Both the position numbers and the translations under genes were made by a program. Under the pieces are notes generated by a model that saw only the letters and a list, made by a program, of their open reading frames with translations, had not been told where the DNA came from and searched no databases. Shown piece by piece: positions 1-64,000 of a stretch of 64,000 bases of DNA. This DNA is from Octopus vulgaris. Its lineage: Eukaryota. Each line of letters starts with the position of its first letter. The stretch's first letter is position 1. Location of the stretch: positions 42,780,001-42,844,000 of the forward strand of contig OX597820.1 of assembly GCA_951406725.2 (NCBI GenBank), in the 5' to 3' direction.

Positions 1-639
1 ATGGAGAAACTATAGACGAAATTAATAGCCGACGATAAGACTGTTTGCGATTGAAACAAACTTTGGTAAAACAAGGAAACATACGAAGATGAGAGAATAC
101 AGCAAGGGAAAAACACAAATCACAAATAAATAAATAGTAAATAGTTTCATGGGATGAAAAACCTGCCAAATATAATATATCTATCAGATACTATCATCGT
201 ATAAGAATAACATAATACAAATTATATAAAGTAGTGTGATGAAATTAGCTTCAAATTAGGCAAAAAATGGTACAGCCACCATTCATTTTTTCTGTGAGTG
301 AAAATTACTATTTTAAGATCTCACAAAATATCTCCAAATGTTAGTATGATGCATGTACATACAGAATACCAGATATTATCAAAAGAGCAAAAAATGTAAA
401 TTATATCACATCAAAAATATCGATATACCATATGATACCTGGATAGAAACGCAAAAGAGAAAAAAAAATACGCTTATTCTATTTCCTTAGCAGCGCTACG
501 AACAACACCAAACTGCATTAATTTATTGACAATCCATGAACAATTATGTTCCAAAGACATCAACGATAACAGCGGCAACTATACTCTTTGCTCGACAGAA
601 GTATTTTCCTATTTTCTCACTTTTCAACCCTTCTTTTCT

Positions 640-682
640 TCTCTCCTTCCTTTCTTTCTTCCTTCCTTCCTTCTTCCATATT

Positions 683-725
<43 letters not shown>
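640..725. repeat. (CTTC)n/(CTTT)n microsatellite
   Basis: Direct reading; explains ORFs 526-778. Confidence 0.9.
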
Positions 726-726
<1 letters not shown>

Positions 727-2841
727 GCTGTTAAATTTTCTTTTCAAAGTGAACATTATCTGTAACAGTTGCTTTTAACACATCCGGATAATACTTTTTT
801 TTAAAAATTAAATTTCATTTTGTTCTTTGTATTTATTTTTTGCCATATATACATATAACTTTCGAAAATGTTACTGTGCTACTTTCCTTGTGATAAACTG
901 TAGATTCATGTCACTTCTTTTATCTTGTCTATCTCGTTATCCTTTACTTATCTACATACTTTTCACCTAGATACCAACTACCAACTTTCTGTTTTATTTC
1001 ACTAATCGTATTCTTTATATTTCTTGATAGATTTTTTTAATCCACCTTCATTTCTATCATTGTTTCTTATCTCTCCCATCAAATCTATTTCATCTGTAGC
1101 ATCTTTCGTGTTACTTAAATGTCTTCTTTCGTACCATTACTCGTTGTGGCGTTTTACCCAATAATTTTCTTTCATTAATTCTTCCATTCATACATTCAAT
1201 TTATTAATTTACTGTTATACTTTTTTCGTTCCATAGTATCTTCACAACTCATCATGTTGATACAATGCTAATTATCAGTTAAATACTCAAAAGTTAGTAT
1301 CCTGACACCAGCCTTGTCTAGATCACTTAACGTAGCTGTACGCAGGTTTAAGTAGGTAAAGATCAATACACTCAGCCGAGGATCCGGTGTATCATTAATA
1401 AGTTAATAACATATGATTACTTTGCAAGTGTCTATTGAATATTTCCAATATTTCCCATGTGTAGTTGTTAAATAAGAATTTTAAAAATATAGATGAAAAC
1501 ATTGTCTTCGTATAAAATAATGATTTGTTGCGCAGGAAACATATAAGAAATTTTCGTTGGAGGAAACAGCAGGATGTGTGTGTGTGTGTGTGTGGTGTGT
1601 GTGTAAAAGTAAAGGTGCAAAAATTCATAAATGAGGGTGCACCTGCAATTGATAGAAATAAGAGCTAAAACTTATAACTCAAATAGCCACAGAACATCAG
1701 CAACCTCATGAGATATTCAGGGACTGCGAGCGACATCTTTCTTCGGTGAGATAAATCACAGAAAGAAGTATTTTGATAAAACCCTATCATGTGATGTCTA
1801 GAATTTGCTCCGGGTTAAAGAGATAGCTTGCTTCCCATACATGCACACACAAGCACACATACATATACAGACATACACACGCACATATACACGCCGCGCG
1901 CGCATTCATGCATACACTTATAAGCCATTCATCCGTAACGAAACAAAAGTGCACATTCACACATGTAGAGTATAATTAAAAGTCAAATAAAGAACGTACA
2001 TAAAATATATGATCATGTTTTAATCAAAGTATTTATCTATAATTCTAATTATTCTTCTTAACTTATTTTAATATTCAAATAAAACAAGACATATATGTTT
2101 CTATTCGCATTTCATTTTCCCTTATATGGGCATCTATCTGACAGCTGGCACAAGCTGTATAATTAATTTACATACGCGACAATTATTGATATATTCCGAG
2201 AATGAAAAACTAAAATATTATTTCTTGTTATAATCAAATAGTCAATACCCAAATACTATCAAAACTATGTTCTTTCTTTTACTGAACATTATCTGTTGTC
2301 TTTGTTACACCACTATGTAATTTTTTCTACTATCATGTACATTTTATGCAAAGGACCATTTATATTCCTTCCTAATTTTATATATTTCTTTCTACATGTA
2401 TTTTTCCCTTTGCGATATTTTGCTATCCCACATGAATGCATAAGAAATATTATATAACATTTCATAGTCCAGATATTATATATATTTGTGTGTGTGTATT
2501 GATTAAATTACTTGGAAAAAAGAAAAACTAAGAAACTCTCGGAAAGTTATAAAGATTCTAAAATTGCGGAAAGCGTACATAATGTTTTATTAACTGATTA
2601 TATTCTTTATTTCTTAAAAGCAATAATATGTGCGAGCAATGTAGAGAAAGCAAGAAATTGCGAAACAAAGTGTGTAAACAAAGGGATTTCCAATCCCAAT
2701 TGTAAAAATGTTCCTTCTTTCATAGCAGACCGCACATAGTTCTTTCATATGCTAGAAGTAACATCATGAACTCAGAATAATCGTCATCATCATTATAAAC
2801 ATCAGTAGCAGCAGCAATAACAGTAACGGCTAAATTTTGTA

Positions 2842-2877
2842 ACACACACACAGACACAGTAACACGCACACACACAG

Positions 2878-2922
<45 letters not shown>

Positions 2923-2959
2923 TAGAGAGAGAGAGAGATAGAGAGATAGAGAGATAGAG

Positions 2960-3036
<77 letters not shown>
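2842..3036. repeat. Compound (CA)n(TA)n(GA)n(GATA)n microsatellite
   Basis: Direct reading. Confidence 0.95.
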
Positions 3037-3037
<1 letters not shown>

Positions 3038-3417
3038 GCCTATATACAATTGATACATAATACTAGACGTGCATATACACACACTCATACATACATACGT
3101 ACGTACATACTTACGTACATACTTACGTACATACATACATAGATACATATATATAAATACCCATACAGATACATATGCATGGATATACACGCAAATACTC
3201 ATACACGTGTATACTCACACATTCACACTGTTAGACATGGAGACGCACAGAGACACAAGTTCGTTTCAGTATTGAATTCTCTCATCCCAAACATAGAAAC
3301 TCCTATATTATTCAATAAGCTAGTCACCAATAAATAAGCTACACATAATGTAACCTAATGGTTTATAATCCATAACCTTTGTAACTACATGTAAATACAC
3401 ATACATACACACTCATA

Positions 3418-3820
3418 TTCTTTTATTCTTTTATCCTTTTACTTGTTTCAGTCATTTGGCTGCCGCCATGCTGGAGCACCAATCTAAATCGAGCAAAATG
3501 ACCCCCAGGACTTATTCTTTGCAAGCCTAGTGCTTATTATACCGGGGTCTTTTTTGCCGAACCGCTAATTTACGGGGACGTAAGCATACCAGCATCGGTT
3601 ATCAAGCGATGGTAAGGTTGAACAAACAAAACACAGAACCATATATATATATACGACGGGCTTCTTTCAGTTTCCATTTACCAAATCCATTCACAATGCT
3701 TTGGTCGGCCCGCAGCTATAGTAGAAGACACTTGCCCAAGGTGCCAAGCAGTGGGGAGACTGAACCCGGAACCATGTGGTTGGTAAGCAAGGTACTTACC
3801 ACACAGCCACTCCTGCACCT
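3418..3820 (-). mobile_element. tRNA-derived SINE, family A (CORE-like), full length
   Basis: Minus strand: A-box-like TGGCTGTGTGG, B-box-like GGTTCAGTC, CORE-like CACCTTGGGCAAGTG, internal (TA)n spacer, GACTGAAACAAGTAAAAG tail. Six more copies in the window. Confidence 0.9.
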
Positions 3821-3823
3821 ATG

Positions 3824-3855
<32 letters not shown>

Positions 3856-3891
3856 TGTATGTATGTATGTATGTATGTATGTATGTATGTA

Positions 3892-4083
3892 CACGGATGG
3901 ATGCTGAAAAGCTCCTGGCTAGGCTGGAGTTTCAAGTGTACGAATTCTTTTACAGTTCATAGAAAAACAGGAGGATCGCTGCAATAATTTTGTGAATCTG
4001 AGAGGGGAATATGTTGTAAAATCATAGCTGATCCTCCTGCATTTTATTTTACCCAAAGCCCGGAACTTCTCAACACCCCCTCG
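3892..4083 (+). mobile_element. Mariner-derived MITE / internally deleted mariner
   Basis: Imperfect TIRs (GGATGCTGAAAAGCTCCTGGCT vs revcomp GGGTGTTGAGAAGTTCCGGGCT) with TA flanks; internal RCNNFVNLRGEYVVK resembles the mariner transposase C-terminus. Confidence 0.7.
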
Positions 4084-4100
4084 TATAAACATACATACGT

Positions 4101-4149
<49 letters not shown>

Positions 4150-4208
4150 CGTATGTATGTATATATAGATATATGTATATCTATATATATCTATATATAT
4201 ATATATAT

Positions 4209-4410
4209 ATATACTTTATTTAAAGCAGCAGCAAATTCAACAAAATCTGTTACTCTGAGTTTCTCGTTGCCGTTCATCAGACAGTTTTTGCTAGAGAAAC
4301 TCAGAGTAACAGATTTTGTTGAATTTTCTGCTGCTTTAAATAAAGCATATTACTCTACCACTGGTATTTGAGTACTCTATTTTCCACCTTGTTTCACATT
4401 TATATGTTTA

Positions 4411-4414
<4 letters not shown>
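4209..4414. mobile_element. Palindromic hammerhead-bearing element (Penelope-like terminus with inverted arm)
   Basis: Inverted arms 4214-4265 / 4294-4346, 28 bp spacer, extra ~64 bp tail on one side, flanked by (TA)n. Confidence 0.8.
4241..4290 (-). ncRNA. Minimal type I hammerhead ribozyme motif
   Basis: CAAAAACUGU-CUGAUGA-A CG GCAA CG A-GAAA-CUCAGAG UA^ACAGAUUUUG. Stem I 9/10 bp, near-palindromic stem III, GUA triplet; the closing pair of stem II is A.A (non-canonical). Confidence 0.7.
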
Positions 4415-4467
<53 letters not shown>

Positions 4468-4545
4468 TACATACATATACACACACATATATATATATAT
4501 ATATGGATACATATGTAAATATATATATTTACGCATATTTATGTA

Positions 4546-4602
<57 letters not shown>

Positions 4603-4923
4603 ATAATATACACACACAAACGACCATATAATAGTCTAATTGTATTACGCGCCATTGCTCTACATAAAGATTACAGATCACAGAAAGAAATCCAGTTTCC
4701 AGTGCATTGTGGTATTTCAATTATTTTTCCTTCTGCCCATCTAAGATTGATTTCTTACAAAAATATTCCTTTCTGGATCATATTGGAAAACTTAGGAATT
4801 TCCGCCATTTCCCCACTTCCCCTTCAGAATTTCATTTATATTTTCTTCTTCCCTAGCCATCTCTATATTGCTCTCTCTCGCTCCCCCCTCTCTCTCTCTC
4901 TACCTCCTTTCTCTCTTTCCTTC

Positions 4924-4987
<64 letters not shown>

Positions 4988-5395
4988 CTTTTTCAATCGG
5001 TAAACCCGTCCGATTTACCTCCTCTTTATTCCTATACATTTCACTCCCACCGTTATTCCATTAACTTCACTTTATTTCTCTCTCTCTCTCTCTCACTCTT
5101 TATGCAAAATACTTTTCTATCTCTTGAACACATACACAAATTTTTTCCAAATATATTCTTTTTCTAAACTTTGTCCAAACCCGTTTATCCAAAAATTCTT
5201 CGTTTTCTACTTTCTTTATTTCTTAATCTCGTCATCCTCTTGTCTTCCTAATCCCGTGTGCTTAAATTAAATAATTGACTTCTCTTTATTTTCTAAGCAA
5301 CACTTAGATTTTTATTTCATTTGATCTCGTTAACCCTGTCCCAACTTACCTTTTTAGCTTTCGATATACCTCATTCGGCCTTCTTTTATTTCTCT

Positions 5396-5448
<53 letters not shown>

Positions 5449-5464
5449 ACAGTCGAATATATTG

Positions 5465-5650
5465 ATAATCCTTTCTACTAAAGGCACACGGCTTGAAATT
5501 TGGTGGAGAGTGTACAAGTCGATTGTGTCGACCCCGAAATGATGAAGAGCAAAATCGATCTGGGTGGGATTTAAACTCAAAACGTAAAGACGGGCGAAAA
5601 GCTGCTAAGCATTTTACTCGTCTGTTAACGATTCTACCATCTCGCCGCCT
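5465..5650 (-). mobile_element. SINE family B (Nin/Deu-domain-like), diverged
   Basis: Revcomp aligns to the 45176 copy: GGCGGCGAG head, GAGTTTAAATCC B-box, TCATCATTTCGGGGTCGA domain. Confidence 0.8.
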
Positions 5651-7346
5651 TGCATCCGTCATTGAATATATATATATATAAAACTTGTAATCGTAATGTC
5701 TATTAGTGAACAGTCAATTTTTGTTCTTAGATGAATGATGAATTACCTCTTCCAATCAAGTAAATAAATGAAAATTTGGTTATTAGTGTCTTCGGTTGAT
5801 TTATATGTTTATTCCCTTCTCTAGAGTAGAAAATCACACTATGCAATACATTACAAACATATGCCCATACACAAATGTAGGTATATATATATATTTATAT
5901 GTATGTGTGTGTCTATGTGTATTTGCGTTTGTGTGTGTGTATTTGTATGTATGTATGTATGTATGTATGTATGAATGTATGTATGTATGTATGTATGTAT
6001 GTATGTATGTATGTATGTATGTATGTATGTATGTATGTATGTATGTATGTATGCATGAATGCATTTACGTACGTGTGTATATAGTCGGCTGGAATAAATT
6101 GGGTAAAGCTAGAAGTTTTCAAGTGTGTGGGTCAGTAATTGAGTCAGCTATCCTGGACTAAAAACGTCAGAAGAAAATGGAGGATTGCGTCGATTCCTGA
6201 CAAAAGGATTATAACTTTGAAATAACGAAATACAAGTTTATGTGCAAATAACATGTACTACCAGTTGAAAGCTACTCTAGCAGGCTTATGTAGGCTATCA
6301 GGGGAAAATATACAACATATTTTGTGCCTTCTTCTCGATCACACAAGTCTCCTTTAGTGAGATGACGCTCCGCTTGCTAGAACAAATGGCTGATAAGCTT
6401 CACTCGCCAGTCTTCTAACTAAATCTTATTGTATTCTGTTAACCATATCCCAAATCGTGACTTCCTTCGCCGTAGTTTGAATACCACTCGTATCTTTTCT
6501 ACGGAGTTAGGTCTAGTGGCACAAGTATCACCCATACTGCTTCCATGAATCCTCGTCTAGCTTCGATCACATAATGTTCTACATTTCAGTGTGCGTCTTC
6601 ACATTCTACATATACAAACATGAACACAAGCATATACAAATATATATGTGTCTGCGTGTCTATGTTTATATAATTATATATAGATTGTATATAAATATAT
6701 TTATATATAAATATATTTATAAACATATATATTAATGTATATCAATATATATATATATAATTATACACATATATATATACATATATATACGTATACATAT
6801 ACATATATGTATATATATGAATATATATACATATGTATATATATATATTCATATGTGCCTGTGCTTCAGTTTTCTCTGCATAGAAATTTTACAGGAAGTA
6901 TTATATTTACATATAGTAGGCAAAACTTTATGATTAATATGTAGTAATATCATAGAGAATACTTTTCAAGGCAAGTGAAAATATAAATATATTGTTATAG
7001 CATACTTCTACCATTGCTATATGCTAAATAATGAATATTTGCAACCAACAAGCAATTTCTTTTGAGTAATTAATTAATCATTAGGGAAAGCAAACGAGTA
7101 ATAACTAGTAATATTCCTAATAGTACACTTAACAAATAACTTGTAAAAATATAAAATTCTGAAAACCGCAAATGAAGTACTTGTACTTTAAACAAAATGA
7201 TATATAAGACTACACACGCACACACGGGCAATTATACGCATACGCAGACACACACACGTTTACACACAGAAACACACAAACACGTTGATATGCACATACA
7301 AACACATACTCATACACGTGCATTCGCGTATGTCTGTGTGTGTATG

Positions 7347-7401
<55 letters not shown>

Positions 7402-7877
7402 TGCACAACCACACACAAACACACACACATGCCTAAGTATGTATTGATATACATATAGAATTAATCATTCAAGTTGTTATGAGTTTGTAGAAAAGTGCTA
7501 ATTAGTTAAGTGATGAATGAAATTATTAATCAAAAATAAATGTAAACAATGAGAAAAATTCAATCGACAAAATGATAAAGTATAAATTAAAGACTGTTAT
7601 CCAGAACCAATATATTGATTCAGTGTCGGTAGAAAGACGTACAACGGTATCATGTATATATGTATATATAGATATAGATATAGATATAAATATATAAAAT
7701 AAAGCATCCTTTTTATACAGCAAATTTAAATAATCTAGAATTTTTTTATGGAAACAAAATATGATTCTATAATTTGCATATAAAAAAATTGCCAGTTTTC
7801 TTTACAAAAATAACTGAATTAACGTTGAAACAGGAAAATTTTGCCCACTATACAGAATCTCTCTCTCTCTTTCTCTC

Positions 7878-7936
<59 letters not shown>

Positions 7937-7939
7937 CAT

Positions 7940-8100
7940 TTGGACTGTTCGCTGTTTTTCCTCCTTCTTCCTTCTTTCCCTTTAGACTTAAACTGTTTTT
8001 CCTGTTTCCGAAGAAGAGTTTTGCTCGAAATGTAATACAACTACTCTCTTCTTTCTCTGAGCGTCTCTACTAATATATTGCTTGTGCTATGTCCCCGGGT
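7940..8100 (+). mobile_element. Penelope-like 3' terminal fragment with decayed hammerhead-like motif
   Basis: CCGAAGAAGAGTTTTGCTCGAAATGTA then CTGAGCGTC; same motifs at 29915 (+) and 58928 (-); between (TA)n tracts. Confidence 0.55.
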
Positions 8101-8131
8101 ATATGTGTGTGTGCGTATGTATGTATATATG

Positions 8132-8179
<48 letters not shown>

Positions 8180-8199
8180 CATGCAGATATATATAACTG

Positions 8200-8235
<36 letters not shown>

Positions 8236-8550
8236 TATAATTATATAAAATACTATATTTGGATTCAACTAATCCGGTGATGTTTATAAAAAACATAAAC
8301 ATAAATATTTAATGTCTCGTTCTCCCAAACATATGGAATAGTCGATACAAAAGAAAATCATAAGGTGTGATTAAAATTATAAATAACGAAAGAAATATAC
8401 TGATAAAATTTATTTTACCATTCGAAATGCTTATTTAGCGACGATTAATAAATATATACAGAATAATTTATTTTATATTTTTAGTAAATAATAAATTAGT
8501 TTTATGCTTGCATTAATATATAGATATAGATATATATATATATATATATG

Positions 8551-8615
<65 letters not shown>

Positions 8616-11600
8616 TAGATATATATATATAAGTTAAAAACATTACTGCAACATAACATTTCAAGAACCTTGAGTCAGTTGTTAAAAATTTGGGATGATT
8701 AAATATATTTTATCATAAAACATTTTTCTCATTATATTTATATATATATATATAGACAGAGAGAGAGAGGGGGGAGAGAGAAGTAGATAGATAGATAAAT
8801 AAGATAGATAGATAGATATATAGATAGATAGATATGTTTATTTATGTATGTGTGTATGTATGCATATATGTATGTGCGTGTGTGTAATTGAATTTATTAA
8901 TGCATAGCTTAAAATAACTTCTCTATATATACCTATACCTATACTCTAGTTAAATAATGATTTATGTTATTTACGTATACAGAATAACTAAATAGCTAAT
9001 GAAATATTAAAAAACTGTTACTTAGATCCAGTCCAGTAAGTCAAAAAAGTAAGGTCAATCTTTTTTAATAAAACGTATATCCCAGTGGATGACAAAATGA
9101 AATTATCAATTAATGAATATTCATAGAAATATGATATATAAGTACCATCTTGTGAAAGCTATATAAATATTAGTTATAAAGCATTAAATATAGTAAAGCC
9201 TTGCTAACTACCCAAACACTATAAATATCGTTTATTATATATAAAATCATTTGAAAATATCTTATATTTAGTTTGTAGCTAAGATCAAAGCCGATAATTC
9301 TGTGTAGCGTGTTGTTAAATCTCTAAAGAGAAAATTAGAAAATTTATAAAATATTAAATTGTATTAACTAGACCCAATCTAGTGATTATATGTTTAGGGA
9401 AGCATCTGTGTTCATCGTTTTTATAAATGTATTATGCTTATAGGCAATTTTTAATAGCCGTGATAATTCTAATTATTAATCGACAGGAAAAAACTAAATG
9501 TGTTTGCTTAATTTACGTCAGATATACGTTGATAATAGTGGTAAGTCTTATAGACCATATGGATGTATGGTGCTGTAATCGTGCTCTTATGAATCAGTGG
9601 GCCTGTTTCAAATAGAATTTCTACTGTTTCTACCTTACAGAAATTATAGATTTCTATGTATAGAGATCTGGTTTACCCGATATATAAAATTTCAAGTTAT
9701 AATGTGCAATAATATCTATCAGGTGCTTTAGTAACAGGATAAATTTGTTATATTTCGTAGTAGCATTTCTAAAGGATTGTGTGAGCTGCTGTGCTGGTGT
9801 CGTACCTTGACACTTTTGGCAGTTGATTTATTGTATACCTTGTGCGTATTGTTAGTTTTAACTGCAGATTTTTATGCTATATTTCCGGTTAGCAAGTTGG
9901 AGCTAAGAGAAAAGATATCAAGGTGAATATCATTGCAATTATTGCTGCTCCATCTATGATTAAGTTAACAAACTTAGAAGTTATATTCTGGTCTATATTA
10001 AACGTGCTAGAGTTGGAAGCTCTTACAGTGTCTATGCTGAATATAACGTGGTGTCAACATTATGCTAGGAATAGCACACGAAAGAGAATGTGTTCGCTAA
10101 TTATTTTAGGTCCCTGTTTGATTGCCAGTAAATGTTAAATCACTATGGATCCACACATGATTTATATGAGAGCGAGAGTGAGAGAGAGCTGAACCAGCAC
10201 ATATTTTGAGCTTAGAATACTAGAAGACCGTAAAATCAAGCGCATCCAACAAGGTTTCAGCACATCACCCGGTTCAGAAACAGGGTTCCTAACCAACAGG
10301 CCACTATCTTTATGCCTACTTGGTAGAAAATACTTTGCTTTTAAATGGGACTATTTCAAAGTTGCAGAGGATTATTACATGAGATACAACGTATTTGAGG
10401 GTGGAATATATTAGATATTGTATTTATACGTATCTCATTGGATCCATATCTAAAATATAAAGTAGAATTATTAAAGATTTGTTTATAAGTTTGCTTGAAA
10501 TTCTCAGTGAGAAATTTTATGCTAAATTCTTAGTTATAGAGCAACGTTGTATGAATAAGTTACTACATATATCCAAACATTCCATTGCTATTTTTATGAA
10601 TACTAATGCCCAAAACCTAAATGACAAAGCTTGAAATCTTAACAGTGATGACGTCGACTTTGAAGCAATTAATATATTTTAGATTCCCAAAGAAATTGTG
10701 GAATTGATTCTTAATTCTATTGGGAAAATTAGAGTTGGTTACAATTATTCTGGTGTATTCGGATTCTATAAAAGGGAATTAATATTCACGTTTATGCAGT
10801 ATATAACAACCAATCACTTCTTTTACTTCAGTAGAGTCCTATATGATCATGTTCACATCAAAAGGAGTAATAGATGATCTCTCTTAATACTATTCAAAAT
10901 TAACCGCTGTTTTCCTGGGTTCATCAATTACTCTTAATCATAATCTTATTAGTAATAATCTCAGCATACTTAATTAGCTACACTAGTAGGGTTTTGATGA
11001 TGGAAGTGTGATAATTATCAATATCAAATTGCAAAATTTTAGTTCTAATGTCAATGCTACAGATATAGTTAATTACTCCTTTGTATCAAACTAATTTGAG
11101 GAAGCCAAAATAGGAGTATCTATCTCTAAGCTATACTTACATATACTAACTATATCAGATTTAATTGCATTAATTAACCTAACTCTTCGATTAATATTAT
11201 AACTTGCTTACTGGGTATTGAGGAAAGTATGAGTTTTGAGGGTACTATCGTGTGTACGTATACATATTTTGGCTGTATTTTATTGTGATCTCAAAATATT
11301 CCAGTTAATTTTTCTACAACAATTTTTACCTTTCTTACTAGAAGGTTGTAAGCGTTTTTAGCCGCATGGTACCGGTTCCTTTCTTAAATTTTCGGGGGTT
11401 TTTTTTCTTGTTTTCTTTCATATATTTCTTTCTAAGATTATAAAAGTAACCCGAAACGGAGTGTTCACAACCTGAGCCAACATTCCCATGTGTATGCACA
11501 CAGTCCTTGTGCGTTCATACACATGTACATACACACATATATGTATATATATAATTGTTACTAATGCTGTAATTAACGCACTAATGATGGCAACGGAAAT

Positions 11601-11744
11601 TGCCGAAACTGCCGTCAATCTTAAGAATACTCGGTCTGCATACATACATACATACATACATACATACATACATACATACATACATACATACATACATACA
11701 TACATACATGTATACATACATACATACATAAATATATGCATATA

Positions 11745-11967
11745 CTCTTTTACTCATTAACTTGTTTCAGTCATTTGACTGCGGCCAAGCTGGAGCACCA
11801 CCTTTATTCTTATAAATCGACGCCAGGACTTATTCTTTGTAAGCCTAGTACTGATACTATCGGTTTATTTTGCCGAACCGCTAAGTGACGGAGACGTAAA
11901 CACACTGGCATCGGTTGTCAAGTGATGGTGGGTAGACAAACACAGAATCAAACATTAAACACATACA

Positions 11968-12000
<33 letters not shown>

Positions 12001-12196
12001 TATATATATGTATATATACATATATATACGACGGGCTTCTTTCTATCTATCTTCTGTCTATCAAATCCAGTCACTAGGCTTTGGTCGGCCCGAGGTTATA
12101 GTAAAAGATAACTGCCCAAGGTGTCACGCAGTGGGACAGAACCCGGAACCATGTGGTTGGGAAGCAAGCTTCTTACCGTACAGCAACTCCTGTGCC
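11745..12196 (-). mobile_element. SINE family A, full length
   Basis: Colinear with 3418-3820; head abuts (TA)n. Confidence 0.9.
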
Positions 12197-12198
12197 TG

Positions 12199-12290
<92 letters not shown>

Positions 12291-12783
12291 TGCGTGTGTG
12301 TGTGTGTGTGTGTGTATGCATATATGTGTGTATATGCATGCATATCTATTTATATGTACGTATGAATGTATATTTAGAATCCGAGCATGACTTCCTAAGA
12401 TCAAATACAGAATACAGAATGTGTATTTATGTACGTTATACAAATTAACTTTGTATCTAAAATTTGTAAATGCTGAAAATGCTGAGAGATCATATAATTG
12501 AAATTTCGCTATTCAAACTGTCGTTCCCTTAAGTAAGTGTTAAACGTTTCATCGCTAATGTTTAAAATATTTATTATTGAATTTAAGATTCTTAATTTCT
12601 CTGTTAAACAAAGGATTCATGTACTGGCTCGACCATTATATTTGCTGCTATTATCTATGATGCCCCAGATTATCAGGTGGTTGTCCACACCTCTATAATC
12701 AACTCTCCATACCAAGTTATACAAATATGTCGCGAGATTTTTATTCTTACCTCTTTTCCCACTCCAACACACACTGAAATACG

Positions 12784-12845
<62 letters not shown>

Positions 12846-12997
12846 ACAATATTAAGGAATGGCCTTGATAGGCCATTCGACCCACTAGAATGAGCAGCTA
12901 AACTCAAACCGCTAAATAGTTGTAATTCAGAAACCAAAGGAAAATAAAAGCATTTACCCTTATCATCTTTGGACTATGCATAGTTTCGACATACACG

Positions 12998-13062
<65 letters not shown>

Positions 13063-13219
13063 TGTGTGTATGTACGTGCACACAAAGTTATATACGTATA
13101 CATCTATACATGTATGCCTATTTATATATATATCCATGTATTATTTGCTACGTTTCCAAGGATCAATGTCCATGTTTTTTCCAAGCCTTCCGGTACCGAT
13201 TAGATTAATACCATTAATG

Positions 13220-14900
13220 CAGAACACGAACTATTTTATTTAGATTGCAATGAAAATTTCAGCCGGCCGCTCTTCTAGGAGCGAAGTAATTAACGTAGTG
13301 GATAGTCCGGCGACAGGCAGAAAAGCCTATAGATGAGAAGATGCGAGAGAAGCGAGTTAAAATTTCCTTTCAGAAAGTGGCAATAGAGAGGTGGTTTTCA
13401 TGTGCAGATGTAACTATAGTATCATTAGAAAAGCTACGAAGATCCTTTAGGTTTGTGGAGTGTGTTGACAAGGGGCTTTACGGTACTCAGTTGGGTAATG
13501 AGAGGACCATATGTCCCCGTAATGCAGTAGATGTTAATAAAGGTCTGGTTTCGCTAACTGAGATTATGGGTATTTATGAGGCCTAACTTTTCTAAAGACC
13601 GTATGATTCCTATGTGAATACAGTTAATGTTCAAGCAATTTTGCTAAGTTTTGTTCATCCCAGTAATTCTTTCGTACGTTGCTGTTAAAAGAAACAATAT
13701 TGGTATCACTCTACAAGGAGATGATTTTGTGATGTCCATTGAAAGAAATTTTGCGCGTGTGACATGCCGTGTGGAGTTTGCGTGACGATGATGCATGTTT
13801 TGAAAAGGTTAGCATGGCATGGAAGTTAGTATCGTCTGTGTTGCACTAAGCGTCTTGGAATATAGTGGCCAATAGATCACTGGCGTATAACAGGAAGAGA
13901 GTGAAGTACAAAATTTGAGACGTCCCAAATTTCACAGAAGCGGGATAAAAAGTATCCCGTTAGCATATCTCCTTAGTTCAATCTGATAATAAACTACTGA
14001 AGAGATGAAAGACAGATGCAACCACAGGTGACAAGTTTACATGACAGAATTTATAACAAACATGGTTTCGGATGCTAGTATTACTTTTAACGAACTTTCC
14101 ATTGTGAGAATCCACCGGTGAGTAAAATCGGATTGTAGCTTTTATGGAAGGTGTAATGGGGTTAATTGAGGAGAGACACGCAGTCAGTCCGACAGATTCA
14201 ATATGCGAACTTTGTTGTTCATACTTTTGATGGAATTGAGAACAACAGGTTGATAGCTGGCAATTTTAGAGTGTTAGACATTTCTGAGGATGAAATACTC
14301 AGTGGAGTATATGTAAAGGGGGAGTATATACTTGTAGAGAGTGAAATGTTGAAGGGTTTACTGAATGTAATGATACTCTCTGCAAGAAAGGGCTTTGGGA
14401 TTGTAACAGTGACGTGTTGCGTTTTTCGTTTATAGGTATCGGCTATAATTTCTCATTTGACGTGTTTGTATGCAAGGTGTGGAACTTAATAAGGCAGACG
14501 GGAATAAATTTACAAGATATATGTTAACTTAATGTAGCTCCCAAGCTCTCGAGCTATCCTTTTTGAGAAAGAGCATAGTTTGAATCTTATGTTATGAAAG
14601 AGATCTTTGTAGTTTAGGATAGAGGACTTAGAGATAAATAAGCCACTTCCAAAAAGAACGACATCGAAGTTTTGCTAAAGGGTATAGGAAGACATAGCCA
14701 AAAAGAGTTTTTCTCGTACTCCTGGATGTTTCTGATGGAATACATAACTGTTGTTCCGAAAATATATATGCGGCCAGAGATAATTCTCGATATGTGTTGG
14801 GTGGTTGCAATGAATCAGGGATCTGTGACCCAAAAGGGGCTGAGAATATTACAGGCTCGTAGACATTGTTTCGATGTGAGAAATAGGCAAGTCTAGGAGC
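13220..14900 (-). pseudogene. Decayed non-LTR retrotransposon RT (CR1/Jockey-like)
   Basis: Minus-strand translation ~13930-13820 gives ILYFTLFLLYASDLL...NTDDTNFH (RT SPxLF and YADD motifs); ~13300-13260 gives HYVNYFAPRR (SFFPRT-type C-terminal motif). Many stops; boundaries approximate. Confidence 0.65.
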
Positions 14901-14993
14901 AGTGTTTTGAGTACTCATTCTCTGGATAGTTACCCAACGACGGACACACTCACAAACATACACACACTTATACTTTTGTTTGCTACTTATGGT

Positions 14994-15025
<32 letters not shown>

Positions 15026-15469
15026 CTAGCAGTATAGCCCGGCGTTGTTCGGGTTTGTTTTTTAGTTGCGATTAAAACGGCAGACTTTGATTTCGCGTTA
15101 ACAATGTTTTGGTAGCTTCAAACTATTTTGAAAAGTAAAAGTTTTGCATTATATAGCTTGTTATTTTCTCTAAGTGAACATTTTTCTGGTTGAAATACAT
15201 CGAGAAATGGCGACACAGCAGTCTAAAACTCGTAAAAGCAATAGGGATTTTCATAGAAAAAAGCACCTTTTTGATGTAAATAATTTTTGGTCTTAACATG
15301 GAGCAATTTGACATTTTTCTTCTATGGAATGAAGAGCAAGCTTTCTTCTATCATACTCTCAATTTTCGTCAACTTGCGCCGCAGGGTCTCGGAAGAGATA
15401 TTGTTAGTTGAAAGCTACCAAACCTGCCACACACACACAAACAACTTCAGCTCTATATGTATGTATATA

Positions 15470-15472
<3 letters not shown>
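15026..15472 (-). mobile_element. Non-autonomous Helitron-like element
   Basis: Minus-strand 3' end has hairpin CCCGAACAACGCCGGG then CTAG|T; the other end has a GTGT microsatellite near a TC start; embedded in (TA)n. Confidence 0.7.
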
Positions 15473-15514
<42 letters not shown>

Positions 15515-16664
15515 AGAAACAGAGGTAGAAAATGGGAAGGTATATATATACATTTGAATACTTGAATAATCCCACAATAACTCCACCATTTCTTCGTTAT
15601 ATCTTCTCTTGCGTACTCTATCCATTTCCCACAAATATTTCATCTCTCCTCCACTCAATATTCTTTAATTTCTTCCTCCGTCTCTTTGTTTTACTCCTGA
15701 TTAAAACTATGGTTTCCTCTTTCTTTTCCTTCCATTCTTCATCCATGTTTTCTCTTTTAATCCTGATACGCAAGATCTTTACTTGTTTCATACGCCATTG
15801 TTCTTTACTTATTTCATAACCTTCTTTATCGAATTTTTTTTTTTTTCGAAGATATATTCTCCTTCTTATGAGTTGTTCTCTCTTCATTCATTACATTCTC
15901 GTTTCTTTATTTCATTTCACGTTTTATGAAGAAAAATTTTAAGTGAATTTTTTTCACATATATTTTTGTTCCTATCCAATCAACCTTTCCGTCGCCGATA
16001 CTTTTATTAACTCCGTCATATTTTTCATTTCATTTCCTTTTTGTATTCTTTGCTCTTATATTATTTATTACTAGCATTTCTTCTTAAATTGTTAATTTTA
16101 TTTAATTTTTTCTTGGCGCGCGTTCGATCACTCTTTATTTATTTTTCATTTTGTCTGGGGTTTTTTTCTCTACTTCACATCTTAATTTGTTTCTCAATAT
16201 CTTAACTCATTTCTTTTACTCTCTCTCTCATTCCGATTTACTTTTTCTTAATTTTCTCTTTGCCCTTTTCTATTTATTCATTTACATAAGTACGGCACGT
16301 GTTGGCGGATGTCACCACACGCGAAGAACGTATTCCTCGCCGTCCCCAAACCCACCATCATTCGTCCTGCAAGTGACTCGGACAATTTGCTAACATTGAA
16401 TCCCGATAAAACAGTCTTCAATGTCAAGAGAATACACAAGAGTAATTATTTTCTACTCTGTCTATTTTGTTGACATATTCTTCCAATATTATTATTATTG
16501 TTGTTATTAATGTTGTCCTATTTCTCTTCATTTTATTTTTCGGTTTCAGTGTATGCGTGGAAGAACTTTTGTGTGTGTATGTGTTTGTAGAAACGTATGT
16601 ATGAATATACTGAATATATACATGTGTTTATATGTATGTACATATGTGCGTTTGAGTGTGTGTG

Positions 16665-16712
<48 letters not shown>

Positions 16713-17679
16713 GTTTGTATTTGTATTTACATTTATTTCTATGTTTTTCTGCTTTTTATTTCTGTGTTCTTAAAATTTTAGTTATTCATTTTCATGCTGA
16801 AATAAAAGATCGCCCGAGTGACAGAGAATGAGGCCCTATATCGTATGATTACCTCCAGTATTTTTTTCTGTTCCGTTTCGAGTTCAAATTCATCCCTGTT
16901 CTACTGAAAGTTTTCTTCCCTATATGTTCAATAAGATAAGAACCAGTTATATACAATGGTCTAATAAATTAAATGAAATAATGTATAAGATTAAATGGCA
17001 TTATGACAACGTCAAAAAATCTAATGGCATTTGTGGTTGGACTAAATGAATATTTATATAAGAGAATGTTTATGCGTATACAAATATTAGATTGTTAGAT
17101 AAATTTGTTCATTTTCTTTTTATATCTGCACGCACCGTATCCCCTCGTCATAATACACTAGATAGAGTTAAAATATATTTCAGAAGCGATGAACAAAAAC
17201 TGCATGGTAAAACGAAATCTGCGTAAAACTATAAATTGCTTCTATCAAATATTTTTCGTGTTAATTCAAAAAATATTACAAGGATTAAAAATAAATAGAA
17301 ATAAAAACGAAGGAGTTTATATGATGACAGAGTGTGTATTGATGGTTTTCATCGTTTCGTTGGCAATCATATGTACGCGGATTCGATTCCGCTGCGAAAT
17401 GTTTTAAGCAAATGACTATTACCATAGCCTCAAATTGTCGCAAGACTTGCTGGCGGCAATTGGGAACAAACTCCGAAAGATTTCAATTGTAATTCAAAGG
17501 TTTAAACTTCTCAGACACTGTGTCTCTCTGGTTCAATTTGTGGGTTACTAGAATAAGTTACTTGTTTTTAGAATATGCAATAATGTCCATGATAATAGCT
17601 AATTCAGCTAAATTCACATCTCCAAAACCGACAAATGTCAATTTTCTTTGCATGTATGTATAATTTAGTATGTAGGTCA

Positions 17680-18006
17680 ATGTGTGGTTAATCAGGTTCC
17701 GGGTTGCGCCCCACTGTACGACACATTTGGTAAGTGACTTCCACTATAGCTACCAACGGGCCAAAGACTTGTGAATAAATTTAGCACACCAAAACTGTGT
17801 GAATATCTGTTGTTTATAAATATACATGTGCTTGTGAATGTCCACTACCACTTGACAACCTGTGTTGTTTACGTCCTCGCAACTTAGCCGTTTGGCATAA
17901 ACGGCCTATATAATAGGCACAAGACTTAAAATTAAGTACTGAGGTCGATATGTTCGAATACACCCATCAATAGCAATGTTCCAGTGACTGAAACAGGTAA
18001 AAGATA
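17680..18006 (+). mobile_element. SINE family A, old diverged copy
   Basis: GGTTCCGGGTTGCGCCCCACTG head remnant and GTGACTGAAACAGGTAAAAGA tail. Confidence 0.65.
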
Positions 18007-18819
18007 TACGGGTATCGGATTTGTGATTCTTGTTGCTTTTCTTTTGTTGTTGTTGTTGTTGTTGTTGTTGTTGCCTTAATCCGGTATTCTGTTTTTGGTA
18101 CTGTTTTGTTAGCACCCGGTAGGTCCTAATTGATCAGAACTATATGTTAAATCTTGCTAGCGACGAGCAAGGTTTTAGGGGTTTTGTTTCAAATAATTTA
18201 TCTAGCGCCTCATTAAGCAATATTTACTTTTGGGGTTTTCTTTTTTTTTCTTCAAAGTTTATTTTATGACAATTTGCAAAGATCCCTTCCATATTGATTG
18301 CCCAAGTTGAAGAGGCGAGCTGACAGAGCGCTGGTCTAAACAGGAAAGTATATTTCCTTTATGCTCCTACAGTTCTGAGCTTCAAATGGTACCAATAAAG
18401 TAGATATTCTGCAAGGCCTTGGGGCGAATCAATTATTCTTCAACAGTGGAAACCTGTGAGAAACTAAGAATACATTAAACGTTCAAAAACATTTTTTCTT
18501 GTGATTCGAAAAAGATCAGACATGTAAGTTATGTAACATGATAGCGTTTTTTTTGTTCACGAAATATATTTTTAAATGAGCCATATTTACTATTGCGGTC
18601 CAGTATGTTGCTAACATTTATTTTATCTACCCAGGAAAGATATTTTCCAAGTTATCATGTTTATTCTGTGATAATAATTCCCTGAGTGTATGCATGTATG
18701 TAAATATGTACATGTATGTGTGTGTGCGTGGGTATGTATGTAAATATGTACATGTATGTATGAAAATACGTACATATGTGTTTGCATGTGTTATGGCATA
18801 TATAGAGAGAGTGAAGTCA

Positions 18820-19565
18820 AAATTTTAGCTAATCCAGCTGCACCGAAATCGCCAGAGACATTGTAGAAATGCATCAAAATTCATTCATGCTAAAACACAT
18901 ACGACCATTATTAAATGCTTAAAAAACTTCACAATGATCTATCAATCCTACTCTATACTTTTAAAAAATTCAGTAAAATCCTGCTTTCAATTAAGTATCA
19001 GACCATCACTGAATATCACATAACGAAAATAAAATATCTAAACTTCACAAAATGTTTATTTGGGTAATATATATACATGCAAACCCTATTCGTCGAGACT
19101 ATTTGCGCATTATTAAATGTTGTAGGTATCTATATATCTATCTAAAGACTTGGTGTTTGGGCTACATTTGTGTATTTTATATATCTCCTTTATTCGGGAA
19201 CAGCTTGATATATTGGGAATATGTCAATGGTATCAGCGGTATTTCGGCTGCCGTTACGTTGTGAGTTCAAATTCCGCCGAGGTCGACTTTGCCTTTCATC
19301 CTTTCGGGGTCGATAAATTAAGTACCAGTTAAGCACTGGGATCGATATAATCGACCTAATACCTACGTCTGTCCATGTTTGTCCCCTCTATATTTAGCCC
19401 CTTGTGGGTAATAAAGAAATAGAAATAGGTATCGGAGTGTTTAAAGACTAAAATTGTAACTGAAAAAATTTAGTTAGCGTGAGGATTGTCAGGCATTTAA
19501 ACATTGGAAATATTTTCCTGTTTCATAATGATTTAAGCCAGGTATCAAAATGCCGATCTCGTGGC
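18820..19565 (-). pseudogene. Possible highly decayed mariner transposase, interrupted by a SINE
   Basis: Weak WVPHxLT-like and GDExW-like remnants on the minus strand; no TIRs found. Confidence 0.25.
19235..19427 (+). mobile_element. SINE family B, 5'-truncated, candidate 6 bp TSD
   Basis: Matches the 184 bp unit at 45223; GGTATC flanks both sides (19229-19234, 19428-19433). Confidence 0.85.
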
Positions 19566-19938
19566 TACACGCTCAGGGCTGTGTGAATAGTATAAATTAA
19601 GTAAGATGTGACAAGAACGAGACTACGAATCCAGGTCCAGCAGGAAGTAATACAATAGGCGTTCTCGATATGTCCGCACGCTGGAATTCTTCCGACAAGT
19701 AACAATGCCGTCTAGAGACCGTCGTCAGCAATACGACATTTTTCAGATACACACTATTGGAAATGTTGCAAGACACAACGAAAATTTTAAAAAATAAATA
19801 AGTAAATGAGTGGAAATTTTACCGGTGAGTGTGTTAAATTACAAGGCACTAAAAGAGAATGACTCACCCCAGACACAACAGTACATATATATATATATAT
19901 ATAAACGGCAGCCGAAATACATACATATACATATATAT

Positions 19939-20419
19939 AATTAAAATCAGGGTAAAAATTGATATTTATCAATTAGAACCAGTGGTCTAGCATATTAAAG
20001 AAAGAATCCGAAGATTAAAATATTTATATATACCAATTAAGGACTGCACACGAAAAGTGGACAGTCAACATGCTAGATATAGACGTCAAATCGCCATTCT
20101 CCACAAAAAGTTTATGTTCTCAGATCAAACTCAACAAAACCAAAGCAATAAACAAGTGAAAAATATACGAAATAAATATTTACCCATGTACTAAATTTAG
20201 TTTCAGCTGTTATTTTCCGCTGATGATGCTGCACTTTTCCTTGCGGAAAATAACAGCTGAAACTAAATTTAGTACATGGGTAAATATTTATTTCGTATAT
20301 TTTTCACTTGTTTATTGCTTTGGTTTTGTTGAGTTTGATCTGAGAACATAAACTTTTTGTGGAGAAATGATTGTCTATATCTAGCATGTTGACTTTCCAC
20401 TTTTCGTGTAGTCATAATT

Positions 20420-20425
<6 letters not shown>
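19939..20425. mobile_element. Palindromic hammerhead-bearing element, homologous to 57990-58808
   Basis: Inverted arms ~20025-20220 / 20243-20425 with 22 bp spacer; terminal ~86 bp single-copy; (TA)n on both sides. Confidence 0.85.
20220..20280 (+). ncRNA. Hammerhead ribozyme motif, 5' strand of stem I lost at the inversion junction
   Basis: CUGAUGA-U GCUG..UUUUCC UUGC GGAAAA..CAGC U-GAAA-CUAAAUUUAG UA^CAUGGG; palindromic stem III ACUAAAUUUAGU. Confidence 0.65.
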
Positions 20426-20493
<68 letters not shown>

Positions 20494-20769
20494 ATGAAGG
20501 TCAAATTAATTAATTTGGAATAATTATCAATTACCAAGTAGTCTTCGGCATGTAAAAGCCTCATTCGAGGAAAATTTAAGTAATACTAAGCAATAAAGGG
20601 TTTAGCAACGAATTGCCTTACCACATACCGAATTTAGAAATAGCAGTCAAAGAGTTATAGCTATTTCTTCTACTAAAAGGAGATCTCAGTAAAAACAGCA
20701 ATTGGAAGGCAGACACAAACAGGTAAGAGAGAATGAATTGACGGCAATCTATCATACAATTTTAAGTTA

Positions 20770-20870
20770 TCTACGGACGTACGTTTCGAAATCAAGTTTT
20801 TAGGAAAGCATAAGAATTAAATATCAAATAATTCTATCTTACCAAGAACTTCTTTTCTCTTCAGCGTAGA
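20770..20870 (-). ncRNA. Type I hammerhead ribozyme (array copy 1)
   Basis: UCUACG-CUGAAGA-[70 nt stem II closed by GAAA/UUUC]-GAAA-CGUACG UC^CGUAGA; perfect 6 bp stem I, GUC triplet. Confidence 0.88.
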
Positions 20871-21362
20871 ATACTATAATCATAAATGATTATATATTGA
20901 ATTTTGAGATACTAGAAGGCATCAACTCAACTCAGTATCAGAGCGAGCTAGAATCCGCAACTAGTATCACCAAATTCAATGTGTGAATGAAAAGATTGTG
21001 TCACCAGCCCCTTCCCACCCGCGTGTAGCCAAAACAAGATGCTGTGGTCATCTACTGAGATAAAATATGGTTATCCGTAATAATGAAGGGTGAAATTAAT
21101 TAATTTGGAATAATTATCAATTACACCAAGTAGTCTTCGGCATGTAAAAGCCTCATTCGAGGAAAATTTAAGTAATACTAAGCAATAAAGGGTTTAGCAA
21201 CGAATTGCCTTACCACATACCGAATTTAGAAATAGCAGTCAAAGAGTTATAGCTATTTCTTCTACTAAAAAGGAGATCTCAGTAAAAACAGCAATTGGAA
21301 GGCAGACACAAACAGGTAAGAGAGAATGAATTGACGGCAATCTATCATACAATTTTAAGTTA

Positions 21363-21463
21363 TCTACGGACGTACGTTTCGAAATCAAGTTTTTAGGAAA
21401 GCATAAGAATTAAATATCAAATAATTCTATCTTACCAAGAACTTCTTTTCTCTTCAGCGTAGA
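21363..21463 (-). ncRNA. Type I hammerhead ribozyme (array copy 2)
   Basis: Same motif as 20770-20870. Confidence 0.88.
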
Positions 21464-21956
21464 ATACTATAATCATAAATGATTATATATTGAATTTTGA
21501 GATACTAGAAGGCATCAACTCAGCTCAGTATCAGAGCGAGCTAGAATCCGCAACTAGTATCACCAAATTCAATGTGTGAATGAAAAGATTGTGTCACCAG
21601 CCCCTTCCCACCCGCGTGTAGCCAAAACAAGATGCTGTGGTCATCTACTGAGATAAAATATGGTTATCCGTAATAATGAAGGGTGAAATTAATTAATTTG
21701 GAATAATTATCAATTACACCAAGTAGTCATCGGCATGTAAAGGCCTCATTCGAGGAAAATTTAAGTAATACTAAGCAATAAAGGGTTTAGCAACGAATTG
21801 CCTTACCACATACCGAATTTAGAAATAGCAGTCAAAGAGTTATAGCTATTTCTTCTACTAAAAAGGGAGATCTCAGTAAAAACAGCAATTGGAAGGCAGA
21901 CACAAACAGGTAAGAGAGAATGAATTGACGGCAATCTATCATACAATTTTAAGTTA

Positions 21957-22057
21957 TCTACGGACGTACGTTTCGAAATCAAGTTTTTAGGAAAGCATAA
22001 GAATTAAATATCAAATAATTCTATCTTACCAAGAACTTCTTTTCTCTTCAGCGTAGA
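21957..22057 (-). ncRNA. Type I hammerhead ribozyme (array copy 3)
   Basis: Same motif as 20770-20870. Confidence 0.88.
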
Positions 22058-22240
22058 ATACTATAATCATAAATGATTATATATTGAATGGGGTGGGAAG
22101 GGGCTGGTGACACAATCTTTTCATTCACACATTGAATTTGGTGATACTAGTTGCGGATTCTAGCTCGCTCTGATACTGAGTTGAGTTGATGCCTTCTAGT
22201 ATCTCAAAATTCAATATATAATCATTTATGATTATAGTAT

Positions 22241-22341
22241 TCTACGCTGAAGTGAAAAGAAGTTCTTGGTAAGATAGAATTATTTGATATTTAATTCTTA
22301 TGCTTTCCTAAAAACTTGATTTCGAAACGTACGTCCGTAGA
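22241..22341 (+). ncRNA. Type I hammerhead ribozyme (array copy 4, core A9U substitution)
   Basis: Core reads CTGAAGT (T at 22253) instead of CTGAAGA. Confidence 0.7.
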
Positions 22342-22833
22342 TAACTTAAAATTGTATGATAGATTGCCGTCAATTCATTCTCTCTTACCTGTTTGTGTCT
22401 GCCTTCCAATTGCTGTTTTTACTGAGATCTCCTTTTTAGTAGAAGAAATAGCTATAACTCTTTGACTGCTATTTCTAAATTCGGTATGTGGTAAGGCAAT
22501 TCGTTGCTAAACCCTTTATTGCTTAGTATTACTTAAATTTTCCTCGAATGAGGCTTTTACATGCCGAAGACTACTTGGTGTAATTGATAATTATTCCAAA
22601 TTAATTAATTTCACCCTTCATTATTACGGATAACCATATTTTATCTCAGTAGATGACCACAGCATCTTGTTTTGGCTACACGCGGGTGGGAAGGGGCTGG
22701 TGACACAATCTTTTCATTCACACATTGAATTTGGTGATACTAGTTGCGGATTCTAGCTCGCTCTGATACTGAGTTGAGTTGATGCCTTCTAGTATCTCAA
22801 AATTCAATATATAATCATTTATGATTATAGTAT

Positions 22834-22934
22834 TCTACGCTGAAGAGAAAAGAAGTTCTTGGTAAGATAGAATTATTTGATATTTAATTCTTATGCTTTC
22901 CTAAAAACTTGATTTCGAAACGTACGTCCGTAGA
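22834..22934 (+). ncRNA. Type I hammerhead ribozyme (array copy 5)
   Basis: CTGAAGA 22840-22846, GAAA 22917-22920, predicted cleavage after C22928, stem I TCTACG/CGTAGA. Confidence 0.88.
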
Positions 22935-23118
22935 TAACTTAAAATTGTATGATAGATTGCCGTCAATTCATTCTCTCTTACCTGTTTGTGTCTGCCTTCC
23001 AATTGCTGTTTTTACTGAGATCTCCTTTTAGTAGAAGAAATAGCTATAACTCTTTGACTGCTATTTCTAAATTCGGTATGTGGTAAGGCAATTCGTTGCT
23101 AAACCCTTTATTGCTTAG

Positions 23119-24011
<893 letters not shown>

Positions 24012-26367
24012 TATACACACTCGTACGTACGTACACCTATTGCAACAATACGAATATATTTTTCGCTTCGATACAGCAGAGATATTCTACCGAATGCTCC
24101 CAGTTCCGTCCGCACTGTGTTATAAAAGATCTTGCAAAGTTAAGAATGTTGGTAACTCCTAAATTAATTAATTTCGTACATATGACATTAATTACAGATT
24201 GTGTTCTGTTTTATCTTTATATTTTCTTGTAAGGATTTAATCTGCCAAAACGGATCGGAACGAAATAAAAGTCTTGTAATTGGTCTGAAGAGAGTAATAT
24301 ACTGAAATACCCCTTTCACTCTGCATGAATAAATATATCGTATTATACTTATGCAACAATAAAGATTTCTAATAAAACAAATATAGTAATACCAGATATT
24401 CATTCGTCTGTTTATATCATATATACTCACACAGCGTGTGTGTATGTATGTGAATGTGTGCGTATATTTGTGTGGGGTGATATCATGTATATACACATAT
24501 ATATATATATATATGCATGTATGTTCAGAGATGAAGAGAGACATTTGTGAGAGAAAGAAAGAGAGAAAAGCATACAACAATATGAAATTATTTTCTGTAC
24601 TCTTCTAACACCACATACGTGCGTATGGAAAGTCTAGCAATTTCACAGATGCAATCAAAGAATTGGTCAAACGGTCATTCACTTTATCGAAGAACTAAAT
24701 AATCATAGGCACAATTATTAGAAGATCCGTTAAACACACGCACACACACATGTTATATATGTATATATATGTATTATATATGTACATACATATGTATGTG
24801 TATATATTCTATATATACAATACATATGACTATGTAAGTGTATGTGTAGACAATTGTATGTATGTATGTATGTATGTATGTATGTTTGTATGTATGTATG
24901 TATGTATGTACGTATGTATGTATGTACGTATGTATGTATGTACGTATGTATGTATGTATGTATGTTTGTATGTATGTATGTATGTACGCACACATAGTTT
25001 TATAGAACTTTATGCAACGTTCTTGCTTCGTCTTCATTTTGCTCCTGTTTGATTTTTCATTTCGCCGCTGGAAAATGTGTGCACATGATTGGTTGAATGT
25101 TCCTGATTATTATTATAGTGAAGATGACACTGATGACGAAGAGAAGGTGAGTAGAAGTGATGATGATGAGGAGGAGGGGTGGAGAAATAGGAAGGATAAG
25201 AGGAGTACGATGGTGATGTAAATGATACTGATGATGATGACGACCACCACGAAGATGATGATGATGACGATGACGATACCGACGACGATGACGACGGCGG
25301 CACCGACAACGGTTCGGTGGTGATAATGATGATTATGTTGATGATTGTTTTCTTATTATATCCGTTTCATTGTCACCATATTCAATGTAACACTACCTCT
25401 TTTGTTGTGGAACATTTCAATAGTAGAAGAAAAAAAATATTAGGTGGCAGAATTATTCATCTGCATTCCATTGTATTCGGCAAGAAATCTTCTTAATGCC
25501 TTCCTATACTTATTTGCTACAGCACATGGTGTGATGAAATGCAAGGTTTCTTCTGTCTAGTCTGTTATTTCAGGTTTCATAGATCAAATTGCAGCACAAT
25601 AACCTCCATTCATCTCCACAAAAATAACAACAAATACAGAAATGAACAATACAAGAATTTTCTTAAAAACAGAAGGAATGCAAAATAAGTCAGTATTATT
25701 GTCTTAACATTGCGTTGTTAACATACACAACGTTGTTAAAACTTTATATTCATTGTGCTGTGCTTAATATGTTATTAATATGTGCTTAATATGCGTATTT
25801 CATATTACTTCCTTGTTATTGGGGTTCTTATATATTCCTAGTTCAGCCCTTTTGCGGGAGATATAGATTGGAATTGTTCCTTTTTAACCTGGGGCTTCAT
25901 TATTAACAGTGTCCCTTTTAATTTAAAGAGAACATAGTGTAGTTTCTCAGACATTTTGCTGATATTTCAGTGAGATTTCTGTAGAAGCGCATTCTACCCT
26001 TTGGTGACTAATACTGTATTGATGATGATCATCATCATCATGATGGTAGTGGTGGTGGTGGTGGTGGTGGTGGTGGTGTGGTAGGGTGATGTTATTGGTG
26101 TTGGTGGTGGTGTTAGTGTTGGTGATGCGGTGATAGTTGAACACAGCGTTGATATGTAGTAAGAAATGCTTCAAAGATAATCAACCTAAAAAACAAATGC
26201 GTGTCACCCGCAGAGGTGCATATGATAAAGACAACGAGCTCTCATTTTATGCTACTGATCAATGTTTAATAGAGATAACTTAAGTTGCCACCTTATTAAG
26301 TATATGTTGACCATTGCTTATCATACCATATGTTTAAATACTTATGCTCTGAACTGGAATAATTTAA

Positions 26368-26588
26368 CCCATTAATGCATAGCGTCCAGAAAAATGAACG
26401 CAGGAAAAATTAGTATCACTTGTTTCATACGTGTGTATAGCTTGCTTGTTTGTACGCAGCGCCTGCTCACTCAGAGAGCACTAGTTTAGACACAGACTAC
26501 GCCAAAAGTAAGCTCAATAGGTAGTTTACTTAACAAGCAATGGTAATTTTTCCTGCGTCCATTTTTCTGGACACTATGCATTAATGGG
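26368..26588. mobile_element. piggyBac-type MITE (221 bp)
   Basis: TTAA on both sides (26364-26367, 26589-26592); CCC...GGG ends; 45 bp TIRs with 2 mismatches. Confidence 0.9.
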
Positions 26589-26906
26589 TTAACATAAAAT
26601 ATTCAGATGAAGATGGTGAGTAGAAAATGCTATGTACTAATCATAATAGACTATTTTCATCATCTCTGTATAATTAACACATAAGTGGAGAAGCTTCCAG
26701 GCTACCTTAGTGCCTTGGTGCCCAACAAAGGAATAAATTACTCTATTAATTTTGCTTGTTTTCTGATGATCTGGCCTTATGATGTGATTAAGCAACCATC
26801 TTTGTAGCGATTACTGTATAGCAGTGGTTTCCAACCTCGAGTCCGCAAAGCTAGTACTGGGGGTCTGTGAACTAAATTCAAAAATTATACATGCATACAT
26901 ATACAA

Positions 26907-26939
<33 letters not shown>

Positions 26940-28093
26940 CTACCATTAAAGACCCGTCGTTGCCGGGTCATAGTGCTAGTCCATGTATATATGTGTATAT
27001 ATATGTGTACATATTACATGTACATCTATATATATACATCTACACATAAAATACAAAATACAAAGTTATATTTTGATATCGCTAGTGATAACAATACACA
27101 AAATATATAACAGACTGGAATTGTTAGCCCGTCTCTTGTAATTTCAATCAGTTGTATCTTGTCCTCTCTCTTGTATAGAAGTGTGGCTACAATCCAGCCT
27201 ACCTCTACTTCGGGGGGGAAGACATTTTTTTCCGGGACGTCCTACGTCCCAGATATAAAGGTAAAAATAAAATATTTCTACTTTGCAAGTTCGATTCGAC
27301 TACTCCCTTGCACGCTCCGTTGACTCGAACCTTGCTTCTATTGTGGCGAATTTACCACCTCTGGTAAGATACCTTTCATAGTCGCACCAAGACACTTTTC
27401 GAAGGTGCTTTCCTCTATGTGTTCAAATCTTCTTTTTTCTCTACATTCTATACTTTATAGGCAATAGTCTTTTCTTTAATTTAATTTTTTATTATCCATC
27501 TGGACTATTCCATTTTTGCACGCTAATTTTATTTTTGATATATTCCCATTCATGTGAAACCACTTATTCAAGTTCAAATCATTGATGCAATTTTATACCA
27601 ATTGCTATGTTTACTTTTGTTATGTCACTTTATTTGATTTTAATTATTACTTACTACATATAATTCAATTGTTATTATTATTTTTATTGTTAAAGTGAAA
27701 GTATCTGACATAAAATAGAGAAACGTTTTTGTTTCACTTTTAACACGTAATACTGAAATAGTGGAGAAGATATGATATTGCTATGGGCTCGCTCTAGGCA
27801 AAAAGTTGAACATATTTTTTGCCCATGAAACTACATGGACTCTAAGAAAGGCATGTGTAAAATTTGAATGGAATTGATTGTGTAGTTCTCAAGTTTTAGG
27901 GAATCGTAGTGGAGAAGATGTGATATTGCTGTGGGCTCGCCCTAGGCAAAAAGTTAAAATTTTTTGTCGACGATACTCGCCGGACCCTAAGTAAGGCATG
28001 TGTAGAATTTGTGTAGTTCTCAAGTTTTAGGGAAACACACAGAGAGACAGACTGACAGACAGACACACATTCTCAGTTTTATATATATAAAGA
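26940..28093 (-). mobile_element. Non-autonomous Helitron-like element
   Basis: Minus strand starts with TC, then a TA-rich run, AAAACTGAG and (GTCT)n; ends in hairpin GACCCG-GCAACGA-CGGGTC then GTAG|T; internal ~148 bp tandem duplication (27759/27907). Confidence 0.7.
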
Positions 28094-29559
28094 TGTGTGT
28101 GTGTGCTTGTGTGTGTGTGTATATACCTTCGAAACGCCGAGTAGATGAAACAGAAACAACTGAAGGAGTGGAATATTCCTTGTGTTGTATATCTTGTACT
28201 CTGTTTTTTCGTTGTTTGAAAAAAAGTTCGTTTCCATGTTTTTGTTTTTGTGTTTTCGTTTCTCATATTGTTCAAGGTTTTTATTTTGATACCATGTACC
28301 CATATATGCATGTATATATACATATGTGTGTTATGTCTTTACTTTGGTGACATATTTTTTCCAATACTGTAAACAAAAACTTATGAACATAAAAAGAAAT
28401 TATACATTAATCCTAATTTTTGTAAGCAGTTCTAAACGTAAACATTTACTCAGAGAGAGCAGAAATTGAAAGAAGAGAAAGCGAAAAGAGCAGAGAAAGA
28501 AAGTGAAAGCTGTATGTACGTCTATATGAAATGGACGTGTGTGTGTGTGTGAGCGTGTGTGCGTGTGTGTGCGCGTGCGTACGCGTGTGTATGTGAGAGA
28601 GAATGAGGGTGAGAAAGCGAGATTGAGTGAGTGTGTGAAGGTGTGTGTCGTGATGATTGATGTCTTTTAAGGTACATACACATATAGAAAACGTGACGTC
28701 ATTGTATAAAATGTTTACGATAGTTGTTTTATAGAAAATATTAAGTTAAATTTTTGAAACGCAAATATGTGAATTAAGTTTAATTTGTTGCCAAGATAGT
28801 GGTGTATCTTTAATACACCATACGTCAAAATATGTAAGTCGGCTTTTGGAATGTGTAAGGAATATATATATATATATATATATATAGGACAGTATCTCAC
28901 AATAGAGACGTAATACTAAAATAGTGTAAAAGATAAGGGCTTGCATTAGGGAAGAAGTTGGAAATTTTTTTGCCCCATGACACTGCATGGACCTTGGCTT
29001 TTGTATTTGATACCTGCTGCTTTAAGTATTTTCTTTCGATTTTATGTATATATGTATGTATAAGCCAATGAGGGATACCTCTATATGGTAGCTAGACCTG
29101 GTAGAAATAGCAGCCAAATCTCCCTCAAAACACCCTAATGTGTTAATCCAATAATTCTGCCTATTATGTAGTTTGAATAAGAAACTGTAACTAACGATTA
29201 AGATTTTTAACCTTAAAATTTTACGCGTTTTAATAGCAATCATTTTTTTTTCTCTTTTGCTTTCCTCGCAGATTTTCAGGTCAGATGTAAAGGTGGAATG
29301 GGTTAACTTGGACTGTGTTAAGTAATGAAAATGTTTGGTGAATGTATATGGTGGTTACTTTTGACTGTTTCTTCTCAATAAGGATAACTGATTGATAACG
29401 AATCTTAACACAATATATACAACTTCAAGGGGAATTGGATGGCATAAGAGAGACAGCTTAGCGACGGTTTTGGATGACTATCATTCTGTACTCCCCTTGT
29501 TGCTAGCAAAATGGTATGTGCTTGCTGCATGAGCAACTGGTAACTTTAATGGCGGAACA

Positions 29560-29745
29560 AACAGGATAAAAAGATGACAAAAATAGTGATTCTCACTTTG
29601 AAACTAACAATTTTGAAAATATTTTAGATTACGGTACGCCCCGCTATCTCATGTATCCATGTTTAAAATTTCAGCGCGATCAGATGAACAATATTCGAGT
29701 TATAAGCGCACAAACAGACACAGAACGGATTTTATATATTAAGAT
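29560..29745 (-). mobile_element. 5' fragment of Helitron-like element
   Basis: Revcomp TCTTAATATATAAAATCCGTTCTGTGT matches the start of the 48135 element. Confidence 0.5.
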
Positions 29746-29842
29746 AAACAGAGAGAGAGGGCGGGAGAGATAGAGAGAGAGAAAGAGAGAATTAAAAGAA
29801 AGGAAAATAGACATATATATAGACATAGATATAGACATATAT

Positions 29843-30040
29843 CTCCTTTTCCTCTCCTTTTTTTCTCTCCTTTTTTCTCTCCTTGTTTCCCCCTTGTTTT
29901 TTCTGTGTCCCTTTCTGTAGAAGAGCGTAGGCTTGAAACGTAAAAAACTTTTTCTATTCCTGAGCGTTAAACTAATACATCTGTTTGTTTCATACACCAC
30001 CTGCCTTCGTCTTGTGTTTTATTTTTGTAAACTCTCCCTA
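29843..30040 (+). mobile_element. Penelope-like 3' terminal fragment with hammerhead-like motif
   Basis: CTGTAGAAGAGC-GTAG-GCTTGAAACGTA (29915-29942) then CTGAGCGT; pyrimidine-rich; ends at TATA. Confidence 0.55.
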
Positions 30041-30079
30041 TAGATATAGACATAGGTGTATATACGTATGTATATATCG

Positions 30080-30730
30080 GCCTCATATTTTTGCAAAAGG
30101 CTACCAACTTTGGCGGATCACACGATCCCAGTGTTCAACTGACACTTTCTTTAGTGACCTCGAAATAATGAAAATCAAAGTCGACTTCGGCGGATTGTGA
30201 ACTCAGAAGGTAAAGACGGATGGAATGTTGCTAAGCATTATAATAAATGACAATATGCAGTACTTCATTAAAACATTTGCTTCTGCATAATGAATTATTT
30301 TCTGCATGAGCTCTAGCGAAAAATATTTTAAATAAATATGAGATAGCATTAGTGTATGATTGCATGTAACAATCCTTTTTACTCTAGGCGCAGAGCGTAA
30401 AATTTTAAGGGATCAATGTAATAGACTATTGCATTGATCCCAGTGCGCACTTGCTATTTATTTCATCGACCTCGCAATGATGAAAGGCAAATTCGACTTC
30501 GGTGAAATGTGAAATCACACTGTAAAGCTACCCTTTGACAGACGTGCAAAAGTATCGAACCAGTTCACCGCTTAATAATCCTTTGCACTATAATAGGCAT
30601 AAGGTCTGAAACCTTAGAGTGGGGAGACAAGTCATTACATCGACACCACCCAAAGTGTTCAACTGGTACTTTTTAAACGACCCGTAAATGATGAAAGGCA
30701 GGGAAAACTTGATCGGAATTTGAAATCAGA
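30080..30730 (-). mobile_element. Cluster of three decayed SINE family B copies
   Basis: Recurring ATGAAAGGCAAAGTCGAC..CGG..TGAA-like motif at ~30170, ~30480 and ~30690. Confidence 0.65.
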
Positions 30731-31360
30731 TGAGTTTCATATGGAATAAACACAAATTTACTTCTCTTGCATATGATTCAAGCCTTATCCATAAACGTTA
30801 ACAGCGAATAGAAACCGAGATTTTTTTTTTCTTGCTTGTGAGTTTAATAATTCCCTATTGCACTAGCCTGTCTAACAACACTGGATAATGCGTTAATGCA
30901 TATGACTAGACGGATCAGTGAGTAGAGAACCTGTGTTTGACTTTAATGTAAGACGTAGTTAGTAAAACAAATTTGCTTTTTAAATGCAAGACAATATTAT
31001 CGTATGCGTGTTTATGTATGCATGCATTTATGTATGTATGTACGTATGTATGTATGTATGTATGTATGTATGTATGTATGTATGTATGTATGTATGTATG
31101 TATGTATGTATGTATGTATGTGTGTGTGTGTATGTATATACATGTGTGTATTTCAAGAGACTAACAAGGAGAAGGATGTAGGATTATACTTAGAATGAGA
31201 AAAATTATGGATATGTTTATTGCAATATCACAGGGCTTCACTGCGAGGAGGCTTTTAAATCCTCAGTTAGTTCAATTTTGGCATGCAGTAATATTTTTTT
31301 GATACGCTGACGTACAAATTTATAATACATACAGATACATACGCACTCGCACGCACACAA

Positions 31361-31427
<67 letters not shown>

Positions 31428-32109
31428 TATACACACATGTAAACGTGTGTTTCTTACTGAATATATGGAAATATACATAGACCAACATTTATCTATCTAC
31501 TAGTGGCTCCTATTAATATTTACGTAGCTCTTAAAGTATTTACTACCGCAGCTGTTTTAAGGAAGTATACAACTAAAATATAGACACAAACAAAATCGGG
31601 TGCATACGTACATTCATGTATACATGCATACCCATATATATAAGTATATACATATATATACACACATATATACATACATGCACACACATATATATACATA
31701 TATATATATACACATATATAGATAGATAGATATAGATATAGATATATATATACATATATAGGTATATATGTTTGTATGTATGTATCTATGTATATTGTCC
31801 ACTGTTGGCATACTGGTTTACAGCGAAGATACTTTGAGAAATATTAGCATTAGTTGAGTAAATATTACTAGTGATTATATTGTAGTTTAGTACTTTCAAT
31901 ATCTATGATCATAAAAGAATTGGCGTCTATAATTGAATTTTACATTTTCTTCCGGTTTTTATGTGTTATGTTCTGTTTTGTATGTATTTTAATGCATGCT
32001 GGTATACACTAATATGTGTGCGCATGTATGTGGGCAGGTGTGCCCGCGTATGAATGTCTGTGTGTGTGTGTGTGTGTGTGTGTTTAGATAGATAGATAGA
32101 TAGATAGAC

Positions 32110-32162
<53 letters not shown>

Positions 32163-32789
32163 GATAGATATGTTGGTATTCATATAAGTATGTATGTAAA
32201 CAGTAAAGTGTGTACAAATGCGTATGACAACTATCCAGAATGAATATCAAAAGCTTCTACAATCTGTAACACTTTAAAATGGATGAAAAGTATATGTCTT
32301 GGGTTTTTCGAACTCAATTGATTTTTTTTACTAAATGGTGATTTTAGGGACACATTACTAATATTTTGCATTTGGTTGATCAAAGTATATTACCTACAAA
32401 TTTGTTGCTTTTCATGTATTAGTAGCTTTACGTTTGGTTGATTTTCATTGGACATACTTAATACTTCGTTTCAGTGAAATATTATGCAGTTATACGTTCA
32501 CAACTTAGTTTGATATTACCAAAGCGCATAAGTTTTATAATAAACTTTAGAAATCTTAATCTCCTGTTGCTTGATCACACTGAACTTTCGTATGAATTAT
32601 CAGCTTACACAAATATTCGACGTGCTGAAAATGTTTTAGCAAAATACATTGAGAACTAATATATTTTATCAATCTATTCTCATTTCTGATTAACCCGCGC
32701 TATAAACAATGCTGTATGGTTGTTGCTTTGTATCCTTTTCATATTGCAGCGTTTGGTTGACATATTTGTGCCACGCAATACTGGTATTT

Positions 32790-33090
32790 GTATTTAACCC
32801 TCAACATTCGAAGACAACAGATGAGTGTTTGGTATTATTGCCGAACGACCTGCACAAATTATTTGTTTATGTTGACCAAAGATATGTGCTGCAAATTAGC
32901 TCACTCGTTCCACCAAATCCACGTTGCTTAAACTGGCTCACCGGATGCCAAGCATCAGTTGTCGAAGTGATTGCAACGTGAGATGAAGTGTTTGCTCAAG
33001 AACACAACACGAACCACCCGATCTAGGAATTGAAACCACGATCTCGAGGTTGTGAGTGCAACACCCTAAACACTAGACCATACGTCCTCA
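32790..33090 (-). mobile_element. tRNA-derived SINE, family E
   Basis: Minus strand: TGGTCTAGTGTTTA A-box, GGTTTCAATTCC B-box, GTTGTGTTCTTGAGCAAACACTT central domain. Confidence 0.7.
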
Positions 33091-33092
33091 CA

Positions 33093-33490
33093 AGGCGTGA
33101 CTGTGTGGTAAGAAGGCTGCTTTCTAACTACATAGGTCTGGGTTCATTCCTACTGTGTGGCACCATGGGCAACCGTCTTCTGCTATAGCCGATCAAAGCT
33201 TTGTCTGTCGATTTGGTTGACGGAAACTGAAAGAAGCCCATCATATATATATGTATATATATATGTGCATATGTCTTTATGTATGCGTTTGTCCCCCTCC
33301 AGCGCTTCACAACTGGTGTTAGTGTGTTTACGCTCCCATAGTCTAGTGGTTCGATAACAGACACCGATAAAATAAATGTCAGGTTTTAAAACATAAGTCC
33401 TGGGGTCGATTTCTTCGACTAACACCCTTCACAGCAGTGCCCCAGCATGGCCGCAGTCAGATGACTGAAACTAGTACAGGATAAAAGATA
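33093..33490 (+). mobile_element. SINE family A
   Basis: Colinear with the revcomp of 3418-3820. Confidence 0.85.
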
Positions 33491-33840
33491 TACGAGTAGA
33501 TGTGTGTGTGCGCGCGCAATCACGTGTGTATACACACACTCACTGAGAAACATATGCATACACATATACATGGATGCATAGATACATACATATATATATA
33601 TGCATACATATGCATATGCATAATCATATTTATATAGAGGGGGGAGTTTACGAGGGAACGATATATATGTGTGCGTGTGTGAGAGAAAGAGAGAGAGTGA
33701 GTGTGTGTGTGTGTGTGTGTGCATGTTCATGCATGCCTGTGTGTGTGTGCGTATTTCTCTGAATGTGAACCGTGTTGTATCTATTGATCCACTGAGGAGC
33801 TAATTCAACTTGTTACTCAACATTTGTGTGCGCGCGCGTA

Positions 33841-33879
<39 letters not shown>

Positions 33880-34916
33880 TTGCGTGCGCGTGTGGGTGTA
33901 TTAGTATAACAAATAAAGTAGGAGTAGGTGGCAACTCACTGAGAGAAAGCTTTAGTGAAATTTTATGAGAACGAGTAATGTATGCCTACGTGTGTTTACT
34001 ATAAAAGTCCCTGATCTTTAACTTAGAGAATTGACCAATGGAATTTCAGCATTTTTGAACAGCGCTAGGAGAAAAATTCTGTTTACGACAGAACTCTTTC
34101 GTATGGCAGCTATATTCTGCCATTAGAGCTGCAGCTATCGGAAACTAAGACATTTCTTGAAGGCTCAAATAATCGATTTATTTAAGCAATTAATTATTCA
34201 GCTAAGTCAAGCAGCTGTGTTTCTTAGTAAAATGTCTGTCTTAATTGAAGTTATGATCTATGGTTCATTGCAGCTGCAACTTGGTGAAGGAATATCTAAT
34301 CCCACCTTCATAAATCTTACATCCGCAGTTTGTGTTGAGCAACCATTCTCATGTCCGTACTTCTACAAAACCAAGAACTGTTGGACTTTTATATCATTAA
34401 TTCTAAGAGAAATCTTTAGAGACAGAATAATCATTTAGAAGGCGTTAATTGTGCCTGCTAGAATTTAAATTTCGCTCTTTCTTTCTCTCTCACTCTCTCT
34501 CACCCACTTCAGAATTGCCTAAACCACGCCCAACTTTTGTGAGTGTATTCTTAAATATATACTTCACTCATCCAAAATTATTAGCCGAATTAGAGCGAAA
34601 GTGCGGAGCAATATGTCTCAGTAAGCAGGTAGACTGATGGTGCTTTTTTTTTATTCTGGTAAAATATATTGATAAATAAATATGCACAAGAACCCCAAAT
34701 ACATATTATGAAATAGGCAACCAAATATTCGGACAAACGCATATTTTGACAAAATACAGCATAGCATCGAGTAGATGTTCATGTGGGAATAGATGCATTT
34801 CCATACGCTTTGAGTTCAAACACCACTCAGGCTAACTTTATTTTTCATCATTCTCGAGCCTATAGATAAAGTAACAATCCAGTATTGGGTTCGATTTTCC
34901 TTCTTCCCCTTCTTCT

Positions 34917-34956
<40 letters not shown>

Positions 34957-35393
34957 CTCTCCCTCACTCACTATACACCTTTCTATCATGATTCTACTTA
35001 CGAGTCAAACATTCTGCATCGTGATACCATATCATGCATATACGACGTGAAATCGGGATTAATAGTCCGACGGTTTAGTGGGAAGCTCAATCACTCTCCC
35101 TGTTAGCTAATGAACAATCAAAAATGGAAGTTTTAAAATATTGTCGCTCAAGTTAAAATTGAAATAAAACGAATATATTGTTTTTAGTCAAATGTTAAAA
35201 TTATACAAATTTATACTATAAATCTTGAGATTATAATTTCCCCTATGAACAAAATACTATAATTTATATATTTGTTCTCTATAAATTATGGTGGATGATA
35301 GAGAGGTTGAAACACCTGTATATGATTGAAATATAGCCTGTATTTCTGTTGTATCGCCAATTGTTATGATGATACTTTCTTACACTATAACAA

Positions 35394-36178
35394 TGTAGTA
35401 ACTATAAAATATATAAAGAAGCAGAGTAACAACAACGTAACAACGTAAACAAATTCTCCACGAACTATACACATACCAAAAAATGATATTCCGACAAACT
35501 ACCAAAGCGACACCATATGTCTTCCAGCGATTAACGCCTGCCCTCTCCTATCTCACTCAGACAGCTACTATTTATAATCGTTCTGTCAGTCTATTATCGC
35601 AGTGTGTGTGGTGACCCTCGCCACATCTCCTGTTTTGAGATTTCGAATTCTGTAGGAAACGAAATTTATTTTACTTTATTTTTTTTTCTTTCTAGCACCT
35701 CTCCCTTTTTGAGATTTTGATTCTCTAAGGAGAATCCGCTTAGGAATTATTTCTAAATGTTCAGTCTGTTTACGTTTTCTATTACTGCTCCTTCTAGGCC
35801 CAAACTATTTTGGTGCAGGTACATCGAACATGTCGCAAAAACTTCCATTGGAATTTCTCCCCTTTCTTCCGTATGTCTAGTTTTTAATTGATTTAGGTGT
35901 CGTTTATGCTCGCATCGTTGGCCTTTTATTAAATACATCATGTTTCCAATTCTTCTAGTCACTATGCCGTCCTCCCAACCTTTTTTGCCGTTCTTGTATA
36001 CTTTTTAATGGATTTTGTCTCCCACAACAAAATGCTTTGTTGATTTTTTGTATTTTTCCTATACGTGTTTTTTCTTTGGTAACAACTTGCCTACCCTCTC
36101 CCACCTCACTCAGACCGCTATTATTTGTAGTCGTTCAGTCAGTCTATTCTCGCAGGGTGTGTTGTGACCCTCGCTACA
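35394..36178 (-). mobile_element. Internally deleted Gypsy-type LTR retrotransposon relic
   Basis: 92 bp diverged direct repeats (35536-35627, 36089-36180); TGTAG...CTACA termini; purine tract AAAACAGGAGA next to the 3' LTR (35394-35625); internal VGDKIH*KVYKNGKKGWEDGIVTRRIGNMMYLIKGQRCEHKRHLNQLKTR resembles a Gypsy integrase C-terminus. No TSD seen. Confidence 0.7.
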
Positions 36179-36351
36179 TCACTTTGAAAATTAAAAGAAA
36201 ATCAATAAACTCCCATTCAGGTTTTCCCAGCTATAGCTGAGATAATATTTCGATATTCTGAAAAATGAGAGCATCCAGTGGTGGGCAATAATTGCTTTTT
36301 AACGAACCTAGAAAGGGCCAAATGGGCAATGATATATTTTCAGTTCAGAAA

Positions 36352-36560
36352 TAATCCTTTCTGCTATAGGCACAAAGTCTGAAATTTTTGGGAAGGGAGC
36401 TAGTTGATTACCTCGATCCAGTTCTCCACTTCTAATTATTTCACCAATCTCAAAAAGATGAAAGGAAATGCCGACCTCGCTGGAATTTGAACTCAGAGCG
36501 TAGAGAGCATGGAATGCCTCTAAGTATTTTGTCCGGCGTCCTAGCTATTCCGCCAAATCA
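36352..36560 (-). mobile_element. SINE family B, diverged
   Basis: GATGAAAGGAAATGCCGACCTCGCTGGAATTTGAACTCAGAGCGTA is the revcomp of the family B core. Confidence 0.75.
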
Positions 36561-38399
36561 TCGCTTTCAGCTCAGAAATAATAATAGATAAATGATGTGG
36601 TGGTATGTGGGGAATCCAACCTCTCCTCTGAAAGGAAAAAAAATCCCCTTTACACACGAAGTGTTGGGAAAATATGCCTATGAAGCTCTGGGTAAAGAAT
36701 GCGTTTAGGCTCTTGATAAACAAAAACTTAGATAAATATACTCAAGCTTTATATAAAAATTGAACAACAAACCTGCTTTCTACAATTGCACAAAATTTAA
36801 TTTATTTTCCTCAGACCCAGCATAAACAATAGGAAAATATTTCAGTTAGCTATGCATAAAAGCCCGTGCTTCGGAGAAAGTAAATGTCCTTTCAAATTTA
36901 ACCATAGTATCAACATGTTACACGAGAACACCTTAGTCATCTGACTAAATATATCCAGGTTTTTTCCCTATTCGACCCCAACCACAGCCACAACCACCAC
37001 ACACACATACACACACAAGAATTACATATTTAAATTTGAATCGCATTTTCAGCTGCAGTATTCTTAATCTTACATTTTTTTTCTTGTCCAGTAATTTTCC
37101 AGTTAGAACTTTAAAATTTAAAACTTTGTTTCCTTTGTCCAGTCTTTTGCAGCCCTTACAGTCTCTAGACATAACGACCAGGAGGAGATTGATAGAAGCG
37201 GAAAATTAATTCGAGCAGTAGTGTGACGTTTTAAAAACAATGTCTTTCTGATATGACAACTTTTTACTTCAAGCCCTCTCTTCTACTGCATGAGCTTTAA
37301 ATTTGCTTAATTTTGTTTACAGAAATATATTCCTTTTATTTGGATCTTTCAAATAAGCAAAAATATAATAAATCCTTTTTTAAAAAATCTAACAGAGTAA
37401 TTATGATTTAAAGATGAATTTAGGCCTCATGCTTACTCAACTTTAATCAGTTTTGCCCCAGAAGATTCTTATGCTGCAAAATTTTGAAAACCTTTACAAA
37501 ATTAGATATTTCTGATTATACAAGTTTAATCAAAAGTAATAATAAAGAAATAAGGAACGTATACAGCTTAGATTTTGCATCTACACGTACTCTTTGCCAT
37601 TGTTGTGAAAATTTTATCGTCGCCTTTTTACCCACCAGCTTTGTTTTATGATATTTCAAAAGGGAGCAATGCATTGATTTGTTTCAATAAACTTAAACCC
37701 ATTTAATTTGGTCAAGAATAGAATTAATTAGTAGGCGTAGAAATGATCCTGGAAAAGAGAGAATATTATTCACCAAAAAATGTGCGCGAAAGATTTATTT
37801 CCATTTAGCAATTTCCCAATGTATATATTTAACGTAGAATCTTATCTAACTCATTGTCACGTTGTCCACAGTTCTGAATAATGATGTCGCCAATTGAAGG
37901 CGTAGAATTTTGAACATTTCAAATTTATTCATCTCTTGAAACCATGCATATCTTACCATTAAATCACAAAACGCTCCCCTTTTCATCTATATTTCCTGTG
38001 TTTCTAATAAAGATGATAAATATATGTCTATATATTTAGATGTGAATTTTGTGCCATTTTAACTATTAAGTTAGCATTTATTCTTGTATCTTGAACTATG
38101 CTGAAAAGATTTGATATAGCTATTTTTACTTTTCTTTGTGCCCAAGATATTTGGGAAAAGGAAATTAGTTGATTTAATTGGCTAATCCTCTCCTCTCAAA
38201 GCTTCTAGTCTTGTGCCTAAATTGGAATCAATTATTTCTTTATTGTTTGGGATTTATAAACTGACGGAATTTAATTGAGACAAGTTTGAAACATTAAATA
38301 AAATTTAAAGCAAATTTCACTTGCATGTTTTCCTTTTCAAGTAAATAAATGAAGACATTAATGCCACAGACATTGAATAACTTGTGCTCCATATTTACA

Positions 38400-40650
38400 G
38401 TGGCACAAATAAGAATATGACTTAAATCTAGACTTACCAACTTTTAGATATAAGATTCTTGCTCTAACATATTTTTAAAAACCATATCATTGGCAAAATT
38501 TTATATCTATATCTTGGTATTTCTAAACTTAAATAATATATATATATATATGTAATTCGATACCGCCATATGTAATTTAATTTAGATTAGACATCAGCTT
38601 CTGCAGAAACAATAGATATAATCGTTTCATGGTGAAGGCAACTCATGAAGCATTTAAATGTCATTTGCTGTTTTAGTAAACCCTGAGTTGACATAAGAAA
38701 TGTATTGCTACGTTTTGCGAAAAGGAAAGTATCTTCTTTTATTTTACGTTGCACTCCACGCTTTACATGTTTGCGAAACGTATTAGTATTTTTAATGGAA
38801 AGAAAAAGATACCTGACGTTCAGAGTCCCAGTGGTTTCGAGTAAAAGTAAAACAGCATTACCATAACTACTTTTCTTATCTTGTCAATATCATAAGCAAC
38901 GAGTAAAATAATCGAAGCAAATATGAATATCTTAGAAGAGAATTCAGTAAGAAAGCTTCTTCTGCAATAAAACGATACATACTTTCCTTCAGCAACTTGC
39001 TGAAATTTCTGAATGATAACGCTGCACTCCACTTTTATTTTACGCTGCACTCCACGCTTTACATGTTTGCGAAACGTATTAGTATTTTTAATGGAAAGAA
39101 AAAGATACCTGACGTTCAGAGTCCCAGTGGTTTCGAGTAAAAGTAAAACAGCATTACCATAACTACTTTTCTTATCTTGTCAATATCATAAGCAACGAGT
39201 AAAATAATCGAAGCAAATATGAATATCTTAGAAGAGAATTCAGTAAGAAAGCTTCTTCTGCAATAAAACGATACATACTTTCCTTCAGCAACTTGCTGAA
39301 ATTTCTGAATGATAACGCATCATTCAATCATTTATATCAGATGATAAAATCGTTACAAAAGATGAAAGTAACTCTGTTTTTCAAGGATCTTAATTTACTG
39401 CCCAAAGGTTTGAACAAATTCATCTTGCATCACCATGGATCTGAATCTCTTTAATGAATCTTCAGCATTGCTATCCAGCATGTTGAATGAAATAAATATA
39501 TTTCCTGCGCCTCTTTTTTAGAATACAATCCTAGTTTTCTTACATTGATATCGGAGGTATTCTGTCGATGTTTAAAATGTTATGCTAAAGGAATGATGGC
39601 TGTCATTAATATTTCCATGTTGACTCTAAAGAATGTTTCTTTCCTTATATACTACAGAAATTCCAGTGGGTGACCAGTATGAAAAGGAGCACGAAATAAT
39701 TTAGGTTTGAAGAAAATTATCAAGATCATCAGTGGCATATTTATGTAAACCTAAGCCTGATGAATTTACATCTTGCTTAGTAAAGAAGCTACACGACCTA
39801 AGGTGTATCTTTATTTCTTTGGATCAAGTAGAAAAGACCATCACTGAATAGGACAGAAATTACTTTCGAAAGAAGACAACGAAGCTGAAGATTATATCTT
39901 TGAAATATGGAATAAACCCCATCATAATCCTATCGTTAAATATTAAAGTTTGACCTAACGAAGCAATGTATAAATGTTTCGAAAAAGGGCGTTAGATTTG
40001 TTTACTTGCGCACTTCAGTCACTGCCCTGAATACAGAAAAGCTTACTGCAGCGATTTTTTTATGAGTTTCTTCTAGTGATCAAAATACTTCTCTACGAAC
40101 CTAATTCAGCAATTAGTAGTGGCTGTTCGCTCCAATTTAATAAGCCTGATATTAACAGTCTATAACATCACATTCATGCAGATAAATTATCAGAAAAGCT
40201 TACTGATTTAAGCGAAAAGAAAGGTAGAAGATCGACAGTTCAAGCGGGATATATGAAAGATGAAGAAAGCCGATCAAATCTTCAGCAGGACTTTGCTATT
40301 AAATCTCACCCAAGACAATCTTATGAAAGGATTGTTTTTTTTTTTCAATGAGTAATTAAGTTTTTCATTTATTTTTAAGGTACGATTGCTATAGATTTTA
40401 ATCTTATGCACTCTAAACGTTTTCCTCTGAAATAAACAAATTTAGTAATATGCACCTATTTATTTATAGAAATAAAGTTAGTAGATCATTAATCAGATGG
40501 TTATGATGTAGAAAAACCGACGTTATATTTGAAATCAGCGCTCCGACACTTAAGACATCAAAATGATTATTTTAAACTTCATGCTTTTATATAACGCATA
40601 TTTCAACACAATATCGAAGTAATTATCGAAACTTTCGAAATTATTTAGTG
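38400..40650 (+). pseudogene. Decayed DNA transposon, Chapaev3-like (CMC superfamily) transposase relic
   Basis: Fragments FRVPVVS..QHYHNYFSYLVNI (cf. FxVPMVWREPxxHxxDCYFC), YQDHQWHIYVNLSLMNL (cf. HxWxICGDLKV) and ILSLNIK (cf. LPPLHIKLGL) in the expected order. Family assigned from recalled motifs; boundaries approximate. Confidence 0.55.
38736..39318. repeat. Near-perfect tandem duplication, period 296 bp
   Basis: 38736-39022 repeated at 39032-39318 with a 9 bp junction TGCACTCCA. Confidence 0.95.
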
Positions 40651-40748
40651 CTAGGGTAGCTTGGACTGCTGATCAATTCCCAATAAAATTTGGAGTTTAT
40701 ACGTAAACTATATTCCAATTCGTCATATCGATATTATGGGATCTTATA

Positions 40749-40957
40749 AGACGGTGAGCGGTCAGATTTGTTATCACACTGGATAAAATACGTAGCGGCA
40801 TTTCGTCCGTCACTACGTTCTGGTTTCGAATTCCACTGAGGTCGACTTTGCCTTTTAATCTTTTAGGGTCGATAAAGTACCAGTGAAACACTGGTATCGA
40901 TGTAATCGACTAGTCCCCTCCCCACAAATCGGTTGCCTTCCGCCACCAATAGATAGG
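40749..40957 (+). mobile_element. SINE family B, followed by (TAT)n(GAA)n to ~41100
   Basis: GGCATTTCGTCCGTCACTACGTTCTGGTTTCGAATTCC...GGGTCGATAAAGTACCAG. Confidence 0.8.
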
Positions 40958-41013
<56 letters not shown>

Positions 41014-41060
41014 GGAAAGAAGAAGAAGAAGAAGAAGAAGAAGAAGAAGAAGAAGAAGAA

Positions 41061-41092
<32 letters not shown>

Positions 41093-41464
41093 AGAAGAAG
41101 GCAAATGGTTAGAAAGAAGAGAGCAGCATGAAGAAGATGAGAAAGACATTTATCAATGGATCCGTTTGTTAAGTAAATATTTAAACATAGATTTGGACTA
41201 CAAAGTTATGTAAACTTGGAAATAATAGATGGATATGTCAATAAGCTCGAGAAGTGGTATTCTATTAGTTAACTGAAATCATTGAATCATGTATATTGAC
41301 AGGTGGAAAGTCGGTGAAATCTTGTGACAGAGGTTAAACGCCTCTGTTGTAAGCATATCCTAAACAAAGGGAGAATTTAAAGGGTAATTATTTATAAATT
41401 GGTTATACACAAATACGGCTATATTTGAACACAGATATGAGTACAGTTATTCATTTTTACAGTT

Positions 41465-41519
<55 letters not shown>

Positions 41520-41541
41520 ATAGATATATAGATAGATAGAT

Positions 41542-41649
<108 letters not shown>

Positions 41650-41667
41650 CAGACAAACAGACAGACA

Positions 41668-41860
41668 GACTCGTTAGCCCGCCGGGCAAAGTGCTTACCG
41701 GAATTTCGTCCGTGTTTACGTTCTGAGTGCAAATTCCGCCGAGATCGACTTTCCCGGGGTCGATGGAATAAGTGTCACTTACGCACGGGGGCTGATCTAA
41801 TTGACTTCTTCCCTCCCGCCAAATTTTAGACATTGTGCCCATAATAGAAAGCACTATTAT
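41668..41860 (+). mobile_element. SINE family B, diverged
   Basis: TCGTTAGC..GGAATTTCGTCCGTGTTTACGTTCTGAGTGCAAATTCCGCCGAGATCGACTTT. Confidence 0.75.
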
Positions 41861-41874
41861 TATTAGCGTGTGAG

Positions 41875-42415
41875 AGAGCATCGCATGCCATCAAAGTGAT
41901 ACTGGTGTAAAATATACGAAGTATAATATACCCATCATGACTACCCGTCTGACAAGGGTACACCATCCACATGCATCACAACTATATCTGCATAACATGG
42001 TGGTCTCATATCAAGGTAAACAGCGCATAACCTTGCAGTTGTGGTCCAGTTATTATTTTCTTCAGGTCGTGGAGCCCATCCCACTCAAAAGGTGCCTGAA
42101 CAAGGTTTGTTAAGAAGGATGAGCAAAACACCCATGTTTCCAGAGGTGAATTATTCAAATCCCAAAGAATTCCTCTCAACACGTGGCTATGATGCTTCCC
42201 CACTACTTCTGCTCATGATCAGAGATACACATATCATCAGCCACTAAGGGATATGCTCAACTGGTTAAGGTCGAACAACTTACAAGCGAATCTGTGTTAT
42301 TGAGCAGAATATTTGCTGTAGCCTATCTTTTATTCCAAGACAAAGCAATGTACATGATAACACTTCGAATCAGTTAAGATCAGAAGCCATGGGATCCAGT
42401 GCCTTGTACTGCATC
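41875..42415. mobile_element. Probable interspersed repeat, unclassified, ending at (TAT)n
   Basis: Higher-GC block between a SINE and a (TAT)n tract; single copy in the window, so the call is weak. Confidence 0.3.
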
Positions 42416-42467
<52 letters not shown>

Positions 42468-42854
42468 TCATACTTGTATGCGTTTCAGGCAAAGACTGGT
42501 CATTTATATCCATATACGTTTACATACACATACACACACACGCACACACGCACACACACACGCACAGACACACACACACACAAGCACACACACACACGAA
42601 TAAATGTATCCCTATATCGCAGTGGCACGAACCTTGCAACCCTGGGGAAAAGAAATTCAAATTGAATGCATAACGTACTCTTTGACTGGTATCGAATATT
42701 CACTCGTTTGTATAAACAAATGCACACATATATGTATATCTGTGAGTCTGTCTTTCTATATGTCTATCTGTCTGTATGCACGTCTATATGTCTGTTTTCC
42801 TGTCTGTCTGTATGTCTGTCTGTCTGTATGTATGTATGTATGTATGTATGTATG

Positions 42855-42888
<34 letters not shown>

Positions 42889-44122
42889 TGTATGTATGTA
42901 TGCATGTATGAATACTGATTTATTCTTTTCAGTCACTGATATTATTGGGTACACTGAACAAAATTACGTATGCATGATCAGACGCTATGTACCGGATAAG
43001 TTATTATTTATTCATATACGGAATACCGATTCGTTTTTAACATTTTAGTTACATATCTATCTCCATATCATCTCAGAGTAAGAAGTCCGTATTAATTTCC
43101 TTTTGTACAAAAGAAAGAAAAGTAAAATAATCGTCAACACATGGTAGCTATGCAAAGCGAACCTAAAGAAATTTGCCACATCATTACTCCAAAAGGATAT
43201 CCTCGAAATAACACATCTTTATGTTGCAGCCACGGCAATCTATAAAGAAAACTAAAATATGTTAACAACAACAACCAGTATAAAGGAACACATTTTGGCC
43301 GATGGATCAAAAGGAAACCAAAAACGAAATTCAAAGACAACCCACCTCATATTGTTTTTACGGAAATCAACTACCCAACTGACGTCAGTGTGGTAAAAAT
43401 AATACAAGAGAAATAAACATCAATGCACTATTGGAGAAGAATTTAGAAACCCAGCTTCTTAATTACATTCTCAACTTTATATCCTTCGTTATTGAGGCAA
43501 CAGGATATGTACAAAACCGTAGGGTCAAAATGCGGTTGATTTTGGAGTTCAGAGAATTAGAGAACAAAAGTGAGCCAGCTACAAGAATTTCACACGCTAC
43601 AGATGATTGCCTTATCTGAAACCAAAATATCTACAAAGCTTTGAAATTTAAAGGGTGTACGGTTGCGCAAGAATCGACAAAAATAATAAGGCACAACCGA
43701 CGCCTTTCTTACTATTGTTGCTTTACAACTTTTCCTTCCACCAAATGACCGATGTGTGTGTGCGTGCGTGCTTACGTGTGTCTATGTGTGTGGAGGAGAT
43801 GTGGTTTAAAAGTTGTTCTACGAAAATAATTGATACTTCGGGCTGCCGTTCTCAATCCTTAGATCTAATCAGTTATTTATATGTTTTTTTCTACAAGAGC
43901 ACATCAAATTTGTACATTTCAGAATATCGCCGTCGTTGTTGTCAATTTGTTGTCGTCATCATCACCTCTACCTCCACCATTATGAACATCATCATCATCA
44001 TCATCATAGTTTTTATCATCGTCACCAATAACAGCAACAACATTTAAAAAATATGATATAATAATTCATATATAACGGTAAGAAGGCTAATATCTTTTGT
44101 GTATAGCGTTGTGTAAGTACTG

Positions 44123-44168
<46 letters not shown>

Positions 44169-44171
44169 AGC

Positions 44172-44497
44172 TCAGTCGAAGTCGACTTCATTTACTCGAT
44201 GGATCAGTGTCCTCCAGTCAGTTCTATCCTGGGCTGCTTCTTTCAGATTGGCTATGTCCATTCCGGTATCATTCTTGATGGTGTGAAGCCAGCGGGTTCT
44301 TGGTCGGCCTCTTCCTCTCTTGCCACTGACCATTCCGAGCATGACGTCCTCCTCCAGGGATTTTCTCCGCATAATATGACCAAAATATGCCAATCTATGC
44401 TTGGTGATCCTAGCTTCTAGCGACATTTTCGGCCTGATCTGCTTAAGAACTTCTCCATTGGTGAGCCTCGCTGTCCATGGAATCCGTAAAAGTCTGT
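44172..44497 (-). mobile_element. RTE (BovB-like) LINE 3' end, 5'-truncated
   Basis: RLLRIPWTARLTNGEVL...LAYFGHIMRRKSLEEDVMLGMVSGKRGRGRPRTRWL...QDRTDWR is a typical RTE ORF C-terminus; followed by (GATA)n at 44122-44168. Confidence 0.92.
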
Positions 44498-45175
44498 ACT
44501 GTACTGTACTGATGTAATATGTTGCCACTATTTCAGTTGATTCTGTATGAAGTTTGGTTGCTGTTGCTGTTGTCCATCTTCTTTCTGTTTACCCCCAAAT
44601 CAACACTCATATAACAGATCTATAAGCCCAATTTTTTCTAGGTTGTCAACTTTCCCTTCACCCTTTTTTTTCTCAGACATTCATGTCCCATGATCTATGT
44701 TTTTTTTTTCATAACTTTTCATATTTGAGGGTACATTTGGATGTTATGTCGTATAGTCGTCCGTCAATATATATGCCGCTTCGTAGTGCGGTTTTGTTGC
44801 GTAAAATTGTTTTAGTTTCTCAGTTGAGGCTCAAAATCGAAGCAGAGAGAATGAAAATAAAATCGAATTTATTGACATTTGGGATGCTCAATGGGTGAGG
44901 ATCTAAAAACAATAATAATAACGGCAATAACTCTAGCATCAAACCTTCACTTAAAGTATGTTACTTTTTAAATCACCTACTACTATATTCAATAAAAGAA
45001 CGTTGAACACTTTTGTCCTATATATGGTACATGTGGGGTTTTTTTGTGGAGGGGCTTGTGTGTGTGTGTGCATAAAGCAAGAAAATTTAACGGGATAGCT
45101 TTGTATTTACTCATAAATCTGCTCCACTAACGTCGACCGTCTTGTAAGAAGTTAAAGAGTAATATCAGTAACACG

Positions 45176-45958
45176 GGCGGCGAGCTGGCAGAGTCGTTAG
45201 CACGCTGGGCGAAGTCGTTAGCGGTATTTCGTCTGCCGCTATGTTCTGAGTTCGAATTCCACCGAGATCGACTTTGCCTTTCATCCTTTCGGGGTCGATT
45301 CAATAAATACCAGTTACGCACTGGGGTCTATATAATCGACTTAATCCGTTTGTCTGTCCTTGTTTGTCCTCTCTGTGTTTAGCCCCTTCTGGGTAGTAAA
45401 GAAATAGGTATTTCGTCTGCCGCTACGTTCTGAGTTCAAATTCCGCCGAGGTCGACTTTGCCTTTCCTCCTTTCAGGATCGATTAAATAAGTACCAGTTA
45501 CGCACTGGGGTCTATATAATCGATTTAATCCGTTTGTCTGTCCTTGTTCGTCCTCTCTGTGTTTAGCCCCTTGTGGGTAGTAAAGAAATAGGTATTTCGT
45601 CTGCCGCTACGTTCTGAGTTCAAATTCCGCCGAAGTCGACTTTGCCTTTCCTCCTTTCAGGATCGATTAAATAAGTACCAGTTACGCACTGGGGTCTATA
45701 TAATCTATTTAATCCGTTTGTCTGTCCTTGTTTGTCCTTTCTGTGTTTAGCCTCTTGTGTGTAGTAAAGAAATAGATATTTCGTCTGCCGCTACGTTCTG
45801 AGTTCAAATTCCGCCGAGGTCAACTTTGCCTTTCATCCTTTCCGGGTCGATTGAATAAGTAACAGTTACGCACTGGGGTCGATTTAATCGACTTAATCCG
45901 TTTGTCTGTCCTTGTTTGTCCCCTCTATGTTTAGCCTCCTGTGGGCAATAAAGAAATG
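45176..45958 (+). mobile_element. SINE family B: one head plus 4 tandem 184 bp bodies
   Basis: Head with A-box-like TGGCAGAGTCGTTA once; units start at 45223, 45407, 45591 and 45775, each with GAGTTCRAATTCC and a Nin/Deu-like GCCTTTCATCCTTTCGGGGTCGAT domain. Confidence 0.92.
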
Positions 45959-46854
45959 AATACCACTAACAACTACAACAGTAACGTCAAAATAGTAATA
46001 TTGTAAAAAACCTTACTTTAAATTCTAAGAAACAAGTGTAAGAAATATTATTTTTATAGTACATTATACAATCTGGTTTGAACACTAAAATCCTTCTATA
46101 CCAGAACAGGGAAAACCAAAACAAAGACATCGTTTGGAACTAAATATGAACAGCATTCGTTAGATTGGTCTCTTTTATGAATAACTCTATAACAAGCAAC
46201 AAAAGCAATATAAACAACACAACCAACAGCAACATGTCCAAACACAATTACAAGTACCTTTACTACCAGTATGAACACAAAATTATATCAGACAGAAAGA
46301 ATTACTTAAAACCATCACACGTTCTCCAAAATAACCTCAAGCAACACATCTACCTCTATCCCACCGCTACTATCACTGCTTTCACCACCATCACAACTGC
46401 TACTACCATCTAGAATCTTCTCACAGCTACCACCTCCCCATATTTATTGCCATGTTGCTGTCATCAATATGGTCATAATTTCCATTTTCGTCTCGATCAT
46501 TATAAAATAATATCTATTATATATAACCATCATATTATATAATAACTACTATAATATATGTAACTGTAGCATACAATTCTTACATATAACCACTACAATG
46601 ATCCACAATCCACCAGCAGTACCATCTTAACAACCACAACCTCCATCATTAGCGTTTTCTTTTCTTTATCATTGCCGACTTCGTTGTCATTATCATCAAC
46701 ATCATCATTGTCATTTTTATAGGCATTGTTTCTGCATTTGTAAACATCTTTCATGGTTGCCGATGTTATTTGTAAGCGCCACTCTCAACATCGCCGCGAA
46801 TAACATCATCTAAAGCACAGCTATTGCCATCATAATCTCTACCCTCCTCAACGC

Positions 46855-46917
46855 TCATCATCATCGTCATCATCGTCATCATTATCACCATCATAATCGT
46901 CGCCGTCGTCTTCATCG

Positions 46918-46980
<63 letters not shown>

Positions 46981-47029
46981 CCACCGTCATGGTCATCATC
47001 ATCGACGCCGTCCTCGTCATCGTCATCGC

Positions 47030-47069
<40 letters not shown>

Positions 47070-47085
47070 GTCGTCGTCATCAGCA
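46855..47085. repeat. (CAT)n/(CGT)n trinucleotide repeat
   Basis: Direct reading; source of the poly-Met ORF. Confidence 0.95.
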
Positions 47086-48086
47086 TTATATTATAATTAA
47101 CATCTTCATAGCATGGTCATTGTTATTAATCATAATCCTGTTTTTCATTATAATCATCATCACCGACATTATCAATGCAGTTATCATACTCAATGCAATT
47201 CCTAACACCAATCACCGACCATCACCAACACCACAGCCCCCCTCCCGTCCGTCACCACCACTAACCATCGCCATCATCAAGGACGTCACCACCTTTGAAA
47301 GATGATATTTATTACAGCTGCAATCAGGTGTTACATAAGAATAGTGACAATGATTTGCAGATAACAAGGAAAGAGAGCAAGGGAGAGCAAAGAAGAGAGA
47401 GAGAGGGATATTCAGAGGATGAGTAAATAATTGAATGAGCAGACGAATAAGGTAGGTGGGTTAGGTAAGGGATAGAGATGGATAACGATGACAATGAACC
47501 TGCGGCATATGGAGGAAGCCAGGCTTTTTGCAAGAGAGCTCTCAACACAAGATAGAAGAGTTTCCATAGCCTAGAGCAGTAGTGAGGAGTTATCGCAACC
47601 GGTCTCCAGCTTAGAACGCCAATTAATTCAGTTCCTTAACCAAGAATAACAAACCGAACGGCACTCTAACGCATCAACAACAAACAAAATATTACAGGCC
47701 ATTGCAAAGATCTCAGGATATATATATTAAAAAAATAAATAAATAAATATAGAAATATAGAAATGAGCAAATAAATAAATAAAAAATAATGAGTAAGAGC
47801 ATGCGAACAATAAACTGATGCGGGATATATATTAAAAAAAATGTGAGACGTCTTTTGTGTGCAAGGGGTAAAAATTCTTGTGGTTTTGTAATACTCAAGA
47901 GTGAAGTATTTTTTAATACAAACGATGTGCGTCTAAAGATCTCTTACCAAATGTTATAAATAGATCTATTAGAGAGAGGTACGTAATGTTGCGTATATAG
48001 ACACAAGCACATATGAGCACAAAGAAACTCACATACGCACACACACACACACACACGTGTGTGTGTATGCCTGTATACATATGTAA

Positions 48087-48134
<48 letters not shown>

Positions 48135-48144
<10 letters not shown>

Positions 48145-48678
48145 AAATCCGTTCTGTGTGTCTTCTAGGATCTCGAGCATCCTCCATTCAATTGCGCTCA
48201 AATTTGATATGTAGAAACCGACGGTATCAGGGCGTGTATAAATCTTTAAATAATTACTAAAATCGATTCCAGGTTAGAATGCGATCGATAAAGCCGTTTT
48301 TGTCTTGCGTTTCTTCCGTCAACCTGTACATAACTGCACCTTCTATTTTTTGTTGTTTTTGTACTACTTAAAGGCACGTTTCATTCCTACCAAGCTTACA
48401 GTTTAAACCATGTTTTTGTTCTCCCAGTCAACAGCCTTATCATTACTGGTACTTTAAACTCTTCGGTTGCATATTTGTGTGAATAAAATCGTTTTTCTTT
48501 GGAATAGATAAAAAAAGTCTATCTTTATTTCTTCTTTTGCTGGTGTCTCAAATTTAGGTTAAATCAGTGTTTCTCAAAGGGGAGGCCTATGAGACGGTCG
48601 GACAAGTTGTTTTGAGAAAATTTGGTTTAACTGTTTGACAATTCAGCACCGTCCATTGGACGGGGACGTTTTGCTCGT
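48135..48678 (+). mobile_element. Non-autonomous Helitron-like element
   Basis: Start TATATAAAATCCGTTCTGTGT shared with the 29745 (-) fragment; end hairpin CCGTCC-ATT-GGACGG then CTCG|T; (TA)n on both sides. Confidence 0.55.
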
Positions 48679-48883
48679 ATATATATATATACATACACGT
48701 AGGCACTTTCAATTTCTTTAAATTTCTTTTAAAACATTTTATTACATTTGAATTTATATGTTACGATTAACTAAATTACCATAGAATAAAGGTTCCATAC
48801 TTTATTATAATTAAGATCTGAACTGTTAATATGTGAATGTGAAAGAGATAGTTGGATAACTGTAAATCTACTTTTGCGCCATC

Positions 48884-48920
<37 letters not shown>

Positions 48921-49996
48921 GTGTGTGGGCACATATGCTTAGAAGCTGGACATTTTCGAAGCGTTACTCTGGGTTACACAAGCCGATAGTTGAATTTCTT
49001 CAGGAAAGGCTACATCGTGACAGTAAGTAAGCAAAGATTGACACAAATACATAAAAAAATGAATAACCTTCATTGAGATATGATTGATTTACAAAAGTTG
49101 AAAATTTGATATAGGCAGAGCAGGTGATATATTCATTTATTTAGATACAAAACCACGTGATATGTTTTTGTCCGCAATATTAGAAGCAACAATTATGTAA
49201 ATGCATTTAAGTATATTTGATAAACTGCCTAAAATTTTTACATGTGAGTTACTTTCTAAGTGAAATCCGTTGTATGGGAAATAAGTTGGAAATTTCTGAA
49301 TGAATATCAACAGTAGTGTCTAGAAGTATTCATCAGTTCTGAATTTCTAAAATGTCTGCAATAGAATTTCGCTCCCCCAATAAGAAACGTGGAACAAATA
49401 TTTTCAAGCCACTAATATTGGGGAGATAGAGTTTCCATAACGAATAAATCCAAATCTTGATTGTTGATATTAACACGCTTTAGACCTTGGATAGTGACGC
49501 AGTGAGGGGTCCTACAGATTTCAGCTTCATAGCTATTTCGTATTGTTTTCTACGCTTGTAACTGCATACGTTCACTAATCCGTATGTACATACATACACA
49601 CACACACACGCGCACATATATGTGTGTGTGTGTGTGTGTGTATGTATATGTACATGTATATATATATATACGTGTAAACACACACACACATATATATAAA
49701 TATATGTCAGTATATATATGTATGTATATGTATATAAATAATATACATACATATATGTGTTTATAAACATAAACATTAGTTTTTGATTCAAACAATGCGC
49801 GCGCGCGTGTGTGTGTGCGTGTGTGTGTGTGAGTGTGTGTGTATGTGTTTGTGTCTATGCGTGTTTTATTAAATGGCATGCGGCAACTACCACTAGTTTT
49901 CAGTGTTCTGACCATCGTCATTATATTCAAATCTTGTGACGATCAACATGCAGAGAGAAAACCACGGTTATATGGGAGCATGAATTTCCTTTTTGC

Positions 49997-50023
<27 letters not shown>

Positions 50024-50033
<10 letters not shown>

Positions 50034-51036
50034 GATATGTAGAAAAATACAAACTGAGACAAGAACGCATAAGAACTTAGAAGACGATACAACAAACACA
50101 GACAGGACATTCGAAGCCCTCAGTCTTCAGTCAAGAACCGGATCATCGTAGTAATTTCGGCTGATTAATCTTGAGATTACTAGAACCGGCCAGCCCTCCA
50201 GGAGAAACTAAGCAACGAGCATTAGAAAAACTAAGCTAGGAGCGTAGATTTCCTGGAAGAAGGATCGAATGCATACGAACACAAAGACAGCAAAAAGGAC
50301 GGTGCAACACGAATATAAAAAACAAAAAACAATAATGAAATACAAAAACGTGGAATACAAAAGCAATAACGGTAAAAACAGCAAGTGTCTTACGACTAAT
50401 AACAGTGCCAACGGGTCTGGCTGGCGTATTTTGGAAAAATTGCCTTAGCGGCGAATTGCCTTAGCGGCGAATTGCCTTAGCGGCGAACGAGGAACGATGT
50501 TATCACGGCGCTGGTCAGAGGCCGAAAGGCAGATTTTGGCCAGCAGTCACGTGACAGAGAAGAGAGAAAAGAAGGAAGAGAGAGAGAAGAGGGACGAAAG
50601 CAACAAGGGGGGAGAATAGAGAGAAAGAAGGAATTAGAGAGGGTAGAAGGGATGGGTGTCAAAGATTGACCTGTGAGTGCAAAGGAAGACAAAGAAATGG
50701 AAGGGTAGGGGAAGAGTAGACCAAAGAATCAGAGGCAAGAGAAGAGAAAAAGAGGGATGAGTAGAGAGAAAAGAGAGAGAAGGGGACAGATCAACGTAGA
50801 ATGCGAAGTAAATGTAAGAGAGAGAGAGAGAAACAAACAAAGTGTAGAGTCGTACCAAATTTACAAGAATATGTGCTCACATAAGTGTTAAGGAGGTGAC
50901 GTGACGCCAGGAATATATATTATGATATGTAGAAAAATACAAACTGAGACAAGAACGCATAAGAACTTAGAAGACGATACAACAAACACAGACAGGACAT
51001 TCGAAGCCCTCAGTCTTCAGTCAAGAACCGGATCAT
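50024..51036. mobile_element. Non-coding element with ~120 bp terminal direct repeats (period 890 bp) in (TA)n
   Basis: 50024-50146 identical to 50914-51036; no TG..CA ends; GA-rich interior; 3 x 16 bp AATTGCCTTAGCGGCG at 50438-50485. Confidence 0.75.
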
Positions 51037-51056
51037 ATATATATATATATATATAT

Positions 51057-51614
<558 letters not shown>

Positions 51615-51626
51615 CGCAGGAGTGGC

Positions 51627-51675
<49 letters not shown>

Positions 51676-51699
51676 CGACTGATCTATTAGCATTTTGTT

Positions 51700-52010
51700 A
51701 GGCAAATGGCCTAGTGGTTAGGGCAGCGGAGTCGAATTGGTAGGGTCGCGGTTTCGAATCCTAGACCGGGCGTTGTGAGTGTTTATTGATTGAAAACACC
51801 CAAACCTCCACGAGCCCGAGAAAGCGGGTGGTGGCGAAAGATGCTGTACTCTTTCAACACAACTTTCTCTCGCTCTTTCTTTCTGTTGTACCTATATTTC
51901 AAAGAGCTGAATCTCCCAGAGAGCTACGTTAAGGGTATATCTGTATGTGAAGTTCTCAGCCACTTGTACATACATTTCACGAGCAGGCTGTTCCGTTGAT
52001 CGGATCAACT
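51700..52010 (+). mobile_element. tRNA-derived SINE, family D
   Basis: A-box TGGCCTAGTGG 51707-51717 and B-box-like GGTTTCGAATCC 51750-51761, followed by a non-tRNA body. Confidence 0.7.
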
Positions 52011-54779
52011 TGATGCCACAATGTAGAAATATATTCGAGATCTTTTTTTATCTTTAGGCTATTGCAGATAATATATGCGTAACTGCAGATAACATATTTT
52101 TCGTGTATTTAATATTTAATGCTGAAGCTAGAAAATTTCCATGCCTTTTTGCATCATCTGTGCAAATTTCTAAGAGACCATCTTAATTATATTAATGGGT
52201 AACAGCACTAAGCAGTTACCAGTTTAAATATACTTTGGGCATATTCGAACCTGTATTAAAGACATTCACCGTATAAACACAAATTCCATATTTTATGTCA
52301 CCCCCTATTTCATCCACTACGAGCCACTTAATAATTTAACCAATCATTGAACGTTGACAGTAGTATCATAAGAGGAATCAGTCTCTCGTGTAGGTCACAG
52401 CATCAGACTTGCCAGTCTCTGTTGCTGAGAGGACGTAACCATTACGAAATGCATGTATCCCATAGTCTGGTTGGTAACGCTGAGAAATGACTCGGTGTAT
52501 TTACATATATTTATCTACAGCGAGAAATTTTTCGAGTTTAAATATGCCTCAAGTGTATTTGAACTAGTAATAAGTTTGTAGTAAATATATTATATTTGAA
52601 GATTCCATAAGAAGAAGGATGGTGAATGAAAATAGCCTTCATTTCTAATTACCAGGGAAGGGTGGGACAAAGAGAAACAGAGCTACTTGTAGTTTAGAAA
52701 TCGAACCAAAGATGAATTCCTTCAATCCATTTTTCAGCTATTTCACTAAGTTCTTTTTTGTTTTTAATTTGGCAAGCTACACTTGACTGAAAATATAGCA
52801 ACTGATCTGCAAGCCCGGTTAGAAGGTAGTCTACGAAGGTAGACAAGTAGAGTGTGTCTGTCCATAGGTGACCTTTTCATGCAAAAAATATTAAATTGTC
52901 CACGAAATTACAAGTATCCACCTATGCGAAATATACAGACGCACTTTTTATCTCTTATTGTGTGTTTGTGTGTGGTGTGTAAAAGGTGTGTGGTGTGTAT
53001 GTGTGTATGTGGTGTGTGTGTGAGAGAGAAAGGGAGAGAGAGAGAAAGAGAGAGAGAGTTGTTTAGCGGTGGAGAGTCAATTTTTGTTTTTACTTAAGAA
53101 GGGAGTGATCGCATTTCTTTTTGGCTGAGATATAGATTGTCACTGACAGGTCACCGAGATCATGTAGCGAGGGAAAACTTATTGTAAGCCGCTATTTTAA
53201 GTTAAAGGATTTTGAGTTAGAAAATTTAGTGTCTATTGAAATACCTTCATGCTCCATATTTGTCGGCCTTGTGCCTACATTAAACATGGTTATTATTATT
53301 TTTAATGTAGTTGTTATTGCTTCGTACTCTGCTACACATCGGACAGTCCTTTGATTGTTTCAGTAACATATAGCATTTCTTTATTCTTGGAATAAGTTGC
53401 TAGAGACTCGCTCAGCATTTCTACATTCCTGGAGAAAAGGATGCCCTAATTTTTTCATACCAAAAAACCCTACAGCGCATGAGAGGGACTATCGACTGAG
53501 AGGTAGAGGCAGCATGAGAGAAAGGTCTCTCTTAGAGTTGACTGGTAATTTTGAAAATGAAAAGACATGATCAACTCAGTGGGATTTGAATTCAGAGTAA
53601 ATAAGAGCTGAAATACATAACAAAAGGCATTCTATCCGCCTCTTTAATGACTCTACCAACTCGACCCGAGTATTAAAACGTTACTTGAAGTTGATAGACA
53701 GTAATCAAACACATCAGAACAATGTAAAAGAATACACAAAAGAGTGGAAGCAGTACATGCAATATTTATTGTTAGTTAACAAAAATTAATGTGTAAAAAT
53801 AAAATACAGGCAATAACATACTTGTTTGATGCCGTGGTAGACAGAATTCAGATATGGATAATGCTTTTCCTTTGAAACAAACATAATTGTTATATAAGAT
53901 AATATAAAATGATTCACATAACTTTCATTATAGTGGCAGAGCTTGATTACAAAAACTCTTTTCAATACAAGTTCTGTGTAACCAGGGTGGGTTAGGGGGT
54001 TTAGCAGAATTTCATACTGTTCCACTTATAATGCATTTTTCAAAGTGGACAGAATCTACTAATTCAGTGAGATAATTATAAATAAATATTGGTTAATCGT
54101 AATTTTATTATACATAAATCGAACGTTTAATGAGCGTATTCTTCAAAGAAAACATGTTTATTTATGAAATGATAAATTCTTTCTGAACAAACAAGAATAC
54201 CTCCCTCCAGTAAACCAAAGAAACAAAATGGGCCAAAGGATGTGCAACTACATGGTCGCTCGACCTGCTAGAAATTGTTGGTAAATCGCCGTCGAATTAC
54301 AATATACTCGCTTAAAAATTGGATACAACACATTAGAAGTATCGGTATGTGACGTTAACCATTTCTTTGTATTGACCCTTTCTCTGCATCTGTAGCAGTA
54401 GGTCGTGGTACAGATTTTTCGGGAAAGTTTAGCAGTTTCCTGTGCTTACATATCTCCTTTTTCCATGCCAACCCATACCAACGTTGTTGTCAAAGAGAAG
54501 CTCCACTGCTTTAGGGACGAAAAAGGCTTGGCACTTGTGCCGTCCTCATCGTTACACTCACAAAGAAAAAGGCCGAAACTACAAGGCAACTTGTCGGACA
54601 CTCTGACATCTCCGGAAATCTCCCACCTGAATTGATACAGTTTATGGTTCCAGAAACGGATGGAAATTCTCTACAGTGGGGTTTGCAATCAGAGTATAGA
54701 GATTCGAAACAAGTATTGATTTAAAAAGTATGTTGGCATGCCGACTTGTAAAACATAGTAAGTAATGCTGTTTCACACA

Positions 54780-55230
54780 CCCTTAAATACAAGTGGATTA
54801 CAGGAGTCGCAGCACTCACTCTGTCTGAAAGCGCAACTGAAACTACGCAACACCCTTCATTTCCAATACCACACATCTCTAAGTAGTCCAATAATCACCG
54901 TTCACATTTTTAAACACTCCGATGACAGTATTGCCAATCTTATTCACTGCGTTATATATTTTCATTAAAATAAAGCTGTATATAGATATGGGAGATAGAT
55001 TCAGCGAAAATCTACAAAATGTCCGCAGTAACGCCACTGACATCGTATGACCTACAGCCCGGCATCTTAAGTCACTTGGTTCCCCGCCACCCACTGACTC
55101 CATAACCGCTCTACCCTATAATAGTAAGTAACCAGCAAGTTACTTGAGCAATAATTTATTCTCGATAATTTATTCTCTAACACTACACAGACATTTCGCT
55201 TCCATCGAATTCCACCACACATCTCACTCC
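54780..55230 (+). pseudogene. Penelope-like element GIY-YIG endonuclease relic
   Basis: ANLIHCVIY / KLYID..GDRFSENLQNVR..PTARHL (cf. ANVIYCIxC..LYIGET..GDRFxEH..PVARHF) with frameshifts and stops. Confidence 0.65.
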
Positions 55231-55654
55231 TGATCTACTGTATTTCTCTTAATTTAACGAGTCAACCTTGTTATTTCTTTATAATTTTTTGTATGTATAC
55301 ACGTTACTGGTTATTTCACTCTACAGCCCCAGCCCTTCTTCCCCAAATCGTTCATACCAGCCAACTACCACCCTTATTAACTCGCACTATGCATCCGCTT
55401 CTGGTCAGTTTCTCATACCAGCTACCTTTTCTTGAACCCCTATCGCTAATTTATTGTCATCATCTCTTCATCTCATTCCTATCTGTAATTTTTAAGCGAT
55501 TGACTCCTTCTTCGAATTTGTCAACCAATATTTGAGCATTCCATTGAAGGATCTCTCTCCGAATTTTCAAGTATCCTCTATTCCTCACATGAGCAATATT
55601 GTACATTAATTTGCAAAGTTCAAATCATACGAAAAGACCCCATGAACCAGCAAT

Positions 55655-55878
55655 TTTATTCTTTTATTCTTTTACTTGTTTCAGTCATTTAACTGCGGCC
55701 ATGCTGAAGCACCACCTTTAGTCGAACAAATCGACCCCAAAACTTATTCTTTGTAAGCCTAGTACTTATTCTATCGCTCTCTTTAGCCGAACCGTTATGT
55801 TACGAGGACGTAAACACACTAATAAGGATTGTCAAATGATGGTAGGGGTACAAACACAGACACACAAATATATATATA
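55655..55878 (-). mobile_element. SINE family A, 3' half only
   Basis: Stops at the internal (TA)n spacer, where a Helitron end begins. Confidence 0.85.
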
Positions 55879-57089
55879 CTAGCTTAAGGTGACCCGCTCT
55901 ACGCGCGGGTAAGAGTGTGGTTGTTACTTTCTGTTGCTTCCTTTCAGCACGTAAAAAGCACCATCCGAACGTGGCCGATTGCAGCGCCGCCTTGACTGGC
56001 TTCTGTGCCGGTGGCACGTAAAAAGCACCAACCGATCGTGGCCGCTGCCAGCCCCCTGGCACCTGTGCCGGCGGCACGAAAAAAGCACCCACTACACTCA
56101 CAGAGTGGTTGGCGTTAGGAAGGGCATCCACCTGTAGAAACACTGCCAGATCAGACTGGAGCCTGGTGCAGCCTCCTGGCTTCCCAGACCCCGGTCAAAC
56201 TGTCCAACCCGTGCTAGCACGGAAAACGGACGTTAAACGATGATGATGATGATGATGATGATTCTCCCTCTTTGTTTCTCTCTCCTTTCTCTCTCACTTT
56301 CCCACTCTCTTACTTTTCTTTTCTCTCGGACTCTCCCTCGCTTTCTCTTACTCTCTATCTTTATCTATCTCTCTCCCATTTATAAACAACAAAAGATCTT
56401 GAGTAAGTTGAGAAATAAAATATTTAGAAAGATCAATCATAAATATCAGGCAGTGGCAACGGAAAGGTCTGCTTCAAGGCAGACAGCAAAACACTAACAT
56501 TTAAAAGGGACAGACGAACTTGCGAGCTGAATAAAAATAATAAAATATTGGAAACCAAAGTTTGAAGGGATAGAATCTGAGGATAGTAGAGTCACCATGG
56601 CTGGCATTTCTTAACGACGGACAGCAACGTATTGACAGTTTAACGGCTGGCGTAAAATTTTGAACTTGATGTAAAAGAAAATTCCTAAACACCAAGTTTT
56701 GAAGTGATTCTTTCTCACGACAGTAGACTCACCATGGCAAGCATTCAAAACTTCTTCATCATGGACGGCAACACATTGACGATTAAAAGGCTGGCGCAAA
56801 TTTTTTAGCTTGATGTAACAGAGAATTCCTAAACACCCGCTCCTTTAAATTTTAATCCCCTTCCAGCCCCATTTAGACCCCTTTTCACATTTTGGTTAAT
56901 ATAACCCGATTTCATTCGGGTCTACTGGGGCCACATTTTATAAGATGAGGAATTTTGTCCTAGAGGTCACGCCTTTCATTTGAGGAAAAAAATAGTTGTC
57001 ATGCAAACTTGCCAGCACTTTTAACATCGGTGTGCATATTTTCAGCTCAACCGACCACATAATGCACACATTATATATATATGTGTGTG

Positions 57090-57150
<61 letters not shown>

Positions 57151-57978
57151 ACGCATTATATATACAAATGTATACAAATTATATATATATATGTATAAAT
57201 TAAATTAGAGATAAAACCACTAATAGGCAAATCAAACAGTGAAAAACATAAACCAAAACATAAAAATAAAAATATAATATACAAAATATATGAAATATAA
57301 AATTTAAAAATTTAAATTATTTAAATTTAAAATAAAAATTATTAATTTATATTTATAATTTTTTTAAAAATATATATAACTATCAAAAAGTATTAAAAAG
57401 TTTAATATACATAAATACAGATATATACACTTTGTACATATACATTATATATACATATTTATATATAGAACACACACACACACACACACATATAAATTAA
57501 CCCAATAAATATCTGATTCATAATATTTGTTCTCATGATTGGGTTGTTGTGGTGGCGATGATAATTCTGTCTATGAATGCAGACAGACGTAGAGAGAGAG
57601 AGTGTGAAAGCGCTGTCGAAGGCGGGGAGACGGGAGATATAGAACGCCGTTTGACGACGTTATAAAGAGAAAGTGAAGGGGCGTTAGACGCTGTTAGACG
57701 ACGTTATATATAGAAAGTGATGGGATGGGAGGAAAGAGAGTGAGTGACGGAGGAAGACAGATACATAAAAGAATGAAAGTAGACTTGTCAAAGTGCGTTT
57801 TTGGCCCTAGCAACGACACCTTTTAACCTAGCCCACTGGCATCCTTACCTCATTTTGCATATCCCTGTAAATTTTGGAGTCAATCCGACGGGATCTAGTA
57901 GCCTTTAACCCTTTCTCAATGCCAAAACCAGACAAACAAACAAACAAACTTTTCGCATTTCAGTTTTATAAATAGAGA
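55879..57978 (-). mobile_element. Non-autonomous Helitron-like element with nested insertions
   Basis: Minus start TCTCTATTTATAAAACTGAAATG + (GTTT)n; end hairpin ACCCGC-GCGTAGA-GCGGGT then CTAG|T; internal diverged repeat 56585-56693 / 56722-56837. Confidence 0.7.
55946..56261 (+). mobile_element. SINE family C (Meta-domain-like), 5'-truncated, (TGA)n tail
   Basis: Three GCACGWAAAAAGCACC subrepeats, GGCGTTAGGAAGGGCATCCA domain, AACGGACGTTAAAC(GAT)n end. Confidence 0.75.
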
Positions 57979-57989
57979 TATATATATTA

Positions 57990-58808
57990 ACTTGAATAAG
58001 GGTAGAAACTGATATTAATCAATTAAAACCAGTGGCCTAGCATATTAAAAAAACCCGAAGATTTAAAATATTTTTACATACAAAATTTAAAGGACTGACC
58101 ACTAAAAGTGGACGGTCAACATGCTAGATATAGACGTCGAAATCGCTATTTTCCACGAAGAATGCGTTCTCAAATAAAGCTCAGCACAAACCAAAGTGCA
58201 AAAAATAAGCAAGACAAATGAAAATATACGAAATAATAACGATTACCTATGTACCGATCAGTTTCGCTTGTTAATATCTACGCATATTGATCCGTGGAAA
58301 TCTGCAAGCTCATCAGCATAGTCTGTCGTATACAAATATAATTTCCAGGACTAGATACAAAAATGCTTGACCGGAGTCCCGCATGCATAGAGCCCAACAA
58401 ATTATATTTATGTGTATCCTTCAAATGCCTTCACGTTGGCGCGCTGACATCGGAAATCGACCCTGCAGTTAATAAACTGCAGCAGTCAATTTACCGGTTA
58501 GAGAACATTTTTTTAGTATTTAAAATTGAATAAGGGTAGAAATTGATATTAATCAATTTGCAGATTTCCACGTATCCATATGCGTGGATATTAACAAGCG
58601 AAACTGATCGGTACATAGGAAATCGTTATTATTTCGTTTATTTTCATTTGTCTTGCTTATTTTTTACACTTTGGTTTGTGCTGAGTTTTTATTTGAGAAA
58701 ACATTCTTCCTGGAAAATAGCGATTTTGACGTCTATATCTAGCATATTGACCGTCCACTTTTAGTGGTCAGTCCTTTAAATTTTGTATGTAAAAATATTT
58801 TAAATCTT
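57990..58808. mobile_element. Hammerhead-bearing element: 534 bp unit, start of next unit, then inverted arm
   Basis: 57992-58023 repeated at 58526-58557; ~58558-58808 is the revcomp of 58058-58307; homologous to 19939-20425; TA-flanked. Confidence 0.88.
58247..58321 (-). ncRNA. Type I hammerhead ribozyme, canonical core
   Basis: CUAUG-CUGAUGA-GCUUG...CAAGC-GAAA-CUGAUCGG UA^CAUAG; stem I 5/5, G10.1-C11.1 pair, self-complementary stem III ACUGAUCGGU. Confidence 0.88.
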
Positions 58809-58825
58809 TTATATATATATATATA

Positions 58826-60680
58826 GTTAATCCGAACATGGACAAAGAGAAAACACAACACCGCGAGGGCGTGGAACAAGTATAGTGTTATTGGACGCTC
58901 AGGAAAGGAAAGAAAGAAGGAGGATTTAACATTTCGAGCGGAGCTCTTCGTTAAAATTATAGGAAAAAGGAAAAATTCAAGGAAGGGAAGTCGGAGAAAG
59001 AAAATCGCCATCGATACACACGCGGTCACATATTGAAATGACCGGAAGGGAATGGGTGAAGAAAAAGACAGGAGAGTGCAAGAGGAGATATGTGTGTATA
59101 TGTGGGTATGTGCGTGCGCATAGGTCTGTGTGTGTGTATAGTGATAGCATATGCGCCCGCGCGTGTGTGTGTGTGTGTGTGTGGTTGCAGCTGTTTATCT
59201 ATGTATGTGGTTGGCCTTAGTATCGTTTAAGGTCATAGGAAGAATATATAGTAAGAATTATTCTAGGACTGGCTGCCTGTTGTGTGTTTACCTAGATATG
59301 TGCGTAGGAGAATGGTCAGTAGAAGGTACTGGTAATTTTGAAGTATGTCTGTGTGCGTGTATTTATATGTAGTGTGTGTGTGTGTTTTGTTTGCAGTGTG
59401 TGTATGTGTGTGTGTATGTACGTGTGTGTTCGTTTGTGTATGTGTGTATGCGTGGGGATGTGTGCGTGTGTGGAGTAATTGTACTATACACTGTGTATGT
59501 GTGAGTGTTTGCTTGTATGTCCGTGTGTGTGTGTACACGTATGTATAATAGTGTGTGTATGTATGTGTCAGTGTGTACTGTTTGTGTATGGGAGGTATGT
59601 GTGGGTTCATTTGCGTGAGCGTGTGCGTGTGTGTGTATGTGTATGCGTGTGAGTGTATGTGAGTGTGTACATGTGTGTGTATGTGGAATGTACTTTGTGT
59701 GTGTGCATGTGCATGAGTGTGTGAACGAGGAGTTGTGTAGGGGGAATAGTTGCGTTTTTGCTCGTGTAGGCATGTGCGTGTGTGTGTGCGTGTACATGCG
59801 TATGCGCGTGTAGTTGTGTGCGTGTATGTATGCGTATAGTTGTGTGTGCGTGTGTGCGTATGTGGGTATATATACGTATATGCGTGGGGTTATGACTGTT
59901 AGGTACGTGTGCATTCGCATGCGTGTGTGCGTGCATATGTGTGCGCATGTGTGTGTGCGTGTGTGTATGTGTCTCTATGTGTATGCGTATGTATATGTGT
60001 GTGTGCGTGTATGCATGTATATGTATGTATGTGTGTGTGAATTGGTGTATGCGTGTATGCGTGGGTTGTGTGTGGGGTTTGTGTGGAGGGTGTAGGCGTA
60101 TATGTGCGTACTTGTGTGTATGTGCATGTGTGCGTGTGCATATGTGCGTGTGCTTACGTGCGTGTGTGCGTGTGTGTTTATGCCTATGTGTGTGTAATTG
60201 TGTGCGTGTCTGTATGTGTAATGTGGGTTGGAGGTATATGTGCATCCCTGTGCGTGTGTATGTGTGTGTGTGTATGCGTGTGTGTATGTGTGTGGAAGTA
60301 TGTGTGGATATGTGCATCTATGTATGTTGTATGTGTGTGGTGTGTGTGGGAGGTATGTGTGCGTTCGTGGATATATACGTATGTGTGTGCATGTGTGCGT
60401 CTATATAGAAATAAAAACAATAAATTATAAAACAATAAAATATAAAAATTAAGGTTGAAAGGTGATAAGGAAGTTAATGCAATATAAATGGCGCAATTAC
60501 AAGCAAAAATGAAAAATGAAACACGGTTGCTTTGTTGCAGGAGATGTAGAGGCAGTCAATGGGAGAATGGGGTGGTGTTTAGTCCGTAGGGGATAGATTA
60601 AAGATATACCTCTGTTCCAGGCGGAGTCGTGAGTGTGTGGGTCCGTGCTATAAAGCAAGGCCAAAGACGGAGATGTTGCC
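58826..60680 (-). mobile_element. 5'-truncated Penelope-like element: GIY-YIG tail, long AC-rich 3' region, terminal hammerhead-like motif
   Basis: 60680-60556 translates NISVFGLAL*HGPTHSRLRLEQRYIFNL / PYGLNTTPFSH* (E..I....PxGLN motif); degenerate (AC) tract ~59090-60405; ACGAAGAGC-TCC-GCTCGAAATGTT at 58951-58928. Joining these into one element is inferred. Confidence 0.7.
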
Positions 60681-60714
60681 TAATTAAGCAGATACATCTT
60701 TAGCAGTGGAATAG

Positions 60715-61182
60715 ATGAGGTTATTTAAGATTAGGTCATTTCGCTTATTTCTTAAGATCTGTCTAAGAGCAATGTTATATACCATGATTGTTATTTTTAT
60801 GTTGTTTGAGAGCTTTGGTAGCATTTCTCTATTGTGCATGTTAGTAAATTCAGTTTGGCTGAGTTTTCTCTTATCTTTTTTGGCTTGTGTGGCCTCTTTA
60901 TTATTCAGCTCAAATTCTGCATCCTATCTATTCTGGTGTTCTTGAGATAGGTCTACTTTCTCCTCTTTTTCCGCATATCTGTTCTAAGTTATCCTTTATT
61001 CAGTTTACGCGTTGGAATATACTCCTCGTACACTGGGTCCTGTGCATCCGTTACCTATTTCATCTGCAATGATGCTGTTTTCATTTGGTCTATCATGGGA
61101 TATTCGGATCCTAATTTGGCTAATTTCAGCGTCTGTTAACCTTTTATTCTTAATGATGTCTCTTCGTACATTAATATATTTG

Positions 61183-61185
<3 letters not shown>
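60715..61185 (-). mobile_element. Probable N-terminal ORF fragment of an R4/Dong-like LINE
   Basis: NVRRDIIKNKRLTDAEISQIR resembles recalled R4/Dong N-terminal sequence; adjacent to clear 3' fragments. Confidence 0.45.
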
Positions 61186-61231
<46 letters not shown>

Positions 61232-61289
61232 TACTTCGTTGCCTATTAAATTTCTCCATTATCATCATCATCATTATTATTATTATAAT

Positions 61290-62062
61290 TCAGTAGTCTT
61301 AATTTATCACGTGCTTTCACCGCACTACCGATCGCAACTCTGTGTGTCTTGGGTATGTGCTGTCATTTTTGTGATGCTCTTACTATTTATGTGCAGTGCC
61401 TAGTAGTACTATTTTCTGTATGATACATATATTTTTGTTAGTCCTGGTGTTTTTGTTATGTATTTGTCTGAATATTTTTTATCATACCTAATGCGCCCAC
61501 TATGATAGGAATTGTTCCTGTTTTTAGACAACACATTCGAGTTACCTCTATTTCCAGGTCTTTGTATTTTGAAAGTTTATCCAATTCTTTTACAGAGACG
61601 TTGTCATCTGTTGGTATTGATATATCAATTAGAAAGCATTTTTTTCTTCATGATCTCTGACAACTGTATCGGGCCTTAATTTTTCTGTCTATTTGTACTG
61701 GCATATCCTATAGTATTGTTGCGTTCTCATTTTCTGTGACCTTTTCTGGCGTGTGCTTATACCATCCTTTTTTGTTGTTATTCCATAGTGTTGGCATAGT
61801 CTCCAGCGTATGTAGTTATCAACTCTGTCGTGACTGTGAATATATTCTTTCTTAACTAGGACTGGGCAACCTGAGAAATATGATCGATTGTTTCTTGTCC
61901 ATCTCCACATATTCTGTAGTTACTTGTATGTTTGTTTTAATTTTTTGTTATTTCTGGTGGGGAGGCTTTGGTTTTGTTTTGCTGTTAAAAATCCTTCAGC
62001 CTCTGCTTTGAGTCCTGAGCTTCTCAGCCATTCTTGTGATTTTGCTTTGTCTATTCCTTTTG
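61290..62062 (-). mobile_element. R4/Dong-like non-LTR retrotransposon 3' part (CCHC + RLE endonuclease)
   Basis: SGCPVLVKKEYIHSHDRV..WRLCQHYGI; RPDTVVRDHEEK; KCFLIDISIPTDDNVSVKELDKLSKYKDLEIEVTRM..TIPIIVGALGMIK; bounded by (TAA)n. Confidence 0.88.
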
Positions 62063-62094
62063 CGTTTTATTATCATTATTATTATTATTATTAT

Positions 62095-62221
62095 TCAGTA
62101 GTTTTATTTTTATAGCGTGCTTTCACTTCACTACCGAGCGCAGCTCTGTGTGCCTTGGGCATGTGCTGTGAGTTGTTGTGATGCTCTGATGGTTATTGTA
62201 TGGAAAGTGTTCTGCGTAGGA

Positions 62222-62222
<1 letters not shown>
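62095..62222 (-). mobile_element. Second R4/Dong-like 3' terminal fragment
   Basis: Homologous to 61290-61380; (TAA)n on both sides. Confidence 0.8.
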
Positions 62223-62263
<41 letters not shown>

Positions 62264-62563
62264 ATGTTTGACTTTTGCATTGTTTTTGTACAAGTTGGCT
62301 CCAAGTCTCACCCAGACACCTCAAGAGGCAACATGTTAGAAGTTCAAGTTGGCGTTATACCTAGGGTGTTATTTATTTGTTTTTGCACAAAGCATTGTTG
62401 AGAATGTTTAAGAAATCATAAGAAAATTATAAGCTTGTTTTAAAATTTGAGATTAGATAGACAGTATTTTACGTAGGATATGGATAGTTCCCATGAGCCC
62501 TATCTTTTGAATTTCTGCCACTTGGGAGTTTTCTGTTAGCTGATCTAAGTAGAAATCAGCCCC

Positions 62564-62592
62564 ATAATAATAATAATAATAATAATAACAAC

Positions 62593-62641
<49 letters not shown>

Positions 62642-62650
62642 ATAATTCTT

Positions 62651-62733
<83 letters not shown>

Positions 62734-62738
62734 CATCA

Positions 62739-62790
<52 letters not shown>

Positions 62791-62795
62791 CATCA

Positions 62796-62838
<43 letters not shown>

Positions 62839-62847
62839 CATTATTAC

Positions 62848-62895
<48 letters not shown>

Positions 62896-62917
62896 CATCA
62901 TCATCTTCATCATCATG
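62564..62917. repeat. Compound (TAA)n/(TTC)n/(TAT)n/(CAT)n microsatellite
   Basis: Direct reading; source of the poly-Ile ORF. Confidence 0.95.
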
Positions 62918-63400
62918 AAGTAATGAACATACATTATGATTATTTTAATTTTGGATTTCGACCGAACAGTATTTGATCTAACCGGCAATGATCTCGATGG
63001 AAGCGCACATGTATGACCACAGTCTAATTAATGACTAAAAGTTCTATAGCATTACAAATCATCTACCTATATGTAGTACTGATATTTTAAGCTTTTCTCG
63101 TTTAATATTTATGTACACACAATTAAATATTATCGAAACTCTCTAAATAATCAATGTGTGTGTGTGCGTGCGCGTGCCTGCGTGTGCGTGTGTCTTTGTA
63201 TGAATGAGGAATGGTCATACTCAAAGACAGCTTGTAGCCATCCGTACTGAATATAGTTGTATTATTGAGAATATGAATGGGTAAATTGTTACAGCGCTTA
63301 AGTGGCAGCTGGCTATATTACATATGTTCTATTACATAATTGGATGTTTCCTGCTTTTGATTTAACTGAGAACAGTTTAAGATTCGGTTGGTAATTTTTT

Positions 63401-63880
<480 letters not shown>

Positions 63881-64000
63881 ATTAATCGATTCCGTTTCGG
63901 GTGAGGAGTACTTGCGTAGCATATTCTTCAGACACAGCCCTACCATACTTTTTCTCTCATTCTCTAATATACACACACATGGAGACGTTTTATATATAGA

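What the first reader, a model, noticed from the sequence alone, without database searches (positions are those of the whole stretch)
19939..20570. Shared terminal motif unites four hammerhead elements
Seen: the outer (TA)-adjacent end reads AGGGTAAAAATT..ATCAATTAGAACCAGTGGTCTAGCATATT at 19949, AGGGTGAAATT..ATCAATTACACCAAGTAGTCTTCGGCATGT at 21087, AGGGTAGAAACT..ATCAATTAAAACCAGTGGCCTAGCATATT at 57999, and AGGTGGAAAAT..CAAATACCAGTGGTAGAGTAATAT (revcomp of ~4389-4347). It lies at the 3' end of the ribozyme-sense RNA in each case. Inferred: a cis signal for the mobilising RT/endonuclease, which could be used to find the autonomous partner.
Basis: partly seen in the sequence, partly recalled or inferred. 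Interest (0 to 1): 0.7.

Follow-up and report, generated by a model that had tools for sequence, protein, structure and literature searches.

The report
Structured tails of Penelope-like mini-retroelements
The motif lies in the known one-sided 'tail' of four hammerhead-bearing Penelope-like retroelement insertions; three of them share a folded RNA domain there that probably tells the reverse transcriptase where to start, while the fourth has a different hairpin.

Summary
The quoted strings are exact, and the four loci are real insertions: hammerhead-bearing, Penelope-like (PLE), each two inverted arms in (TA)n. The motif sits in the 63-95 nt extension present on only one arm (4 of 4), the known PLE 'tail', shown in vitro for another PLE to lie between two RT start sites.

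'One motif unites four' is only partly right. A (19940) and C (57988) are one family, 78% identical. B (593-bp tandem) is related by structure: a covariance model built from A+C alone ranks all 4 tail-bearing B copies above every non-element hit (E 0.001-0.016), and B keeps 26 of 26 pairs with 6 compensatory changes. D (4213) scores as noise (E 0.9-2; B-D alignment p about 0.5). D instead carries a bulged hairpin plus YACT also seen in published Hydra-clade PLE ends. The 21087 copy is internal, not TA-adjacent. The short motif alone is too weak for a blind scan (E 1.5-5.7). No autonomous partner is in the window.

Best reading: non-autonomous PLE/retrozyme-type elements whose tails are RNA recognition and initiation structures, of two types, probably with different partners. 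Function is inferred, not shown.

The parts
4213..4413 (.). Insertion D: two inverted arms between (TA)n runs; short end left, long end right
   Evidence: arms 51 identities, 3 mismatches, 1 gap
4247..4284 (-). D type I hammerhead; stems I and III as in published Hydra-2_aMil
   Evidence: compared by eye with the table
4353..4376 (+).
   Evidence: only descriptor hit in the window, 0.04 expected; MFE fold
4385..4390 (+). D terminal YACCYT-like box
19940..20434 (.). Insertion A: inverted arms; long end left, short end right, merging into the (TA)36 run at 20422-20493
19940..20084 (-).
   Evidence: folding z -4.2
20220..20274 (+). A hammerhead core; 5' strand of stem I lost at the inversion junction
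20494..23121 (.). Insertion B: about 2.7 tandem 593-bp ORF-less units (minus) joined at 22089/22091 to about 1.7 inverted units (plus); long end left, short end right
   Evidence: arms 1029 of 1031 identical
20506..20639 (-). B terminal copy of the structured domain (degenerate at its 3' end)
   Evidence: E 0.016; E 0.006
21075..21231 (-).
   Evidence: E 0.0014; pairs
21668..21824 (-). B internal copy of the structured domain
   Evidence: E 0.0067
22473..22629 (+). B copy of the structured domain in the inverted arm
   Evidence: E 0.0014
20770..20870 (-). B hammerhead with long stem II (also 21363-21463 -, 21957-22057 -, 22834-22934 +)
57988..58808 (.). Insertion C: one full 534-bp ORF-less unit plus partial tandem (minus), joined at 58558 to an inverted arm; same family as A
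57988..58135 (-). C structured 3' domain (P1, P2, P4 as in A)
   Evidence: z -3.2
58247..58321 (-). C complete type I hammerhead
58522..58558 (-). Partial internal copy of C's tail (P4 inner stem and ACCCT) at the start of the long arm

Best explanation
The four loci are insertions of hammerhead-bearing Penelope-like elements that target (TA)n. B and C are ORF-less tandem units (non-autonomous, retrozyme-type), A is a truncated member of C's family, and D is a short copy of a Hydra-clade-like element. SHOWN: each insertion is two oppositely oriented, 5'-truncated copies, one ending at a long 3' end and one at a short 3' end 63-95 nt upstream; the motif lies between them. In A, C and B it is the 3' half of a conserved, approximately 150-nt RNA domain (long-range helix P1, hairpin P2, single-stranded YACT linker, terminal hairpin P4 closed by GGU/ACC). 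D has a different, smaller bulged hairpin. INFERRED: an autonomous PLE protein (RT + GIY-YIG) supplied in trans binds this structure on a tandem or circular transcript and nicks both strands of a (TA)n target. It starts one cDNA 5-25 nt 3' of the terminal ACC box and a second at an AT-rich site inside the P1 loop; joining the two cDNAs gives the inverted, one-tailed insertion. A/B/C and D probably use different partner families.
For: One long and one short end in 4 of 4 insertions, all 8 ends at (TA)n. This is the PLE architecture described in PMC8557442; in vitro the tail lies between two RT start sites and both strands are cut and extended (PMC11167929). A CM trained on A+C only finds 4 of 4 tail-bearing B copies at 23-28.5 bits versus best non-element 14.9; repeated with the automatic RNAalifold structure, 22-27 versus 14.2 bits. 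The sequence-only profile gives B only E 0.2-8.6. B keeps 26 of 26 non-conflicting pairs, 6 changed on both sides and 3 on one side. The spacers of B and C are unrelated (981 of 1000 shuffles reach the score). Folding favours ribozyme sense in B (z -2.4 vs -0.5) and C (-3.2 vs -2.3). The D hairpin fits a descriptor taken from published Hydra ends: the only hit, 0.04 expected. No ORF in the B or C units.
Against: Only three independent families, and covariation rests on one comparison (A/C vs B) with registers set by hand; the domain boundaries were chosen after I had seen B's fold. CM E-values are rough (about 5-fold). A folds equally well on both strands (z -4.2 vs -4.3) and D's fold is not significant (z -1.7; -1.15). 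The Hydra descriptor was relaxed to fit D (3-nt bulge, T for C); the strict form gives no hit in the window. C's tail folded alone forms a D-like hairpin and C-D similarity is p about 0.002, so D may not be wholly separate. Tails are longer than the 30-40 nt described. No partner, transcript or activity was seen.
Confidence: 0.65

Rival explanations
1. All four elements share one homologous terminal motif and one autonomous partner.
For: C-D p about 0.002 and A-B p about 0.002; ACCACTGGT exact in A and D only; all four have a helix end followed by YACT and a YACCYT box near the long end; C's isolated tail can fold like D's; all four hammerheads have a palindromic stem III of about 4 bp, like published Hydra ones (by eye).
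Against: B-D not significant; D in the noise in three CMs and absent from both nhmmer lists; cleavage site to long end is about 105 nt in D versus about 250-290 nt in A/B/C.
Confidence: 0.15
2. The similarity is passive shared ancestry of pLTR sequence, with no signal function.
For: B and C are also weakly alike between ribozyme and domain (4 of 1000 shuffles); few sequences are available.
Against: Six both-side changes with no broken pair; unrelated spacers; both end sites bracket the motif in every insertion.
Confidence: 0.1
3. The tail acts as DNA, as an endonuclease recognition site in existing copies, as reported for D. virilis Penelope.
For: PMC11167929 summarises earlier work that the tail was needed for endonuclease recognition (original paper not seen). 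A and B share one TA run, compatible with insertion beside a prior copy.
Against: G-U pairs and strand-asymmetric folding in B and C point to RNA; a long-range helix is not needed in duplex DNA; targets here are (TA)n.
Confidence: 0.1
4. The domain is a 5'-UTR element of the parent PLE (internal promoter, intron or translation signal) and only happens to lie between the RT start sites.
For: The tail is the start of the main body; PLE promoters and introns overlap this region; the Hydra-1_Ajap hairpins lie just before the ORF.
Against: It is kept in ORF-less units, where translation signals are useless; a promoter would not need RNA covariation.
Confidence: 0.1

Closest known systems
Tail of EN+ Penelope-like elements (PAc of Anolis; D. 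virilis Penelope), PMC11167929 and PMC8557442
   Same: One-sided 3' extension, inverted 5'-truncated arm, partial tandems, hammerhead upstream, AT-rich targets; stem-loop at the RT start region.
   Different: Tails here are 63-95 nt, not 30-40; no ORF overlaps them in B or C; a multi-helix domain with covariation between families; short ends often sit at TA-like microhomology, whereas PAc starts at non-homologous sites.
Hydra-clade PLEs (PMC8557442)
   Same: (TA)n preference, canonical hammerhead with short palindromic stem III, a member known from Octopus bimaculoides. D has the same stem I and near-identical stem III as Hydra-2_aMil, and the CTC...GAG-YACT hairpin seen by eye in 3 of 6 published consensus sequences (variant in 1, absent in 2).
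   Different: The clade is defined by protein, which is absent here. Hydra-1_Obim's ribozyme and ends do not match any of the four (by eye). The A/B/C domain strings are absent from the supplement. The hairpin is not mentioned in the section and passages read.
Metazoan non-LTR retrozymes as non-autonomous PLE derivatives (bioRxiv 10.64898/2026.07.22.740005; PMC4209133)
   Same: ORF-less tandem units of 534 and 593 bp with one type I hammerhead per unit, within the reported 51-972 bp range.
   Different: These are dispersed insertions with the full PLE inversion-plus-tail signature in (TA)n, which points to fresh TPRT of the ORF-less RNA rather than local satellite expansion.
3' stem-loop recognition in stringent LINE/SINE pairs (recalled, from no call)
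   Same: A structured RNA end shared in trans with an RT partner.
   Different: Different RT class; here initiation is internal and at two sites.

Membership tests
EN+ Penelope-like element (structure) | Partial tandem (pLTR) and/or inverted 5'-truncated copy | tested here: met
   Inversion in 4 of 4; tandem in B and C
EN+ Penelope-like element (structure) | One-sided tail extension | tested here: met
   4 of 4, 63-95 nt, longer than the 30-40 described
EN+ Penelope-like element (structure) | Type I hammerhead in the terminal repeat | tested here: met
   Rfam negative; A's stem I incomplete
Autonomous EN+ PLE | ORF with telomerase-like RT and GIY-YIG endonuclease | tested here: not met
   No ORF in the B or C units; no RT or GIY-YIG Pfam hit in 150 of the 156 non-low-complexity frames, out of 321 frames of 62 aa or more
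Non-LTR retrozyme | At least two consecutive tandem units with a complete type I hammerhead and no ORF | tested here: met
   B only: 3 consecutive minus-strand ribozymes 593 bp apart. C has one full unit plus a partial; A and D are too truncated
Non-LTR retrozyme | Self-cleavage and circular RNA | not testable with these tools
   No transcript data or assay
Hydra clade | RT/EN phylogeny, CxCX5C linker, no CCHH | not testable with these tools
   No protein in the window; no eukaryotic genome collection open
Hydra clade | (TA)n insertion and canonical hammerhead | tested here: met
   8 of 8 ends at TA runs; ribozymes compared by eye; neither feature is exclusive to Hydra
Naiad | Lack of a canonical hammerhead | tested here: not met
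   Complete hammerheads in B, C, D
Single shared four-element motif | A profile from A+C recovers both B and D above background | tested here: not met
   B yes with the 150-nt structured model; D no

The most novel reading that the evidence does not exclude
Microsatellite-targeting, hammerhead-bearing PLEs carry a conserved RNA structure in the tail (helix end + YACT + terminal YACCYT box) that the RT reads to set its two start sites. It exists as a compact bulged hairpin shared across cnidarian, echinoderm, crustacean and this host's Hydra-type elements (D), and as an expanded multi-helix form (A/B/C); each insertion uses both start sites once, one per target strand.
Probability: 0.3. Interest if true: 0.65.

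Novelty: new variant of a known kind. Interest (0 to 1): 0.42.

Why it matters
How PLE reverse transcriptases, the closest retroelement relatives of telomerase, choose their RNA and their two internal start sites is open; one element has been studied in vitro. ORF-less copies strip the RNA to what mobilisation needs. A covarying domain that brackets both start sites gives specific, mutable helices to test, and a search model that works better than sequence (B found at E about 0.001 versus 0.2) for pairing retrozymes with their autonomous partners. The elements themselves are of a known kind.

Tried and rejected
Rfam found no hammerhead family; the miRNA hits there reflect the long palindrome. 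The motif-only CM and nhmmer are too weak for blind use. A pairing between the ribozyme's stem I 3' strand and the terminal ACCCT box is the best duplex only in A, 1 of 4: rejected as general. L1-style twin priming on a single tandem RNA fits the junction of C only, 1 of 4 (junctions). No further family members among the other palindromes or tandems (26364, 38415, 38736, 7343): none has a ribozyme core or exceeds 15 bits. No partner ORF in the window. An A/C pattern in bacterial and archaeal genomes gave 0 hits, as expected. Hydra-1_Obim as partner: no match by eye. The first hairpin-descriptor run had a bug and missed D (fixed). The P2 and P4 coordinates for B were off by one and are corrected. 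The pattern was mis-specified. A shuffle control for the full hammerhead descriptor was not obtained (script machine lost). Supplement 2 of PMC11167929 (RNA folding figure) could not be read and the bioRxiv supplements are closed; either may describe tail structure. Viral and metagenome collections stayed unchecked.

Full report
Setting. The window is AT-rich (about 34% GC), full of microsatellites and has no long complex ORF. It looks like an animal genome, probably a cephalopod; that is my impression from recall and was not tested.

Observation. All quoted strings are exact. They belong to four insertions: D 4213-4413, A 19940-20434, B 20494-23121, C 57988-58808. Each consists of two oppositely oriented arms between (TA)n runs. 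Hammerhead core patterns match only in these four, 7 distinct cores against about 0.2 expected per pattern. Stems I-III are complete in B, C and D; A has lost the 5' strand of stem I at its junction. Rfam does not call them. B is a tandem of 593-bp units and C contains one full 534-bp unit; neither unit has an ORF.

Where the motif sits. In 4 of 4 insertions one arm runs to a long 3' end and the other stops 63-95 nt earlier; the motif lies in that difference. This is the PLE 'tail': an extension often present at one end only, next to an inverted 5'-truncated copy (PMC8557442, passages). In vitro it is the sequence between two RT start sites in an AC-rich stem-loop, with both target strands cut and extended and uncleaved RNA as the main template (PMC11167929, parts 1-2 of 4). 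By eye, 4 of the 8 arm 5' ends fall in the ribozyme core or stem II and none at the cleavage site, which fits an uncleaved or circular template. One long plus one short end in all four has a chance of 1 in 16 if ends were chosen independently at even odds: suggestive only.

Is it one motif? A and C are one family (78% over 280 nt). Tail alignments against 3000 shuffles give A-B 6 (internal copy) and 4 (terminal), C-B 27 and 362, C-D 5, A-D 119, B-D 1533 and 213. A 63-nt model from A+C finds 2 of 4 B copies at E 1.5, below a non-element hit, and D at E 5.7. So the short motif is real given its position but cannot stand alone, and B and D are not directly linked.

A structured domain in A, C and B. 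Folding shows the motif to be the 3' half of an approximately 150-nt domain: a 10-11 bp long-range helix P1, a hairpin P2, an AT-rich loop holding the short end, a single-stranded YACT linker, and a terminal hairpin P4 closed by GGU/ACC, with the long end shortly after. A covariance model from A+C alone, run unfiltered over both strands, ranks all 4 tail-bearing B copies (23-28.5 bits, E 0.0014-0.016) above the best non-element hit (14.9 bits); D is 17th of 46 hits at E 2.1. With the automatic structure the result repeats: B 22-27 bits, background 14.2, D 12.6. The sequence-only profile gives B E 0.2-8.6 and misses D. B keeps 26 of 26 non-conflicting pairs, 6 changed on both sides and 3 on one (registers set by hand, one independent comparison, boundaries chosen after seeing B's fold). 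Folding favours ribozyme sense in B and C but not in A or D. The B and C spacers are unrelated.

D is different. Its tail folds as CTC-stem-loop-stem-bulge-GAG followed by TACT. By eye the same layout occurs at the ends of 3 of the 6 Hydra-clade consensus sequences in the supplement of PMC8557442 (Hydra-2_Amil, Hydra-1_Ajap twice, Hydra-2_Ajap), as a variant in Hydra-1_Crog, and not in Hydra-1_Amil or Hydra-1_Obim. A descriptor from those ends, relaxed to a 2-3 nt bulge and YACT, hits the window once, at D in ribozyme sense; 11 of 300 shuffled windows had any hit, mean 0.04. The strict form has no hit. D's ribozyme has the same stem I and near-identical stem III as Hydra-2_aMil, and Hydra elements insert in (TA)n. 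Against a clean split, C's tail folded alone can form a D-like hairpin, and all four have a helix end followed by YACT and a YACCYT box near the long end; those are 4-6 nt features and remain a hypothesis.

Mechanism. Shown: architecture, two end sites, ORF-less units, structural conservation between A/C and B. Inferred: an autonomous PLE RT-endonuclease binds the tail structure in trans, nicks both strands of (TA)n and primes one cDNA at each start site; the cDNAs truncate and join. The rivals (one motif for all four, passive ancestry, DNA-level endonuclease site, 5'-UTR element) are weighed in their sections. No partner is in the window: no RT or GIY-YIG Pfam hit in 150 of 156 complex frames. 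A partner search should use the two models separately and look upstream of the ORF too, since Hydra-1_Ajap begins with the hairpin.

Comparison and novelty. Hammerheads in PLE repeats, including opposite-strand pairs 100-700 bp apart (PMC4209133, parts 1-2 of 4), retrozymes as non-autonomous PLE derivatives (bioRxiv 10.64898/2026.07.22.740005, parts 1-3 of 5), inverted pLTRs and 3' extensions (PMC8969392, passages) and Penelope elements in cephalopods (PMC8967140, passages) are known. I found no description of a tail RNA structure conserved between PLE families, or of the Hydra-type hairpin, in eight searches (other papers seen as listings only). The library lacks most subscription journals, supplement 2 of PMC11167929 was unread and Repbase entries were not seen. 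Verdict: known class of element, a partly correct observation, and a probably undescribed structured tail of two types. Interest 0.42.

Noticed in passing
window 20422-20493: A and B share one (TA)36 run as flank: two different families side by side, suggesting one inserted into the other's flanking microsatellite.
   Followed up: no
window 4213-4413 and 20020-20434: The near-perfect inverted arms would fold into long hairpins if read through (miRNA-like Rfam hits below cut-off); possible siRNA source.
   Followed up: no
window 22241-22260 +: The first plus-strand ribozyme copy in B has a core change and is missed by the descriptors; 4 of 5 B copies are intact.
   Followed up: partly
window 20188-20178 with 19959-19947 (minus): In A the stem I 3' strand can pair with the terminal ACCCT box (-9.6 kcal/mol, best of 231 windows); not so in B, C or D.
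   Followed up: yes
window about 20180 and 58245 (minus): A GT splice-donor-like site directly follows stem I in A and C, with a pyrimidine-rich tract downstream; PLEs often carry a 5'-UTR intron. Absent in B.
   Followed up: no
window 26364-26592: A 230-bp element with about 40-bp terminal inverted repeats starting CCC inside TTAA, like a piggyBac-type MITE (label recalled).
   Followed up: no
window 15026-15046 and 23223-23243: Two copies of another repeat start with the same ACTAGCAG end directly after a (TA)n run, Helitron-like (label recalled); one abuts B's right flank.
   Followed up: no
window 45223-45957, 19235-19426 and others: A SINE-like family with many dispersed copies and one four-unit 184-bp tandem.
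   Followed up: no
window 44172-44588 -: A 138-aa frame resembling the C-terminus of an RTE/LINE protein (by recall); no Pfam hit.
   Followed up: partly
window 38736-39318: A 296-bp two-copy tandem, 99% identical, with no hammerhead core.
   Followed up: partly
window 3386-3890, 11705-12267, 33093-33510, 51034-51536, 55654-55878: A dispersed repeat family of about 500 bp, 65-84% identical, ending in microsatellites.
   Followed up: no

Follow-up and report, generated by a model that had tools for sequence, protein, structure and literature searches.

A two-armed insertion of a 534-nt hammerhead repeat in octopus DNA, probably an aged retrozyme copy placed by a Penelope-type enzyme

The window, the 64-kb stretch of DNA that was analysed, is AT-rich animal DNA and rich in microsatellites. 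Near its right end, two arms of one non-coding hammerhead repeat lie in opposite orientation between two TA runs. The window itself, contigs of public runs, folding and literature form the evidence base. The features of the insertion are as follows.

57978-57987, no strand: (TA)n target, left
57990-58558, minus strand: main arm, 569 nt, made up of one 534-nt unit and the adjoining 35 nt of the unit before it
57990-58523, minus strand: 534-nt non-coding unit, 36% GC, predicted to be strongly self-paired
57990-58057, minus strand: 68-nt extension confined to the main arm, counterpart of the Penelope 'tail' (90-92 nt in the two related insertions)
57990-58127, minus strand: 3' domain, predicted fold common with a 593-nt family, with both putative start points inside
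58247-58321, minus strand: type I hammerhead motif, CUGAUGA at 58316-58310 and GAAA at 58265-58262
58253-58262, minus strand: self-complementary helix III, 8 Watson-Crick and 2 G-U pairs as homodimer, predicted to make cleavage dimer-dependent
58524-58558, minus strand: overrun into the previous unit ('terminal redundancy'), 35 nt, 33/35 identical to 57990-58024
58558-58808, plus strand: inverted 5'-truncated arm, 251 nt, 94.8% identical to 58307-58058
58810-58825, no strand: (TA)n target, right

The sequence-only reading had noted that the first ~32 bp recur 534 bp later. The recurrence is confirmed at 30 of 32 positions and extends to 35 nt with 33 identical, the two redundant stretches being spaced by 534 nt. 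The inverted arm agrees with 58307-58058 at 238 of 251 positions. It lacks CUGAUGA, as had also been noted, because it starts 2 nt inside helix II. The arms are joined 5' end to 5' end with a 1-nt overlap (T at 58558), and the 3' ends of both point outward into TA runs, within which a target-site duplication is unreadable. The main arm has its 3' end at 57990, which would be the start point P1 of reverse transcription, and the inverted arm ends 68 nt before it. The 35-nt redundancy was considered as a Penelope tail and rejected, the equivalent of the tail being the part absent from the inverted arm. The redundancy is the truncation point, where the first cDNA ended, and no designed terminal repeat.

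With its arms 5% apart, the insertion is an aged one. Among the 13 differences between the arms, read by hand, the inverted arm carries the public-run majority at 7, and at least two others are private to it. This fits arms which were identical when inserted and then drifted by ~2.6% each. The 593-nt family nearby, at 98-99.8%, is much younger. An RNA-editing footprint was rejected for the 57990-58808 copy, A-to-G and U-to-C changes against the run majority being 7 and 4 by hand count (p 0.55).

Other repeats adjoin the insertion. On the right, 58828-59030 is a decayed copy of a third repeat of very high depth, the end of which adjoins the same TA run; its public-run majority has a minus-strand hammerhead core (CUGACGA ... 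GAAA) that is lost in the window copy. The high-depth repeat on the left (57700-57980) ends in (CAAA)n and then a short AT-rich end, and it may resemble Helitron-derived repeats. Farther away, at 50031-51036, TA runs flank a unit of 890 bp that begins and ends with identical direct repeats of 116 bp; within the repeat the minus strand reads CUGAAGA ... GAAU, which is hammerhead-like. The unit looks like another pLTR-type element. Two adjacent 296-bp copies at 38736-39318 are 99.7% identical, and the hammerhead pattern is absent from them. Four tandem 184-bp units with single relatives dispersed across the window (45223-45957, 19235-19426, 40752-40911) and a MITE-like 230-bp element with long imperfect terminal inverted repeats (26364-26592) were also found.

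The hammerhead had been described as complete and on the minus strand with a GUA site, and this holds. It has the full core and helices I to III, with a predicted cut at GUA between 58252 and 58251. Helix I is formed by CUAUG/CAUAG and helix II by GCUUG/CAAGC together with a long extension, while helix III comprises two Watson-Crick pairs and a G-U pair capped by a loop of 4 nt; the stretch between A15.1 and U16.1, 10 nt in all, is self-complementary. The strict type I pattern occurs at five places in the window, once in this insertion and four times in the 593-nt family; block-shuffled windows gave a mean of 0.015 matches and any match in 1% of 200. Rfam at the gathering threshold returned no hammerhead match in the window, for which the long helix II may be the reason.

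The palindromic helix III is kept in four differing sequences: the 57990-58808 copy, a sister copy at 19.9 kb which is 77% identical (12/12), the 593-nt family (8/8) and a variant in public run X2 (10/10). The X2 variant consists of three changes, each at about half of the depth, which by matching depth occur together in one X13 contig; one of them turns a G-C into an A-U pair formable only between two ribozymes. Folded alone, the hammerhead prefers an inactive pairing of CUGAU with AUCGG. An unconstrained co-fold of two copies gave a double hammerhead with both cores open (-49.4 vs 2 x -22.1 kcal/mol), predicted to be 5 kcal/mol better than two core-locked monomers. The folding thus predicts an inactive monomer and an active dimer. 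According to the available text of PMC4209133, type I hammerheads with a short helix III and a palindromic loop are dimer-dependent. The term 'canonical' used in the sequence-only reading is therefore apt for a ribozyme of this dimer type but not for an efficient monomer. In vitro cleavage was absent in 8 of 9 frog retrozyme dimers in the part of 10.64898/2026.07.22.740005 available. The 57990-58808 copy contains one complete ribozyme and lacks the two consecutive complete ribozymes by which Li et al. recognise an 'active' copy, as distinct from family membership; it is a dead-end copy of its family.

Lack of coding potential, also claimed earlier, was borne out. Once the 534-nt unit is circularised, its longest ATG frame codes for 36 aa on the strand of the ribozyme and for 56 aa on the opposite one. 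None of the 140 non-repetitive frames of at least 60 aa in the 64-kb window matched an RT or GIY-YIG family, so that the RT and GIY-YIG ORF of an autonomous EN+ Penelope-like element is absent from unit and window, and no autonomous Penelope partner lies within the 64 kb. Minus-strand frames at 44175-44588 and 60440-62190 resemble decayed non-LTR retrotransposon pieces; they gave no Pfam match.

Part of the 534-nt unit is present in 20 listed public runs from 10 studies and four organism codes. At 82% likeness, 2977 contigs of X2, 1138 of X5, 2088 of X7 and 83 of X13 mapped to it and spanned all 30 bins of the unit. None of the listed runs is labelled as RNA. Family contigs also occur in X11 and X13, two runs guessed to be RNA, in which contigs are uninformative on level, strand and circles. 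A 28-nt motif of the family had no match among metagenome contigs. In X2, eight head-to-tail wrap joints were found among the best 12 of the 26 joints with letters between their sides, with periods of 533, 533, 533, 536, 536, 538, 544 and 545; in two of these joints the letters in between can clearly be recognised as variants of what comes next in the window itself. At least one more wrap joint was found in X7 and at least one in X6. Other copies therefore continue head-to-tail as DNA, and at these periods of 533-545 the best-supported copies wrap in register.

The sequence-only reading had named continuation into an RT/GIY-YIG ORF as the observation that would speak against it. No such continuation was seen in the window and the run contigs, where the repeat continues into itself. 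In the six runs listed as 'DNA?' or unlabelled, 0-2 of every 100 contigs aligned to the unit continue into unlike sequence; this rarity argues against a common coding continuation and is still compatible with a rare autonomous partner. Contigs leaving the 3' end of the unit into TA runs number at least 54 in X2, at least 35 in X7 and at least 3 in X13, counted among the 24 best supported of 544 loose ends, and the opposite-strand joints, of which the best 15 of 31 were compared, lie at varied inner positions. Depth drops about tenfold from the 3' end to the 5' half of the unit, as 5' truncation would give, contig depth not being equal to copy number.

The RNA of the 534-nt unit is predicted to be 62% paired in a branched fold. 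Its circular fold has -144.4 kcal/mol against -114.3 +/- 5.8 for 60 shuffles (z -5.2), and linear folds range from -143 to -150 kcal/mol across 18 rotations, so the point of opening matters little. The antisense strand also beats its own shuffles (-107.4 vs -89.6 +/- 7.0). On comparison of linear rotations and antisense, folding gives the circle no advantage over a tandem transcript. For the 593-nt unit the circular fold has a z of -10.3.

At its 3' end the 57990-58808 main arm is predicted to form a domain with a 9-bp closing helix (58127-58119 with 58045-58037), inner hairpins and a terminal hairpin, and ACCC lies 13 nt upstream of the end. The 3' domains of the three two-armed insertions in the window, folded singly, showed the same outline, with hairpins enclosed by a long closing helix and followed by a terminal hairpin and ACCC. 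All nine pairs of the closing helix, which was selected by eye from the single folds, are kept between the 534- and 593-nt families, with three two-sided and two one-sided changes. RNAalifold on an automatic alignment of the three domains, which put the 593-nt family out of register, found both sides changed in 2 of 22 pairs, with 9 pairs disrupted in one of the sequences. The two units are homologous between cut site and 3' end (score 145.5 vs 95.4 +/- 9.5, reached by 0 of 1000 shuffles). Upstream of the cut site homology is weak, with 36 of 1000 shuffles reaching the score. The local alignment of whole units scored 106 against a shuffle maximum of 112 in 300, and the 100-nt end taken by itself fell short of significance (70 of 1000 shuffles).

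Two further two-armed insertions are present in the window, the sister copy at 19917-20463 and the 593-nt family at 20491-23121, and the comparison of end points rests on these three. All three main arms end at one homologous site, 8-13 nt past the shared ACCC. Two of the three inverted arms end at a second site, the same aligned GUAU, which is 88-92 nt upstream of the first; the inverted arm of 57990-58808 runs 20 nt beyond the matching shared site at 58078. The inner arm ends vary among the insertions. All six outer ends adjoin TA runs and all six arms cross the cleavage site. The template was therefore uncut or re-ligated, and since the main arm crosses the unit junction, the unit followed itself on the template.

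In the sister copy, which is ~77% identical, both arms are truncated in or at the hammerhead and the inverted arm starts exactly at CUGAUGA. The core/helix II region is the stop of 3 of the 4 arms in the two 534-type insertions and of neither of the 2 arms in the 593-nt family; polymerases may stall there. A halt of the 57990-58808 main arm on meeting the second start point (it stops 53 nt short of the shared site) was considered and found unsupported, the other two insertions stopping elsewhere. The young 593-nt hammerhead family at 20491-23121, a distant homologue of the 534-nt unit, has ~2.7 units and an inverted arm of ~1.7 units with 4 ribozymes, and lies within the terminal TA run of the sister copy.

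The best explanation, to which a probability of about 0.8 is given, is that 57990-58808 is an aged insertion of a non-LTR retrozyme which likely borrowed a Penelope-type RT/EN and was primed from both DNA ends. The retrozyme features present are a type I hammerhead, a small non-coding unit with GC below 50% and no LTR-retrotransposon ORF, head-to-tail repetition (1.07 units here) and an RNA predicted to be highly self-paired. The footprint of the insertion points to a Penelope enzyme as the mover: a partial tandem with an adjacent inverted 5'-truncated copy is found here and in the same shape at 19.9 kb and at 20.5-23.1 kb, and the target is AT-rich (TA)n. In the available text of PMC8557442, Penelope-like elements are marked by partial tandems, by a neighbouring inverted copy with a truncated 5' end, by a tail of 30-40 bp on one side and by microsatellite targets; insertion layout and (TA)n bias are also described in PMC3846280. 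The extension of 68-92 nt exceeds the published 30-40 nt, which counts against this explanation. As far as PMC11167929 is available, a Penelope protein was purified and shown in vitro to cleave both strands of DNA at AT-rich sites and to extend them; it begins reverse transcription at two internal RNA sites of which the interval is the tail, and uses uncut RNA, so that ribozyme cleavage is unneeded. Kinship of retrozymes with Penelope is proposed in accessible parts of PMC7229834, where Penelope-like elements are called 'a strong candidate' for the mover, and those of 10.64898/2026.07.22.740005 report co-occurrence and sequence kinship of the two with little on the life cycle.

The sequence-only reading had proposed slightly more than one turn around a 'circular or tandem' template and then a strand switch. 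As an either/or, its first half stands on the 35-nt overrun, the six arms crossing the cleavage site and the contigs wrapping in register. The template RNA had the unit following itself, and a tandem transcript and a circle are equally compatible with the data. The strand switch is the weaker half. A single polymerase going slightly more than once round a circular RNA and then switching onto its own cDNA would account for the 1.07 units and for an inverted arm contained within the sequence of the main arm; self-priming is proposed for Penelope inverted junctions in PMC3846280, and according to PMC7229834, as available, coral, mussel and axolotl do contain retrozyme circles. It offers no reason, however, for the outer site shared by two of three inverted arms. 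The overrun is accounted for equally well by a tandem transcript, and the junction links unit positions ~285 nt apart with 1 nt of overlap, which is not a fold-back. Two-ended priming is favoured over a turn-back of the strand because the outer ends share a site (two exactly, one 20 nt off) while the inner ends vary, and the circle with switch appears decidedly unlikely.

A leftover pLTR of an autonomous Penelope with a 5'-truncated and inverted copy, the 534-nt period coming from internal deletion or local duplication, is likewise unlikely. In the available descriptions a pLTR likewise has a hammerhead, an inverted arm, a one-sided extension and (TA)n, and in public runs the depth of the unit's 3' 190 nt far exceeds that of its 5' half, contig depth being a rough guide; this end may be common to further families, some of them possibly coding. 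Against this origin, the sequence upstream of the ribozyme enters the unit's own 3' end, the same wrap recurs in several independent contigs, continuation into unlike sequence is as rare as given above, and an RT or endonuclease frame is absent from unit and window. Highly improbable is a rearrangement at the DNA level, in which a satellite-like repeat was duplicated and inverted locally in repair with the ribozyme as passenger. It would suit the aged arms, and local amplification of such repeats by unequal crossover is discussed in the accessible text of 10.64898/2026.07.22.740005, but three separate insertions of the window agree in having two arms, outer ends that both lie at (TA)n, and end points that are homologous, and the opposite-strand joints in runs lie at varied inner positions.

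Under two-ended priming by a borrowed Penelope enzyme, the course of events could be as follows. A tandem copy would be transcribed and neighbouring hammerheads would pair through the palindromic helix III, cutting out monomers, whereas a unit on its own is predicted to block its core by pairing CUGAU with AUCGG and so to escape cleavage. The structured 3' domain would be bound by a Penelope protein, which would nick both strands of (TA)n. Extension of one strand would start at P1 and proceed for 569 nt, over the cleavage site and the unit junction; extension of the other would start at about a second point, P2, and halt in helix II after 251 nt. Repair would join the two 5' ends, and the arms would then drift by ~2.6% each. 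A more specific version is tentative, with the odds against it: the template may be one covalently closed 534-nt RNA, self-locked as a monomer, of which the conserved ~140-nt 3' fold loads two Penelope enzymes at two fixed points, one per broken DNA end. The identity of the mover of animal retrozymes and the role of circles as intermediate are the standing question of the field, and this version, if true, would name the mover and the RNA element it reads. Such insertions bear the footprint of the enzyme and point to a candidate RNA signal, a shared 3' fold with two end points.

Small structured hammerhead units are also known in viroid-like and satellite circular RNAs, which have ribozymes in both polarities, a rod-like fold and RNA-only replication. 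Unlike these, the 534-nt unit is an integrated high-copy repeat with a ribozyme in one polarity and a branched predicted fold.

Likeness to EN+ Penelope-like elements is much closer. These elements and their pLTR insertions, described as far as available in PMC8557442, PMC3846280 and, for Anolis Poseidon, PMC11167929, share the partial tandem, the inverted 5'-truncated copy, the one-end extension, AT or (TA)n targets, a hammerhead upstream of the 3' end and two start sites of reverse transcription, such as may exist in the 534-nt unit. The unit differs from the available descriptions by having no ORF and an extension of 68-92 instead of 30-40 nt, and its ribozyme combines a complete helix III palindrome with a long helix II where the Penelope-like pLTR ribozyme is of minimal form. 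Rather than being an autonomous Penelope element, the unit behaves like a passenger that depends on one. Type I hammerheads of the dimeric kind in newt and axolotl satellites and Penelope pLTRs (PMC4209133 and PMC7229834, in part) have the same short palindromic-loop helix III and activity predicted in pairs only; the palindrome here is longer (10-12 nt), and a pairing is predicted which locks the monomer core.

No report of cephalopod retrozymes or of two-armed retrozyme insertions was found in the main texts of the openly accessible literature, nor, among the papers listed, a Penelope-specific one on twin priming; octopus Penelope entries of Repbase may already contain the family. Compared with the metazoan non-LTR retrozymes of PMC7229834 and 10.64898/2026.07.22.740005, two-armed insertions with fixed 3' ends are not described in the available text of either, and the word 'inverted' is absent from PMC7229834. 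The size of 534 nt is above the 170-400 nt given in the former and within the 51-972 bp of the latter, and cleavage and circles have been shown for those elements while cleavage is here predicted from sequence. Both sources, as far as available, describe elements alike in having a non-coding low-GC unit, one type I hammerhead, head-to-tail copies, a predicted RNA which is strongly self-paired and a proposed Penelope-like dependence. The 534-nt repeat is most likely an ordinary member of these known animal 'retrozymes'.
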